64,000 nucleotides of DNA, taken from contig JBLNBO010000003.1 in NCBI GenBank assembly GCA_050260055.1, forward strand, positions 38,629-102,628, in the 5' to 3' direction. The notes below the pieces were generated by a model. That model was not told the origin of the DNA and did not search any database. It saw nothing but the letters and a program-made list of their open reading frames with translations. A program made the translations under genes and the position numbers. This stretch comes from Ignavibacteriales bacterium. Lineage in GTDB: Bacteria > Bacillota > Clostridia > Acetivibrionales > UBA4821. Below are positions 1 through 64,000 of the stretch, in pieces. Every line of letters starts with the position of its first letter. Within the stretch, counting starts at the first letter, position 1.

Positions 1-665
1 TTCCTCGGCTCTTAGCAGCTAATTGACCACAATGCTTTCGCACCATGCATTTTTGGCCTCACAGGGGTGGCGATCGATCTAGCGCTAACAAATTGCGCGC
101 TGTTTGCCCTCAAGGCGATTTTTTGCTGCATCCGTAATCCGCAGGAAGCCAATATTCAGTAATCCGGGATTGGCACGAATCGGAATCTTCGCATTTGTCT
201 CCTCTCCCTTTATTTTTTTTAACGTCCTCGCAGCGTTGCTTTCTTCTACCGCCTAGCTTTTGCAAAAGATCGTGCTAAAGCGCATGCAAGCTTGCTGCTT
301 TTTTTATTTGCCCAACCTAAGAACCTGGTTGGGGCAAACACCACATACTTTGCGGCAATATGTTCGGCCCCCTTCGAATTTTTTCCGGCTTGTGTCCCCC
401 AAAAAACGGGAGCAATTCAGGCTTTATAAAATATTTTTTTCGGGGAAGGCATCTTCGCTAAGTATCAGGTATTCTTATTTTCCTCATCGGCACACGTCCT
501 TTCCGGTACATTCGCCGGCGGCATCCAGGGCTATAAGATTAAAATAATCGATAAGTTGGTTTTGCGGCCAACAATCATATAGCTTTCCTCCTTTCAACGT
601 CTGTTTCTTGAATAACTCAATCAACCCACCTTTCCTTTTATTTTTTTTTAGCATTACTGCCTTTC

Positions 666-694
666 ATTTTACCAATAATGGTATCTTCTGTCAA
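666..694 (-). promoter_or_regulatory. sigma-A type promoter (TTGACA-17 nt-TAAAAT) reading toward the window start
   Basis: On the minus strand TTGACA lies at 694-689 and TAAAAT at 671-666, with a 17-nt spacer. AAAGGAGG plus ATG (578) follow about 80 nt downstream. Confidence 0.5.
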
Positions 695-878
695 TATCTT
701 TTATTTCGCTAATGATACTAGGTTTAAAGAATATTATACTTTCTTGTTCTCGCAACTTAGTAATGGGGGTATTATTCTTCAAATTATTAATATGCAAAAA
801 AGTGCCCCCTCAAATATCAGATTGTCTTCTAACATCTGGGGTGCACTTTAAAATTAAATATCCTTTATTATTCTATCT

Positions 879-1343
879 TTATTTAAGTTTTTCTCCACAA
901 GAGCCGCAGAATCCAGCATCAGCAGCCAAATCCGCACTGCATTTCGGACATTTTGGAGCTTCTGCAACAGGCGCTTCTACAACTTCCTGTTTTGCGCCGC
1001 ATTTATTACAGAATTGTACTTCTTTTTCAAGTTCTGCACCACATGCAGAACAAATCTTTACACTTTTTACTTCAAGTATTTTAGCTTTCAATTCTTTGAT
1101 TGTATTAAGACGTTCTGTGATTTCACTAAATGCATCTCTAAAATCCTCAAGTGAAATTTCGGTTCCTGCAATTGAACTGTCATATACTTTCTTGCCGATT
1201 TGTAGGTAAACCTTTTCGATTTTATCTTCTTCAGAACCAATGGACATATTAATTTTTGTGATTTCAACCATTTCTCCTGATTTTTTTGCAGCTGTTTGAG
1301 CAGCACCGCTAATTGTTTTTCCCAAATTTTCTAAGAACGACAT
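879..1343 (-). CDS. double zinc-ribbon domain protein
   Basis: 154-aa ORF with a helical N-terminal part, then CSACG..CNKCG and CPKCS..CGSCG Cys pairs. An RBS-like GGAGGTAGGG precedes the ATG. Confidence 0.7.
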   Translation of the reverse strand: MSFLENLGKTISGAAQTAAKKSGEMVEITKINMSIGSEEDKIEKVYLQIGKKVYDSSIAGTEISLEDFRDAFSEITERLNTIKELKAKILEVKSVKICSACGAELEKEVQFCNKCGAKQEVVEAPVAEAPKCPKCSADLAADAGFCGSCGEKLK

Positions 1344-1372
1344 TTCCCTACCTCCTGAAATTTTAATATTAA

Positions 1373-1813
1373 TTATTGTTGTATTCCATTTCCATTCAAT
1401 GAATGTCTTTTAAATACAAGATATCCTAAATAGCCAAAGATTAAACCCGCAATAAGAGAGCCAAAGTAAGCACTCAAGTATCTTAAGTGCATAATTATTT
1501 CCAATAGCTGAAGACCTGCATAAACAAAGAAACCAATATAAAGAACCTGTTCATGCCTATTTGCGTAAGCAAGCAGTAATCCTAATATAAAACACCAATA
1601 CGCTAAACTTGATACCAAGGAACCTAAACTAATGAAAGCCGATACTACTAACAGACCTACTCCTCCAAAAACCAACGCCATGTCAATAGGTAAAACGATT
1701 TTGAAAAAAGGATGATTGCTGAAAAATGCTTTTAATTCAGCGCTAATATTTTCGTATGTATTCAAAATAACCGCTCCCTTCAATGAATTATTTGCAAAAT
1801 AATAATATAACAA
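1373..1813 (-). CDS. small integral membrane protein (about 4 TM), unknown function
   Basis: 146-aa ORF with four long hydrophobic segments. No recognisable catalytic motif. Confidence 0.55.
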   Translation of the reverse strand: MLYYYFANNSLKGAVILNTYENISAELKAFFSNHPFFKIVLPIDMALVFGGVGLLVVSAFISLGSLVSSLAYWCFILGLLLAYANRHEQVLYIGFFVYAGLQLLEIIMHLRYLSAYFGSLIAGLIFGYLGYLVFKRHSLNGNGIQQ

Positions 1814-2015
1814 TTTTTTTACTCTGTAAATAACCTACAATATAAACAAAATATTTACAAAATTAATTTATTAATATCATTTAGTTTTTATTCTCTTTCC
1901 TAGCAACCTTTTATATTTTATAAAACTCTAATAGTAGCTTGAATAACTAGCTCGGCTTTGATAAACTGTTAATAAATAGTAATATTATATAATTCTAATA
2001 TTTGGAGGAATATTA

Positions 2016-2261
2016 ATGGAAAAAAGCATTTTTGAAAAAAATAATAAAATTATTATTGATGATAAGGAATATGCTATTGAAAAGGACACCCTTACCGGTT
2101 CTGAACTTAGGAGTATGGCTAATCTGGATTCTTCAGCCGAACTATGGCAATCAATACCTGGTGCAAGTAATGATAAATTCATAGAATCCTTTGATATTTT
2201 AAAAATTAAAGATGATATGAAATTTATTTCACTAAAGAAAACTATTGGACCTGCTAAATAA
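2016..2261 (+). CDS. small beta-grasp-like protein resembling the prokaryotic multiubiquitin domain
   Basis: 81-aa ORF with GGAGG 7 nt upstream and a hairpin+T-run terminator at about 2268-2297. The pattern IIIDDKEY..LTGSELRSMANL..LWQSIPG..DKFIE..ILKIKDDMKF matches my memory of the multiubiquitin family profile; this is not verified. Confidence 0.4.
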   Translation: MEKSIFEKNNKIIIDDKEYAIEKDTLTGSELRSMANLDSSAELWQSIPGASNDKFIESFDILKIKDDMKFISLKKTIGPAK

Positions 2262-2296
2262 TATAGAGAAAGCACCTGCTTCTAATCGGTGCTTTT

Positions 2297-2497
2297 TTAA
2301 ATATTGCCTTCTGAAGTTTTAATAACCTTTTTGATTCTCTTTTCAAAGTCAGGTCTTGGCAGCATAACTTGATGATTGCATTTTAAGCATTTTATCCTAA
2401 AATCCATACCGGTTCGCATTATTTCCCACTGTAAACCTCCGCATGGATGCGGTTTTTTCATTTCTACAATATCCCCTACAAACAGCTTCATTGGCAT
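2297..2497 (-). CDS. DUF951 family protein
   Basis: 66 aa. The pattern [25 protein letters not shown] is typical of DUF951. Confidence 0.8.
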
Positions 2498-2571
2498 TAT
2501 GCCAGCCTCCTTTGAAACAATTGAAAATTAATAAATATCCGCCTGCATAGCAGACGGATATTTGATGTTTT

Positions 2572-5031
2572 TTATTGTTCAACCCTTGTTAGTATGGTTT
2601 CCTGCTTTATTTCCGGAGTTACTATTGTTGCTGCAACTTCCTGCTTTGCCTCTCTCTGCATAACTGCTTCCTTGCTATTATGAGAAATATTTTTATGAAT
2701 ATGTTTTGCAAGAGCCGTCCTAATAACCGTATCTATTGAAGAAGCATAAACAAACTTCATTTGAGTTCTTACCGTTTCAGGAATCTCCTCAACATCCTTC
2801 TTGTTTTCCTCAGGAATAATTACAGTCTTAATACCTGCCCTATGAGCAGCAATAACCTTTTCTTTCAGTCCTCCTATCGGAAGCACCCTTCCTCTTAATG
2901 TAATTTCACCTGTCATTGCAACATCCTTGCGTATAGGTATTCCGGTAAGAGCAGATATTATTGCTGTACATATAGTTATGCCTGCAGATGGGCCATCTTT
3001 CGGTATAGCCCCTTCCGGAACATGTATATGAATATCCAATTTATTATGGAAATCCTTATCTATTCCAAGGTCTTCTGCTTTAGACCTGATATAGCTCATT
3101 CCGGCTCTAGCCGACTCTTTCATTACATCGCCAAGATGTCCTGTTAACTCAAGCTTTCCATTGCCGCTCATTAGAGTAACTTCTATATACAGAACTTCTC
3201 CTCCTACAGGAGTCCAAGCCATACCTGTTGCAATACCGACTTCGTCCTTTTCATTTGCTTTATCGTATCTGTATTTAGGAATACCAAGGAAGTTATCTAG
3301 AGTTCTCTCAGTAATCTTAACTGTTTTCTTCTCTTCTGAAAGAAGTTTCTTTGCTGCACGTCTGCATATTGTAGCAATTTCTCTTTCCAGATTTCTGACA
3401 CCAGATTCTCTGGTATAACAATTTATTATCTGTTTTACCGCTTCTTCTGTTATTACAACCTGTTTTGCTGTTAGGCCATGTTTCTCAAGCTGTTTTGGAA
3501 TTAAATACTTTGTACAGATATTAACCTTTTCAACCTCTGTATAGCTTGAGAGGCTGATTATTTCCATTCTGTCAAGAAGAGGCCTTGGTATTGTATCAAG
3601 ATTGTTTGCTGTTGTCAGGAAAAGAACATCTGACAAATCAAATGGGATTTCAAGATAATGGTCTCTAAAGGAATTATTCTGTTCTCCGTCAAGAACTTCC
3701 AGCATGGCAGAGGCAGGATCTCCTCTAAAATCACTATTCATTTTATCAATTTCATCAAGCAGAATCAGTGGGTTTTTAGAACCACCTTGCTTCATTGCCG
3801 TAATTATTCTGCCAGGCATAGCGCCAACGTAGGTGCGTCTGTGTCCTCTGATTTCAGCTTCATCTTTAACACCGCCAAGAGACATTCTTACATAATTTCT
3901 ATTCAATGCCCTTGCAATTGATTTAGCAATTGATGTCTTTCCAACTCCCGGAGGTCCATATAAACAAAGGATAGGTCCTTTTAACTCATTTTTAAGTTTC
4001 CTCACAGCTATGTATTCAATTATTCTTTCTTTAACCTTTTCCATTCCATAATGGTCTTCATCTAAAATATCCTGAGCTCTTTTCAGATCAATTATTTCGT
4101 CTGTTGTTTTATTCCAAGGCAAATCAATAATCCAATCAAGATAAGTTCTTATTACCGAACCTTCAGCAGAACCCTGCTGCATTTTAGCAAGCCTGTCCAA
4201 TTCCTTAACAAATTTCTTTTCAGCCTCTTCAGGAAGATTTGCAGCCTCCATCTTCTGCTTGTATTCTTCTATTTCTCCATTTACTCCGTCTTTGTCCCCA
4301 AGCTCTGTCTGGATTGCTTTCATCTGTTCGCGTAAATAGTATTCCTTCTGCATCTTATCAATTGATTTTTTAACTCTGGAATTAATATTCTTTTCTATTT
4401 CAAGTATTTCCATTTCCTGCAAAAGCATCTCGAGCATGCACTCAAGTCTTCTTCTCGGATGGAATTCGTTTAATATTTCCTGTTTTTGTTCAGCTTTAAG
4501 CATTACACTGGCAGCAATACCATCTGCAAGCTTGCCTGGTTCATCTACTGACATAATGCCCAGCATTGTTTCGGGAGAGACTTTGTTGCTTAGTTTTGCA
4601 TATTCTTCAAAGGTTGTCAAAACCCTTCTCATCAATGCTTCAGTTTCAACCTGATGTGCGTTGTCATCAACGTAGATTTTTTCTACAGTTTCAGCAATAA
4701 AGAATGGTTCTTCTTGAAGTATTTCAGAAATTTCAGCTCTGCTTATCCCTTCCACCAGAACTCTTATTGTATCTCCTGGAAGCTTAAGAAGTTGTTTCAC
4801 TCTTGAGATTGTCCCAACACTAAATACATCTTCCGCACCAGGCGAATCTGTTCTTGCATCTTTTTGCGTAACCAGGAATATAAGCTGGTTGCTAACCATT
4901 GCTTCTTCAAGAGCCTTTATTGATTTCATTCTACCTACATCAAAATGTAAAATCATATCAGGAAAAACTGTAAGACCTCTTAACGGCAGAAGCGGTATTA
5001 TCTGCCTCTTAATTATTTTTTTCTCCCCCAT
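2572..5031 (-). CDS. lon: ATP-dependent Lon protease (LonA)
   Basis: 819 aa with a Lon N-domain, Walker [10 protein letters not shown] and a C-terminal protease domain containing PKDGPSAG with the catalytic Ser. Confidence 0.97.
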
Positions 5032-5332
5032 TTACTCAGCCCCTTTATACTTTTGTAGTAACTAAACTGCTCTTTTTGAAAAAAAGAATTATACCTCATC
5101 ATTCATTTAAGAAATGAAACATTAATAAAAACTTTTTTCATTTGTAATAGAAATGTGAAAATATTGACCGTCTTTTGTGTGAAAAAGATAATATCTAGGT
5201 TTAGTCATTATTAATTATATATTAAATATTCATAAATGAAAAGACCTGGCAAAAAAAAGAAAATCAAGGAATTCCATTAAATGAAGCATTAGGAAGCAAT
5301 TCCTGATGCTTCATTTAGATTTCTTCATTTTG

Positions 5333-7009
5333 TTATATTCCTTGTGCAGTTAAGACTTCGTTTGAAGGATTCTGACTTATTATATTTTTATTGACAGGTG
5401 CATGTCTGCCGAAAACCAGAGTTATAACCTGAAAAATATCATCTACAGGGATTATTTCTATAGGAAAATCTTCAAAGCTTTCCTGCCAGTTGTCTTTGGG
5501 AATTATTATCCTCTCGACCCCTGCTTCTTTTGCTGCCTGTATCTTGGCAGGAACACCCCCAACCGGCTTGACCCTTCCCTGAATTGATATTTCTCCCGTA
5601 AGTGCAATTGTATTTTCTACTGGAATATTTACTGCAGATGAATAAACTGCAGCAGCAATCGCTATTCCTGCAGAAGGGCCATCAATCGGAATTCCCCCTG
5701 GAAAGTTTATGTGTATATCATAATTCTTGCAGTCGATGCCAAGATGTTTTTTCATAACTGTTAAAACATTTTCTATGGATGCTTTTATACAGCTTGTCTT
5801 TTCCAGCCTTCTTCCCTTATTATCAACCTCCTCCTTTTCTATCACTCCGGTAACAACTAACGTCCCCTTTTTGTTAGCAGCAGGCATTACACTGGTTTCA
5901 ATTTCAACAATCATACCTATCTTGGAACCATACACTGCAAGGCCGTTAACATAACCAATCTGCTTTCCCGAACCAACCTTTTTATCAATTCTAAGATTGT
6001 AATTTCCAGTCTCAACAACCCATTCAACATCCTTTGCAGTTATAGTGGTTCTTCCTTCAACCAGCGAAATACTTCCCGCTATCTGAATAATATTTACCGC
6101 ATCTCTTCCATTTGATGCATATTTAGCTACAATTTCGTCGACACCTTCATCTAGGATAAATCCACCTTTTACGCCCGCGTTTGCAGCTATTCTTGCTATT
6201 TCAGTGGAAAACAGCGGCCTGAAATAAATCTCTACACATCTAGAACGAAGTGCTGGTGGTATTTCGTCTGCTGAACAGGTTGTTGCTCCAACAAGCCTAA
6301 AATCAGCCGGAAGCCCATTCTGAAATATTTCATGAATATGAATCGGAATATTAGTATCCTCTGAACTGTAATAAGCACTTTCGAGAAATACTTTCCTGTC
6401 CTCAAGAACTTTTAAAAGCTTATTTATTTGAAGAGAATGAAGCTCTCCAATTTCATCTAAGAAAAGGATTCCTCCATGTGCTTTTGTAACTGCTCCCTGT
6501 TTAGGCTGAGGTATCCCTGCCGCTCCGTAAGCGCCTGCACCTTGATAAATAGGGTCATGGACTGAACCGATAAGTGGATCTGCAATTCCCCTTTCGTCAA
6601 AACGCAGGGTTGTTGCATCTATTTCAACAAACTTGGCATCCCTCCGGAAAGGCGACCATTTCGTTGATTTTGCTTCTTCAAGAATAACCCTTGCCGCTGC
6701 TGTTTTTCCAATCCCAGGAGGGCCATAAATTATAACATGCTGTGGATTAGGACTGCAAAGTGCCGCTCTTAATGCTCTTATTCCTTGCTCTTGACCAATT
6801 ATTTCATCAAAGCTTGATGGCCGTGTTTTCTCGGATAAAGGAACAGAAAGCTTTATCTCTCTCAGTCTTCTAATCTTGTCCAGTTCTTTCCGCGATTCTT
6901 TGTCAATTGCAGATTTGTTGCCCTGCTGGTTTTTTAAAAGGTTAAAAAAATACAACCCAATTACTATTGTAAAAAATAATTGAATAAAAAGTAGAATACC
7001 ATTAATCAT
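5333..7009 (-). CDS. lonB: membrane-anchored LonB-type ATP-dependent protease
   Basis: N-terminal TM helix, Walker A GPPGIGKTA and the Lon protease motif IDGPSAG. I chose the start at 7009 (MINGILLF) because GGAGGA lies 6 nt upstream. The track ORF starts at 7033. Confidence 0.9.
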   Translation of the reverse strand: MINGILLFIQLFFTIVIGLYFFNLLKNQQGNKSAIDKESRKELDKIRRLREIKLSVPLSEKTRPSSFDEIIGQEQGIRALRAALCSPNPQHVIIYGPPGIGKTAAARVILEEAKSTKWSPFRRDAKFVEIDATTLRFDERGIADPLIGSVHDPIYQGAGAYGAAGIPQPKQGAVTKAHGGILFLDEIGELHSLQINKLLKVLEDRKVFLESAYYSSEDTNIPIHIHEIFQNGLPADFRLVGATTCSADEIPPALRSRCVEIYFRPLFSTEIARIAANAGVKGGFILDEGVDEIVAKYASNGRDAVNIIQIAGSISLVEGRTTITAKDVEWVVETGNYNLRIDKKVGSGKQIGYVNGLAVYGSKIGMIVEIETSVMPAANKKGTLVVTGVIEKEEVDNKGRRLEKTSCIKASIENVLTVMKKHLGIDCKNYDIHINFPGGIPIDGPSAGIAIAAAVYSSAVNIPVENTIALTGEISIQGRVKPVGGVPAKIQAAKEAGVERIIIPKDNWQESFEDFPIEIIPVDDIFQVITLVFGRHAPVNKNIISQNPSNEVLTAQGI

Positions 7010-7154
7010 TTGTATCCTCCAAAAATATGTCAAGTTTTAAATATTATTGTCTGAATTGTCATTTTTTATCCCATAAAAAAGGCGAACCTTTTGGTTCGCC
7101 TTGATTTCTTGAAATTGTACTATTTTTTTAATCCATCCCGTAAATAGAGAAGGG

Positions 7155-8450
7155 TTAGGATACCGATTCTCTTTTAATTCTGTTTTTCTTCTGAGACGGC
7201 TTTTTTAATGGCTTTTTATTCTCGTTTATAATCAACTCGGGTTTTTCTTTACCTTCTATAGTCTCCTTCTTGATTATACATTTCTCAATGTTATTTATCG
7301 AAGGAATCTCATACATTATTTCCAGAATCGACTCTTCAATTATTGCCCTTAAGCCCCTTGCCCCGGTGCTTCTCTCAAGAGCTTTATCAGCAATATACCC
7401 CACCGCTTCTTCAGTAAATTCAAGCAATACATCATCCATCTCAAACAGCTTTTGGTATTGTCTTGTAAGCGCATTCTTAGGTTCAAGAAGAATCTTTACA
7501 AGTGCCTGCTTATCAAGCTGGTGAAGAGTTACAATAACCGGAAGCCTCCCGACAAATTCAGGTATCATGCCATACTTAAGAAGATCTTGTGGAAGAATAT
7601 TCTCAAGTATTTCTCCCATATCCTTTTCCTTAGGACTTTCGATTTTAGCACCAAATCCCATGGATTTTTTTCCGGTTCTATTCATTATAATCTTATCTAT
7701 TCCGTCAAATGCTCCTCCGCATATAAACAGAATATTTGTAGTATCAATCTGAATAAACTCCTGATGCGGATGTTTTCTTCCCCCTTGCGGCGGAACAGAA
7801 GCAACCGTACCCTCGAGAATTTTCAATAGTGCCTGTTGAACACCTTCTCCGCTTACATCTCTTGTAATCGAAGGATTCTCTGATTTGCGGGCAATCTTAT
7901 CTATTTCATCAATATAAACTATTCCCTTTTCTGCTTTTTCGACATCATAATCTGCAGCCTGAATAAGCTTGAGAAGTATGTTTTCAACATCTTCACCAAC
8001 ATATCCGGCCTCCGTCAAAGAAGTAGCATCAGCAATAGCAAAAGGTACATTAAGAATACGAGCTAAAGTCTGAGCAAGCAGTGTCTTGCCGCTTCCTGTA
8101 GGACCCATCATTATTATATTGCTCTTTTGAAGTTCAACATCACTGCTTTTATCTTCAGAATTAACTCTTTTGTAGTGGTTATATACTGCAACAGCAAGTG
8201 ATTTTTTAGCTCTTTCCTGTCCAATAACGTATTGGTCAAGAATATCTTTGATTTCCTTTGGCTTAGGAATATCATTTAGCTCATCGACTTCTCTTGTTTC
8301 TTCAAATTCCTCTTCTATTATCTCTGAGCATAACTCAATGCACTCATCGCAAATATAAACCCCTGGCCCTGCTACAAGCCTTTTAACCTGTTCCTGGGTC
8401 TTCCCGCAAAATGAACACTTAAGCTGTTTTCTCTCATCAAATCTTGACAT
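7155..8450 (-). CDS. clpX: ATP-dependent Clp protease ATP-binding subunit ClpX
   Basis: N-terminal C4 zinc finger (CSFCG..CDEC), Walker A GPTGSGKT and an IGF-type loop region. A terminator hairpin lies at about 7079-7104. Confidence 0.97.
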
Positions 8451-8491
8451 AAAGTAATTTCACCCCAGTAATACTTATTATAACCACAAAA

Positions 8492-9082
8492 CTATTTTCT
8501 CCTAATCATTATATCATCTATTAATCCATATGTCTTGGCATCTTCAGCCGACATAAAGAAATCCCTGTCTGTGTCTTTTTCAATCTTCTCCAGCGGCTGC
8601 CCGGTTCTTTCGCTGAGAATTTGGTTCAACCTTGCTTTTATTTTCAATATCTGTTCTGCATGAATCTTTATATCAGCAGCCTGCCCTTTTGCTCCCCCCA
8701 TAGGCTGATGAATCATTATCTCACTATTGGGAAGCGCAAATCTTTTGCCTTTTGCTCCTGCTGCAAGAAGGAATGCTCCCATACTGGCAGCCATACCTAT
8801 ACATATTGTGGAAACATCAGGCTTTACATACTGCATGGTATCATAAATTGCCATTCCGGAAGTAACAGATCCCCCCGGGCTGTTTATATATAAATGTATA
8901 TCCTTTTCCGGATCTTCTGCTTCAAGGAAAAGAAGCTGGGCAACAACCAAGCTGGCAGTAACATCGTTTACTTCATCACTGAGAAAAACAACCCTTTCCT
9001 TTAACAGCCTGGAATATATATCATAAGACCTTTCTCCCCTATTGGTCTGCTCAATTACCATAGGTACCAAATTCATCTCCAA
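8492..9082 (-). CDS. clpP: ATP-dependent Clp protease proteolytic subunit ClpP
   Basis: 196 aa. The [10 protein letters not shown] and [10 protein letters not shown](A)AG motifs carry the catalytic Ser, and MIHQP carries the His. TTG start with AGGAGG 8 nt upstream. Confidence 0.96.
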
Positions 9083-9264
9083 TTAAAACACCTCCTAAGT
9101 TGAAATTACAATTAAAAGTTTAAAATCATTTTTACATATTCAATTCTATCATCAATTGTCAATTTTCATATAATAGCTTATGCTTTTGTATACCCATAAT
9201 TATACAACAATTATGGTATTAATATACACCTTTTAAGTTAAATATAATATTATAATTTTTTTAA

Positions 9265-10554
9265 TTATGATACTACTTTAGCATTTTTCATTAAAAATTC
9301 TATGGTCTTGTCAACCTTAACTTCATCTGTAAGATACTTTATGTCTTCATCTTTCAATTGTTTCTTGAATTCTTCCGGCTGCTGGGAATATGTTTCAGCC
9401 AGCTTTGCAATATGAGCATCTACATCTTCCTGCCCAGGTGCAATCTTTTCTTTATTACCTATTTCTTCAAGCGCAAGCTGGGTTTTAACAGCTTTTTCTG
9501 CCTGGTCCTTAAACATCTGCCTTACCTTGCCCATATCACTGTTGGTATATTTAAGGTAGCTGTTAAGATTTGCTCCCTGCATGCTTAATCTCCAGTCGAA
9601 ATCTCTTACCATATAATCAATTTGTCTCTCAATCATTGCCTGTGGAATTTCAACTTCAGTATTTTCTAAAATTTTATCTATAAGCTGGTTCTCCATATCT
9701 GTTTTTGCTTTATCCTCATTTGTCTTTTCAAACTTTTCTCTGATGCTCTTCTTTAATTCTTTTAATGTGTCAAATTCACTTACATCCTTTGAGAATTCAT
9801 CATCAAGCTCCGGAAGCTCTTTTGCTTTTATACCGTTAAGTTTTACCTTAAAGACAGCTTCTTTACCAGCAAGGTTTGGGGAATGATATTCTTCTGGGAA
9901 TGTAACAGTTATGTCTTTTTCTTCATTTATTTCCATTCCAACAAGTTGTTCTTCAAAGCCTTTAATGAAAGCGCCTGAACCAATTGTAAGTTCATAATTT
10001 GTTCCTTTCCCGCCTTCAAAAGCAACTCCATCAACGAATCCTTCAAAATCAATATTTGAAACATCGCTATCCTGAAGCTTTCTATCTTCAATAGTAATTA
10101 TTCTTGCATTTTTTTCTCTCATTCTATCAAGCTCTTTTTCTATATCTTCTTCAGTAACAACAGTTAATTCTTTCTTTACTTCAATGCCTTTATAACTGCT
10201 GATTTCTACCGGCGGCTTAACCGCAACTTCAGCTGTAAATATCAGGTTCTTATCCGAACCAATTTGCACTATATCTATCTCCGGCCTATCCACTGCCATG
10301 ATATTATTTTCCTCAACTGCTTTATCATATTCTTCTGCAGCAATTATGTTAAATGCATCTTCATATAAAACGCTATCGCCATAGTATTTTTCAACCATGT
10401 TTCTTGGAGCTTTCCCTTTTCTAAAGCCCGGAATGCTAAAATGTTTACTGTTCTTTACAAATGCTTTTTGCATTGCCTGAGCAAACTTTTCAGTTTCAAT
10501 CTCAAATTCCAATTTCACTTTTGCTTTTCCGATTTTCTCGATCTTTACACTCAT
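9265..10554 (-). CDS. tig: trigger factor
   Basis: 429 aa. N-terminal ribosome-binding signature GFRKGKAP, central FKBP-like domain, and conserved position upstream of clpP-clpX. Confidence 0.95.
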   Translation of the reverse strand: MSVKIEKIGKAKVKLEFEIETEKFAQAMQKAFVKNSKHFSIPGFRKGKAPRNMVEKYYGDSVLYEDAFNIIAAEEYDKAVEENNIMAVDRPEIDIVQIGSDKNLIFTAEVAVKPPVEISSYKGIEVKKELTVVTEEDIEKELDRMREKNARIITIEDRKLQDSDVSNIDFEGFVDGVAFEGGKGTNYELTIGSGAFIKGFEEQLVGMEINEEKDITVTFPEEYHSPNLAGKEAVFKVKLNGIKAKELPELDDEFSKDVSEFDTLKELKKSIREKFEKTNEDKAKTDMENQLIDKILENTEVEIPQAMIERQIDYMVRDFDWRLSMQGANLNSYLKYTNSDMGKVRQMFKDQAEKAVKTQLALEEIGNKEKIAPGQEDVDAHIAKLAETYSQQPEEFKKQLKDEDIKYLTDEVKVDKTIEFLMKNAKVVS

Positions 10555-10754
10555 TTCTTAACAAATCCTCCCTGTAATTTACATACGTATAATATTAAAA
10601 TCTATATGACATAAGCCATTATATACAAGGTGTCAACACAAATCAACCATTTAATAATAGTAAACACTAACAGCAAGAGGCTCCTAAAGAAAAAACCCCT
10701 ATTTAATGCGCTTTTGATTATACCGATACAATTATAAAAAGTCAAAGCCAAGTA

Positions 10755-11477
10755 TTATTTTATCTCTTTAACTTTTAAACTGACAGGCAATGCTCCCGAC
10801 TTGATAAGGGCAGCATCATTTCTTGTTGATTCAGCAGTATATTCAGAACCTTCAATAATTGCACTTCCGCCATCGATTTTATCATTAACCATTGGGGAAG
10901 AAAGTTTTTTATCATCAAGATATATGCTTATATAATTCTTGTTTTGCCCTCTCATTTTTGATATTCTTTCAGTTGCATCAGCAAACTTTATTGTTGCTGC
11001 CTCGCTGAACTTTAATACAATAACCCATCCGCCTCTACCGCCGCTAATATATTCACTAGAAGCATCAACTATATCATTTCCTTCAATAATAACATTTCCA
11101 TCAGCATCTTTAAACTGAACTTTAGCTGGTGTTGAAAGTTGTTTTGCAACATCCTGAATATTATCTTTTTTGATGTTTTCAACAACTAACTTTTTATTTT
11201 TATTATCAAATATTACTTTTGCATCAAGCATTCCTAATGCCTGTAATCTTTTTCTTATAACTTCCTTACATATGGATAGTTTATCTTCTCCTGCATTATC
11301 ACTCTCGTATATTATTGACCTATAGGTACTATTATCCTTGCTATCAGTCTTTTCTCTTTTAATCTCTCCTTGTTTTGTTGTATCAGTTTTTCCTATAGTA
11401 GTAGCTTGGCATCCTGAGAAAGTAATAACTAATGCTGTTAAAAGGACTGCCATAATGCTTAATTTTTTCATGCTCAT
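10755..11477 (-). CDS. lipoprotein made of a SecD periplasmic (P1-head)-like domain only
   Basis: Lipobox FSGC. The motifs IRKRLQALG.. and YISIYLDDKKLSSPMVNDKIDGG..I.G..T...........IKSGALPVSLKV resemble the SecD P1 region. No TM bundle is present. Confidence 0.6.
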   Translation of the reverse strand: MSMKKLSIMAVLLTALVITFSGCQATTIGKTDTTKQGEIKREKTDSKDNSTYRSIIYESDNAGEDKLSICKEVIRKRLQALGMLDAKVIFDNKNKKLVVENIKKDNIQDVAKQLSTPAKVQFKDADGNVIIEGNDIVDASSEYISGGRGGWVIVLKFSEAATIKFADATERISKMRGQNKNYISIYLDDKKLSSPMVNDKIDGGSAIIEGSEYTAESTRNDAALIKSGALPVSLKVKEIK

Positions 11478-11560
11478 CCTCTTCGCCTTCCTTTTATAAA
11501 ATATTTTTTATTTTGTCTAAGGTTTTAACTGTCAACTATCAACTGTCAACTTTACACTTG

Positions 11561-12250
11561 CTAAAGTATTCTCTTCGGCATAAAATCCAAATAGTCAGCA
11601 GAAGCAAATCTGAAATCTATTCCTTCTATTATACCTTGCCTTGCAGCGCTAAAATCCCCATGAAGATGCCCATATACACAAATTTTCACCGCATATTTTT
11701 TCATCACTTCAATAAATCCTTTTTCGCCACAGCTAAATGGCGGGAAATGAAGAGCTGCAATAATATCTTTCTTTCCAGCATCCGTAGCAGATTTAATCGA
11801 AAATTCAAGCCTGCTTACCTCACGAAGAAACATCTTTTTGTCGCTTTCTCCCTGGGTCTCTTCACCAGAAGGCCAGCCTCTGGTTCCGCATATAGCCCAA
11901 TCACCATATTCAAAAAAATTATTGTGAAGAAAAAAGATATTATTGAAAGAGTTCTTAGACAGGAATTTATTCATCTTTGATGCAGTTTCCCACCAGTAAT
12001 CATGATTGCCCTTTAAAATAATCTTTCTGCCTGGTAGAGAGTCAATAAATTTGAAATCTTCAAAAGCATCATTAATATATGTAGCCCAGCAAACATCTCC
12101 TGGAATTAATACCGTGTCTGCCTCAGTTACTGTTTTTGCCCAATTTTCCTGTATTTTTTGAGCATGTCCTTCCCATTTGTCACTAAAAATATCCATCGGC
12201 TTATCATTCCCAAGTGACAGATGCATATCAGAAATAGCAAAAAGCGCCAT
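11561..12250 (-). CDS. metallophosphoesterase (calcineurin-like)
   Basis: Motifs SDMHL, GD..W, GNHDYW and GH.H. Start set at MALFAISDMHL (ATG 12250). The track ORF begins 60 nt upstream. Confidence 0.85.
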   Translation of the reverse strand: MALFAISDMHLSLGNDKPMDIFSDKWEGHAQKIQENWAKTVTEADTVLIPGDVCWATYINDAFEDFKFIDSLPGRKIILKGNHDYWWETASKMNKFLSKNSFNNIFFLHNNFFEYGDWAICGTRGWPSGEETQGESDKKMFLREVSRLEFSIKSATDAGKKDIIAALHFPPFSCGEKGFIEVMKKYAVKICVYGHLHGDFSAARQGIIEGIDFRFASADYLDFMPKRIL

Positions 12251-12508
12251 TTTAAACCCCTTAAAAACTGCTAGATTAATGTTCCTGTTTTCCACTTTAT
12301 ATATTAACATCTATATGAATTAATATCAATTCTTTCCAATTAAGTAATATCAACTCTTTTAGAGATATAAACAGGTTTTTACAACTTTTTTAAAGGCATC
12401 TTTTAATAACTGATATCCATCTTTTTTGGTAAAAAATATACTGGTTACTTACCAATAATTATATGCTATACTAGCTCTACAAATATAATATTCTAAGGGG
12501 GAATATCC

Positions 12509-13666
12509 TTGAAACGCAGTTTTTTGTTTTTAGTATTCGCAATACTAATTATATCTCTGCCATTTTGCAGCCTCGCACAAGTCAGCACTGCTAAAACAGC
12601 ACAAATAAGCGGTGATACATATGTAAAATTAAGCGACATAAAAAACATACTCGGTTTTGACTATAAAAAATCTTCTACAAATTCGATAACGGTGACTAAA
12701 AAGGGTTCAAACAAAGATTTAATTGGCAATGTCACTCAATCGGTCGTAGCAATAATCGGTGAAGATAAGCAAATGAACTCTGAAATCGTAAACGATTATT
12801 ACTACAGCAAGATTCCTGCAGGCCTTATGCATGGTTCTGGAGTAATTGTAAGCAAAGACGGGAGAATTATAACCAACAATCATGTTGTTGAAAGCATGAA
12901 GGAAATTTACGTTGTGCTATATAACAACAAATCCTATAAGGCCAAACTCTTGTATAGAAATGAAGATTTGGATTTGGCCCTAATCAAGATAAATTGTACA
13001 AATCTAAAACCTATGGAATTCGAAAAGATGGAAAATATCAACGCAGGTGATGAAGTAGTTGCAATAGGAACTCCATTGTATTTCGGATGGTCAAACAGTG
13101 TTTCTAAAGGCGTAATAAGTGGTCTCAACCGTCCGGTTGATGAAACTTATACCTTCTTACAGACCGATGCAAGCATTAATCCCGGAAACAGCGGCGGACC
13201 GCTGATTAATATGAACGGAAAACTGGTAGGTATAAATACTTTAGGAATAGAATGGTTCCAAGGTATAAATTTTTCAATTCCTGTAGAAAACATTGAATAT
13301 TTTATCAATCATTATAATAAATACGGCAAGGTAAAAAGATGTTATTCCGGCCTTGAATTTGAAGAAAGCTGGCTTGCGCTTGTTGGTATTCCATCCAGCC
13401 AAGGCTTAAAAATAATCGGCATTAAAGATGATAGCATTTTCTCACAAGGGCAGGTTGTAGAAGGAGATGTCCTTGAATCAATAGACAAAGCTCCTATAAC
13501 ATCAATTGCAAGTTATAACGAGCTTCTCAAGAAGAAGCTTCCCGGCCAAACTGTAACCATGTCTTTTTCAAGGGGACTTTCCAAGTTTACTGTAAGTGTA
13601 AAACTAAAGGATTATCCCGAAACTGTAAAAAAACTTGAAGCAGAATCAAAAACAGCTAGCAAATAA
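12509..13666 (+). CDS. secreted trypsin-like serine protease of the HtrA/DegP family with C-terminal PDZ
   Basis: Signal peptide, catalytic triad contexts TNNHVV, DLALIK and GNSGGPL, then a PDZ-like tail. TTG start after GGGGGA. Confidence 0.85.
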   Translation: MKRSFLFLVFAILIISLPFCSLAQVSTAKTAQISGDTYVKLSDIKNILGFDYKKSSTNSITVTKKGSNKDLIGNVTQSVVAIIGEDKQMNSEIVNDYYYSKIPAGLMHGSGVIVSKDGRIITNNHVVESMKEIYVVLYNNKSYKAKLLYRNEDLDLALIKINCTNLKPMEFEKMENINAGDEVVAIGTPLYFGWSNSVSKGVISGLNRPVDETYTFLQTDASINPGNSGGPLINMNGKLVGINTLGIEWFQGINFSIPVENIEYFINHYNKYGKVKRCYSGLEFEESWLALVGIPSSQGLKIIGIKDDSIFSQGQVVEGDVLESIDKAPITSIASYNELLKKKLPGQTVTMSFSRGLSKFTVSVKLKDYPETVKKLEAESKTASK

Positions 13667-13706
13667 TCCGTAGCATCATGCTTTTATGAAAGGAATGATA
13701 ATTATA

Positions 13707-15767
13707 ATGAAAACCTTCAACTTTAAAAAGTTTCTCGTATTATCCCTAACTGTTTGTATGATTTTTTCAATGACCAGCTCAATAACCTTTGCAAAGGATG
13801 ATTCGGGTAAAATTGATTTTTATAAAGCTTTCTCAAAAAGCGAAGAGAACATAGATATGATTGGAAACAGGATATATAATTGGTCAATATATCTTCCAAG
13901 CGATGCAGTCATTGATAAGAATCCGAAAGCAACTTCTTTCAACATGAGTACCAACAGCTTCAAAGGAAACGTAAATATTAATGTATATAAAAATATTCAT
14001 AACCTTTCCTTAGAGCAAATATATGCCGCCTCTTTATCAAAAGACAACTCTGACCCATATTATGACTACTATTCATATGATTATAAATGCTCTGCAAAAA
14101 TCCAGACAGATAAACATAATAACCGCTATATTTCAATTTCCTCTATAACCCCGGAATACTCTTACTATGGGACTTCAGGAGGAGATGAAGAAAAAGGTAC
14201 TTACAGTGAAGAAAGAACATACCTAGGTAAAAACAACGATATTAGTTATATATATAAAGTTAATATTTCAATGGACCTTACTTTTTATAAACAGCACCAA
14301 AACCTTTTTTACAAACTCGCTGATTCTTTTAGAACAACTTTTGATTCTAAAAATCCTAATATTAAGGATTTATCTGATTTAGCTACTTCATACAGAACTT
14401 TCGAGAGTAAAATCTATGGTTGGAAAATTGAACTTGCGCCATACTGGAAGCTTCAAAACCAGGAAACTGCAACAACAGTAACATTTAAGCCTTTATATTC
14501 ATCAGAAGAAATAGGCTCCCAAACAGAATCCTCTGAGCCTGCAGAAAATGGTGAAAACAATAATGTTTCGAATTCGAATCCATCTGAAACCGATACAAAA
14601 GATAGCGGCGCATCCGGGCAAGACCAGAATACAGCATCCGAAGACCAATCCGAATCGGGAGATACCGATTCCGAGTCTGCCCAGCAGCCTTCTACAGAAA
14701 CACCTGCCGATCAGCAAACTTCTGTTAATGATGAAAGCACCGCAAATTCAAAGGTTGAAAAGATAAATGATTCTCTCGCTGTATCATTCATTTCATCCGT
14801 ACCACAAAATGAAACCTTCACGCAGTGGGCTGAAAAGGAATTTAAGAAAATACGCTCCAGTTATAACAAATCCGTATTTTCCGAATATTCTGTATCACAA
14901 GATTCAATTGGTTATAACAATAATAAAAAAGTAATGATTTATAAAATAAAAAATAACAGCCGCGATACTTTTTCAGAAGGTATAATGCTGGTCGAGGGAA
15001 ATGGTTATAGATATAAGGTTGCTCTAAGAATGAGCGATTCGAAATTCAATGAAGGAGCTGGGAAAGAAAGTTTTTACCGTATGCTAAAATCATTTACCCT
15101 TACAGATAAAAAAAGTAGTTTTATAAAGGAAGTAATTCCAGTAGATTCTATTTTGAAAGCTGATTCGCCAAAAACTATATCCTTAAAAGATTTTGATATT
15201 AAGATTCCTGCAGATAATAATTGGATTGAGCCTTTTGACATATACGAAGGACAGCTTGAGGATTACTCATATGGATACGATTCAGAATACTCTTCTGAAG
15301 AAGACCCTTCTTTAGAACAGCTTACTGTAAACAATCCATCCGCCGGTGTAACTCTTGCTATAAACGCAAGCATAATTGACCAAGAAAATGCTGCGTGGAA
15401 AGACTCATACACTTCTTCTCAATATGAATCCACTGACCCAACCCTTAATCGGCAGGCATACATATTTACTTTGAAAGATGATATAGTTTTCAAGTCTATA
15501 GAAAAATATGATATAAGAAAAATGGAAGAAGCATCCGCTGGAGATAAGAGAAAATTCTATAATTTCAAAACACTGCTCAATACTTATACTTATGTTATAA
15601 AATCCGGTAAGGAAGAATATAAACTGGTTTTCACAATTCCTGTACTAAATACGTGTGAAGAAAATGAAAAGCTTATAGAAGATTTATGGAAAAAGGTGGT
15701 CGTAAATAAAACTGCTCTTGGAAATGAAATTAAAGACTGGACGCCAATAGAATTACAAAAGCCATGA
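13707..15767 (+). CDS. secreted protein of unknown function with an acidic S/T/D/E/Q-rich linker
   Basis: Signal peptide MKTFNFKKFLVLSLTVCMIFSMTSSITFA and a low-complexity linker at about 14500-14750. Start is ambiguous (13686 or 13707). Confidence 0.6.
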   Translation: MKTFNFKKFLVLSLTVCMIFSMTSSITFAKDDSGKIDFYKAFSKSEENIDMIGNRIYNWSIYLPSDAVIDKNPKATSFNMSTNSFKGNVNINVYKNIHNLSLEQIYAASLSKDNSDPYYDYYSYDYKCSAKIQTDKHNNRYISISSITPEYSYYGTSGGDEEKGTYSEERTYLGKNNDISYIYKVNISMDLTFYKQHQNLFYKLADSFRTTFDSKNPNIKDLSDLATSYRTFESKIYGWKIELAPYWKLQNQETATTVTFKPLYSSEEIGSQTESSEPAENGENNNVSNSNPSETDTKDSGASGQDQNTASEDQSESGDTDSESAQQPSTETPADQQTSVNDESTANSKVEKINDSLAVSFISSVPQNETFTQWAEKEFKKIRSSYNKSVFSEYSVSQDSIGYNNNKKVMIYKIKNNSRDTFSEGIMLVEGNGYRYKVALRMSDSKFNEGAGKESFYRMLKSFTLTDKKSSFIKEVIPVDSILKADSPKTISLKDFDIKIPADNNWIEPFDIYEGQLEDYSYGYDSEYSSEEDPSLEQLTVNNPSAGVTLAINASIIDQENAAWKDSYTSSQYESTDPTLNRQAYIFTLKDDIVFKSIEKYDIRKMEEASAGDKRKFYNFKTLLNTYTYVIKSGKEEYKLVFTIPVLNTCEENEKLIEDLWKKVVVNKTALGNEIKDWTPIELQKP

Positions 15768-15839
15768 ATCACCTTTCCCCCTCTCTTAAAATGAGAGGGG
15801 GAAAATTTATACCAGAGTTTTAGAAAGGGATGACGTAAT

Positions 15840-16769
15840 CTGCAAAAAAGATATTACTCCTTAAAGCAGTTTTTAACAGAAAAGTTTGGTGAAAAAGTCT
15901 ATAAGATATCTATAGATGCAGGTTTTTCATGCCCTAACCGGAACAGCTCATCAGGAAATACCGGATGTATTTTCTGTAGTCCTAGAGGTTCAGGAGACTT
16001 TGCTGAAAACCCCAGTTTATCTATTTCCGAACAGCTATACGACTCCCAAAAAGGAATCCGTAAATTAGCTGCTGAATATGGAATAAACAAATATATTGCT
16101 TACTTTCAGGCGTACACCAATACTTTTGCCTCTGTTCAAGAACTCAGGAAAAAGTACCTTGAAGCAATATCGGTACCAGGAGTTATTGGCATCGCAATAG
16201 CAACACGGCCTGATTGCTTAGGCCCGGAAGTTCTGGAGCTTTTATCTGAGTTAAGTCGACAAACATATATATGGGTCGAGCTTGGCTTACAAACAATTCA
16301 TGAAAAAACCGCAGTGCTAATCAATCGGGGGTATTCCCTTTCCTGCTTTGAAGAAGCCGTTTCCAATTTAAATACTATTGGAATCGATGTAGTATGCCAT
16401 TTAATCTTTGGCCTTCCGGGAGAAAATAAAGAAGACATGCAAAAGTCAGTTGAATTTATTTCGCATAAAAAACTGCAAGGCGTCAAGCTTCATCTGCTTC
16501 ATGTTTTAGAAGGGACAGTTCTTGCTCAAATGTATAAAGCTGGTGAGTTTAACACTCTATCCATTGATGAATATGTTGAACTTGTCGTTCGCTCTTTGGA
16601 ATTGCTCCCGCCAGATTTCGTAATTCACAGATTAACCGGAGATGGCCCGAAGAATTCTTTGATTGCACCAGAATGGAGCAAAAATAAGCGCGAAGTCCTA
16701 AATCGGATAGAGAAAGAACTTAACTTCAGAAACATATATCAAGGAAGTCTTTGGAACCAGTATATCTAA
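15840..16769 (+). CDS. TIGR01212-family radical SAM protein; start codon uncertain
   Basis: The continuous frame encodes KRYYSLKQFLTEKFGEKVYKISIDAGFSCPNR......GCIFC (the CX..CxxC radical SAM cluster) through to stop 16769. The frame opens after TGA at 15831-15833 and has no ATG, GTG or TTG before the conserved N-terminus. CTG 15840 is the only near-cognate codon after the AAAGGGA RBS. Confidence 0.75.
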   Translation: MQKRYYSLKQFLTEKFGEKVYKISIDAGFSCPNRNSSSGNTGCIFCSPRGSGDFAENPSLSISEQLYDSQKGIRKLAAEYGINKYIAYFQAYTNTFASVQELRKKYLEAISVPGVIGIAIATRPDCLGPEVLELLSELSRQTYIWVELGLQTIHEKTAVLINRGYSLSCFEEAVSNLNTIGIDVVCHLIFGLPGENKEDMQKSVEFISHKKLQGVKLHLLHVLEGTVLAQMYKAGEFNTLSIDEYVELVVRSLELLPPDFVIHRLTGDGPKNSLIAPEWSKNKREVLNRIEKELNFRNIYQGSLWNQYI

Positions 16770-16817
16770 ACAAAAAACGAAGTCAGTTTTCTCTGACTTC
16801 GCCTCATAAATTATGTA

Positions 16818-17060
16818 TTAGTCGTCGCTTCCGCCGGAATCGCTTCCGCTGTCATCCGAGCTGCTATCATCTGAACTACTGTCATCCGAGCCAGCTGCTT
16901 CATCAATGGTAGCATCAGCAGTATTCTGAACCTCATTTGTTGTATTATCTACTGGCGCTGTATTATCAACTGTGTCAGTGTTGTCTGTTTCATTTCCTTT
17001 TCTCATTAAAAAGAATAAAATAATAACTACTACAACTACTCCAATAATTAATGGTACCAT
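16818..17060 (-). CDS. small membrane-anchored protein with an acidic D/S-rich tail
   Basis: 80 aa: one N-terminal TM segment, then a T/N/D-rich stretch and SSDD repeats. Confidence 0.45.
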   Translation of the reverse strand: MVPLIIGVVVVVIILFFLMRKGNETDNTDTVDNTAPVDNTTNEVQNTADATIDEAAGSDDSSSDDSSSDDSGSDSGGSDD

Positions 17061-17094
17061 ACTCTACATCTCCTGTTCGTTAAAAATTTTCTTT

Positions 17095-18963
17095 TTACAT
17101 TATATTCTTTTTGAAGGATTTCCAGAAGTATCCTTCTTTATCAATTATATCATTTATTTTTGAGAATGGAATATCAAATGTGGGAAATCCTGCCGCATAT
17201 GCTGCAATTTCATATGGCTGGAAAAACAACTGTATTTTATCATCACTAATTATAAAGCTTTGCTCTGGTTTTATTTTCTCAAATGCATCAGGGAAAAACA
17301 TATTATCAGGCCCTTTGCTCTTTTCTGAAATTTGTTCTTTTACAATAGCGCTTAATTTTTCAATATACTTACTATCTTTTTTGAACAAATCTCCAAGCTT
17401 ATAGAACGTTCCAGTATTGATATTTATATGATAGCACTCCATATAAGGCATTCCATGCGCCGCTCCAAAAGGATAGTAATATTGATTTTTTGTTACTATA
17501 ATAAGCTCTTCAGTACTTGTTATATCATAGCTTATATCAACATCTTCCACATAATTGCCATTTTCTTTTCTCGAACCACTGTTATTGCCTACAAATATCT
17601 CTTTTAGCTTTTTATTAAGCCCTTCTTCTATCTTTTTATCTGGGTGGTTTGAAAACTGTGGATAACGTATAAGCATATGAATATCCGGCCTAAATTTAGT
17701 TTCTTTAACAGCCGCGCCATTCTTAAGGTTATAAGTGTTCTCGCTCTGCCAAATCAGCTTCCCTTCTTTGGAATAATATTTAAGCCCTTCATCAATCTCA
17801 GCTTTTATAAGATTGCCAACAACCGTAAGCCTTCCTCTTCCATTAACCACAGGAAATCCTTGCGCTTTTTTGCCATAAATATCAATCAAGAAGGTTGAGT
17901 TATCATCGCTTACAGAAATATAACCGTTTTTTACTTCTGCCACATCATAGTAATTAAATCCTGTCAGGAAGGTTCCTTTAGAAGAAACAACAGCCTTTTT
18001 TACAAATGCTTCGGCACCAGGTATGGCTCCCTTTTGTCCAACATAGTATAATCCCTCTCCTATGGAAAAAATATCTGAGTACTCAGGCTTGATTGCAAAC
18101 TCGCCTTTGGTATTTATTACTCCTACTTTTTCATCAGAAAAACTTTCACCTTCATTTACAATTGCATAACCTTTTTCGAATTTGTCTGCACGGCTGAACT
18201 TAGGTTCAATAAGAATCTTCCCATCCACTTTTAGGTATCCGAATTTTTCGTTATTATCATCACTAAAAACCAAAATACCTTCTGAAAGCTCGCGAACATT
18301 ATTGTAATTTAAGAGTGAAATAATTTTACCAGCTTTATCAACTACTATGTATTCTTTATCTTTAATCTTAGCCAAGGCTTTCCCCCCGGCAAAGTCATAA
18401 GCAAATACAAACTGGGGCTTAAATAGAAGATTCCCGTTTTTATCAATATAACCATATACCCGTTTTCCTTCTCCGGCATCTTTTACACAAACCGCAAGCC
18501 CTTCATGAAAAGTATTTATTTCGTAAGGTGATAAAAATACCGTTTTTCCCTTTTCATCAATTACTTGATACTCATTTCCGTTATAAGTAACTGCACGACC
18601 CTCGGAAAAGTCAGAAATATATTGAAACTCCGGGTTAAGCACCATCCTCCCGCTTCTATCAATCAACCCAACCTTTTCCCCTGAATAAATCCTTGCCATG
18701 CCATTTTCCATGAAATCTTCGGCCTTATCGAATTGAGGATTAATTACAAAATTGCCGTTTTCATCTATATAACCCCATTTATATTCATTCTGAACCCTGT
18801 TATATGCTGGGTAAATGAAATTCTCCTGTTTATTTGTTTCTGGTTGCCCGGGAGTATTCGGGTTTTGCATATCTTTTGGTGTTAAGAACGCTTTTATAAT
18901 AAAAAACGCTATTAATACTGCCACCGCTAGAATAATTCCAATTAAAACAAGTTTCTTTTTCAT
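17095..18963 (-). CDS. WG-repeat protein with C-terminal DUF4163/DUF3298 (RsiV-like) module
   Basis: Signal anchor, multiple WGYID.NG..VI.P.F repeats, and a C-terminal GAAHGM...PYE(I)AAYA(A)G signature. Confidence 0.8.
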   Translation of the reverse strand: MKKKLVLIGIILAVAVLIAFFIIKAFLTPKDMQNPNTPGQPETNKQENFIYPAYNRVQNEYKWGYIDENGNFVINPQFDKAEDFMENGMARIYSGEKVGLIDRSGRMVLNPEFQYISDFSEGRAVTYNGNEYQVIDEKGKTVFLSPYEINTFHEGLAVCVKDAGEGKRVYGYIDKNGNLLFKPQFVFAYDFAGGKALAKIKDKEYIVVDKAGKIISLLNYNNVRELSEGILVFSDDNNEKFGYLKVDGKILIEPKFSRADKFEKGYAIVNEGESFSDEKVGVINTKGEFAIKPEYSDIFSIGEGLYYVGQKGAIPGAEAFVKKAVVSSKGTFLTGFNYYDVAEVKNGYISVSDDNSTFLIDIYGKKAQGFPVVNGRGRLTVVGNLIKAEIDEGLKYYSKEGKLIWQSENTYNLKNGAAVKETKFRPDIHMLIRYPQFSNHPDKKIEEGLNKKLKEIFVGNNSGSRKENGNYVEDVDISYDITSTEELIIVTKNQYYYPFGAAHGMPYMECYHININTGTFYKLGDLFKKDSKYIEKLSAIVKEQISEKSKGPDNMFFPDAFEKIKPEQSFIISDDKIQLFFQPYEIAAYAAGFPTFDIPFSKINDIIDKEGYFWKSFKKNIM

Positions 18964-19046
18964 AAACCCTCCAAAAAAATTAGATTGCCAGTTTTTTATT
19001 CTGGCAACCCAATTATATCAAAAATTTCCCTGATTTCTTTAAAAAT

Positions 19047-19994
19047 TTATTCCTCTTTTTTATTTTTTCTCATTATTCTAACTACAATAATTACTATTAC
19101 TACGATTACGATAACAGGAGATAGTGTAACCAAAGCAATCAATACCCAGATTATGACTGAGAAAATTGCATTAATTGTCCATATAAAGCCATTCTTCATT
19201 GCTTTCCAAATATTTGCCGGAGAGGAAAAATCCCATTTAATTTCTTCTGTTGGCTTAACAGGGTCTTTTTGCTCAAACATTGAAATGTTTACTGTTGCTT
19301 CACCTGTAAGCTTATCCCACATCTTTATACTTCCTTCAAGTGATTCAATTTGCCCAGTTATGGTATTCAACTCATTTTGAACCTTTAATATATCAGTAAT
19401 GGTAACCGCTTTCTTCTGAACTTCTAAAAGCTGATTCCTTCCATTTTTTAAATTTTCAAGCCTTGCAGCTGTATCATAATACTGGTCTGTAATATCATTG
19501 CTTGATATTGATGAATTTGAGAGCTTCCCAATACTTGCAAGAAAATCTATAAAAGCATTAAGCTTTTGGGGTGGAACCTTGAAAACAACTCTGATTTGCT
19601 TGAATTCACCGTTAAAGTTAACATCTCGGCTGAATTCATACCCGCCATTTTTTTCAACCCACGAAACAACTTTGTTAAAATCATTATCAATGACCTTTGT
19701 CTCTAAAGTTATATTAGCATCTTTAATAATTTTCTTTATGCTGAGATTATCCTTTATTCCATTATCGTTTTTCCCTTTTTCTGTTGATTCTAACGCTTCC
19801 ACAGTCATATTTGAAGACTGATTCTCATAATTTGATGCTTTCACATCCATGGCCATATTGTCCATCTGAGTGCCTGCCATACTAGATAGTTCTTGATTTT
19901 TCTGGAATGCCGGAATACTAATGACGATAATAACTGCAATAATTACAAGCATAATTATTCCTGTAATAATAAAGGCAAGGTTTTTCTTAAACAT
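19047..19994 (-). CDS. DUF4349 domain membrane protein
   Basis: N-terminal TM, central coiled coil (YYDTAARLENLK..L..I..L) and two C-terminal TM helices. This is the DUF4349 architecture. Confidence 0.7.
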   Translation of the reverse strand: MFKKNLAFIITGIIMLVIIAVIIVISIPAFQKNQELSSMAGTQMDNMAMDVKASNYENQSSNMTVEALESTEKGKNDNGIKDNLSIKKIIKDANITLETKVIDNDFNKVVSWVEKNGGYEFSRDVNFNGEFKQIRVVFKVPPQKLNAFIDFLASIGKLSNSSISSNDITDQYYDTAARLENLKNGRNQLLEVQKKAVTITDILKVQNELNTITGQIESLEGSIKMWDKLTGEATVNISMFEQKDPVKPTEEIKWDFSSPANIWKAMKNGFIWTINAIFSVIIWVLIALVTLSPVIVIVVIVIIVVRIMRKNKKEE

Positions 19995-20138
19995 AAAAGT
20001 CCCCCCATTTTCTTTTTTTATTTTAGACCACCAAGAAATATAAAAAGTTCCATGAAAGACAAAAACAAAGAGCAGGTTAAACCCGCTCTTTTAAATACTA
20101 TAAAATAAATTTTTATGCATTGAAACCATTTGAAGAAC

Positions 20139-20468
20139 TTATAAATACTTATTCAAAGTAGTTTCGAGCGCTTCCTTATTCCTCAATCCCACCATCTTTT
20201 CAATCATTTCTCCATTTTTAAACACAATAATTGCTGGAATACTCATTATCTGAAATTTTAAAGCAAGGTCTTTTTGCTCATCTACATTAACCTTTGCAAC
20301 TTTTGCTTTCCCTTCAAAATCTTCAGCTAGTTCATCAATTATCGGTCCAAGCATTCTGCACGGTCCGCACCAAGGCGCCCAGAAATCAACCAGAACAGGC
20401 ACCTCAGATTTATATACCTCGCTTTCAAAATTATCTTTTGCTAATTGTAGAACTTTTTCGCTTGCCAT
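20139..20468 (-). CDS. trxA: thioredoxin
   Basis: 109 aa with the WCGPC active site. Confidence 0.95.
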   Translation of the reverse strand: MASEKVLQLAKDNFESEVYKSEVPVLVDFWAPWCGPCRMLGPIIDELAEDFEGKAKVAKVNVDEQKDLALKFQIMSIPAIIVFKNGEMIEKMVGLRNKEALETTLNKYL

Positions 20469-20515
20469 AATTATTCCTCCTTCTTATCTTAAACTTACTT
20501 ATCTTAACTTTAAGA

Positions 20516-20785
20516 TTAATCAATAACAGCTTCCATCATCTTTAAAACTTCGCAGAGAATATCCTGAGAATTTTTTTCCTTATCAGTATTTATGCAATTT
20601 TCACAGTATTTTTTTATAAGAAGATTGCCTGTATTTTTTAATGCAGAGCGTGCGGCTGATATCTGGACAAGTATTTCTGTACATGCCTTTCCCTCTTCAA
20701 CCATACGGGCAACACCTTTTATCTGTCCTTCTATCCTGTTTAGCCTGTTTATTATTTCTTTCTTATTATCGCATACGTTATTCAT
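20516..20785 (-). CDS. CsoR/RcnR-family metal-sensing transcriptional repressor
   Basis: 89 aa with the RL.RIEGQ..G..RM helix and conserved Cys/His positions (C35, and C at YCENC). Confidence 0.8.
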   Translation of the reverse strand: MNNVCDNKKEIINRLNRIEGQIKGVARMVEEGKACTEILVQISAARSALKNTGNLLIKKYCENCINTDKEKNSQDILCEVLKMMEAVID

Positions 20786-20933
20786 AAAATCACCCCGTAT
20801 TTATAGCTAAACTATAAACTTTTTATATATTAGTCTTAATATACCCCCCTAGGGTATATTGTATCATCAAAAAATACCTCTGTCAATATTAAAGAAAAAA
20901 GCTCTGGTAAAAAATTACCAGAGCTTTTTAGAG

Positions 20934-21581
20934 TTAATTCATAATATTATGATCGGTTGACCTTTCTTCTGCTGATAAAACTAGCCCTATCAGTTCACCT
21001 AATCCTGCCACAATATCCGGCTGCATTTCACAGGCTTGAAGCAATCCTAACGCGGCAACGAAGATTCGCAGGAGACCTTCAACCTCTGCAATTTCATAGC
21101 TTATCAAGTCCCGCTCGTCCCGCATTTCAGATGTACCCGCCTTAATTTTTCTACGCGCCTCTGCGCTAGTAAGGTTTCCTATCTTCTCTTGCCTTTTCTC
21201 TATAACATCAAGTTCTTTTTCCAATGCCTGGATAAGTTTGCCTGCGGCCGACAGAATAGCCTCATAGCCTTTTTCTTCCTCATTTTCGGTCAATTCAGGT
21301 TGGCTTTCAATACTGTTCAGAACCTCCAGACCAATTTTGTCAAAGCAATACTCAAACAGGGCAACTACTCCTACATTAAGTCTGTCGGTTATGTCGGCAC
21401 CATACCTTTCTGCTACTCTGAAGGCCTTGGCCAGATGCCTAATCAGTATTCTTTCAGAGAATTCGCCGTTGAGTATGTCCTTGAAACGATTATTTTCAGG
21501 GATTCTTCCTTTCTCTCTTTGGGTTACCAACAAAACTCTTTTCAGTTCAACCAAATAGTCCTTTTCAATCTTACTTTCCAT
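20934..21581 (-). CDS. hypothetical helical protein
   Basis: 215-aa ORF with a hairpin+T-run terminator at about 20899-20930. No motif recognised. Confidence 0.5.
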   Translation of the reverse strand: MESKIEKDYLVELKRVLLVTQREKGRIPENNRFKDILNGEFSERILIRHLAKAFRVAERYGADITDRLNVGVVALFEYCFDKIGLEVLNSIESQPELTENEEEKGYEAILSAAGKLIQALEKELDVIEKRQEKIGNLTSAEARRKIKAGTSEMRDERDLISYEIAEVEGLLRIFVAALGLLQACEMQPDIVAGLGELIGLVLSAEERSTDHNIMN

Positions 21582-21829
21582 TATTTTCCCACTCCTTCCT
21601 TTTTTACGACAGCACCTAAAAAATTTTTTGGGGCACTAACTGAACTACCTGCAACAAGCATAATAATAAAATGGGACACATTATTATGAAATTTTATCAC
21701 AACTAATTATTCTTGTAAATAAAAAAACATTTATCAATAAAATAAATCGCATTTTGGCTGATAAATGTTTTAATACTTCCCTATGAACAAAATTGAGCTA
21801 TTAAGAGAAGAGAATTAAAACTCTCTTCT

Positions 21830-23023
21830 TTAATATAATTCCCTATAAATTTTACCGATATCTATTCCCTCAAAAACTGAGTCCTGATAAATCTTGAAAA
21901 GATGCTCTCTTCCATCCTCCAAATGATGTGAGCTTATTCCATGGTTTATTGACAGTACCGCTTCCATAAATGCGGCAAGATGATCACATACCCGTATCAT
22001 TTTGCCATCAACAGGCGAAAATTCTTCCTTGTTGAATTCTTCAGTAATCTTCTCCATCTTTTCCGGCTGTCCATTTCGCATTATTTTATTCTCAAATTCC
22101 TCTTTTATGAGATACTCTATCTCTTTTTGAATTTCATCTGAAACAAGAGGCATTATTTTTTCTTGCATCTGCATATTCTCGTATTCTTTTATTATCTCTT
22201 CAAGCCCTTGCACTGAACGTTTTATAGGTGAAACAATATCTCTTGTCAAAACCTCGGGCAAATCATGAAACAATCCAGCAAAAAAGTTATTATAGATTCT
22301 TTTATCGCATGCATTCATTTCTTTAGCCATAAAATAAGAAAGAATAGCAACAATGAACATATGCCCAAGCACTGATGTTTCAGGAACTCTTGGAGACTGC
22401 GCCCATCTCCTTTGAAATCTTAATTGCCCGCAAATATCAATAAATCCGAAGGTCTTTTTCTTGAGAGCTATCTTTTGAACCCCGGCAAGGTCATAGTAAT
22501 CTTCTATCTTATTTTCTATTTCTTCTTTTGTTTTTTCTATTCCATAAAGAAACGGAGCCGAATTATATATCAAATTAAACTCCCAGCTGGTAGCCAAATA
22601 ATGAGCCGCTCCAAGAATCCTTTTTTCAAGTTTTGAATACTCAGGTTCAGACAAATAACTTTCAAATTTATTTCCAAATTCGTCCGGCAAATCTTTTATA
22701 TAGCTTTCCAACTGCGTCAAAACCCATGCATTCAGCTTATCCCCTTTTTCGGCCATCATTCTATGAAAAACCGGAGGCTTTATATCTGTAAGCACAATCC
22801 TATGAAGGAATTCAAAGATTGCCCCTTCAATAAGCTTTACCCAGTCCACTTTAACACCTTTTCCATCTTCTTCTGATTTTGCAAGTACATAAGCAATTAT
22901 CATCTTGTGCGCCTGTTTGTCCAGCTCAGTGAAATCAAAAGGCCTCGGCAGATCATTCCACCTAAAAATGCTTGCTGATTCATAAATCTTTTTTATTATT
23001 CCAGTAGTAAGCATTATTTTCAC
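21830..23023 (-). CDS. HD-domain phosphohydrolase with a tandem YfbR-like fold and a degenerate N-terminal copy
   Basis: 397 aa. The C-terminal half has RW...PR..E.SVLGH and FHDLPEVLTRDI (an HD motif). The N-terminal half has RWNDLPRP but lacks HD. Confidence 0.75.
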   Translation of the reverse strand: MKIMLTTGIIKKIYESASIFRWNDLPRPFDFTELDKQAHKMIIAYVLAKSEEDGKGVKVDWVKLIEGAIFEFLHRIVLTDIKPPVFHRMMAEKGDKLNAWVLTQLESYIKDLPDEFGNKFESYLSEPEYSKLEKRILGAAHYLATSWEFNLIYNSAPFLYGIEKTKEEIENKIEDYYDLAGVQKIALKKKTFGFIDICGQLRFQRRWAQSPRVPETSVLGHMFIVAILSYFMAKEMNACDKRIYNNFFAGLFHDLPEVLTRDIVSPIKRSVQGLEEIIKEYENMQMQEKIMPLVSDEIQKEIEYLIKEEFENKIMRNGQPEKMEKITEEFNKEEFSPVDGKMIRVCDHLAAFMEAVLSINHGISSHHLEDGREHLFKIYQDSVFEGIDIGKIYRELY

Positions 23024-23025
23024 TC

Positions 23026-24087
23026 CTAAACAAATATATTTTTAAGAAATTCATTATTATCAATAATTTCTTTTGCCTTCTCCCTGTTTTCCGGAATATG
23101 CAGGAATGTTACCCTGTCAGGCTTTATCGAAGGTGCTGTATCAATTGCCTTCTTAAAATCTTCTGCTTTCATTCCAAGTTCTTTTACATAGTTTGTAAAA
23201 CCAGTTTCATTAAAAATCTTAAGTATTTTCTCATGCCTATTATCTTGAATAACACTCATAATGTATGTTGCTATTCCCACTTGCACTCCATGAAGCTGCG
23301 GAATATCAAGGATTTCATCAAGCGCATGGGAAATAAGATGCTCACTTCCGCTTGCAGGTGCACTATTTCCTGCTATCTCCATTGAAACTCCGCTCATCAC
23401 AAGCGATTCAACAAGCTCTTCTAAGAAAAATTCATTTTTTATATCACTACAATCCATACGTACAAAGCTGTTAACCGATTTTTCAGCAATTATTGATGCA
23501 AAGCCATCAGTTACAGTTTTGCCTTTTTCTTCTTCAAAATCCCAATCACGCAGAGCTGTAATCTTTGAAAGCAAATCGCCGATTCCGGAATATATGAATT
23601 TTTCAGGAGAACTCTTTAAAATATCAATATCAACAATAATTCCATATGGCATTTTAGCCGGAACCGATTTCCTTTTTCCATTAATAAAGAAAGAACAGGT
23701 AGAGCTTGCAAATCCATCATTTGAAGCAGAAGTAGGAATACTTATGAACTGGATATTATTCAAAAAACTCATATACTTTGCAGTATCAAGAGCCTTTCCT
23801 CCGCCAATTCCGAGCACTGCTTGTGTCCTTGAAGGAACTTGAAAAGCCATATGAGTAACATTTTCTATTTCAATATTATCATTATCAAAAGTATTAAGAA
23901 TATTAATCTCATTTTGTTTTATTGAGTTTACAATTACATCACCAAAAAGGTTTCTTATTCCCTCTCCAAAAACCAAAACAACATTTAAAATGCCCACTCT
24001 TTTTAGCATTCCGCCTATATTATAAAACGTACCCCTTCCTATTTCGAGAAGAGAAGGAATAGAAATTCTGTGCGATGGAACTTTCAT
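23026..24087 (-). CDS. sn-glycerol-1-phosphate dehydrogenase-like (AraM/EgsA family, iron-ADH superfamily)
   Basis: GIGGGKALDTAKY and IPTSASNDGFAS resemble the G1PDH signature, with His ligands later (SEHLISHAL). Start set at 24087 (GGGGGA 9 nt upstream). It ends 2 nt before the HD gene start. Confidence 0.7.
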   Translation of the reverse strand: MKVPSHRISIPSLLEIGRGTFYNIGGMLKRVGILNVVLVFGEGIRNLFGDVIVNSIKQNEINILNTFDNDNIEIENVTHMAFQVPSRTQAVLGIGGGKALDTAKYMSFLNNIQFISIPTSASNDGFASSTCSFFINGKRKSVPAKMPYGIIVDIDILKSSPEKFIYSGIGDLLSKITALRDWDFEEEKGKTVTDGFASIIAEKSVNSFVRMDCSDIKNEFFLEELVESLVMSGVSMEIAGNSAPASGSEHLISHALDEILDIPQLHGVQVGIATYIMSVIQDNRHEKILKIFNETGFTNYVKELGMKAEDFKKAIDTAPSIKPDRVTFLHIPENREKAKEIIDNNEFLKNIFV

Positions 24088-24180
24088 TTTAATCATTCCC
24101 CCGTTCACTTTATTTGTTCTATCTTTAGGATTATATCAGACAGATAGGTTATTCTTCGGAACAGGTATATCTGTTCCCTG

Positions 24181-24834
24181 CTACTGCAAAACCCCTTGGC
24201 TAATAAAATACTCTTCTATTTCTTTGAAAGAACCAATTGGGACGAATGAATATCCTTCATTTGCCAACAGATTTTGAAGCTGCCCCTTGGCAAAAATAAC
24301 ATCTGCTTGTTCTGCCGCCTTCAAATCAGGTCCGCTGTCGCCTGTATAAAAAATTTTCTTTGCCTTGTCCTTAAAATCCTTTACAACAAGCTCCTTGTCC
24401 ACTCCGTATATATCAGAATAATAAGGGCTGGTATAATCCGGCATAATATGAATCCCTCCATCACGGTATTCACTGGGATTTGAAATGACTTTAACTCCTT
24501 CTATGCTATAGTGTTCAAATATTTTTTTTATATAATAATCAGCACCTGCACTAATAATAATAAAATCTCCGCCAGCCTGTCTTATTTTTTCTATAAGTGA
24601 AGGCGCATTCATATCAAAAGGGATAGTGAGAATATCTTGGATTACTTCTTCTTCCGAACTGTTCATTGAGGAAAAGACTATATTTAAAAAGTCGACATCC
24701 TTCATTTTTTTTGCCTTCCAGTCATTATAAAGCTGAACCCCTTTATCCTGAAGGTGCTTTTCTATGACAATATTATAAAAATCTTTGTTGGTAATTGTAT
24801 TATCAAAATCGGAAAAAAATATAAATTCTTTCAC
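24181..24834 (-). CDS. HAD-superfamily phosphatase (MtnX / PSPase-like subfamily)
   Basis: Motif I is FSDFDNTIT, motif II is IISAG, and motifs III/IV are K....YTGDSGPD. Confidence 0.8.
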   Translation of the reverse strand: MKEFIFFSDFDNTITNKDFYNIVIEKHLQDKGVQLYNDWKAKKMKDVDFLNIVFSSMNSSEEEVIQDILTIPFDMNAPSLIEKIRQAGGDFIIISAGADYYIKKIFEHYSIEGVKVISNPSEYRDGGIHIMPDYTSPYYSDIYGVDKELVVKDFKDKAKKIFYTGDSGPDLKAAEQADVIFAKGQLQNLLANEGYSFVPIGSFKEIEEYFISQGVLQ

Positions 24835-24962
24835 ATATCTCTCCTTATATAAAATTAATAAATTGTTTCTCTTTATTGAAGCATTATTGCTTTATCTATT
24901 TCATATTATACTAAAAAAAAGAAAGAACTGCTGACTTTTTTTGTCAGCAGTTCTGGTCTTGG

Positions 24963-25589
24963 TTACCTGAAAATTGCTTCGAGCAAGATTTTTGCTTTAC
25001 TTTTTTTTACCTCTTCTTCAATCAAATCTTCAACTTGGTTTCCTGCTACGGCCTTGTTCTCCGCCGCAAAAAACAATAATTCTTTAAGATTCTCAGACTC
25101 CTTTTCAACCAGCTCGCCATTGTTATTCATATACAACACATATACGTTCATCACACACTTGATGCTCTTTTGCACTTTCTTGCCAATTATGACATGTGCT
25201 CCAGGAGAGAGAGAAAACATTATTTCTTGAAACCTCTGGAGAGGGCCGTCTCCTTTTGCCCAGATGCAGATTCCCCCCGGGAAGATAATGGTTTCCTTGT
25301 TAATGTTATACTCGCCAATGTAAGCCGCAGTGACCTTTCTTTCTTCCCCGCCCTGTTCTACAATGCTATTAAAGCATTTTTGCACTTCCATAGCTTGTGT
25401 TACAATACGGGAATCCCTTTCTGTCTTTTCTCTGGCATACACCCTGCCGGCTTTCCTGTATAGGATAAAGTTTTCTATGCTGTCTATAGTTCCTTTGAAA
25501 TTATGCCCGAAAGGAATTACTGCATAACCAAGGCCTACGCAGCCACGTGCTATAAGTATAATCTTATTATTTTTAACTTCTATCGCCAT
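24963..25589 (-). CDS. uncharacterised protein, paralog of 25795-26352
   Basis: 208 aa. Shared blocks with the paralog include GC.G.GYA.IP, G(R/K)VYAR(E/K)K, IVEQ, ETI(I/L)FP.G(I/V)C, G.GPL.R(F/Y).EIMF(S/T)L.PGA..I and YVLYMN.NG(E/K)L(V/I)E.ES. Confidence 0.6.
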   Translation of the reverse strand: MAIEVKNNKIILIARGCVGLGYAVIPFGHNFKGTIDSIENFILYRKAGRVYAREKTERDSRIVTQAMEVQKCFNSIVEQGGEERKVTAAYIGEYNINKETIIFPGGICIWAKGDGPLQRFQEIMFSLSPGAHVIIGKKVQKSIKCVMNVYVLYMNNNGELVEKESENLKELLFFAAENKAVAGNQVEDLIEEEVKKSKAKILLEAIFR

Positions 25590-25794
25590 TAAACATCCCT
25601 CCTGTTTAATCCTGCACTTTTACCATAAGTAAAGAACAATTCTTCGTCCTACTTTTTCCCCCTTTGTTTCAAATAAGAAACTCGCTAATATTATGAAATT
25701 GTCTAAACTAGAAAATTGTATCACAAAAAGAAGTTTTTTACAAGAAAGAACTGCTGACAAAATCAGCAGTTCTTTGGGCTTTTACTTGCCTGGT

Positions 25795-26352
25795 TTAATT
25801 AAAAAACCTTGATAACATTCCTCCTTTGCTTTGGGGACTCTTGGCCATTTTCTCGAGCCTATCCATATCTCTGGACTCTTGCTCAATCAGTTTCCCGTTT
25901 TTGTTCATATATAATACGTACTCTTGGGCTCCTCCGCCTCTCTTATTTACGATGATATATGCTCCAGGCAAGAGAGTAAACATAATCTCTCTATACCTGC
26001 GCAGAGGACCTTCTCCTTCAGCCGAGACACATACTCCCTCAGGAAACAAAATCGTTTCCATGATAATTTGGTATCCGTTCCTTCTGCTATTATCCTCCAC
26101 TCTTTTCTCTTCGGCTTGCTCAACAATTTCGCTGTAACGAGAATCAATATATACCACTTTGGTTAGTGCTTGATCGCCGCGATTCTTTTTCCTGGCATAT
26201 ACTTTACCGGATTCCTGGCATAGGACAAAATCCTCCGGCCGATCCGCTTCTTCCCCGTTCGAATCTCTGAGTGGAATAAGTGCATAACCATATCCCCAAC
26301 AGCCGCTGGCTTTCAATAGAATCTTCCTTTCTTCAACGTCCACCATTGCCAT
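25795..26352 (-). CDS. uncharacterised protein, paralog of 24963-25589, co-transcribed with the cysteine desulfurase
   Basis: 185 aa. It starts 12 nt after the desulfurase stop, and its RBS context AGGAGGGATGTTTAATGGC is shared with the paralog. Confidence 0.6.
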   Translation of the reverse strand: MAMVDVEERKILLKASGCWGYGYALIPLRDSNGEEADRPEDFVLCQESGKVYARKKNRGDQALTKVVYIDSRYSEIVEQAEEKRVEDNSRRNGYQIIMETILFPEGVCVSAEGEGPLRRYREIMFTLLPGAYIIVNKRGGGAQEYVLYMNKNGKLIEQESRDMDRLEKMAKSPQSKGGMLSRFFN

Positions 26353-26364
26353 TAAACATCCCTC

Positions 26365-27543
26365 CTATTTAATTTTAATCCTTCTGTTTTCTGCTTGATA
26401 CTGGCTAACCCCAGCAAGTTCGGTAATAACCTTAAGGAAATATTCCACATCTTTTGATGTGTTGAAACGGCCGAACGTTAAACGGAGTGTGCTGTTTGCC
26501 ATCTCCGGCGTAAGCCCCATTGCTATAAGCACATGGGAGGGAATAACCGATTCTCCTCTACAGGCAGAGCCGGTTGAAACCGCAATGTTCCTTTCGCTAA
26601 GCTCTTCCAGCAGCTCTCGTGCATCTGCTCCGGGGAAGGTCACATTTAGGTTGCCAGGAAGCCTCCGAACTTGATCCCCATTGAAAATGACTGAAGGAAT
26701 ATTTTTCTTTAACCCTATAGTCATTTGGCTTCTAAGAGAAAGAAGCTTTTCCGCATATGCTTCCTGTTCCTTAACTGCCAGCTCAATGGCGGTTGCCATT
26801 CCTACAATTCCAGGCACATTTTCAGTTCCGGCACGCATACCATCTTCCTGTCCTCCTCCACGGATAATAGGCTCGATTTCAGTACCTTCTCTTACATAAA
26901 GAGCCCCTATACCCTTCGGCCCATAGAACTTATGGCCTGAGATGGAGAGCATATCGACATTCATGGCTTTGACATTCACCGGAATACTGCCGACCGCCTG
27001 AACTGCATCAGTATGGAAAAGGATTCCTCTTTCCCGGGCAATACTTCCAATTTCGGAGATTGGTTGTAAGGTTCCTACTTCATTATTTGCAGTCATTATC
27101 GAAATAAGGGTTGTCTGATCCTTTATGGCCTCTATAAGTGCCCGGTATGAAACAACTCCTTTTGCATCGACTGGTAAATAAGTAACCTCAAAACCTTCCA
27201 GCTCAAGCTGGTGGCAAGACTCTAAAATTGCTTTATGCTCAATTGCACTGGTTATTATATGATTCCCTTTATCCCTGTTAGCACGGGCTGCGCCCTTGAT
27301 GGCCCAGTTATCTGACTCTGTTCCGCCAGAAGTAAAGAAGATTTCTTCATCCCTGGATGCACCCAGAGCATTGGCTACACGCTCTCTTGCTCTTCTGATA
27401 GACTCTTTGGCGCGCACACCAACTTTATGAAGAGAAGAAGGATTTCCAAAGTCTTCTTTAAAACACGATGCCATAGCATCAACAACACGCTTCCTTGGGG
27501 CTGTAGTAGCTGAATGATCAAAATAAACTATTTTTCCCACCAT
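26365..27543 (-). CDS. cysteine desulfurase (NifS/IscS class V aminotransferase)
   Basis: SATTAP, the PLP-Lys context SGHKFYGPKG and the active-site loop STGSAC. Start set at MVGKIVYFD (ATG 27543, AAAGGAGG upstream). Confidence 0.93.
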   Translation of the reverse strand: MVGKIVYFDHSATTAPRKRVVDAMASCFKEDFGNPSSLHKVGVRAKESIRRARERVANALGASRDEEIFFTSGGTESDNWAIKGAARANRDKGNHIITSAIEHKAILESCHQLELEGFEVTYLPVDAKGVVSYRALIEAIKDQTTLISIMTANNEVGTLQPISEIGSIARERGILFHTDAVQAVGSIPVNVKAMNVDMLSISGHKFYGPKGIGALYVREGTEIEPIIRGGGQEDGMRAGTENVPGIVGMATAIELAVKEQEAYAEKLLSLRSQMTIGLKKNIPSVIFNGDQVRRLPGNLNVTFPGADARELLEELSERNIAVSTGSACRGESVIPSHVLIAMGLTPEMANSTLRLTFGRFNTSKDVEYFLKVITELAGVSQYQAENRRIKIK

Positions 27544-27845
27544 TTTAACCTCCTTTGTCCCAAATAAGGAACTCATTAATATTATTGAATTGTCTAAACC
27601 ACAAAAGTGTATCATCAAATGGAATTTTTTGCAACAAAAAACAGGCATAACGCCTGTTTTTATATATGGTAATTATTTTGTCCTTTGTTTATCTAGCTTT
27701 TCTTCTTTTGAAAGCATAACCAACTTTTTTGTTGGTGCAGTATATATTCTATATTAATTTTATTTTTCCTTCTAAAATTCTAAAAATTTTTACAATATTT
27801 TGAGCCGTTGTGGCACAAGGCTTCTACATGTTGTGTGATTTTCTT

Positions 27846-29345
27846 CTATAAATCAGCAAGCATTGCATATTTATTAAGCTCTTTTGCAAGATTCCCTATT
27901 TTCTGAGTAACCTCCATAGACCTCCTAGCACATGCTGCATTCTGTTTATAAATACTATTTAATTCTTCTATAAGGTCGGAAATATTTTTTGCCTTTGCCG
28001 CTCCTCTCTTTGCTGTTGTAAATACCACCTCTCCGCTGCTCCCTATGGTTTTCTCAATACTGCTTACAAAAACATTTATATCTTCATTCGTCCTATCTAT
28101 TACTTCTATAACTTCTTTTGATAAATCCAGACTTTTTTCTGCCAGCTTTTTTATTTCATCTGCAACAATAGAAAACCCTCTCCCTTGTTCGCCTGCTTTT
28201 GCCGCTTCAATAGCAGCATTTACAGACAGCAGATTTGCCTGCTCCATTACAATTTCCATAACTTCTTTAATGATGTTAAGTTTTTTTGCATCAGCAGAAA
28301 TTATTTTTACATATTTAAAAACATCCTGCATGCCTTTTATGGCATGCTTTGTGTAAACACTATCATCTGGATTTACATCTTCTATAAGATTTTCAATTTC
28401 CTTTGTCTGCTGTTGGAATATTTCATCTATTGTTCTGATTGCAGCTGTATGCTCTGAGCTATTTGACACAATCTGCTTTACCTGATCATCAACATATGTG
28501 GTTTCTTCCATTATTACTGAAACAATCTTAGTTACATGCTTAAAAAGACTTCTATAATCAGAAATAACACCATTTATTATTCTGCTGAGTTCATGAAATT
28601 CCTGGAACTTTGAAGCTGCTTCCCCCGGAAGCTTTTCAGCTGCTTCAGGGTTCATTATTCTTGATTTAATATAATCAGTCATTGATAGGATACTTTTTGT
28701 AATAATCCTAGAAAAATAAAATGAGATTGCTATACTCGCAATAAAAGCAACGCAAACTACTATTATAAGCATTTTGGTTCTGTCAAAGAGCTGTTTATTT
28801 AATACCGAACCATTAACTGCTTGAAACCACAATCCAAAAGCTTCATCTTTGTCATTTTTTAAAACCGAATAAACTCCCCAATAATTTTTATTGTTCAATG
28901 ATAGTGTTCCTGCATATGGAGCATTTTTTTGTATAGCCTGATTATAAATGGTATCAGGCAAAAATGATCCTCTTAGTACATTCTTATCCTGGCCTGAAAA
29001 TGATGAAGCTACGGGCTTCTGTTTACAAAATATTATTACTTCTTCATTTGTTAAATCTTTTATCTTCAACAGGAACTCTTCAATTTCGATCTTTCCTGAA
29101 GTTATATCTGCCGAAGCCTTGCTCCAATTCCCTTTATAATTGTCAGCAAGATACTCTATCTCCAGTTTGCTGTTTAAAATGACTTTTTCATTGCTCTCTG
29201 CTATATTATTCTGCCATATAACCAGAAACGCCGCTTGAGCCATAAGAAAGATTATCACAATACTTATAACTATGTTATAAAGAATTATATTTTTCTTAAG
29301 GCTTCCCCTTGATTTATAATGGCTTTTTTTGCTTGAGCTTTCCAT
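27846..29345 (-). CDS. methyl-accepting chemotaxis protein
   Basis: Two TM segments flank a sensor of about 170 aa. The highly conserved signalling hairpin is [35 protein letters not shown]. Confidence 0.85.
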
Positions 29346-29368
29346 ACATATTCCTTCTCTTAAAATAT

Positions 29369-31027
29369 TTAGATAACAAAACTGCTCTTTACTATGTCGG
29401 CAACATCCATTACCAGCGCAACCCTGCCATCCTCAAGGATTGCTGTTCCTGCAATATTTCTCACCTTGCCCACAATTTTGCTCATTGGCTTTATAATTAC
29501 CTTCTGGCTCCCAAGGAGTCTGTCAACTACTAATGCGACTCTCTTCTCGGCAAGACCGCAAACAACCGCATATGTTTTTCTGTTATTCTTTTTTGCCGAG
29601 GCTCCAAATTTATCATATAGCTTTACCACAGCAATATCCATATCATTTACATCTATGGTTTCCCCCTGCTCTCTTTTAGCTATAAGTTCAGACTGCATAC
29701 TAAGAACCACATCAACATTAATTGCAGGTATACATAGGATTCTTTTATTTATCTCAAACACTATACAAGGTATTACAGACAACGTTGACGGAATTTTTAA
29801 CGTAATTTTTGTGCCGCGACCTTTTTCTGATTCGACATCTATTGTTCCATTAACCTTTTTTATACTGTTTAATACAACATCCATTCCGACTCCTCTGCCT
29901 GATATATCGGTAATCTTCTCGGCAGTAGAAAAACTCGGAGAAAATATAAGATTGTATATTTCTCTTTTTGTCAGAAGCTTTGCCTGTTCTTCATTAACGA
30001 TTCCTTTTTTAATGGCTGTTGCCAAAACTTTTTGGTCATCTATTCCCTTTCCATCATCCTCTATTGTTATAATTATCTGCTCGCCTTTTTGCAGGGTAGA
30101 AATTCTTATAACTCCCCTTTCCGGCTTTCCCGCAATTAATCTTTCCTGCGGCATCTCAATACCATGGTCAGCAGAATTTCGAAGTATATGTATAAGAGGC
30201 CTTACTATTTCCTCTGCTATGTTTTTATCCAATCTGGAGTTTACGTTTTCTATAACAAGATTTATACTCTTTCCTAATGCAATTTCCAAATCCCTTATCA
30301 TTCTTGGGAAATTTCTAAAGACAGTTTCAATCGGCGTCATGCTTAATTGGATAAACTCATCAAAAAGCCTCTTTATCTCCTTGTCCATATGCTCCAGCAT
30401 TCCAAATGATTCTATAAACTTTGAATCTTTATTGTACTGTCTTTTTAAGTTTTTATTGAGGCTGAATACATGAGATTGAATCATGACGATTTCACTAATA
30501 TGATTCATGATATTTTCTATAGAATTTAGATTAACCTTTACAGTTTGAATGGAATCCGCTTTTTGTACTGCTTGTACAGCAATTTGTGCTTGGGTTGGTA
30601 CAGGCTGTTTTTGAACTGCTTCTTCTCTTTGGGAAACCTGCAAATCTCGCGCCATTTGATTGTCTTTTAATTTTTCAACAAGATCGTCAATCTCAACATT
30701 AGTATCCCCTAAAACAAATTTGTCTCTCAACAGCTTGACTCTATCCATGCATTTTAATAGAAGAGTTACTAACTCTGGGGTTATCATCGTTTTGCCATTT
30801 TTAATATCTATCATTACGTTTTCTACTGCATGAGTTATTTTTTTCATTCTGTCAAAACCAACCATGGCAGATGAGCCTTTAATATTATGCGCCGCCCTCA
30901 TTATCTCATTTATAACCCCAATTTCCTGCCCGGTTTTTTCAATCTCTAAAAGGCCTTTATCTATTCTTTCAATATCCTCTTCTAAATCTTCGGCAAACAG
31001 GCTTAACGATTCCTGGTCCAGTTCCAT
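29369..31027 (-). CDS. cheA: chemotaxis histidine kinase CheA (short, no obvious P2 domain)
   Basis: HPt motif AAHNIKGSS, a dimerisation domain, HATPase N/G boxes (NSADHG, DDGKGID, GRGVGMD) and a C-terminal CheW-like domain. Confidence 0.92.
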
Positions 31028-31055
31028 GCGAACACTTCCCCTTTACCCTTATAGA

Positions 31056-31430
31056 TTATCCGATTATTTTGTTAAGCTCTATCAATTCCGGAGCTCCTCT
31101 AGCCTCAAGGTTAATTTCTTCAGAATTTTTAACACCCACTAAGCAGTCAATCAGTATTCCAACTTTTTCTTCTTTATATCTAACAACCATGATTTTTGCC
31201 CTCTTATTAAGCCCATTATCCTGCAATCCCAACCGTTCTTTTATATCTATAATAGGAATTACCTGTGTTCTAAAACGGGTAACCCCTTTAATATGCTTAG
31301 GTGTATCCGGCAGTTGGATTATCTCATCAAGACTAATGACTTCTTCCATTGATGCTATATCAAGCAAAAAATCCTGTGAACTCATTTTGAATTGTATATA
31401 ACGGTTTATAAGGCTCTTTTCTTCTTCCAT
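31056..31430 (-). CDS. cheW: chemotaxis coupling protein CheW
   Basis: 124 aa forming a single CheW-like domain (V..LP..P..IKG....R....PIIDI..RLG). Confidence 0.85.
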   Translation of the reverse strand: MEEEKSLINRYIQFKMSSQDFLLDIASMEEVISLDEIIQLPDTPKHIKGVTRFRTQVIPIIDIKERLGLQDNGLNKRAKIMVVRYKEEKVGILIDCLVGVKNSEEINLEARGAPELIELNKIIG

Positions 31431-31713
31431 TAATAGTTACACTCCACAAAGGTTCCTAAATAAATTTTAAAGCAGCAGCCTTTTATATGTTAATTATTCC
31501 ATATTTGTATAAATAAAGCAACAAGGCTAAAAATAAAAGACCCAAGCTTACTGCTTGAGCCCCTTAAGATTGTAATCTCTTAAATCCGTATCCCAACCTT
31601 TTCAATTACTTATTTTAATTCATACAATCTCTTTTGTTATAGCTTCCACAGAAGCCGTATCTTTTCGTCCTTCTTTTTGCTCCGATAAGGAGATAATCAG
31701 CCTTTCCTCTTTT

Positions 31714-32106
31714 TTAAACACTCCTTATACTAGCTTCAAACCCTGTCCATTTAATAATCGTCCTCACTAAATTGCCGACACTTATCGGCTTTTCCACAAG
31801 AGCATCAAAGCCCTTTTCCTTATAATCCGGCATAAATGCAAAAGTTACAACAATTATCGGAACTTTTGAACCGGTTTCCCGCACGCCTTTTGCCAGCTGA
31901 TCGCCTCTAAACGGCATATTAAAATCGGTTAAAATCAAGCCGATTTTCTCAGGCTCAGCCGTGAATATATCCAGTGCAATATCACCATTTTCTGCTTCCA
32001 TGTAACAATACTCCGGCTCCCTAAAAACTTTTTTTAAAAAATTTTGTAGAACCTCCCTATTTGTTTTTTCGTCATCCACAATCAAAATCGTCTTCTGCTT
32101 TTCCAT
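31714..32106 (-). CDS. single-domain response regulator (CheY-like)
   Basis: ILIVDDE, the phospho-acceptor context LILTDFNMP, and a conserved T/K later in the sequence. Confidence 0.85.
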   Translation of the reverse strand: MEKQKTILIVDDEKTNREVLQNFLKKVFREPEYCYMEAENGDIALDIFTAEPEKIGLILTDFNMPFRGDQLAKGVRETGSKVPIIVVTFAFMPDYKEKGFDALVEKPISVGNLVRTIIKWTGFEASIRSV

Positions 32107-32367
32107 CCTAACACCTCCATTTCAACATCCAAAAACTGAGATACAACAGCTTTCACGTTCCTTTAATTATATTTTTCATTATTATTTAAAAAGTATTATA
32201 CCATCCATTTACAGATATAAGCAAGAGAATCATTATTCGCCATTTTATTATGTAATATTACTTTTCTTGCAGCTATCCAGCTCCCATAATTAAGAAGCTT
32301 GAACAAAAGCAATAACTCCTGTAAAATTTATAGATAGATGATACACCTTTAAAAGGAGGATATACTA

Positions 32368-33417
32368 ATGGCCGTAACCCGCTTTGAACCTAAACCAGTA
32401 AAAAATAAAATTATTGCACTTTTAGTAGTAGGCTTATTAATTTTCGGGATTACAAAGCTGTTTCCCGATACTCCGCCCGCTTTCCTTAAAAAAACTTTAA
32501 ATAAAGCCGAATCTAAAGAGAGCGCAGCTTCTAATAAAATTAAAAACCTTAATGAGCTGTCTGCTAACCCAATAGTTCTTAACAACAGTTTTGAGGTTAG
32601 TGAAGTAAAAATAACCTCTGATAATTCTTGGCCTCATATTACAGGAACAGTTAAAAATATATCCAATAAGAATTATAAAGATGTCTCTCTGAAGATTGAT
32701 ACATACAATTCAAAAAATAAATACCTTCAATCACATTATGATGATGCTTTTTTCCTAGAAGCAGGTCAATCATGGAAATTCGATGTGTTAATACTTGATG
32801 AAGGCACGACAACTTATAAAATAGCAGAAATACAAGCGTCTGATATAACCGGCAAGGATACTTCTACCCCTGGCCTTAAAATTGTGAGCTCTCGTTTAAT
32901 AAGTGAGGGATCTACCCAGTATATAACCGGAATAATAGAAAACACATCAAAAAAACACTTTGATGAAGCTTCAGTAACCTTGTCCATAATGGATAAAAAC
33001 GGAATACTTGTGAAGTCATCTATTCCTGATATACTTTGCTTTGAGCCAAGGCAAAAGTGGAAATTCAAAGAAGATATCTATGATCTCACAGCCGGCAGTT
33101 ATAAAATTATGGAGGTTAAAGGTTCTGAAGACAGTAACACTGAGCATTTTGCTCCTGGCCTTAAGGTAATAAATTCTAATCTTTCTGCAAATGAATATAG
33201 TAAAAACATAAAGGGAATTGTAAAAAACAATTCCTCAAGTTATTATTCTTTTGTGTCTCTCACTATAAATGTTTTTGATAAAGATGGATATGTCTTAGAA
33301 AGCCTTATAGAAAATCGCAGCGGCCTATTTCCAAACGGTTCATGGAAATTTGATCTTGATACCTTTGTTAAAGATATAGAAAGTTTCAAAGTAGTTGAGA
33401 TACGTGCAAACAAATAA
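32368..33417 (+). CDS. membrane-anchored protein with three tandem domains of about 90 aa each (FxLYD-like)
   Basis: N-terminal TM, then three repeats each containing I(T/K)G.(V/I).N.S.K.......(L/I)....(D/N)K.G......W(K)F......Y(K)I.E(I/V). Confidence 0.6.
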   Translation: MAVTRFEPKPVKNKIIALLVVGLLIFGITKLFPDTPPAFLKKTLNKAESKESAASNKIKNLNELSANPIVLNNSFEVSEVKITSDNSWPHITGTVKNISNKNYKDVSLKIDTYNSKNKYLQSHYDDAFFLEAGQSWKFDVLILDEGTTTYKIAEIQASDITGKDTSTPGLKIVSSRLISEGSTQYITGIIENTSKKHFDEASVTLSIMDKNGILVKSSIPDILCFEPRQKWKFKEDIYDLTAGSYKIMEVKGSEDSNTEHFAPGLKVINSNLSANEYSKNIKGIVKNNSSSYYSFVSLTINVFDKDGYVLESLIENRSGLFPNGSWKFDLDTFVKDIESFKVVEIRANK

Positions 33418-33488
33418 ATAGCAAGGGTTCGAATCCCACATTCTAATAAAAAATGAGCTCTGTCCTTTCGGACGAACTCATTTTTTAT

Positions 33489-33565
<77 letters not shown>

Positions 33566-33629
33566 ATATTAAATTGCGCAAGAAATATAATAGCATGAAC
33601 ACAAGTATTAGTCAACCTATACATAATAA

Positions 33630-33743
33630 AAGTTGCTTGGCAAAAACGTAATTGAAAAGCACAATGGAACCATCCGTGCAGAAAATTCAGAAGCAGGTAC
33701 GGTTTTTAAGATTATCCTAAAAATAAACAAGCCTATTTTGTAA
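33630..33743 (+). pseudogene. 3' remnant of a histidine kinase gene (last ~37 codons of the HATPase_c domain)
   Basis: The frame reads KLLGKNVIEKHNGTIRAENSEAGTVFKIILKINKPIL-stop. This is the G2-box-distal end of a sensor kinase. TAA lies immediately upstream in frame, and there is no upstream kinase body. Confidence 0.65.
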
Positions 33744-33838
33744 GCTGGCAGAGCATTATTAACAAATAATTTTAATATTAATTGCATAGACTACCAAAAT
33801 GCCATATGATTATTTATATTTATTTTTCGGAGATTAAT

Positions 33839-34717
33839 ATGAATAATTTATTTATAGAAAATTGGTTTCTGATTTTAATAGTTTCAGGCATGTTTTCTGG
33901 CTTGAGTTCTTTATATCAGAAGATTTCCCTCAAAGATAAACAGATTGACCCTATTACATTCTGCATATATTTTCAGCTTCTTGTTGGGCTTCTTTCAATC
34001 CCTACAGCCTTTTCTCAGCCAATAAAGATTGATTTGAACTGCTTTTCATTCTTAACTATATCTTTAATGGGAATTGTTTATGCCGCTGCAAGCTATCTCT
34101 ATTTTTACACCTTAAAAAAACTTGAAATGTCTGAATTTAATATATTAATAAGCTCAAGCTTGCTTTTATTGGTCTTTGGCGCATACTTTTTTCTTGGTGA
34201 AAAAATAACAAGTTTAAAATTAATTGGTGTATGTTTAATTATCTTAGGTATATCTTTAATATATATAAAGAAAACCGGTTTTTCTAGGTTGGGGAAAGAG
34301 CATGCTTTGGTTATTCTATGTGCATTAATCTCTACGGTTGCATCAATCCTTGATAAAATAAATATTAATTACTTCTCAAGCGCTCCTTTATATATGATTT
34401 TTTCTTATTTCCTTCCAGCCTTTATATTAATAATGCTAAATCCTATAAAGTCAGTTAAGCAGTTGCTTAACATTCAATTTTTCAAGCTTTCTTTGATATT
34501 AAGCATAGTTTTTAATTTCCTTTCAAGTGTATTATTTTTCAAAGTACTACAGATAGGCAGCCAAATCTCCTTGGTTTCGCCAATTCATCATATATCTATA
34601 GTCTTCTCCGTATTCTTCGGTATTGTTTTTCTAAAAGAATCTTCCGGCTGGCAAAAGAAAATAGCCGGTTCAATAATAATATTTATTGGAGCCTTCTTCT
34701 TAAAATCCTCCATATAA
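33839..34717 (+). CDS. EamA/DMT-family transporter
   Basis: About 10 TM segments in two EamA-like halves. Start set at MNNLFIENW (GGAGA upstream). The track ORF starts at 33782. Confidence 0.75.
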   Translation: MNNLFIENWFLILIVSGMFSGLSSLYQKISLKDKQIDPITFCIYFQLLVGLLSIPTAFSQPIKIDLNCFSFLTISLMGIVYAAASYLYFYTLKKLEMSEFNILISSSLLLLVFGAYFFLGEKITSLKLIGVCLIILGISLIYIKKTGFSRLGKEHALVILCALISTVASILDKININYFSSAPLYMIFSYFLPAFILIMLNPIKSVKQLLNIQFFKLSLILSIVFNFLSSVLFFKVLQIGSQISLVSPIHHISIVFSVFFGIVFLKESSGWQKKIAGSIIIFIGAFFLKSSI

Positions 34718-34784
34718 TTCATTTTTGCCCGCTCTATTAAAATAATCATAAAAAAGAATAAAAGCGAAAGGTTGAGGAAGACCC

Positions 34785-35585
34785 TCAACCTTTCGCTTTT
34801 ATAGCATTTGCAAATATTTCGATAATTTCTACTGTTTCTTCGGGAGTATAATGGACTCTTTTTCTATCATTTTTAACATACTTCTCTAATTCCTCAATGA
34901 CTATGCTATTGTATTCACCTTGTTTATGGTAGTGAAAAGCCACTCTCCTCAGGAAATTCTTAAGTTTTCCAGAATCCGGCTTTTTAAGGGATTGGGAATT
35001 AGCTAGATCCTCGAATATTGTTTTTGGGTCAAAGATTCTGCCTTTTATAACTTCCAGAACAGCCCACTGGAAAGCTCTTCTTGCTTCAAAATTGCTAAGT
35101 GTAAATACAGCATCCTTCCTAAATATTTGCTCAGCCTGTTCAATAATAAGTTTAACGTCTTTGTTTTTTATTTCTTCATCATTTTTGAATATATCATTCA
35201 AATATTGTATGCAAGCCTTACCTTTATATTTAATATATTTGATGTTTTCCCCAGGCTGATTATGCTCGCCAGCATCAGTTTGGTTTGATTTGATAGAATC
35301 AGTAATCAAGGATGGTTCTATAAGTATTGTTACTTTGTCAGGGAAGCAGTATATTCTTTCAACTACTTTTCCTTTTATTGAAACCACTCTTCTTATCTCA
35401 GCCATTTTTTTATCTGATTTAACAATTATTGCTTCTGGAAAAACCACAGTATCCCCAATTTGAGGAATAAAGCTTAGATGGCGGCCTTCTTCAATAATCA
35501 TATTTTTTAATCCAGAAAAGCCAAAAAAAGTTTTGATTAAGCCTTGAAACGAGCTTTCATTTAAAGGGTCTTTTTTGCTGTCCAT
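34785..35585 (-). CDS. hypothetical protein
   Basis: 266-aa ORF with GGAGG upstream. No recognisable motif. Confidence 0.5.
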   Translation of the reverse strand: MDSKKDPLNESSFQGLIKTFFGFSGLKNMIIEEGRHLSFIPQIGDTVVFPEAIIVKSDKKMAEIRRVVSIKGKVVERIYCFPDKVTILIEPSLITDSIKSNQTDAGEHNQPGENIKYIKYKGKACIQYLNDIFKNDEEIKNKDVKLIIEQAEQIFRKDAVFTLSNFEARRAFQWAVLEVIKGRIFDPKTIFEDLANSQSLKKPDSGKLKNFLRRVAFHYHKQGEYNSIVIEELEKYVKNDRKRVHYTPEETVEIIEIFANAIKAKG

Positions 35586-35753
35586 TCTATTGATACCTCC
35601 AAGTTACTATTTCAGCTTTCACCCGTCCTATAAGCAAATTTTTCTGCTTATTCCTTCAACTTCACTCCTTCCAATATTAAATCGAGTATTATAATAAATG
35701 TATAATAGTCTATATTTTGACAGATTTTGTATAAAAAGTCAACCAAGTTATCG

Positions 35754-35826
35754 GGTCCGTCTGTGGGTTCGAATCCCCCTAAACAAGAAAAGACACTTTC
35801 GTGTCTTTTCTTATGGCGGAGAGGGT
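35754..35826. repeat. 73-bp direct repeat copy 1 (T-arm-like fragment + terminator hairpin + last 15 nt of tRNA-Ser)
   Basis: 70/73 identical to 35933-36005 at an offset of 179 bp. Two of the three differences are a compensatory pair in the hairpin stem. Confidence 0.85.
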
Positions 35827-35932
35827 TCGGTCCACTCGTAGGGAGCATCCTCCCTTACGACGGGCCAAAACCGAACCCTGTCACCCTCCTCTGATGTATT
35901 CCTTTGAGGAATACTCTCGGGTAATTAAAACT

Positions 35933-36005
35933 GGTCCATCTGTGGGTTCGAATCCCCCTAAACAAAAAAAGACACTTTCGTGTCTTTTTTTATGGCGGAG
36001 AGGGT
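35933..36005. repeat. 73-bp direct repeat copy 2, overlapping the 3' end of the intact tRNA-Ser
   Basis: See copy 1. It contains GGTCCATCTGTGGGTTCGAATCCCCC, the hairpin AAAAAGACACtttcGTGTCTTTTT and TGGCGGAGAGGGT. Confidence 0.85.
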
Positions 36006-36081
36006 GGGATTCGAACCCACGTGACGTTGCCGCCAAACTGATTTCGAGTCAGCCCCGTTATGACCACTTCGATACCTCTCC
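35993..36081 (-). tRNA. tRNA-Ser (anticodon CGA), long variable arm
   Basis: The reverse complement reads GGAGAGGTATCGAAGTGGTCATAACGGGGCTGACTCGAAATCAGTTTGGCGGCAACGTCACGTGGGTTCGAATCCCACCCTCTCCGCCA. Anticodon loop is CTCGAAA. Confidence 0.9.
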
Positions 36082-36092
36082 ATAATTAATAT

Positions 36093-36539
36093 TTACTTTT
36101 TACGCAGTTCTTTGAAAAACTTCTTTAGAACTCCCGCGCACTCTTCTTCCATTATCCCTGTATAAACTTCAACCTTATGATTAAAACCTTTTTCAAAAAC
36201 ATTGATTACCGAACCTGCCGCCCCTGCCTTTATATCATCCGCTCCATAATAAAGTCTTCTTATCCTTGATTGTATTATTGCCCCAGCACACATAGGACAT
36301 GGCTCAAGTGTAACATATAAATCACAGTCCAAAAGCCTCCATTCTCCAAGCTTCTTTGAAGCCTTCTGAATTGCAAGGATTTCAGCGTGAGCAGTAGTAT
36401 CTTTTCTTGTTTCCCTAAGATTATGCGCACGGGCAATTATTCTATCATTCTGTACAATCACAGCCCCTATCGGCGCCTCACCTTTTTTATATGCTTTCTC
36501 AGCTTCCTGCAAAGCTGCTTTCATATATTTATTATCCAT
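36093..36539 (-). CDS. tadA: tRNA-specific adenosine deaminase TadA
   Basis: The CDA zinc motifs HAE and PCPMCAGA, in a protein of 148 aa. Confidence 0.93.
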   Translation of the reverse strand: MDNKYMKAALQEAEKAYKKGEAPIGAVIVQNDRIIARAHNLRETRKDTTAHAEILAIQKASKKLGEWRLLDCDLYVTLEPCPMCAGAIIQSRIRRLYYGADDIKAGAAGSVINVFEKGFNHKVEVYTGIMEEECAGVLKKFFKELRKK

Positions 36540-36668
36540 AACTCATCCTTAAGGATTTCATTCCTACAGCAAAGTTAATTCTACAACACTACTATTTAAG
36601 CTGTCAAGACCATAGGAAAACTCGCTTATTATAATATAACAAGCGAGTTTTCCTATGCTAATCTTACA

Positions 36669-37457
36669 CTATTGAATTGTATTTGCCATTTCTTCTACTT
36701 CGGTTGCTATGGTTTCATAGTCGCTAACCTTTATATCTTTACTTGATTCATAGCCATACTTTTCAGAAACATTCCTTATTATATCTGTATTGGCATTAGC
36801 AAGAGCATATAGCCGCTTTCTTTGCGGTTCAGTTATTGTTTTTTCTTCTTTCCCTTCCCCCGAAGAAGCATCTCCTTTTGGCTCGCCGTCTGCCTGCTGC
36901 ATTTCCTCATTTGTGTATATCCCGCTAAGATCATTTGGAAATGCCTTTCTTAGCGCTAATGCCTCTGCACATTTTCCAAGCATAAGATATGGCATCTTCT
37001 GCCACATAAATCCGTGGGTTTCCCCAGGGTAATATTCCTTCCATCTTGCAGTTGCCGTAAATGGGCATCTTTGATTGCTTATCATTTTATAAACTGTAAC
37101 TGTAGCTTTGTTTGGCGCAATAGCATCCTCCGTATCATAAACCGGGTCATCAATTCCGGCAAGCTGGCCTGTTCTTTCTGCTATTGCCCTATATCCATCA
37201 ATTCCGGTTTGGACAGTGATTGTGCTTTTAAAACTTCCGTCATTTTGCCTTGTCTTTCTTTTTACAAAATGAATTTGCTTGGTAAGCGGGTCTAATCCAG
37301 TTCTTTGGGCTATAAATAAAAACAGTTTAAGCTCATCATCTGTTGCATCTTTAGCCGAAGACGCCCTGATTAACTCAATCTGCTCCGGGTTGAACCCATA
37401 AGGAACTTCAATATTGCTTATGCTTATATTTTTATTATTCAAAACTTTCTCCTCCAA
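36669..37457 (-). CDS. recT: RecT-family single-strand annealing recombinase (phage-type), orphan
   Basis: GIDGYRAIAERTG, W(K)EY and MPYLMLGKCAEALALRKAFP are typical RecT blocks, followed by an acidic C-terminal tail. Confidence 0.85.
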   Translation of the reverse strand: MEEKVLNNKNISISNIEVPYGFNPEQIELIRASSAKDATDDELKLFLFIAQRTGLDPLTKQIHFVKRKTRQNDGSFKSTITVQTGIDGYRAIAERTGQLAGIDDPVYDTEDAIAPNKATVTVYKMISNQRCPFTATARWKEYYPGETHGFMWQKMPYLMLGKCAEALALRKAFPNDLSGIYTNEEMQQADGEPKGDASSGEGKEEKTITEPQRKRLYALANANTDIIRNVSEKYGYESSKDIKVSDYETIATEVEEMANTIQ

Positions 37458-37791
37458 TTTATTGTTTCAGTATTTACTAACTAATATTAGTTTCTACATA
37501 ATTTTTAAAAAAATGACACATTTAGAGTAAAAATGAAAGTAAATAAATTGAAAAGAGAAGTCTTATTAATAATTTAAATTTTAACGTATTGGAAAGATTA
37601 TCTAAAAGATGTATAATATTTATATATGTCTTTATATTATTTTTATCGTACAGCTCACACTTCACAAAATTTTGTAATGTTTTTCATCTTCATACGATTA
37701 AAGCTAGCTTTATTAAGATGGCCTTTATAGGTTCTTAGAACTTATAGTCGTTATATAAAAAAGATTCCCCAAAAAGAAAGGAGATAATAAA

Positions 37792-38145
37792 ATGTCAGAC
37801 AGTATCAAAATGATTAAGGAAACCAAAAAAGGGCTGAACCTATCTGAAGTTACCATTCCACGAGAATTAATTCCTCTCCAGGAACTTCTTGCAGCCAGAG
37901 CTCATGATGAATGGGTTTTAGAAATGCTCAAGCAGGAATGGAAGTTTGGGCCGGTCCATGATGAAAGTAAAAAGCAAAGCCCTCTTTTGATGAACTATAT
38001 CAGTCTTTCTGATGGAGAAAAACAAATCGCGCGGGATAAAGTTCATGATACCATTGCCGTAATGATAGTATATGGTTATGAAATTACTTCTGCGCCAGTT
38101 ACTTTTCTTGGCCCTCGGAGCTTGTATCCTTATCCGAAGAGCTGA
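37792..38145 (+). CDS. RyR-domain protein
   Basis: 117 aa. LAARAHDEWV....Q.W.FGP..DE..K..PLL..Y..LS..EK..(A)RD resembles the bacterial RyR repeat. Terminator hairpin at about 38151-38178. Confidence 0.6.
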   Translation: MSDSIKMIKETKKGLNLSEVTIPRELIPLQELLAARAHDEWVLEMLKQEWKFGPVHDESKKQSPLLMNYISLSDGEKQIARDKVHDTIAVMIVYGYEITSAPVTFLGPRSLYPYPKS

Positions 38146-38182
38146 AAAACAAAAACACCTTGCATCGCAAGGTGTTTTTGTT

Positions 38183-38258
38183 TGGTGCGCCTGAGACGAC
38201 TCGAACGTCCGGCCTGCGGTTTAGGAAACCGTTGCTCTATCCACTGAGCTACAGGCGC
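38183..38258 (-). tRNA. tRNA-Arg (anticodon CCT)
   Basis: The reverse complement reads GCGCCTGTAGCTCAGTGGATAGAGCAACGGTTTCCTAAACCGCAGGCCGGACGTTCGAGTCGTCTCAGGCGCACCA. Confidence 0.9.
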
Positions 38259-38413
38259 ATAGTTTAGCAAAAATTATTTTACATGGCTAGCCGCATTTTG
38301 TCAATCCTAACGCATTCGGTAAGCCCTTTTAAGTTTTAAGAATTAATTCTTGTCGACATTCTCCCGCTTTTATGGTAATATCTCTTATCATAATAACTTG
38401 ACAGGAGAAGAAA

Positions 38414-39004
38414 ATGCCATTTATTCCAGCATACATCTATAATAATAAGCTGTATCTTAATATAACAAACCTGTGTTCAAATAATTGCTCTTTCTGTATC
38501 AGGAACAGCTCTCAAGGTGTTGGCCATGATCTTGTGCTGGATAGGGAGCCGAGTTCAAGCGAAGTTCTGGAAGCAATTGAGAAGCTTCCGGTCTCTGAAG
38601 AGGTAACCTTTTGCGGCTTCGGCGAGCCCCTATTAAGACCAGAAACACTTATAGAGGTAGCAAAGGAAATAAAAAAGAGATACGGCTCAAAAATTAGAAT
38701 TAATACAAACGGCCTGGCTGAAAAAACCTTAAATAAAAAAATAATCCCTTCTCTTGAAGGAATCATTGATACTATATCTATTAGCCTTAATGCACATGAT
38801 GCAGAATCCTACTTTGAGGTTTGCAAGCCTAAAACCGGAACAGCTTCATATCAAGCAGTTATCGATTTCGCGCGTGAGAGCAAGAAATATATCCCTAATG
38901 TAGCGCTTTCGGTAGTAGATATTCCCGAAATTGATATAGAAAAGTGCAAGCAAATCGCACAAGAACTTGGCATTGAGCTTAGAATACGCCATCTTATTCC
39001 TTAA
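38414..39004 (+). CDS. small radical SAM protein (TatD-associated type)
   Basis: CSNNCSFC cluster motif near the N-terminus, a GFGEPL glycine-rich SAM motif, 196 aa. Confidence 0.75.
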   Translation: MPFIPAYIYNNKLYLNITNLCSNNCSFCIRNSSQGVGHDLVLDREPSSSEVLEAIEKLPVSEEVTFCGFGEPLLRPETLIEVAKEIKKRYGSKIRINTNGLAEKTLNKKIIPSLEGIIDTISISLNAHDAESYFEVCKPKTGTASYQAVIDFARESKKYIPNVALSVVDIPEIDIEKCKQIAQELGIELRIRHLIP

Positions 39005-39464
39005 TTATTCTTCCATTATGCCATTTAAAATGAGCAAGCAGGCTAGTTAAGCCAATTCCAATAAATCCTCCAAAAGTATCTATCAAAACATCTGTTACCT
39101 TAGCCGCTCTTCCCGGCACAAACGCCTGATGAATCTCGTCTGTTACTGCATAAATCAAGCAAATCAGTATGGAATATAGGAATAACTTCTTATCTTTAAT
39201 TCCAGTTGAAGATAAAGCTAAACATAATAACATCCCCAACACTGCATATTCCAAAGTATGCGCAATCTTTCTAATAAAGTAATTCCAACCGTTATTCAAA
39301 AATTCTCCCTTAAAGCCAAAGTTGTTAGCAATTCTGTTTATTTCTTGAATTACAAAAAGGCTTTGTGTATCTGACTGTATTGCAGGCTTACTGGAGAATT
39401 GAAATATTATGCTCATCCAGATTATTGCTAAAAACCAATAAATTATTACTCTTTTTAAGTCCAT
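38994..39464 (-). CDS. VanZ-family membrane protein
   Basis: 156 aa with 4 TM segments. The K..H..EY..LG and TDE.HQ.FVPGR motifs are present. Confidence 0.75.
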   Translation of the reverse strand: MDLKRVIIYWFLAIIWMSIIFQFSSKPAIQSDTQSLFVIQEINRIANNFGFKGEFLNNGWNYFIRKIAHTLEYAVLGMLLCLALSSTGIKDKKLFLYSILICLIYAVTDEIHQAFVPGRAAKVTDVLIDTFGGFIGIGLTSLLAHFKWHNGRIIKE

Positions 39465-39489
39465 TAAAAACTCTCCGTCTTTTTTAAGC

Positions 39490-40308
39490 TTAATTCTTTT
39501 TAAACAGCTTTTTGAAGAAACTATCTTTCACTTCTGTCTTTGATTTTTCGCCTTCTTGAGTATTAAGAGCTATTTCAGTATTAGCAAGATACGCAACCCT
39601 CTTTATTAGGTTCTGTATGGATGAATTGTATTTATTTTTTTGCTTTACAAATTCATTCGTCTTTTTTTGATTATAATAATCTCTCATGCTTGAAGAATAA
39701 ACAACACTTATGTGTTCTATCTGGTACATCTTTTTAATTTCGCCGGAATCCGGAAAAACATTATCTTCAAACATATTTATAACATTTATTTCTTTTACAT
39801 CCTTATGCTGATTGTAGGATTTGTACCATTCTAGTATGTAAGGATTCTGCGTCATAACATTTAGAAACACATCACAGTTAGAGTAAATAAGCCTGCTCAA
39901 TTCGCTCTGCGTTCCTGCTGTAGTATCCACAATTACAATATCAAAGGTTTTACGCGCAACCTCTATTATTTTTAAAACCTCTTCAGTATTCTTTTTAAGA
40001 TAATCTGAATTGTCTATACGGCTAGGATTTACAAGTCTTAAATTAGGCTTTAAAACTTCTGTATTTTCAATTAGAAGTTCTGATGTAAGCTCTCTGTTTC
40101 GCACTATAGAAATCAAATCATCAATACAATTTGAAGTTTTTCGGTCAACTAAGAACTCCATTTCTCCAAATAAATAATTAAAATCAAATATAAGTATGCT
40201 CAATTCCGTGTAATTAGCGAGAGTATATCCGATATTGTAAACAAGAGATGTTATTCCTTGTCCATGTTTGACACTGCCGACTCCAATAAACTTTCCCGTT
40301 TTCTCCAT
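39490..40308 (-). CDS. ParA/MinD-like P-loop protein with a degenerate Walker A
   Basis: The N-terminus GVGSVKHGQGITS aligns to the deviant Walker A xKGGxGK(T/S), but the GK Lys is replaced (G-I-T). A Walker B-like FDIVIVDT is present. Confidence 0.45.
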   Translation of the reverse strand: MEKTGKFIGVGSVKHGQGITSLVYNIGYTLANYTELSILIFDFNYLFGEMEFLVDRKTSNCIDDLISIVRNRELTSELLIENTEVLKPNLRLVNPSRIDNSDYLKKNTEEVLKIIEVARKTFDIVIVDTTAGTQSELSRLIYSNCDVFLNVMTQNPYILEWYKSYNQHKDVKEINVINMFEDNVFPDSGEIKKMYQIEHISVVYSSSMRDYYNQKKTNEFVKQKNKYNSSIQNLIKRVAYLANTEIALNTQEGEKSKTEVKDSFFKKLFKKN

Positions 40309-40436
40309 CTTGTACCTCCAGATTTTTTATACAAACTAATTATACCAAAAAATCAGATGTAAAGAACCTTTTTTTCAAATTCCCAAGGCTTTACTTATGG
40401 CTCTGCTTGTTGTATAATATGGTTTCAGTAAGCATA

Positions 40437-40513
40437 TGCGCCCATAGCTCAGCTGGATAGAGTGTTTGGCTACGAACCAAAAGGTCGGGGGTTCGAATCC
40501 CTCTGGGCGTGCC
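40437..40513 (+). tRNA. tRNA-Arg (anticodon ACG)
   Basis: GCGCCCATAGCTCAGCTGGATAGAGTGTTTGGCTACGAACCAAAAGGTCGGGGGTTCGAATCCCTCTGGGCGTGCCA. A hairpin+T-run terminator follows at about 40520-40562. Confidence 0.92.
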
Positions 40514-40573
40514 AAAGCAAAAAGGAAAGTACATTCTACAAATGATGTACTTTCCTTTTTCGTTTTAAGTCAA

Positions 40574-41176
40574 TTATCCAATCATTTCTCCATTGAGAAC
40601 TTTCATGTCTCTTTCTGTAGATTTTATCGCTTCTGCTAATATTCTCTCAGATATATACCGAATATTCTCAAGTATTGCTATTAATTCGTTCTTTTCTTTA
40701 GGATATAAATTCAAACTGTTTTGGCTAACGATTTTTAAAATAACCCCCAAAAGAATACCAGTTAGATTTTGGTTTATCTTTTCTTTTTTAGATACTCCTT
40801 TAAAAAACATAACCAGCGACACAAGTGGTTTCATTGCCTTTTTGTAAATAGGAAGCAATCCTAACGGTACAAATTGAAAATTTGTTTCTAATTGGCTTAA
40901 TGCCGCATTAATTTCTACGTTGTCTTTAAATAGGTTATCCCGGTGACTAGCTAGCAAATCCTTAAACAAACTTAAATCTTCGAGTTTTGGGACTTCACTG
41001 GAAGTTAGTCTAATGCAAACGTCCCTTTTTGGTAACTCAATTTTTGTTTCTGTTTTGTTTGAATTAAAAATAAACATTTCATCTTCTAATGTTACAGTTA
41101 TTTTTTCAATTACACCTGTTCTTTTGATTTCTTCAAGGTACGTACTTAAATCAATTTTTTTAACTTCCTTTTTCAT
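40574..41176 (-). CDS. hypothetical protein (only ORF between tRNA-Arg and its 3' fragment)
   Basis: Start set at MKKEVKK (AGGAGG 7 nt upstream). The track ORF extends to 41296. Confidence 0.5.
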   Translation of the reverse strand: MKKEVKKIDLSTYLEEIKRTGVIEKITVTLEDEMFIFNSNKTETKIELPKRDVCIRLTSSEVPKLEDLSLFKDLLASHRDNLFKDNVEINAALSQLETNFQFVPLGLLPIYKKAMKPLVSLVMFFKGVSKKEKINQNLTGILLGVILKIVSQNSLNLYPKEKNELIAILENIRYISERILAEAIKSTERDMKVLNGEMIG

Positions 41177-41416
41177 AAACATCCTCCTTATTTCTTTTTT
41201 ATCCTTAAAAACAGATATTAAATTTTTCAAATAACTTATTGACATTCTTATTACCCATCTATGCAAAGACCTTGCTTTGATGCAGACTACAGTCATATAT
41301 TTTAAAAGCTTATTTCATAAAATTATATCATGATTTTAATATATATGCTAGTATGAATTGGTGTTTTTAGGGATTCAATTTCTAATTTTTCAACATATAA
41401 AATAACGTTCCATTAT

Positions 41417-41461
41417 GCCTACGAACCAAAAGGTCGGGGATTCGAACCCTGAGAGGGCGTG
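41417..41461 (+). repeat. partial duplicate of the 3' half of tRNA-Arg(ACG) (att-like remnant)
   Basis: GCCTACGAACCAAAAGGTCGGGGATTCGAACCCTGAGAGGGCGTG. A 21-nt exact match to the tRNA begins in the anticodon loop, then the T-arm and acceptor diverge. It is followed by its own terminator, GAACGTCCtaaacGGACGTTTTT. Confidence 0.8.
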
Positions 41462-41587
41462 AAGCGTTAATGGAACGTCCTAAACGGACGTTTTTAGCTT
41501 CGCGTAAGGAGCCGGGACCCGTTCGCGGGTGGCGACGTAGGCAAATGCGAGCTTGCCGAAGCATTTGATAATCCCTCTGACCTGCCA

Positions 41588-41627
41588 TAAAAAACTGCTG
41601 ACATTATATAATGTCAGCAGTTTTTTT
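41588..41627. terminator. bidirectional intrinsic terminator
   Basis: An A-run, then the stem CTGCTGACAT / ATGTCAGCAG, then a T-run. Confidence 0.7.
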
Positions 41628-41647
41628 ACCTGATTAATAACCCTATG

Positions 41648-41899
41648 TTAAAAATTGACCCACCAGTTTATAAATCCGAATCTATACCTTCTTTTTTTCA
41701 ATCTTTTTATCTCCATACTTAATCCTATAATTCTTCCCATTTGAACCCTTGGACTATAAACCAAGCCTTCTTTTTCTCTTTCTTGTTTCTTTTCTCTTAG
41801 CTCATCTACCATGCCTTCTAATTCTTCAATCCTCCGAATCACGTTCTTGTCTAATGCCCACTCGTTGATTTTTCTCATTAATTCCGATATTTTTCCCAT
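41648..41899 (-). CDS. hypothetical small coiled-coil protein
   Basis: 83-aa ORF with GGAGG upstream. Confidence 0.45.
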   Translation of the reverse strand: MGKISELMRKINEWALDKNVIRRIEELEGMVDELREKKQEREKEGLVYSPRVQMGRIIGLSMEIKRLKKRRYRFGFINWWVNF

Positions 41900-41985
41900 T
41901 ATTATTCTACCTCCTTCATTAAATAACGTCTTTTCTTTATCAAATCCTTTATTGTTGTTAACCCTAAATGGTTCCTTTTGTTTAA

Positions 41986-42408
41986 CTACAAATGTGTTTT
42001 CCGGAAATAATCCATAAATTCAGGCAGGTCCATTTCTTGTCCGTTTCCACAATCAACACATTGACAAAGTCCGCACTCATCACAATTGCCGAGAATAGCA
42101 TCTTCATCGAAAGTAAAACATTTGTCTTGAATTTCCTCATAAAGTTTTTTCATATGGTTGAAAACTTCTTCTTTTAAATTGCCTTGTGTCGTTTGAGGCT
42201 TAAATTCTTGCCCGGTATAAAACTTACTTTCGAATCCAGCCAATAAATCGGCGAAATTGATTTTTCCACTTATTCCACACTGGAGTGTAATAAAATCAAT
42301 TAGTTCTTGGTCTTTAAGATTTGCAGAATTGAGTAATGTTTTGATTTCCATAGCGTGGGTAATAATAAGATTTTTCTTTGCAATCTGCGCTGCCGATACC
42401 ATTTCCAT
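41986..42408 (-). CDS. hypothetical protein with a C-terminal Cys cluster
   Basis: Start set at MEMVSAAQ (AAAGGAGG upstream). C-terminal CDECGLCQCVDCG. Confidence 0.5.
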   Translation of the reverse strand: MEMVSAAQIAKKNLIITHAMEIKTLLNSANLKDQELIDFITLQCGISGKINFADLLAGFESKFYTGQEFKPQTTQGNLKEEVFNHMKKLYEEIQDKCFTFDEDAILGNCDECGLCQCVDCGNGQEMDLPEFMDYFRKTHL

Positions 42409-42588
42409 TTTGTTTCCTCCTTTAAAATTTACAACCCTCACCTTTATTAAGGTTTAATCAAGCTTCCGACCTGTCCGCAATATAACATTTTGAACAATTA
42501 GGCATATTTTTTCATAAAATATAGATACTTATAGTTTACCAAGAGACAAGTTCTCTGTCAATTTAGAAAACCATAAATTACTTTTTAA

Positions 42589-42954
42589 TTAAGCCGAACA
42601 TAGCGACTTTAAAGCCTCCGCTTCAGTACTTTTAAATATTATTTTGTTGCCCTTATTAGATTCATAAATCAAAGCCTTTAAGCTCTTACTATTGTATTTT
42701 TCGAAATCGCCAATAATTGCAAGAGCCATTCCATAATTCATGTATTTCTGCATTATCTCGCCAGCAATACATGTTTTTAATTCAAAAAAGTCTTCCGTAA
42801 TGTTTTTCTTATTGATGACTACTTTATCACAATCATAGTTATGCCTAACAGTTGCCATCAAATCTAAAGAGTCTTGCACATTGTTGATGATGATATCTTC
42901 ACTTGATACAACTGCGATATTTTGACTTTCCATTTTTATTACTTTGATTTCCAT
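42589..42954 (-). CDS. DUF4180 domain protein
   Basis: 121 aa. The core F(F)ELKT.IAGEI.QKY.NY....AI.GDF..Y.SKSL...IYESN.G matches DUF4180 as I remember it. Confidence 0.7.
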   Translation of the reverse strand: MEIKVIKMESQNIAVVSSEDIIINNVQDSLDLMATVRHNYDCDKVVINKKNITEDFFELKTCIAGEIMQKYMNYGMALAIIGDFEKYNSKSLKALIYESNKGNKIIFKSTEAEALKSLCSA

Positions 42955-42984
42955 GCTTTTCCTCCTTGCACTTTTATGATTATC

Positions 42985-43050
42985 TGCATTCTCGTTGATT
43001 GGGCTGCGGTGCAGTCCTTGTGAGAGTGCATTGTTATATGTAGTAGCGAC
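42985..43050. repeat. GC-rich intergenic element, short copy (E)
   Basis: It shares TTGATTGGGCTGCGG and GAGAGTGCATTGTTATATG..GCGAC with elements A and B. An internal inverted repeat TGCATTCTC / GAGAGTGCA is present. Confidence 0.7.
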
Positions 43051-43051
43051 A

Positions 43052-43780
43052 TTAAATATTCCTTGTAAATTTGCATGCTGGGTATCCAGAACAACCTAAG
43101 AACTTACCAAATTTACCTTTTTTCATTGATAAGGCACGGCCACATTTTGGGCAAACTTCGTCATTCTGAACTTCTTCCCCCTTACTTCGTTTTTCTTTTA
43201 CTACGTTTTCAACAATTTCCTTACCCTTTGATTTGCTCATAATTTCTATAAGTTTTTTTCTATCCCAGAGCTCAATTCCGTTTGAATTTGCTAAATCATA
43301 TGCGTTTTCTGTAAATGAACTATTGGTAACTACCATTCCTTTATTAGCATCATAGTACTTAATAGCTCCTATTACTTGTTGAATAGCATCAACACCAACA
43401 TTCATCTTCCATCTTTTTGCCTGAACAACAACTTTTCTGCCGGCCTTCTTCAAAACTAAATCTGCTCCATAATCATCAGTTTTTGGAGTTAAATGTCCAC
43501 TATAACCTAAATTCTTAAAATGTTCTAATAAGTAGTCTTCAAATACCTCTCCCCGCATATTATCAATTTCATCAATCCCACTTTCAAAAAGCTTCTTCCT
43601 TTTATTCTTTTTATATTTACTAATTGCTAGGTATAATAGTCCTAAACTTCCGAGAAAGGTTAACGCTCCTAACCAAATATTAGCTGTCTTCCCCCAAACA
43701 AATATGGATAAAATTATTGAGGCACTATAAAAAGTGTCAACAATATCCTCAAATACTGTGGTTTTTTTCCCTCTGCTCAC
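43052..43780 (-). CDS. membrane-anchored Mrr-type restriction endonuclease-fold protein with a C-terminal topoisomerase-type zinc ribbon
   Basis: Two N-terminal TM segments, the Mrr_cat blocks FE.....F...GY........DYGADL and VVVQAKRW...VG, and a C-terminal CPKCG....GCSGYPACKF. GTG start after GGGAGG. Confidence 0.8.
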   Translation of the reverse strand: MSRGKKTTVFEDIVDTFYSASIILSIFVWGKTANIWLGALTFLGSLGLLYLAISKYKKNKRKKLFESGIDEIDNMRGEVFEDYLLEHFKNLGYSGHLTPKTDDYGADLVLKKAGRKVVVQAKRWKMNVGVDAIQQVIGAIKYYDANKGMVVTNSSFTENAYDLANSNGIELWDRKKLIEIMSKSKGKEIVENVVKEKRSKGEEVQNDEVCPKCGRALSMKKGKFGKFLGCSGYPACKFTRNI

Positions 43781-43820
43781 AAAGATTCCTCCCTAAAAAA
43801 TATGTCGCTATTGCATATAG

Positions 43821-44040
43821 CATCCCACACTCTCGGCGTCACAGAGTTGGACTTGCAAAGCCCTTCTTCCTCGGTGGCGGCTTGTCCGCCCAGCGATTGG
43901 GATGCGGCACAAGCTTCCCGTTGTTGATCGCTCGGTATTGGGGCTGCTCCTCAAATAATGCCAGCAAACCTATACGAGAGTGAATTGTTAAGTGATGTCG
44001 GACGTCTAATAATTCAGAAGCAACCATGGATGGGTGCTCC
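43821..44040. repeat. GC-rich intergenic element, long copy (A)
   Basis: About 55-60% GC against an AT-rich background. It aligns by eye with 44806-44998 (block CACTCTC.GC.TCACAGAG.TGGAC..GCAA.GCC.TTCT.C.T.GG.GGCGGCTTGTCC.CCCAGCGATTGGG) and contains several short hairpins. Confidence 0.75.
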
Positions 44041-44052
44041 TAATAATTAGTA

Positions 44053-44727
44053 TTAGTTATCGTTTATACAATCAATAAATTTGACACCCAAAGCTGTAAG
44101 TTTATGTATTATAGTTGACGGAGTGACACCAAAAACCATCCCATGTACAATTTTCATTTCTACAAAATTAAACTGTAGTAACTTATTCGCATTCCCTTCC
44201 AATTCTTTATGTTCTGAAGTATTGATACAATAACCATTGACTAAGTTAGTATTTAAGAAATTTAATAGCTTAATATCATCATTTGTAAGAAAATCTACAT
44301 ATTTTGAAAACATTGAAAATTCATCCCAAGAAATCTTACTCTCAACAAATCCTTTAATTAACTTTGAAATAATATTAGTCCTATTCAATTCTTCAAGCCT
44401 ATCGAGAATAATTATTATTCTTTCAGTAACCTTATCTTGGAATTTCGGATCCCGCATTTTGTATTTAAATTCATTATATTTTATAGTATCGATACTCTCA
44501 TTTTTAAACTCACATATAAATTTTATTAGTTTTTTAGTAAAAAATCGTTCTTTAATATTTAAACCTGTCTTGCAGACTGCAACTATTGATTTTATTACAG
44601 GTATTTCTTTTGCTACTCCTTCATTAAATAATGAGTCTAGCCCAACTTCAGTTATATCAATTGCAACATCTTTTGTTCCACTAGTTAATTCCTCTGCTAA
44701 TCCTTTTTGTAAATTTTCAATCTTCAT
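44053..44727 (-). CDS. hypothetical helical protein (Abi-like flavour, unverified)
   Basis: 224 aa from ATG 44727 (the track ORF uses TTG 44736). No catalytic motif recognised. Confidence 0.5.
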   Translation of the reverse strand: MKIENLQKGLAEELTSGTKDVAIDITEVGLDSLFNEGVAKEIPVIKSIVAVCKTGLNIKERFFTKKLIKFICEFKNESIDTIKYNEFKYKMRDPKFQDKVTERIIIILDRLEELNRTNIISKLIKGFVESKISWDEFSMFSKYVDFLTNDDIKLLNFLNTNLVNGYCINTSEHKELEGNANKLLQFNFVEMKIVHGMVFGVTPSTIIHKLTALGVKFIDCINDN

Positions 44728-44805
44728 AATTCTCAACCCCTTAAAATATATCCAATTTTTAGAGCAATCGCATATATACGCGTCCCTTTTACGACCAAAT
44801 TCATC

Positions 44806-44998
44806 TAACGTCCTGCACTCTCAGCATCACAGAGCTGGACCAGCAAGGCCATTCTCCTTGGCGGCGGCTTGTCCTCCCAGCGATTGGGGTGTGGAGCGGA
44901 GCCTTCTTCCTTGCTTTTCTCACCGCGACTTTACGGTAGCGCATTGTTATAAGACGTGTGCCGGGCTCCAAAGCTTAGCGGTCACGGATGGCCGCTTC
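44806..44998. repeat. GC-rich intergenic element, long copy (B), abutting the stop codon of the 483-aa gene
   Basis: Direct repeat of element A. Its terminal 58 nt are repeated in inverted orientation at 46493-46556. Confidence 0.75.
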
Positions 44999-46450
44999 TT
45001 AATCTTTACACCTTACTTTTTTCAGCTTTTCTTTAGTTGCCTCTTCATCATTCACAGATATCTCAGGAAAATTCACAATCTCTCCAGAGGTATTTTTAAT
45101 CGCTTTTCTACATTCCTTTGAGAATTTAGAATCTTTTGTATCTTTTATATATTTAGCAACATTGAACAAATCAATTGTTCTGATTAGTGCTATATTTGAT
45201 CGTTTTGCCCCACTAAAGCACTTTTCAGTAAAAAACTCAGTTCTTTCCTCTGGTGACAAGAGCCTGTAGGCATTACCAAAAAGTACCCCTTTAGCATACT
45301 CATTAACTTCATCGCGCGCAAAATCTTCTTGAATATTTCTTTCAAGTTGGCTTAATTTTTCTATGTTTATAGCTTTATTATCCCTTCCCTCAGCTTCTCC
45401 AATGAATCGCCCTTCATCACCTACAAAAACCACATCAAATTCAGATTCATCATTTTGAAATCCTTCTGCTTTAAAACCCAATATTTCGAGTGCATGAATA
45501 ATTGATAGTTCAAGAGGTTTTCCCTGTTCATACAATAATCCCCGAAGTAAACCTTCCTTTTCAATCTCTACTTCGATATTAGTTTTTTGTTCCTTAAGCT
45601 TTTCAATTTTGTCATTAATAATAGATATCTTTTCAGTTAGCTTATTTTCAATACCAAGCCTAAATTTTCTGTCTTTTGCCCAGGCTGGTAATGGTGATAC
45701 TGCTGCTCCTTTTTTTATTGCCTTATCAATTTCAATAAGGCAAGATATATACTTTTTGCCAAAAGCTTTTCCTTCCTTCGTCCACTCCCACTCATCTTCA
45801 TCTTCATCAATATATTTAATGAATTTATTCTCGTCGTATTTAATGGGTGGAATAATTAAAATGGCCCCTTTTGAATTTGTAAATTTCGCTGCAACAGTTT
45901 TATTTCCTGATTTGGTAGTTAATAAACTGCTATTAAAATCTCCTTCAAGATAAATTTCAAACGGAGAATATTTCGAGAACCCACCCCAATATGTGGATAG
46001 AACACCAATATCTTTTGTAGCCCTAATTTCTTCTCCAGATACCGGAATAACTTTTCCAATTTTAACAGGAAATACATCATAACTATTCAAAGGTCGAACA
46101 ATATTTGTGTATACTGTTGATTTCCCCGTTCCAGAAGATTGTTTTTCTCCAGTGTAAACACAAACTTCCTCAGGTTTACTTAAAAATATGAATATAGTCT
46201 TCCCAGAATCAAAAGCCTCCTTCAACTCTCTTTGCCAGTGCAAAATAACTTCAGAACTTCTAAAAGAATATGTCTGATCTAACACAGGTTTTCCATTATA
46301 CCTTTCATTATAATGATAATTATAGGGAATACCCGGATTAAATATTATTATGTCCGCATCTAATAATGAACGATCAGATTCTAATGGAATGTATTCATCA
46401 TCATCACCTGGCAAAGAATAATTTACGCAAAAAATCTTTTTTTCTGACAC
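44999..46450 (-). CDS. hypothetical 483-aa protein: unknown N-domain, central coiled coil, C-terminal nuclease-like block
   Basis: Coiled coil KLTEKISIINDKIEKLKEQKTNIEVEIEKE. It is followed by GKPLELSIIHALEILGF......SEFDVVF....GRFIGEAEGRDNK, which resembles a PD-(D/E)xK-type core. That assignment is an inference. Confidence 0.55.
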   Translation of the reverse strand: MSEKKIFCVNYSLPGDDDEYIPLESDRSLLDADIIIFNPGIPYNYHYNERYNGKPVLDQTYSFRSSEVILHWQRELKEAFDSGKTIFIFLSKPEEVCVYTGEKQSSGTGKSTVYTNIVRPLNSYDVFPVKIGKVIPVSGEEIRATKDIGVLSTYWGGFSKYSPFEIYLEGDFNSSLLTTKSGNKTVAAKFTNSKGAILIIPPIKYDENKFIKYIDEDEDEWEWTKEGKAFGKKYISCLIEIDKAIKKGAAVSPLPAWAKDRKFRLGIENKLTEKISIINDKIEKLKEQKTNIEVEIEKEGLLRGLLYEQGKPLELSIIHALEILGFKAEGFQNDESEFDVVFVGDEGRFIGEAEGRDNKAINIEKLSQLERNIQEDFARDEVNEYAKGVLFGNAYRLLSPEERTEFFTEKCFSGAKRSNIALIRTIDLFNVAKYIKDTKDSKFSKECRKAIKNTSGEIVNFPEISVNDEEATKEKLKKVRCKD

Positions 46451-46492
46451 AAATCATACTCCTCTCCAAAATGTTTTTTGCTACCCCAATAA

Positions 46493-46556
46493 ATGCCATC
46501 CGCATGCCACGAGCATGGCTGCGAACACAAATATCCGGCACATGTCCTTATAGCTA
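46493..46556. repeat. inverted partial copy (C) of the end of element B
   Basis: GCCATCCG...CCGGCACATGTCCTTATAGC matches the reverse complement of 44941-44996 (GCCATCCG...CCGGCACACGTCTTATAAC). Confidence 0.65.
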
Positions 46557-46707
46557 TTAAATCATCAAACTATGTCGGGTTAAGTTCTTGTACAGCCTGT
46601 TAACCGACACATAATCTTTCTTTGTTAATTTCCTAAACTATACCAAAATTCACTATATTTTGCAATCCGTAAAAGTTGTCTTTATGCCTTAGTAAGAGGC
46701 AAATCAC

Positions 46708-46747
46708 TCTTCTGCAAAAACTGCTTTTTGGTGTCGCTCTAAAACTT
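46708..46747. repeat. 40-nt direct repeat, copy 1 (flanks the 271-aa gene)
   Basis: TCTTCTGCAAAAACTGCTT is a 19-nt exact core, with about 34/40 identity overall to 47861-47900. Confidence 0.7.
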
Positions 46748-46805
46748 CTCCTAAAAGAAAAACCGTCCTTGAAGGACGGTTTTAAATTAATTTTCATAAG
46801 ATTGG

Positions 46806-47621
46806 CTAAGCAATCCCCAGCTCTCTATGCATTCTTTCTATAAGCAGCTTACTTAAATAAGCATACCGTTGGGGAGTCAGATATTCCTCTATCTTCCCAA
46901 GAGCTTCTGCGAAACTCTTCCCCTGGACTTCGGCGACATAGCCGTATTCCGAATCCGTGAGCCTGAAAAAGACTCGGCCGTTTTCCATTCTCACCTTGAA
47001 CTTTTTGCCAGATAATACCCAGGCATCAAGGTAGCTTTCTGCCGCGGATGTTCCAGTAAGGTATACACATTCATACGGAAGCCCGCCTGCGAGATAATCG
47101 TTATTAGCTTCTACCAAAGCAGGACGAGCGCTGTAGGACTCGCCGTAACCGACCAGCGTTCCCCGGGAATTCTCAATTCGAATAACACGGAGGCCTCCTC
47201 CAGAGCGAAAAGCCCTGATGGTATTGCCATCTCGAAGGCTATCATTCAAGCCTTTGAATCCTCCCGCTTTCTTTCTCAGGGGAATAATCGACAGCAGATA
47301 CGATACGGTTTCAGAAGCAGAGAATTTTGTAATAATAGCTAAATTCCCTCCGGAGAAACTGATAATATCGCCTTGTGATAAGTCCACTGATAAATCCCCG
47401 CCGAAGCTGATTTGGATTAGGGCCTTTTCTTGAGATTCAGGCCGTAAGATTACTTCTCCGTTGTAATAAGTTTCGCAATCGCACTCTTTGTTCCACCAGT
47501 TTGCTTTGGTTTTGGCGTTAACTTTGCTGCGAATCTCGACTTCTCTACCAATAACCTGGTTTAGCAAATATCCTACCTGAGGCGCATTTTCTGGGGTCAA
47601 GATAACCTTTCTTAATTTCAT
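46806..47621 (-). CDS. hypothetical 271-aa protein, GC-rich relative to its neighbours
   Basis: Start set at MKLRKVIL (AGGAGGG upstream). Terminator hairpin AAAACCGTCCttgaaGGACGGTTTT at 46758-46786. Confidence 0.55.
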   Translation of the reverse strand: MKLRKVILTPENAPQVGYLLNQVIGREVEIRSKVNAKTKANWWNKECDCETYYNGEVILRPESQEKALIQISFGGDLSVDLSQGDIISFSGGNLAIITKFSASETVSYLLSIIPLRKKAGGFKGLNDSLRDGNTIRAFRSGGGLRVIRIENSRGTLVGYGESYSARPALVEANNDYLAGGLPYECVYLTGTSAAESYLDAWVLSGKKFKVRMENGRVFFRLTDSEYGYVAEVQGKSFAEALGKIEEYLTPQRYAYLSKLLIERMHRELGIA

Positions 47622-47860
47622 CCAAGAAACCCTCCTTTTTTTATCCTTTTTTATGAATATCCTGTTTGAGCAATAAGCACACAAAAGAAATTTTATATCT
47701 GACAATACTCAGCATCACTTCCTGCATGCACTAATATGAGCTGTTTGCTCTGGCAGCATATTTCATAAATTAAAAAAGAAAACTATTTATATGATACTAC
47801 GGCTGGAATAAGATTACAATAACTATTTCTATAGCCCAAAAAGCCCGGAAAGTCTAATCT

Positions 47861-47900
47861 TCTTCTGCAAAAACTGCTTATTGATATTGCTTTAAAGCTT
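47861..47900. repeat. 40-nt direct repeat, copy 2
   Basis: See 46708-46747. Spacing between the copies is 1153 bp. Confidence 0.7.
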
Positions 47901-48046
47901 TATCCCAATTCGAGCAATCCAGAAATATATTTAATTTATCCTGTTAAAAAAACCTTCCTAATGATAAAATTTTTTTTAGAAAAGCTGCAACCTTTTTGTA
48001 AGTCAACTGTTTTACTTTATGAAAGGGCTAACGGGGGGGTGAAAAA

Positions 48047-48607
48047 TTGGATGAGAGAAAGCTTATAAATGATGCGCGGGCTGGAGACAAGTCTGCTTTT
48101 GAAGAACTGATAAAAAGATATTATTTCCCTCTGCAGAAGTTTTTTATAAACCACGACTTGAACCTTTCTACCGCACAGGATTTAACACACGATACAATAA
48201 TAAAGATAATTGAAAATATAGAAAACTTCATACCTTTTAGGGAATCCAGTTTTTCATGCTGGGTATTCAGAATTGCATACAACAATATGATGAATTATTT
48301 CAGCAATCATTCAAACAAAATGATGCCCGAAGATATTGAAGAATACCAGGAAATCAAATCTCCCCTTAAAAGCGTAGAAGAAGAAATTATAGAAAATGAA
48401 AACCATTATTTAATAAATGAAGGCCTTAATTTATTAACAAAAGAAGATAAGACAATAATAGTGCTTCACTACATAAATGAACTAAGTTACAAAGAAATTG
48501 GAGAAATATTAAGTATAAACGAAAAAAAGGTTAAATGGAAACTTCATAATGCCCTTGAACGTTTAAGAAAGCTCATGAAAAAGGAGGCTTTAATCAATGA
48601 AATGTGA
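48047..48607 (+). CDS. ECF-type sigma-70 family RNA polymerase sigma factor
   Basis: Region 2 (F..L...Y...L..F) and a region 4 helix-turn-helix (LSYKEIGEILSINEKKVKWKLHNALERLR). TTG start after GGGGGGTG. Confidence 0.88.
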   Translation: MDERKLINDARAGDKSAFEELIKRYYFPLQKFFINHDLNLSTAQDLTHDTIIKIIENIENFIPFRESSFSCWVFRIAYNNMMNYFSNHSNKMMPEDIEEYQEIKSPLKSVEEEIIENENHYLINEGLNLLTKEDKTIIVLHYINELSYKEIGEILSINEKKVKWKLHNALERLRKLMKKEALINEM

Positions 48608-49046
48608 TGAATTTAAACAAAAAGTTATAGAATTCCTTTCTGAAGATGCGGTTTTGCCTAATGACCTTAAGTCTCATGTAAATGAATGTAAAACATGTAA
48701 AGAATTTTTGGTAGACTCAAAATTATTGCTTAAATCCTTTAAGGATAAAAGCTGCGATGTAAGTAATGATATGCAAGAAGTAGAAACCTTTATTACATCA
48801 ATTAATCCTTTATTAAATAAGAAATCTCTTCAAATAAAGGAAACAAGGCAAACCAGGAAAGAAAGTATTGCTTTAGCTTTGATAACAATCTTCTTCATCG
48901 GATTAATCCTCTTTGCACTTTATTCATACTTAATAAATGGCAGCTTATTTTTGATAGCCCTTTTAGCAGTATACACACTTTTCTCATCAATAATATCTTT
49001 AATTTTTTTACCAACAATAAGAAAGTATAGGAGGAATGTTTTATGA
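48597..49046 (+). CDS. anti-sigma factor (zf-HC2) with C-terminal TM segments
   Basis: It overlaps the sigma gene by 11 nt. N-terminal H-x3-C-x2-C (HVNECKTCKEF) and two TM segments. Confidence 0.7.
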   Translation: MKCDEFKQKVIEFLSEDAVLPNDLKSHVNECKTCKEFLVDSKLLLKSFKDKSCDVSNDMQEVETFITSINPLLNKKSLQIKETRQTRKESIALALITIFFIGLILFALYSYLINGSLFLIALLAVYTLFSSIISLIFLPTIRKYRRNVL

Positions 49047-50059
49047 TTAAAAAGATAGGTTCATTCTTTGGAAAAGCCTCTAAAATAATAAGTATAATTT
49101 TTTTGGTAATTGCTCTGGTTGGGCTTGCAGGAATGCTGAAAATGAATGCTCTGATTAATGAAGAAATGCCCCAAGAAAACAGTCAGGTTTATAAGACCCT
49201 GATTAAATATCTTGATAATGCAGAAACAAACGGATTTGAAAAGATTAAGCCAATTCCTCTTTTAAGTCAACTGGATTCCGTAGGAATAGTAATTACCGAT
49301 CAGGCAGGCAATATTGTACATAAAACATTTCCGGATAAACCTGACTCTTTGTTTTCAGGAATGACTAAGTTTAATGTCTTTTCAGATTTAGGGGGATTTA
49401 CCTATATTCTTGATCAGAATGATAATTTAAAATGCTTATTCTTTGGGAAATTCGGAAAAAGCAACATACGGAATCAGCAGAAATTATATGAACTTGGGAA
49501 CCCTGAATGGAATAACTTTGTTCTTTCTTCTCCAAATAATATTGGAATGAAGCTAACACGTTTAAATAAAGCCTATGTTAATTCGGACGGCAGTTTTTCC
49601 CTCTCCCGCGATGAAAAAATGAAAAATCCAGTTGCTTATCCATGCGAAACTATAATAGTGAAGTCAAGCGCAGGAAAGTTCAATCTCTACTTTTTCCGGA
49701 TGCCGCATTTTGGCTTGTTTGAGATGATAAACGAAGGTTATTTTGCAGAATTTATTATTGACCCATTTTCATTCTTCCAAGAAAATGAATTTAGAGAAAT
49801 TGTTCTTTCAGACCATGTCAGCATCGTAACAAAACACCAGGTGTATAGAGATATCTTTTTCATAGCTATGATAATTGCTTTACTTATATCCTTAATCTTT
49901 GTTGTAGTATGGGTATTCATAGATGCAAAAACAAGAAGTCTCCCCAGGCTTCCATGGGCATTACTGGTTCTTCTTACAAATCTAATCGGCATAATAATCT
50001 ATCTGATCATAAGACATCCGGGAAGCTCTTCGGCCATTCCTGAAACAAAAAATGTTTAA
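49043..50059 (+). CDS. membrane protein with a C-terminal PLD-nuclease-N-like (PLDc_N) TM hairpin
   Basis: ATGA overlap with the anti-sigma gene. C-terminal WVFIDAKTRSLPRLPWALLVLLTNLIGIIIYLIIR. Confidence 0.55.
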   Translation: MIKKIGSFFGKASKIISIIFLVIALVGLAGMLKMNALINEEMPQENSQVYKTLIKYLDNAETNGFEKIKPIPLLSQLDSVGIVITDQAGNIVHKTFPDKPDSLFSGMTKFNVFSDLGGFTYILDQNDNLKCLFFGKFGKSNIRNQQKLYELGNPEWNNFVLSSPNNIGMKLTRLNKAYVNSDGSFSLSRDEKMKNPVAYPCETIIVKSSAGKFNLYFFRMPHFGLFEMINEGYFAEFIIDPFSFFQENEFREIVLSDHVSIVTKHQVYRDIFFIAMIIALLISLIFVVVWVFIDAKTRSLPRLPWALLVLLTNLIGIIIYLIIRHPGSSSAIPETKNV

Positions 50060-50110
50060 GTATATCTTTAAAGAAAAAGCTTCGCTGACGCGAAGCTTTT
50101 TCTTTAAGCT

Positions 50111-50770
50111 TTATTCTTCTTCCGGCAAGAGCAGTTCCATTTGTTTAATAAATTCAGCGGCCTCGATGAATTTTTCATCCAACTGGGTGCTTCCGGTGAG
50201 TTCTTTGTAATGGCGGCGAATTATTACGACTGTCTGCATAATAAGCTTTATTGAATTGAGCAGCCCTTTTTTGGACTCAACAACATAATACTCTATGCCG
50301 CATTCGTCAAGGATTCTTCTGAAGCCCTGGCCCTGCTCTTCAGCAACGTCCCTGTCCCCCTGGGTACGGCCTTCCATCTCAAAGTCAAGGTCTCCGCGGT
50401 TTACAAAGATATTAACATTGTTGTACTGCTTGCTATATTCAAGAATAAGGTTCTTGTATGCTTCTGCATAACTTGCCTTCGGATCAAGATAGAACAAGCT
50501 TACCAGCGGTGAAGCCTCACTAACAACAATTTCAACCTCTCCATCCAGATTTTCAAGTATCTTGGTATGTTTTCCAAAGATATAAATCTGCCGCTTTAGG
50601 GTCCAATACCGTTTTTCCCAGACCAGGCTTTTGGGAAACTCGATTGCAGCTTCAACAACCATTCCGAAGACTTTAAGTATCCACATCAATCCGTACAGCA
50701 GAGTACTTTTGCCAGTTCCGGCCCCTCCAAACAGATTTACAACCAACGTCTTTTTGCCCTCATTTTCCAT
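50111..50770 (-). CDS. P-loop NTPase (AAA_28 / kinase-like), GC-rich
   Basis: Walker A FGGAGTGKST. Start set at MENEGKK (GGAG 9 nt upstream). A bidirectional terminator lies at about 50069-50098. Confidence 0.6.
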   Translation of the reverse strand: MENEGKKTLVVNLFGGAGTGKSTLLYGLMWILKVFGMVVEAAIEFPKSLVWEKRYWTLKRQIYIFGKHTKILENLDGEVEIVVSEASPLVSLFYLDPKASYAEAYKNLILEYSKQYNNVNIFVNRGDLDFEMEGRTQGDRDVAEEQGQGFRRILDECGIEYYVVESKKGLLNSIKLIMQTVVIIRRHYKELTGSTQLDEKFIEAAEFIKQMELLLPEEE

Positions 50771-51070
50771 TCCAACCATCTCCTTTTTTACTGTCCTTTG
50801 CTTTCTTCGCAACCTTTCTCCCATTTCGGCAGAGCCTTTTTGATAAACCTTAGCAACAAGTGTTTCAGCTAATATAATTTAATATTGGTATATATCTTTA
50901 AAATAATATCACACTCTCTTTTAGCGGTCAATGTATAACAGCTATTATCTTCTTTAATTTTCCATTTTCTTCATTGATTTATTACTGTGTATTTTTTGCG
51001 TAAAAATATGTAGAAATACTGGAGTAGACTATTTCTCTGTGGTATAATACGTAAGTTGTTTAAATATTAA

Positions 51071-52684
<1,614 letters not shown>

Positions 52685-52696
52685 GGAGAACAAACT

Positions 52697-52942
52697 ATGG
52701 AGATAAAAAGCGGTAAATATAAGCATTACAAGGGCGGACTATATCAAGTAATCGGAGTTGCAAAACATAGTGAAACCCTAGAAGATTATGTCGTTTATAT
52801 GTCTCTTCATGAATGCCGTACCGGAGGCATAGGCTCTTTTTGGATAAGACCAAGATCAATGTTTGAGGAAGTAATCAATCACGAAGGAAAAGACGTTTTT
52901 AGATTTGAATATATTGGAGAAAATAATATTCAAGACTCTTAA
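52697..52942 (+). CDS. DUF1653 domain protein
   Basis: 81 aa. YKHYKGGLYQV.G.A.HSET.E..VVY pattern. Confidence 0.75.
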   Translation: MEIKSGKYKHYKGGLYQVIGVAKHSETLEDYVVYMSLHECRTGGIGSFWIRPRSMFEEVINHEGKDVFRFEYIGENNIQDS

Positions 52943-53053
52943 ATAAATAATATCTTTTATACCCATAGGGCGCCAACCCACTAAGTCTATTATTGTATAT
53001 TTTAAATCACTCTTGGAGAAACTTTTAAGAATTATTATCCAGGAGTGATTTTT

Positions 53054-53611
53054 TTGAATTATGAATTAGTTGATGAATTCAGGCTTAACTGGGTTATTAC
53101 AGTAATTTTGAATATTGCCGCAGGTATAGTATTTGCAGCCGGCTTTTACGGTTTTTTGTATTTATATTTTACATTTTCAACAGATATTCTCGGTGAGAAA
53201 CTGCTAGCAAATTCTAATCTGTGGATAGCATATGCGGCAGTGCTTTTTCAGGCAGTGCTTCATGAATACAGTCATGGAATCGGTTATAGGCTAAGCGGCG
53301 GCAAGGTAAAATACGGAATCAAATGGTTGTGCCCTTATTGTATGGAAAAGTCGGGCCTGTATTATCCAACAAACAATTTTATTTTAACCCTCATACTTCC
53401 ATTGATAACCGGAACAATTGCGGCAGTATTGGCTTTCATTGCTTTCCCCCAATATCTTTACTATATCGTCATCTGTGTATTAACAAACATCTCCGGTGCG
53501 GCCGGAGATATTATGATGCTGTTTTTTATAATATTAAAAAGGAACAGAGGCCAGTATATTAAAGATGAGCCTTACGGGTTCAGTATGTATAGAAGGGTTA
53601 TCCTTGAATAA
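53054..53611 (+). CDS. DUF3267-type putative membrane zincin peptidase
   Basis: TM segments and an HEYSH (HExxH) motif. Start is uncertain: TTG 53054 lies 8 nt after AGGAG, while the track uses GTG 53045. Confidence 0.6.
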   Translation: MNYELVDEFRLNWVITVILNIAAGIVFAAGFYGFLYLYFTFSTDILGEKLLANSNLWIAYAAVLFQAVLHEYSHGIGYRLSGGKVKYGIKWLCPYCMEKSGLYYPTNNFILTLILPLITGTIAAVLAFIAFPQYLYYIVICVLTNISGAAGDIMMLFFIILKRNRGQYIKDEPYGFSMYRRVILE

Positions 53612-53644
53612 CCTGCGAATTTTACCTAACAAAAAAGAAGGGTT

Positions 53645-54217
53645 CTATTTTTCTCCCTTCTCTTTCATATAGTATGTTTCAACCTTCATGTTCAGCGACC
53701 ATTCTTCAACGCTAATTATCCTTAGTTCTCCCTGTGTTATTTTCATTTTAATTGGACTTGCCTTTAAGTAATTTATAAAATCAATTATATCCTGTTTTTT
53801 TCCTGTAACATTAACTCTTATAGGTTGCTTGCCATATTTCTTGCCGGCCTCTGTTTCCTTACCCTGAGCTTCCAGATTTGAGATTTGTAAATTGTGAGCT
53901 TTTACATAGTAGTAGAGCTCCAGATTTAATTGATTTATTTGATTTGCATTGGGAATTTGTTTGCCAATATCCTTTAACTCATTTTCCATCTTTGATAGTT
54001 TATCAGTGTTTCCTTTAATGTCTTTTCTTATCATATCAAGCTCTGAAAGCTTTTTTGCCTTTTCTTCGATTTTTACTTGAAAGGTATCTATTTTAATAAC
54101 CTGATTGCTAAAGACATAGGTAAAGTATGCGTACCCGATTCCAGATACGACAAGAATACCAAATATTAATTTTTGCACCCTATTCTTGTCCAATATACTT
54201 CCCCCAAATTCCTTCAA
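53645..54217 (-). CDS. PilO-like type IV pilus assembly protein (second copy)
   Basis: N-terminal TM, a coiled coil and a C-terminal alpha/beta domain, located after pilM-pilN. Confidence 0.55.
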   Translation of the reverse strand: MKEFGGSILDKNRVQKLIFGILVVSGIGYAYFTYVFSNQVIKIDTFQVKIEEKAKKLSELDMIRKDIKGNTDKLSKMENELKDIGKQIPNANQINQLNLELYYYVKAHNLQISNLEAQGKETEAGKKYGKQPIRVNVTGKKQDIIDFINYLKASPIKMKITQGELRIISVEEWSLNMKVETYYMKEKGEK

Positions 54218-54234
54218 AGCTAATTCTTTAAAGC

Positions 54235-54762
54235 TTAATCTTTCATACTGTACAAGTCTACTTCTATTCTCCCTGAGTAATTTTTTGGATTTGCCTGAAT
54301 ATAAAAGCTCTTGATTACAAGCTTTCTATCAAACCCTTTAAAATAATTTATTGCTGATTTAATCTCATCAAGAGTACCGCTTAACTGAATTGAGAATCTA
54401 GTAATATTAAATTTTTCATTTTCAGTAGGGAAGCTCATATCAACATTTTCAGCCTTGATATTGCCTTCTTTTATCAGCTTATACATTTCCATAGTGATAT
54501 TCCCGCTTTCACTTTTGGAAGGGATTATCTGATTAAGCTGTTTTATCTGCTTCTCATAATCATTAATCATTCTTTTTGCTTCTGTTTTCTTTTCGCTCCA
54601 GACTTCTAACTTTTTGGCCTGCTCATATTTGAATTTATATTCATGGTTAAGAACCTCTATCCTCTCATTTGAAATAGAAAGGTAGTATTCATAAACTCCA
54701 TAGCCGACTCCCAAAAAAACTATTACGGCAAAAATTATCTTCTGGATTTTTTCCTTATTCAT
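54235..54762 (-). CDS. pilO: PilO-like type IV pilus assembly protein
   Basis: Same architecture as the neighbouring copy, directly downstream of pilN. Confidence 0.6.
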   Translation of the reverse strand: MNKEKIQKIIFAVIVFLGVGYGVYEYYLSISNERIEVLNHEYKFKYEQAKKLEVWSEKKTEAKRMINDYEKQIKQLNQIIPSKSESGNITMEMYKLIKEGNIKAENVDMSFPTENEKFNITRFSIQLSGTLDEIKSAINYFKGFDRKLVIKSFYIQANPKNYSGRIEVDLYSMKD

Positions 54763-54789
54763 ATCCTAAGCACCTTTCTTTCCTGTTGT

Positions 54790-55359
54790 CTAGTTACTGC
54801 TAAGCTTTAATTTCCTAAGCTTGAGTTTAAAACTAATCTCTGTTTTCTTATCAGCAATAGGAATGGTAGGCATATCAACCTGCTCAAAAATATTAAGCTT
54901 ATTTAAGTTGTCGACAAGTGCATTTGCTTCAATAGGATTATTGATAATATAAGACACCGATACCTCGAGTTTGTCATTAAATCCGATGTATGTTATTTCG
55001 ACTCCTTGAGGTACTGCCGAAGTTAGTTTATCTATAAGGGGAACTATATCAAATTCATTCTTGCTTATTTCCTCAATTATTTTCTTTTTGTTTTCAAGTT
55101 TTTCTTTTGCGGCATTTAGATTATTATAAAGGTCTTGAATATCTTTGAAGAATTCAATTTCTCTATCCAGATTATCGATTCTCTCTTGAAGAGAAAATAT
55201 TTTGAGTTCTGGAACATAATAAATACCAAAAGAAGTAAGGGTAAAGATAGCTGTTGCAAATGCAACTAAAAACATTCTTTGTACAGCCTTCCTTTGTTTA
55301 ATCACAAAATCAGGCACAAAATTTATATTCTTATTAACTTGCTTCTTTTTCTGCTTCAT
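54790..55359 (-). CDS. pilN: PilN-like type IV pilus assembly protein
   Basis: The N-terminal INF(V)P motif precedes a TM segment and coiled coil. ATG 55359 forms an ATGA overlap with the pilM stop. Confidence 0.7.
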   Translation of the reverse strand: MKQKKKQVNKNINFVPDFVIKQRKAVQRMFLVAFATAIFTLTSFGIYYVPELKIFSLQERIDNLDREIEFFKDIQDLYNNLNAAKEKLENKKKIIEEISKNEFDIVPLIDKLTSAVPQGVEITYIGFNDKLEVSVSYIINNPIEANALVDNLNKLNIFEQVDMPTIPIADKKTEISFKLKLRKLKLSSN

Positions 55360-56348
55360 TTGTCCGACCCTCCCATCAGCAAACCAAAACAACCGAAGTA
55401 TCTTTCAGGATGGAACTTGCTTTTCATCTTAAGAGGCATTGTAGTTGTCAAAAAGCTCTTAGAAAACTCTGTATTGCCGGGCCTAACCTTTATACCAAGA
55501 TTGTCTTGTATATACTCTGCGGCTTGGCTTAACATAGCCCCTCTTCCAATAATATATACCTCTTCCAGGCTTTTCCCGTGATGCCTTGTAGAAAAGAAGT
55601 TAAGATAGTTTTTCAATGTATCAACGGCAGATGTAAAATCTTCTCCAAGCTCTTCTATCTGAAGATTATTTAAGTGCACTTGCTCATCTATGCCGTCTTC
55701 CGGCTTTGGTATGGCAAAGCTGATTATTGAGTTTATAAACAAACTTTTACCTTCAAGCATCAAAAATTCAGTCTGATCATATGTCATATCCATTATTGCA
55801 CAATCATTGCCAACCAGCTTTATAAATAAATCGCTTACTGCATCAGAGTATATGCTTATAATTTTGGGCTTTAGCTTGCATTTTAAAAATATCTCTGCGT
55901 AATATTCTACAGTGCTCTTTGGAATTGCCACCAACAAAACAATGTAGTATGCCTTCTCATCCTTTTCGTTAATTTCCTGAATTTTATAATCAAAAAGATA
56001 TTCCTCTGGCTTAATTGGGAAATACTGTTTTATGCTAAGCTTCATAAAATTTTTCAAATCTTTAAATTCCATATTAGGGAGTTTGACCACACGGGTAATG
56101 ATTCCTTTGTCTGAAATGCAAAGCTTGTACTTGTTTTCTTTAAGACCGTTGTTTTTTAAAGCTTTACGAACAAGACCCGCCACAGCTTCCCTGCCTGCAG
56201 GGTCCTTGGACCTTGCAAATTCTTCAGGCACATCCAGCTGTACAGCTTTTGCTACTTCTATCTTATTTTTCTTTTTGTTATATCTGCATTCAGTAAACTT
56301 ATATGTGTTTTCCTGTATACTGATGCACAATTCCCATGAACCTGACAT
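55356..56348 (-). CDS. pilM: type IV pilus assembly ATPase-fold protein PilM
   Basis: 330 aa with an actin-like ATPase fold pattern, located upstream of pilN. Confidence 0.85.
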   Translation of the reverse strand: MSGSWELCISIQENTYKFTECRYNKKKNKIEVAKAVQLDVPEEFARSKDPAGREAVAGLVRKALKNNGLKENKYKLCISDKGIITRVVKLPNMEFKDLKNFMKLSIKQYFPIKPEEYLFDYKIQEINEKDEKAYYIVLLVAIPKSTVEYYAEIFLKCKLKPKIISIYSDAVSDLFIKLVGNDCAIMDMTYDQTEFLMLEGKSLFINSIISFAIPKPEDGIDEQVHLNNLQIEELGEDFTSAVDTLKNYLNFFSTRHHGKSLEEVYIIGRGAMLSQAAEYIQDNLGIKVRPGNTEFSKSFLTTTMPLKMKSKFHPERYFGCFGLLMGGSDK

Positions 56349-56363
56349 AAGTATCTCCTCTTT

Positions 56364-56780
56364 TTAGTTGATTTCCTTCCAGTATTGTATGTTAAAGTTA
56401 GTATCTTGTTTGATTACCTCTGCTTCAATTTTTCTTTTTGTAGCCCTAAATTTTCCCTCTGATGTTATTTTGTAAGAAGGAACATTTTTTTCTATGACAA
56501 CAGTAATACTGTGTTCTTCAGGATATTGCGTTTCAAAAGGCTTATTCAAGGTAAAACCCTCGGGAATATGGTCTGGATCGCTTGCCTTTATTATGGCTTC
56601 TGCTCTTTCAATTCCACTTTCAGCAATATAATAAGCCTTCATGCGGTTTTCAACTGATTGATGGATTTTTCTCTCAGAGCTGATAAGGGCATATACAGAA
56701 GAATACAGTATGCCAATAATGGCTACGATTATTACGACAAATAAAATTATTGCCCCTTCTTGCCCTTTCTTTTCTTTCAC
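56364..56780 (-). CDS. PilX-like minor pilin / pilus assembly protein
   Basis: An N-terminal hydrophobic helix lacks the canonical G-F-T-L-x-E motif. The A.Y(I)AE.GIE motif is common in PilX-like proteins. Confidence 0.5.
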   Translation of the reverse strand: MKEKKGQEGAIILFVVIIVAIIGILYSSVYALISSERKIHQSVENRMKAYYIAESGIERAEAIIKASDPDHIPEGFTLNKPFETQYPEEHSITVVIEKNVPSYKITSEGKFRATKRKIEAEVIKQDTNFNIQYWKEIN

Positions 56781-56844
56781 TTTTATTCCTCCATATATTT
56801 GTCTTTCCTTCCCTCGCCTGATGTGAGAGAAGGAAACAGATGGG

Positions 56845-57342
56845 TTAGTGAAGCCTTACTGCAGTTGAATATGTTTTATTCTCGCCGCTTCTTTGATTCC
56901 CACAAGAAATTGTAATTATTAGGATTTGGTCATTGTCATTATCTCTTTTAATTGAAAATTCTTTTATATTTCCAATAATTTTGTTGCCTTGGATATCTCT
57001 TAGCTCTCCATTATTCTTTGAATTATCATAGTAATAGTTTATCTCTCCATCTGAATCAGCCTGATTGGTATTGATTATTACTGCATCATTTTCATTCCTG
57101 ATTTTAGTTACTGTTCCTTCTGCTCCTATCTCTACAACCAGGCCTGTATTGCTCCTTATTTTTGTAACAATACGGTCTAATGCAATCCTTGCGTCCTGTT
57201 TAATTTCAATATCATTCTCTTTTGAATAATACTGCTTAATTTCATGGGTAAAGTATATCATAAAATATCCTATAACCAAACTGAAAATACCAATAGTTAC
57301 TATTACTTCCAGTAAAGTGAACCCGTTTCTAGAATTTCTCAT
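56845..57342 (-). CDS. prepilin-type N-terminal cleavage/methylation domain minor pilin (PilW-like)
   Basis: MRNSRNGFTLLEVIVTIGIF. Start set at ATG 57342 after GGAGGA. Confidence 0.7.
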   Translation of the reverse strand: MRNSRNGFTLLEVIVTIGIFSLVIGYFMIYFTHEIKQYYSKENDIEIKQDARIALDRIVTKIRSNTGLVVEIGAEGTVTKIRNENDAVIINTNQADSDGEINYYYDNSKNNGELRDIQGNKIIGNIKEFSIKRDNDNDQILIITISCGNQRSGENKTYSTAVRLH

Positions 57343-57387
57343 TTTATCCTCCGGAAAACACAACTATAATTGGTTGCTATAGTATTT

Positions 57388-60300
57388 TTAATAAGTCACT
57401 TTCAACATTGGAATATCCGGTCCTTCCTTACTGCTAAACATAACAATCTTGTTTGATGTCCTGGAATAAATATTTAGACTGAGAGTTTTATCAGAATACT
57501 CCTGCTGAGCATATGATGTCACATCTGCAGTACATTGAGCATATGTCGAGGTAACCGAAAATGTGTTTTGAACCCACCAATCGCTAGACGGAGAGTTGCT
57601 TTGGGTTATTGTATATTCGCTCCATGAATCATCAGTTACTTTATAAACATACATGGTTATGTTATTGCCGCCAGCGGTATTTTTTCCTTTTAATATCAGC
57701 TGAGCGCTCACCGGAGAAGAAGGCAGCCCTGTCATGTCAAACTTTATATATGTTTCTCTAAGTTTGTCTGAAGTTGTTGAAAAAGAGTAACAATCATAAA
57801 GGTTCGGGTCTGTTCCATAATTTATGTCCACATACGCGCCGCCTCTAAAGTATGCATCATCAGTAGGGTAAAATATCCTGGTTGTACGAGAAGCAGCCGG
57901 GATTACACAGACTTCATTTGAATTAGTACTCTCTCCTTTTGCATTTACTGCACTAACTACATAGTAATACTTTGTATCATTTATAAGATTAATATCCTGA
58001 TAGGATGTTGATGTTATCCCCGAAACCCTTGTAGTATAAGGCCCTTTAGGATAACTGCTTACTTTGAGCTTGTAGCTTACCGCCCCATCTGAAGCAGTCC
58101 AGGTCAGATTTGCCTTTGTATTAATACCTGTACCGACAAGATTCTGCGGCACCTTAGGCACTCCTTCAACCATCTTGACTATTAACTCCGGCTTGTTTGA
58201 TGCGGCTTCTTTACTGTTGATTGAAACTGTATTCGAAGAGACATTAAGCCCAATACTTATCAGGCCTCCTGCTGTATCTATCTGCTCGGCAATATAATTT
58301 GAAACATCAATCTCGTAATACTGCTGGGTAGTATTCATATTGACGGTACCAACTTCACTTTCAAGGATAGGCGCATTGTTCCATGTAATTGACCCCATGC
58401 CGCTTTCAATCCAAGTTGTATTTGAAACCTTATATGCCTTTAAATCTATGGAACTTGCAGAGGTCTTTCCATATACTCTTAATTTCGCAGAAACCGGAGT
58501 ATTATTTGTATAGCCTGCTAGGCTGAACCTTAGATATGTCTTTTTATTATTCACTCCGTCATTAACAACCCCAAGAACTGTATTGGTTCCATAGTTGGTA
58601 CTTGGATAATAACTTTCAACTCTGGCATCTGCCGCAGGATTTTTGGTTACGGTTATAGCTGTGTTAGGTGTCGCAGATGCCTGATTGGAATCGGCACTTT
58701 CTCCGGCAGCATTTATAGCAGAAACAACATAATAATATTCAGTTCCATTTGTCACACTGTTATCAACATAAGCTGCTGACGTTAGTCCTGAAGCCAGAAC
58801 AGCATATGGCCCTCCATCAGTTGTGCTTCTCTTGATTGTATAACTATCCACCTGCGAAGATGCACTCCATGATAATGTTACTTGTGCATTATCAGGAACA
58901 GCTTTTAGGTCCAGCGGAGCATCTGGCTTTTGCAGAGTCTTTAAAATAATAAGCTCCGGCTTATTTGATATACTCTCTTTACTGTTAAAAGAGAGCAGCT
59001 TGGCTGAATCTTTGCCTGCATATGCAACGCTCGCAATTTTAGTTCCAGCCATTATAGTTTTAATATAATCAGTTACATTTATCTCTTTATACGATTGAGT
59101 ATTATCAACTTGTACAGAACCAATTTCTTCTCCTAATGCAGGCGCATTGCTGTAAGTCATTGTGTTTTCTTCCCAATCTGAATCATCAACTTGATATAAA
59201 CCCATATTAACTGTAGTTGAATCGTCCAGATTGCTTCCATAAACTCTTAAGCGTGCACTTATAATTTCTCCATTCAGATTTGAAAGGTTATATCTTAAAT
59301 AGGCGATTCTTCTTTCGTTCGAGCCTTCAATATCATTTTTAATTTCCAACTTTGCATTACTGCCATAATTATTTGCCGAATATGTTCCTCCGCGGATATA
59401 AGTATCTGCATTCGAGTTTAACGTAACTGTCACACGTTTGTCCGGCGTTGTACTTGCTTCGTTTGAATCGAGGCCTTCTCCTGTAGAGCTTAAAGCAGAA
59501 ACCACATAATAATAGGTTGTCCCATTAGTCACTGTAGAATCTGTATAGCTTACACTTGTAACATTTGCTATTGTTGTATACGGCCCGCCTGATGTTAGGC
59601 TTCTTTTTACATTATAAGTCTCAGCACCTATAACCGTATCCCAGCTAAGTATTGCTTTGCAGTCATCAGGCTCAGCTATAAGATTTTGCGGCGCTGGCGG
59701 AGCAGCAGCCGGTGTCCAGACGACTTCGAGCAGAGGCCTGTTGCTTGAAGGATGACGGCTAACTGCTGTAACTGTTGTGCTGTTTGGAGAAGTAAATAAA
59801 AATCCGGCAGTCTGATCCCCTGCAAGCTCTGTTTTACAGTAGTTTGTTACATTCAGCTCTACATATCTATTAGTTGAATTGAAAGACAATGTTCCAAGAC
59901 TGCTTCCTGCTGCTGGAGCATCTGACCATGTAATCCCGGTTTCGGTCCAACCATCATCGGGAACCGTAGATACTTCAGAACTCAGCGTTCCATTAGCAGA
60001 ACCATATATCCTGAGTTTTGCAGAAATAAGCGTTCCTTGAATTGATGAAAGATCAAACTTTAGGTAAGAGTTATATTTTTGACTGCTGTTATTTCCATTT
60101 CTAGCAATAAGTTCATTTGCTGTTCCATAATTGGAAAAAGAATAAAACAGTCCTCCTCTGACATAAGCATCTGCAGTAGGCTCCAGTCCTGTTGTGTTTA
60201 TTATTATAATTGCATTTGCCTCATTGGATTCAGGCCCGCTGCCATTATCGTTTACTGCCCAGACAATATAGTAATAGCGGATTCCGGCCTCAACATCTGT

Positions 60301-60849
60301 ATCTGTATACATATCAGAGGTGATTCCGCTTGCTATCGCGGTAAAATTGGTTTCGCTTTCTGCTCTTCTTTTTACGCTGTATGAACTTGCATTAATTGCC
60401 CTTGACCAATTAAGGGTGATATTCTGAGCCGAAGGTACAGCAGTTAAATTCGTAGTCTCACTTGGAACATCATTTGATAATAAAAGAATATATGTAACAA
60501 AAACAAGGTCCTGCATCCCAAGCCGGGTATTTTTGGGATGAACCGTTACTGTTACCTTTTTTAGATTGGTTGTAAGGTAAGGGTCTTCTCCCGAATCATC
60601 AACCTCAACAGAATAGCCATTTATGCTGCTGCTTATAAGGCCTGTTTTGTATCTTTCAATGGCTTCCTGCGCAGCATAAAGCATCTTGTCTTTTTCATTC
60701 ATTTCATTTATGGTTTTTGTAGTAAGGCTTGAATCATAGGCAATATATGCCATACAAATACCAAGGATGGAGATTGAAATCATTATCTCCACCAATGAAA
60801 TACCGTTATTCTTTTTAAAAAACTTTCTAATACGTGCAGCTAATTCCAA
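57388..60849 (-). CDS. giant pseudopilin: prepilin-like N-terminus + 4 x (FN3 + DNRLRE-type beta-sandwich) modules
   Basis: The N-terminus NNGISLVEIMISISILGI is a class III signal-like helix. It is followed by four alternating FN3 domains (L.W....A.SY.(V/I)KR......Y..(I/L)......Y.D..V.NGT.YYYVVSA(V/I)N..GES..SN) and domains of about 170 aa (AD(A/T)Y(V/I)RGG....NYG....L........(R/K).(S/A/T)YL(K/R)F.L........A.LR(I/V)YG ... W.E..(I/M)T(W/Y)(S/N)NAP ... NKPELI). Confidence 0.8.
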   Translation of the reverse strand: MELAARIRKFFKKNNGISLVEIMISISILGICMAYIAYDSSLTTKTINEMNEKDKMLYAAQEAIERYKTGLISSSINGYSVEVDDSGEDPYLTTNLKKVTVTVHPKNTRLGMQDLVFVTYILLLSNDVPSETTNLTAVPSAQNITLNWSRAINASSYSVKRRAESETNFTAIASGITSDMYTDTDVEAGIRYYYIVWAVNDNGSGPESNEANAIIIINTTGLEPTADAYVRGGLFYSFSNYGTANELIARNGNNSSQKYNSYLKFDLSSIQGTLISAKLRIYGSANGTLSSEVSTVPDDGWTETGITWSDAPAAGSSLGTLSFNSTNRYVELNVTNYCKTELAGDQTAGFLFTSPNSTTVTAVSRHPSSNRPLLEVVWTPAAAPPAPQNLIAEPDDCKAILSWDTVIGAETYNVKRSLTSGGPYTTIANVTSVSYTDSTVTNGTTYYYVVSALSSTGEGLDSNEASTTPDKRVTVTLNSNADTYIRGGTYSANNYGSNAKLEIKNDIEGSNERRIAYLRYNLSNLNGEIISARLRVYGSNLDDSTTVNMGLYQVDDSDWEENTMTYSNAPALGEEIGSVQVDNTQSYKEINVTDYIKTIMAGTKIASVAYAGKDSAKLLSFNSKESISNKPELIILKTLQKPDAPLDLKAVPDNAQVTLSWSASSQVDSYTIKRSTTDGGPYAVLASGLTSAAYVDNSVTNGTEYYYVVSAINAAGESADSNQASATPNTAITVTKNPAADARVESYYPSTNYGTNTVLGVVNDGVNNKKTYLRFSLAGYTNNTPVSAKLRVYGKTSASSIDLKAYKVSNTTWIESGMGSITWNNAPILESEVGTVNMNTTQQYYEIDVSNYIAEQIDTAGGLISIGLNVSSNTVSINSKEAASNKPELIVKMVEGVPKVPQNLVGTGINTKANLTWTASDGAVSYKLKVSSYPKGPYTTRVSGITSTSYQDINLINDTKYYYVVSAVNAKGESTNSNEVCVIPAASRTTRIFYPTDDAYFRGGAYVDINYGTDPNLYDCYSFSTTSDKLRETYIKFDMTGLPSSPVSAQLILKGKNTAGGNNITMYVYKVTDDSWSEYTITQSNSPSSDWWVQNTFSVTSTYAQCTADVTSYAQQEYSDKTLSLNIYSRTSNKIVMFSSKEGPDIPMLKVTY

Positions 60850-61349
60850 CCAAATGACACCTCTCCCGTTTGAGGAGTAATCTTTATATAAATATATACG
60901 TTTGATGCCTTAAGATAAATTGTTGTCAAATCAGTAAAAGCAGTTGTCTCATCTGGCTCAAACGGCTTACCTGTACTGTCAAAAACAAATCCTTCTCCTA
61001 CAGAATTTCCTGATGCATCAACTATTTTTTCACAGGTAATTCCTCCGCTGAAATCAACTCTTTTTATCGTTTTTAAGGTTCTTCCCGTTTCTGAAACTAT
61101 TATTTGTCTGATTTCATACCAGTTTTCATCAAAATTAAAAAATACTATGTGGTTATCTTTTGTGCTTATGCTAAGCTCCTGGGCATAACGGATATCAGAA
61201 ACAAGGTTTCTTGCTGATGTGTATAATTTAAAGTCGTTTTTTGAGCCTCCCATCCTTGGTGCGGCAACAACAATAACAATTCCCAAGATGGCTATAACTA
61301 TCATTATTTCCAGAAGCGTAAAACCTTTATTTTTCATATTGCCCCTCAC
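60840..61349 (-). CDS. GspH/FimT-like minor pilin
   Basis: KGFTLLEIMIVIAILGI prepilin motif, then the ...L..D(I)R.A(Q)..(S)I pattern of GspH/FimT. Confidence 0.75.
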   Translation of the reverse strand: MRGNMKNKGFTLLEIMIVIAILGIVIVVAAPRMGGSKNDFKLYTSARNLVSDIRYAQELSISTKDNHIVFFNFDENWYEIRQIIVSETGRTLKTIKRVDFSGGITCEKIVDASGNSVGEGFVFDSTGKPFEPDETTAFTDLTTIYLKASNVYIYIKITPQTGEVSFGWN

Positions 61350-61351
61350 AT

Positions 61352-62569
61352 TTACTTACCTCCCGATAAAGACCCAATCATATTAAACATTGGAAGCATT
61401 ACCGAAAGAAGGATTGCCGCAATAACTCCACCCATTATAAGAGTAAACATCGGTTCAAGCAAAGAAATTGCTTTTGCTATTCCCGAATCAAATTTTTCAT
61501 CATAATAATCCGCTAAATCATTCATAGAATCTGCCAGAGTTCCTGTTTCTTCGCTGATTGAAATAATATTTGTTACCATATTGTCAAAAAACCCGATTTG
61601 CTCAAAGCTTGCCGAAAGGGACTCACCCTTATTTATTCTGTCTTTTGCTTCAGAAATTCCTTTGCTGAGCTTCTCATTCCCTACTACCTTTTCAAGCGTA
61701 TCCATAATTATAAGCATAGGCAAACCCGTGTTTATGAGCATGCCCATTGTTCTTGCCACCCTTGCAGTTAAAAAGTCGACTGCAACCCTTGAAATCATAG
61801 GGGTTTTAAACATAAGGTATGTTTTACATCGCACCTTGAATTGATAAGGAACAGCTTTAATGTATAAAACAACTAAAGCCGCAATAGAAAGTAATACTGC
61901 AGCCAGATTGTTTGCCACAAAATGCGCGGTTCCCATAAGAATTTTTGTAAGAAGCGGGAGTTCTACCCCATTCTCAGAAATTATTCCAACAAGCTCCGGA
62001 AGAACGAAAAAAGTGAAGATGATAATTACAGCAGTAGCGATACATACAAGGATGCATGGATAAATAAGTGCCGAAGAAATCTTCTTTTTGGTTCTGGTTT
62101 CTTTCTCATAATACTCAGCCATTTTCTTAAAAATAGAATCAAGATTTCCGCTGACTTCTCCAACCTGAACCATGTTGACAAGAAGCATCGGAAGCCTAAA
62201 CCCGCAGTTTTTGAATGCATCCGTAAGGGAGCTTCCTTTCTGGATGCTTATATTTAGGCTGTCGGCAAGCTCTTTTACCTTCTTACTGTCTGTCTGGTCT
62301 CTAACCATTTGGAGCCCTTTTAATATGCTGATTCCAGACTTTGTTATTATGCTGAGCTGATTGCAAAATGCCGCTATCTCAGATGATGAAATATTCCTGA
62401 TTTCCTGTTTGCTTGATCTGCTTTTTGCAAATAGGTCTGCCTTTATTTTTATCAGCTTTTGTCCTTCTGCTGCAATCAATTGTCTTACCTCTTCAGGACT
62501 TTCTGCATCAATACTGTCGTTTATTATCTCATTATGCTCGTTCAATGCCGAATACTTGTATACTGGCAT
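61352..62569 (-). CDS. pilC: type IV pilus platform protein PilC (GspF family)
   Basis: 405 aa with two GspF repeats and three TM segments. Confidence 0.93.
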   Translation of the reverse strand: MPVYKYSALNEHNEIINDSIDAESPEEVRQLIAAEGQKLIKIKADLFAKSRSSKQEIRNISSSEIAAFCNQLSIITKSGISILKGLQMVRDQTDSKKVKELADSLNISIQKGSSLTDAFKNCGFRLPMLLVNMVQVGEVSGNLDSIFKKMAEYYEKETRTKKKISSALIYPCILVCIATAVIIIFTFFVLPELVGIISENGVELPLLTKILMGTAHFVANNLAAVLLSIAALVVLYIKAVPYQFKVRCKTYLMFKTPMISRVAVDFLTARVARTMGMLINTGLPMLIIMDTLEKVVGNEKLSKGISEAKDRINKGESLSASFEQIGFFDNMVTNIISISEETGTLADSMNDLADYYDEKFDSGIAKAISLLEPMFTLIMGGVIAAILLSVMLPMFNMIGSLSGGK

Positions 62570-62603
62570 AGCTTTATCCTTTCTTTTGTATAAACTTCAA
62601 TCG

Positions 62604-62640
62604 GTAAAATGCACGGGTAAATGTAAAGGAGTACGGGTAA
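62604..62640. repeat. left arm of the 37-bp inverted repeat bracketing pilA
   Basis: The reverse complement TTACCCGTACTCCTTTACATTTACCCGTGCATTTTAC matches 63236-63271 at 34 of 37 positions, with one indel. Confidence 0.8.
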
Positions 62641-62660
62641 GGAAATTTTCTCTTTAGGTA

Positions 62661-63206
62661 TTAGTTTGTTGTTACTGCTTTATTTGCAAGTACAGTTCCA
62701 TTAACATCATGCGGAGTAAATGTGACTCTTAGCTTGCCACTAGCATCAACAAAAGCATCATACTCAACTACTCCTGAGAAATTAGGATCAGTTGTACCAG
62801 CCATTGTTATTAACTGTACTGCAGCAGTCATATCAGCTGTTGCGTCTGATTCATAAAGAAAAGCTCTGTTACCTGCTGTAAAAGCTGGAGTATCAGGGTC
62901 TGTAGCAGTATCAGCTGCAGCTGTTCCAACAAATGCCACCTTGGTTAATGGATTTTTCATTCCATTTGCACGTAATCTTGAAACAAGTGCGAGTTCAATA
63001 TCGTCACATCCTGCTTCAGTTCCCTCATATGATTCAATCAATGCTTCTGCTATAGAAGCTGCCATTCTAACGTTTGTATCAAGACCTGCTTCTCTTGCCT
63101 GGTTCTTTACTCCTGCAACTCTTGGTATAAGCACGAGTGCAAGAATCCCGATAATAGCTATAGCTATCATTAATTCAATAAGTGTAAAACCTTTATTATT
63201 CTTCAA
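62661..63206 (-). CDS. pilA: major type IV pilin PilA
   Basis: MKNNKGFTLIELMIAIAIIGILA prepilin signal with Gly-1/Phe+1/Glu+5. TTG start 8 nt after AAAGGAGG. Confidence 0.9.
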   Translation of the reverse strand: MKNNKGFTLIELMIAIAIIGILALVLIPRVAGVKNQAREAGLDTNVRMAASIAEALIESYEGTEAGCDDIELALVSRLRANGMKNPLTKVAFVGTAAADTATDPDTPAFTAGNRAFLYESDATADMTAAVQLITMAGTTDPNFSGVVEYDAFVDASGKLRVTFTPHDVNGTVLANKAVTTN

Positions 63207-63235
63207 CCTTACCCATCCTCCTTTGATTTTTTTAT

Positions 63236-63271
63236 TTACCGTACTCCTTTACAATTACCACTGCATTTTAC
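63236..63271. repeat. right arm of the inverted repeat bracketing pilA
   Basis: TTACCGTACTCCTTTACAATTACCACTGCATTTTAC, 30 nt upstream of the pilA start on the minus strand. Confidence 0.8.
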
Positions 63272-63452
63272 TTAACTTTCTGTTGTTCTGTTTCATCTCC
63301 TTTCCAAATCTTTTTACATAGGCGGATTTCCCCTATAACTCACCTCTATCCCCTCTCTTAAAATAGAGGGGTATTAGACCTTCTTCGAAGAATTTACCCT
63401 TTCTTCCCTCTATCTTGAGAGAGGGAAGGTAGATGGGTGAGTTGTCAACTAA

Positions 63453-64000
63453 TTAAGCATAAGTTATCCTTATCATTTCTTCAATCGTGGTTACTCCCTC
63501 GAGTATCATATGTTTACAGCTTTCTCTCAAGGTAACCATCCCCTCTGTTACCGCTTGGTCTCTGAGGTTCTCTGTAGGCGTCCTCTGGTCAATAAGAAGC
63601 CTCAAATCCTTGGTTATTTCCATAATTTCAAATATGGCCGTCCTGCCTTTATATCCGGAATGTCCGCATAATCTGCATCCTGCTCCTTTATAAATCTTTC
63701 TTTCATCATTCAATTCTATACCTAAAAGAGCTAAATCCCTGTCATCAGGAATGTGCTCTTTTTTACAGTGGGGGCAAATCTTTCTGACCAACCTTTGTGC
63801 AATTATTCCGATTAAGCTTGAAGATACCAAAAACGGCTCAATGCCCATATCTGTAAGCCTTGAGATTACACCTGGAGCATCGTTTGTGTGGAGGGTGCTC
63901 AAAACAAGGTGTCCTGTTAAAGCCGCACGTATTGAAATCTCGGCGGTTTCCGAGTCTCTTATTTCTCCCACCATTACTATATCAGGGTCTTGCCTTAGTA
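63453..64000 (-). CDS. pilB: type IV pilus assembly ATPase PilB (GspE family), C-terminal part; continues beyond the window
   Basis: The His box region [11 protein letters not shown], the tetracysteine motif CPHCK...[12 protein letters not shown], and a frame that stays open to base 64000. Confidence 0.9.

Follow-up and report, generated by a model that had tools for sequence, protein, structure and literature searches.

Evidence for a conserved long-range RNA helix joining the two flanks of pilA in clostridial pilB-pilA-pilC operons

Why should a pilin gene in the middle of an operon stand between two long sequences that are complementary to each other, and do these sequences act in the DNA or in the message? 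The question is raised by pilA of the window, by which we mean the whole 64,000-nucleotide stretch of DNA that was analysed.

The inverted repeat around pilA

The gene encodes a type IV prepilin, recognized by a Pfam N_methyl match and an MKNNKG/FTLIEL leader, and it lies between pilB and pilC. The window end truncates pilB, the stop codon of which occupies 63453-63455. PilA is presumably the major pilin, and the three genes probably form one transcript. The features of the locus are given here in the direction of transcription.

63453..64000, minus strand: 3' part of pilB (T2SSE/PilB ATPase), an ORF with a Pfam T2SSE match (E = 3e-59).
63338..63441, minus strand: extended hairpin of ~105 nt in the pilB-pilA spacer (MFE -57.5 kcal/mol, z = -4.3).
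63239..63271, minus strand: E1, the 5' arm and 5' strand of helix 1; its distal half covaries and its proximal half, UGUAAAGGAGUACGG, is nearly invariant.
63217..63224, minus strand: pilA Shine-Dalgarno (SD) sequence, AAAGGAGG, assigned from the sequence and cofold models.
63207..63214, minus strand: GGGUAAGG, the 5' strand of helix 2, consisting of the 8 nt that immediately precede the TTG start.
62661..63206, minus strand: pilA, type IV prepilin of 181 aa, an ORF with a TTG start.
62635..62642, minus strand: CCUUACCC, the 3' strand of helix 2 at the 5' end of the 3' element, complementary to 63207-63214.
62604..62636, minus strand: E3, the 3' arm and 3' strand of helix 1, containing an anti-SD-like CUCCUUU.
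61352..62569, minus strand: pilC (T2SSF platform protein; Pfam T2SSF E = 2e-60).

The best arms found by repeat search were 62604-62645 and 63230-63271 (42 nt, 83% complementary, 584 nt apart), and no inverted repeat in the entire 64 kb window (minimum length 26 nt, arms within 3 kb) ranked higher than this pair. Within 62300-63600, the best 42-nt ungapped inverted repeat had 35 of 42 matches, compared to a mean of 24.5 (sd 0.9) and a maximum of 27 for the same 42-nt score in 200 shuffles. In the register common to relatives, 62604-62636 pairs with 63239-63271 to give 33 pairs, of which the window has 30 in Watson-Crick form; we refer to this pairing as helix 1. The arms lie 20 nt past the pilA stop and 29 nt ahead of its start, with E3 located in the pilA-pilC spacer 91 nt ahead of the pilC start. 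A first-pass annotation made from the letters of the window had described an inverted repeat bracketing pilA at these positions, and both the repeat and its placement were confirmed. The arm sequence is single copy in the window, as is the spacer hairpin, which rules out a dispersed repeat or MITE. The GGTAA(A)(T)G submotifs of the arms are not functional units in themselves; three lineages (L011, L012, and L018) have AATAA/UUAUU in place of two of them with pairing retained.

The same annotation had noted two CCCTCT/AGAGGG hairpins between pilB and the repeat. Both are present, but they are not separate, being nested in the single ~105-nt hairpin at 63338-63441. This structure is lineage-specific: the corresponding spacer of L016 has no comparable fold (z = -0.5), and relatives in which the 5' arm adjoins pilB have no room for it. 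An Rfam cmscan of 61000-64000 with E values up to 1 returned only three chance-level matches, all to eukaryotic families, and thus revealed no riboswitch or known leader, including the c-di-GMP riboswitch type of clostridial pilA genes.

Conservation and covariation of the arms

Searches by protein similarity provided 10 distinct pilB-pilA-pilC loci from related lineages with limited statistical independence; identities among them extend down to 51-59% for PilC and 42-69% for PilA. Both arms were retained in all 10 loci, so the comparison across relatives that keep the same operon came out in favor of conserved arms. The pairing was conserved as well: 92.1% of the helix-1 alignment cells were paired, with compensatory changes at eight pairs, whereas registers slid from the true one gave only 36-51% paired cells. 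In a shuffle test of helix-1 conservation, the observed value was reached in 0-1 of 500 shuffles on four of five measures. RNAalifold independently recovered helix 1 with 30 pairs, seven of them compensatory. Depending on the lineage, the duplex comprises 30-36 bp with 0-3 internal mismatches and a stability of about -42 to -51 kcal/mol. Predicted folds agree, in that the core of helix 1 is paired with a probability of ~1.0 when the full-length sequences of all 10 lineages are folded, and the helix appears in both the MFE and the centroid structures of the window transcript.

The exceptions to Watson-Crick pairing identify the strand on which the structure is maintained. Read on the mRNA strand, the non-Watson-Crick cells include 22 G·U versus 2 A·C, distributed over 10 versus 2 columns. 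DNA repeats should show no strand bias, so this asymmetry argues that the structure is selected in sense-strand RNA rather than as DNA recombination sites. These sequence comparisons strongly support the view that the arms are the two strands of a conserved long-range helix of the sense transcript. The structural part of the earlier proposal, that the arms form an RNA duplex in a pilB-pilA-pilC transcript, is thereby upheld by its occurrence in 10 of 10 operons, the eight compensatory pairs, and the G·U bias.

Broader searches yielded few additional loci. Scanning a genome collection with PilC provided one useful relative (L002), the record of which is of a Clostridia MAG lineage, and two unrelated pilC loci that lack an upstream pilA (L001 and L003). 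JGI metagenome contigs contained two matches to a 3' arm pattern, both directly after a pilA; the pattern was a strict 23 nt from that arm and understates the spread of the element.

The genomic setting of the arms was also informative. In L002, L011, and L018, the 5' arm begins at the pilB stop or within 4 nt of it, and a simple scan of these three loci detected neither a sense-strand sigma-70-like promoter ahead of the pilA start nor a terminator-like site following the gene. The proximity to the pilB stop and the negative promoter scan suggest that in these lineages the arm is transcribed together with pilB. The window itself had zero terminator-like sites in 62300-63700, with none between pilA and pilC; neither promoter nor terminator scans of the window and these three loci gave anything above shuffle expectation near the arms. 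The argument for an operon-internal arm is weaker for the window lineage because a 246-nt spacer precedes its 5' arm, leaving room for a promoter not seen by a simple scan. A promoter within the 5' arm, with TAAAAT as a -10 box, was ruled out, as those bases covary with the 3' arm. Homologues of pilA situated outside of pilB-pilC (L019, L020, and L022) had no arms in three of three cases, and in L022 the armless gene is equipped with a promoter-like site and a terminator-like hairpin of its own. Among the loci examined, helix 1 is thus confined to pilA genes that lie between pilB and pilC.

The ribosome binding site, a possible end clamp, and its alternatives

The invariant core of helix 1 consists of an SD mimic, UGUAAAGGAGUACGG, paired to the anti-SD-like 3' element. 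That same element is complementary to a second site. The first-pass annotation had reported a third, partial copy of the repeat overlapping the pilA ribosome binding site (RBS); the copy is real, with 62625-62642 and 63207-63224 being 89% complementary over 18 nt, but its coordinates were off by one, the quoted string occupying 63207-63226. This segment, E2, comprises GGGUAAGG together with the SD (63207-63224); it is the true pilA RBS and competes with E1 for the same 3' element. The E2:E3 duplex was predicted at -26.5 kcal/mol, compared to a mean of -7.8 ± 4.0 kcal/mol for the 55 other RBS regions of the window, and at -23 to -27 kcal/mol in seven of the 10 lineages. When E1 was removed in silico from the four lineages that make up the window's group, the probability that the SD is unpaired decreased from 0.41-0.82 to 0.18-0.24. 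A decoy effect on SD accessibility was clear in only these 4 of 10 lineages in such folds, which are noisy. Helix 2, of 8 bp, adjoins the pilA start codon and has two C's in common with helix 1; it is kept in 8 of 10 lineages, being shortened in L015 and lost in L018. In a cofold model that includes both helices, the SD is located in the loop between them.

We consider it about an even call that this arrangement acts as a 5'UTR-3'UTR clamp that defines and protects the pilA mRNA within the operon transcript and is linked to RBS accessibility. Helix 1 would pair the pilA 5' UTR with the 3' UTR and, together with helix 2, enclose the entire pilA cistron in a loop of the pilB-pilA-pilC message, thereby delimiting and shielding a discrete pilA mRNA. 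Two routes can be envisaged. RNase III might make a double-strand cut in the variable outer half, leaving the new 5' and 3' ends of pilA paired; alternatively, exonucleases working in either direction (5'-to-3' and 3'-to-5') might remove the pilB and pilC parts but be stopped by the clamp. By either route, a single promoter could give pilin message far above that of pilB and pilC, with the clamp substituting for the usual dedicated promoter plus terminator. The SD-mimic 5' arm would serve as a decoy that holds the anti-SD-like 3' element off the true RBS, and loss of the 5' arm is predicted to let the 3' element fold onto the RBS and turn translation off. Since 5'-arm loss would free the 3' element to shut the RBS, translation would be coupled to an intact clamp. 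RNase III requires double-stranded RNA of about two helical turns or more, and helix 1, at 30-36 bp, has that length; cleavage by this enzyme may occur, and its outcome may be stabilizing rather than destabilizing. No Ribonuclease_3 domain was found among the ORFs of the 64 kb window. Two observations run counter to a protective clamp: a near-perfect long duplex could equally trigger decay, as it does in icaR, and helix 2 pairs the spacer beside the start codon, which is expected to hinder initiation.

A more specific form of the clamp resembles the excision of rRNA. According to this tentative and rather unlikely scheme, RNase III would cut the variable outer half of the stalk, and the invariant inner half plus helix 2 would remain as a 5'-3' end clamp that shields the ends from exonucleases, keeps the anti-SD off the RBS, and sets the stop beside the start, where ribosomes finishing translation would open the start site again. 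In 6 of 10 lineages, 3-10 nt separate the pilA stop codon from CCUUACCC. The opening of helix 2 by terminating ribosomes was rejected as a universal rule, since the distance from stop to element is 17-18 nt in the window's closest group.

The alternative that fares best is that the clamp acts mainly on translation, as an icaR-type switch or repressor, rather than as a stability device, which we view as possible though not probable. The anti-SD-like 3' element and helix 2 would then hold the pilA start region closed and the SD-mimic 5' arm would be an anti-anti-SD, with the availability of the 5' arm setting the amount of pilin by way of pilB-terminating ribosomes, binding of a protein such as CsrA to the two GGA motifs, or 5' processing; RNase III would destroy the closed form, not mature it. 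The SD/anti-SD-like nature of the invariant core accords with a switch, as do the specific complementarity of E3 to pilA's own RBS, the position of helix 2 against the start codon in the eight lineages that keep it, and the short distance from stop codon to CCUUACCC. The weak TTG start of pilA, common to 9 of 10 lineages, points in the same direction, the sole lineage with ATG being without helix 2. There are also precedents in icaR (PMC3868564) and in long-range anti-SD repression (PMC12697547). Set against these points, E1:E3 is ~20 kcal/mol more stable than E2:E3, so the SD itself would not be sequestered at equilibrium, and the predictions of SD accessibility are noisy. No conserved trigger was found. 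The uORFs near the arm vary among lineages: a 13-codon uORF of the window that follows the SD mimic ends in the arm, and a 10-codon uORF of L002 overlaps the start, but neither is conserved. Moreover, a pure repressor leaves unexplained the compensatory upkeep of the distal 15 bp, which are far from any SD.

It is highly improbable that the 3' arm functions as a long-range partial terminator or attenuator, in which the helix followed by AUUUUA halts some polymerases ahead of pilC. The 3' arm does end in (C/U)AUUUUA in most lineages (UAUUUUAUUUUU in L018), and some lowering of pilC relative to pilA is needed. However, within helix 1 the U run is not free but pairs with GUAAAAUG, and it is replaced by CACUUAC in L010 and by CACUUGC in L015 with compensating changes in the 5' arm, which indicates that the pairing, not the U tract, is conserved. 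In addition to the negative terminator scan, a helix with 600 nt of loop to close would probably form too slowly to displace the polymerase.

The reading of the arms as DNA recombination sites, whether for inversion of pilA (phase variation) or as breakpoints of pilin-cassette swaps (antigenic variation), is scarcely credible, even though inverted repeats bracket pilA exactly and divergence is much faster in pilA than in its flanks (PilC 89% vs PilA 63%; PilC 86% vs PilA 66%). Inversion, which had also been suggested for this locus, was not supported, on three counts. The orientation of pilA matched that of pilB and pilC in 17 of 17 contigs or loci from many samples, these being assemblies in which a rare inverted subpopulation would go unseen; no invertase is encoded in the window; and the G·U asymmetry speaks for RNA. 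The earlier statement that the window lacks a recombinase holds for tyrosine and serine recombinases among its 57 ORFs of at least 120 aa. A RecT-family gene is located at 36669-37457. Furthermore, the arms differ from each other yet still pair, which is unexpected for recombinase core sites. A comparison of pilA alleles with the arms gave a mixed answer with regard to cassette exchange. Replacement of the pilin cassette is possible: the fast divergence of pilA fits such exchange, and L011 and L012 are closer in pilA (69%) and arms than in pilC (61%), but in this possible transfer the arms moved with pilA; the breakpoints would therefore lie outside of the arms. In the known invertible pilin and fimbrial switches, E. 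coli fimS and the Moraxella Piv pilin inversion, inverted repeats likewise flank a pilus-related segment. Those systems have a nearby invertase, both orientations, and short identical repeats, whereas none of these was found at pilA, where the mismatches point to RNA.

Comparison with known systems and possible significance

In rRNA operons, inverted repeats that are hundreds of nucleotides apart pair into RNase III processing stalks of >20 bp. As in those stalks, the duplex of the arms at pilA is suited to a double-strand cut and would set a functional RNA apart within a longer transcript; the pilA stalk differs in enclosing a protein-coding cistron, and cleavage there is only proposed. Differential stability of pilin mRNA within an operon is known from E. 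coli papBA. RNase Y processing of the Clostridium perfringens pilD-pilB2-pilC2-pilA2 message has been proposed and disputed (PMC6958937). Both cases share with ours the need for pilin in great excess over the assembly proteins and a proposal that processing yields a stable pilin message, but they involve single-strand endonuclease sites, local hairpins, or an internal promoter plus terminators, not a 5'-3' clamp of the cistron.

Closer parallels are found among individual mRNAs. In Staphylococcus aureus icaR, 5'/3'-UTR pairing controls the mRNA through RNase III and masking of the RBS (PMC3868564). As proposed for pilA, the 3'UTR contains an anti-SD-like element that pairs with the 5'UTR/RBS region of the same mRNA, giving a duplex that RNase III could plausibly cleave. 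Unlike icaR, the main partner at pilA is an upstream SD mimic rather than the real SD, and the duplex, known from sequence alone, extends to 33 bp and covaries across deep lineages. The pilA gene also belongs to a polycistronic operon in which its "3'UTR" is an intercistronic spacer, and it needs very high expression, which makes net repression unlikely. For Bacillus subtilis hbs, 5'/3'-UTR pairing protects the mRNA from RNase Y; RNase J1 and PNPase are involved as well, and the stability of the message is linked to translation initiation at its strong SD (PMC5737220). The two systems would be alike in using long-range UTR pairing in a highly expressed Firmicute gene to modulate ribonuclease access, though hbs has 14 bp in a monocistronic mRNA, compared to 33 + 8 bp around a mid-operon cistron with an SD/anti-SD core at pilA. 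Distant anti-SD-like sequences are also known to repress through long-range pairing in B. subtilis, and such sequences are depleted from genes because of this repression (PMC12697547).

A 2021 review listed three bacterial mRNAs with known 5'-3' UTR pairing (hld/RNAIII, icaR, and hbs) and asked whether such pairing extends to other genes (PMC7821165). Compared to the known UTR pairs, the pairing at pilA is much longer (33 + 8 bp) and covaries across deeply diverged Clostridia. If the clamp operates as proposed, it would be a case in which nature has put a distal anti-SD-like sequence to conserved use, and synthetic operons in Gram-positive hosts would gain a compact, portable element with which one cistron could be protected or tuned. 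Should excision in the manner of rRNA also take place, the product would be a bacterial "closed-loop" mRNA for mass production of one structural protein. The clamp is situated within an operon, at a stoichiometry problem in which pilin is required in great excess over the ATPase and the platform protein, and these Clostridia may thus set the expression ratios within their pilus operon without an internal promoter or terminator.

The inverted repeat around pilA

In the window, pilA lies between pilB and pilC, and pilC is followed in order by genes for a minor pilin, an 1153-aa pilin-like protein, another pilin, pilM, pilN, and two pilO. The elements discussed below include E1 and E3, the 5' and 3' arms of the inverted repeat, which pair as helix 1; helix 2 is an 8-bp pairing beside the pilA start, and the two helices together are termed the clamp.

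Features of the pilA region
63453 to beyond 64000, minus: pilB, 3' part (T2SSE)
63338-63441, minus: extended hairpin of ~105 nt in the spacer from the pilB stop to E1 (MFE -57.5 kcal/mol, z = -4.3)
63239-63271 (E1) with 62604-62636 (E3), minus: helix 1, 33 pairs
63217-63224, minus: pilA Shine-Dalgarno (SD) sequence, in the loop between helices 1 and 2 in bimolecular folds
63207-63214, minus: helix 2, 5' strand, GGGUAAGG, the eight bases directly 5' of the TTG start
62661-63206, minus: pilA, TTG start, leader MKNNKG/FTLIEL, Pfam N_methyl
62635-62642, minus: helix 2, 3' strand, CCUUACCC, immediately 5' of the helix 1 part of E3
61352-62569, minus: pilC (T2SSF)

A repeat search returned arms at 62604-62645 and 63230-63271 (42 nt, 83% complementary) that rank best among all inverted repeats within 3 kb in the 64 kb window. 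They match at 35 of 42 positions, compared with at most 27 of 42 in shuffles of the local 1.3 kb, and the arm sequence occurs once in the window; the bracketing of pilA described in the first-pass annotation was thus borne out. The third copy reported there exists and is the pilA ribosome-binding region, but it lies one base from the reported position, at 63207-63226. Likewise, the two reported CCCTCT/AGAGGG hairpins exist but fold jointly into the single extended hairpin at 63338-63441.

The 5' arm opens with the pilB stop codon TAA itself in two relatives (L002 and L011), and in L018 it begins 4 nt past that stop. Scans of these three loci found neither a sigma-70-like site on the sense strand ahead of the pilA start nor a terminator-like site in the pilA-pilC spacer, and none of the latter kind was found after pilA in the window. 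These features suggest that pilA is read within a pilB-pilA-pilC transcript, with both arms on one RNA. The window lineage has an additional 246-nt spacer carrying its lineage-specific long hairpin; a promoter within this spacer is possible, and the 5' arm would still fall in the pilA leader. No comparable fold was found in the L016 spacer, and there is no room for one where the arm abuts pilB.

Several other elements were noted. The Logan contigs L004 and L005, which are independent of each other, have start points separated by 9 nt that coincide with the 5' edge of the long hairpin or fall just within it, suggesting that the palindrome broke the assembly there or that only some strains carry the segment as an insertion. 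In certain lineages the spacer from the 3' arm to pilC has acquired strong UCUCCC...GGGAGA hairpins (L006, 750-800; L010 and L015, about 60-90 nt past the pilA stop), whereas in the window similar hairpins precede the 5' arm; the impression is of a variable hairpin module coming and going around the clamp. Tandem GAGAATT(G) repeats abut the 5' arm upstream in the related lineages L010 (about 2380-2425) and L015 (about 2375-2415). A 13-codon uORF in the window (63255-63296, minus strand; MKQNNRKLSKMQW and stop), right after AAAGGAG and ending within the 5' arm, shrinks to 5 codons in L006 and is missing from L013, which makes a function improbable. The 1153-aa protein (57388-60849, minus strand) combines a prepilin N-terminal methylation motif with four CBM96 modules and fn3 domains within the pilus operon and may serve as a carbohydrate-binding adhesin at the pilus tip or displayed on the pilus; comparable giant genes lie 3' of pilC in L006, L013, L018, and L021. 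Elsewhere in the window, a second gene-bracketing inverted repeat (43022-43052 and 43802-43832; 31 nt, 77% complementary, 749 nt apart) encloses an ORF (43052-43780) with an Mrr_cat restriction-endonuclease domain and a topoisomerase-type zinc ribbon. A 28-nt palindrome (AAGAAAAGACACTTTCGTGTCTTTTCTT and a close variant) occurs twice, 179 nt apart (35785-35812 and 35964-35991), each copy hairpin-capable with A and T runs on its flanks, like a bidirectional terminator.

Conservation and covariation of helix 1

Relatives were sought by protein similarity and the repeat was not used as a query, so the sample is unbiased towards arm retention. A PilC scan with one genome per species gave a single usable relative, the Clostridia MAG L002 (60% PilC identity), and a PilA search of a large protein collection gave 37 homologues; contig look-ups supplied L004-L015 and L018-L022. 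Ten distinct pilB-pilA-pilC lineages resulted (the window's own locus, L006, L013, L021, L002, L011, L012, L010, L015, and L018), with identities down to 51-59% for PilC and of 42-69% for PilA. Both arms were present in all ten, in identical position and register. L019, L020, and L022, whose pilA homologues lie outside a pilB-pilC setting, had no arms; in L022 a good promoter-like site (TTGACG-17-TATATT) was seen, as was a hairpin with a T run after it. A 23-nt 3'-arm pattern had only two matches in JGI metagenome contigs, each directly 3' of pilA.

The ten-lineage alignment of the arms is gap-free, and the 33-pair helix has standard pairs in 92.1% of cells. Two-sided changes occur at 8 pairs (e.g., G-C to A-U at four outer-half positions); column shuffles matched the observed value in at most 1 of 500 cases on four of five measures, and pairing fell to 36-51% when the partner strand was shifted by 1-3 columns. 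RNAalifold independently returned the same helix (30 pairs, 7 compensatory). Partition-function folds of the whole ~650 nt stretch gave the helix core a pairing probability of ~1.0 in all ten lineages, and in the window transcript the helix appears in both MFE and centroid structures. The outer 15 bp are variable and covarying; the inner 15 bp are nearly invariant, with UGUAAAGGAGUACGG paired to CCGUAYUCCUUUACA. Judged by its bases, this inner part is an SD look-alike paired with a sequence resembling the 16S rRNA 3' end. No match to a known RNA family was found.

An A·C or C·A mismatch on one strand is a wobble pair on the other, and a DNA repeat mutating without strand bias would yield both classes equally often. 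On the mRNA strand, the non-Watson-Crick cells comprise 22 G·U or U·G versus 2 A·C or C·A (10 versus 2 by column), which weighs decisively against a repeat at the DNA level. On this comparative evidence the arms form a helix in the sense-strand RNA, upholding the structural part of the RNA duplex proposed initially.

Exchange of the pilin cassette with the arms as breakpoints, of which conserved arms around a divergent pilA had been offered as a sign, is unlikely. The pilA gene does change more rapidly than the sequence around it, and PilA is more diverged than PilC in all lineage pairs but one; in that pair, L011 (2430-3100) and L012 (940-1600), PilA identity is 69% against 61% for PilC and the arms are nearly identical, but the arms travel with the gene. 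Here pilA and its arms may have moved horizontally as a unit. Inversion or phase variation, also proposed at first, is made unlikely by a constant pilA orientation in 17 of 17 contigs or loci, by the G·U bias, and by the lack of tyrosine or serine recombinases among 57 window ORFs, as the annotation had stated; the sole recombination-related gene found in the window encodes a RecT-family single-strand annealing protein, not an invertase (36669-37457, minus strand, adjoining a deaminase gene at 36093-36539). A long-range terminator is likewise unlikely: in the 3' arm the run of U's is paired, and in L010 and L015 it has changed along with its pairing partner.

Helix 2 and the ribosome-binding site

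Bimolecular folds of the 5' and 3' regions stacked helix 2 on helix 1 in five of the ten lineages (the window, L013, L002, L011, and L012). The CCUUACCC/GGGUAAGG motif pair is kept in eight of ten and is invariant, so covariation speaks neither for nor against this helix. The start codon (63204-63206 in the window) is TTG in nine lineages (the window, L002, L006, L010-L013, L015, and L021); the sole ATG lineage, L018, is also without the start-codon helix.

The whole of E3 can alternatively pair with the real ribosome-binding site, E2 (63207-63224), at -26.5 kcal/mol in the window, compared with a mean of -7.8 (sd 4.0, best -16.6) kcal/mol when E3 is paired with RBS regions from 55 other genes; this duplex reaches -23 to -27 kcal/mol in seven of ten lineages. 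The E1:E3 duplex (-42 to -51 kcal/mol) is ~20 kcal/mol stronger, so E1, while present, should win over the RBS for E3. In silico removal of E1 lowered the SD unpaired probability from 0.41-0.82 to 0.18-0.24 in the four lineages of the window's group, and the effect was small or absent in lineages outside it.

Possible roles of the clamp

The RNA structure is well supported, and the proposed function is plausible. A 2021 review lists three bacterial 5'UTR-3'UTR pairings within one mRNA, namely hld/RNAIII, icaR, and hbs (PMC7821165), and a 2025 preprint describes repression by distant anti-SD-like sequences that pair with the RBS, and the depletion of such sequences from genes (PMC12697547). Among clostridial pilins, pilA2 has been proposed to undergo RNase Y processing, a proposal that is disputed (PMC6958937). 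We found no report of a 5'/3' clamp or RNase III stalk around a pilin gene in a literature search with incomplete full-text coverage. The pilA clamp shares its principle with icaR and hbs and differs in duplex length, SD-decoy design, position within an operon, and conservation with covariation.

The SD/anti-SD core and helix 2 point to a second, non-exclusive layer: upon loss of the 5' arm the 3' element would mask the RBS, tying translation to clamp integrity. That the clamp is mainly translational seems to us rather doubtful. It might also act in the opposite direction, repressing and destroying the pilA message as in icaR (PMC3868564); we favor protection, given the high output that a structural pilin demands, and a protective clamp would act like the pairing that protects hbs (PMC5737220).

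To a stabilizing clamp we give even credence. A protective role is suggested by the restriction of the element to pilA genes that sit between pilB and pilC without their own terminator, homologues elsewhere being armless and L022 having promoter-like and terminator-like sites instead. It is also suggested by the duplex itself, since 30-36 bp is the type of substrate cut by RNase III and such a duplex would block exonucleases even uncleaved. A cut in the outer half would leave the new pilA ends still paired and the pilB and pilC fragments exposed. The clamp would then delimit and protect the pilA mRNA inside the operon transcript, and the pilin message would thereby stand greatly above those of pilB and pilC.
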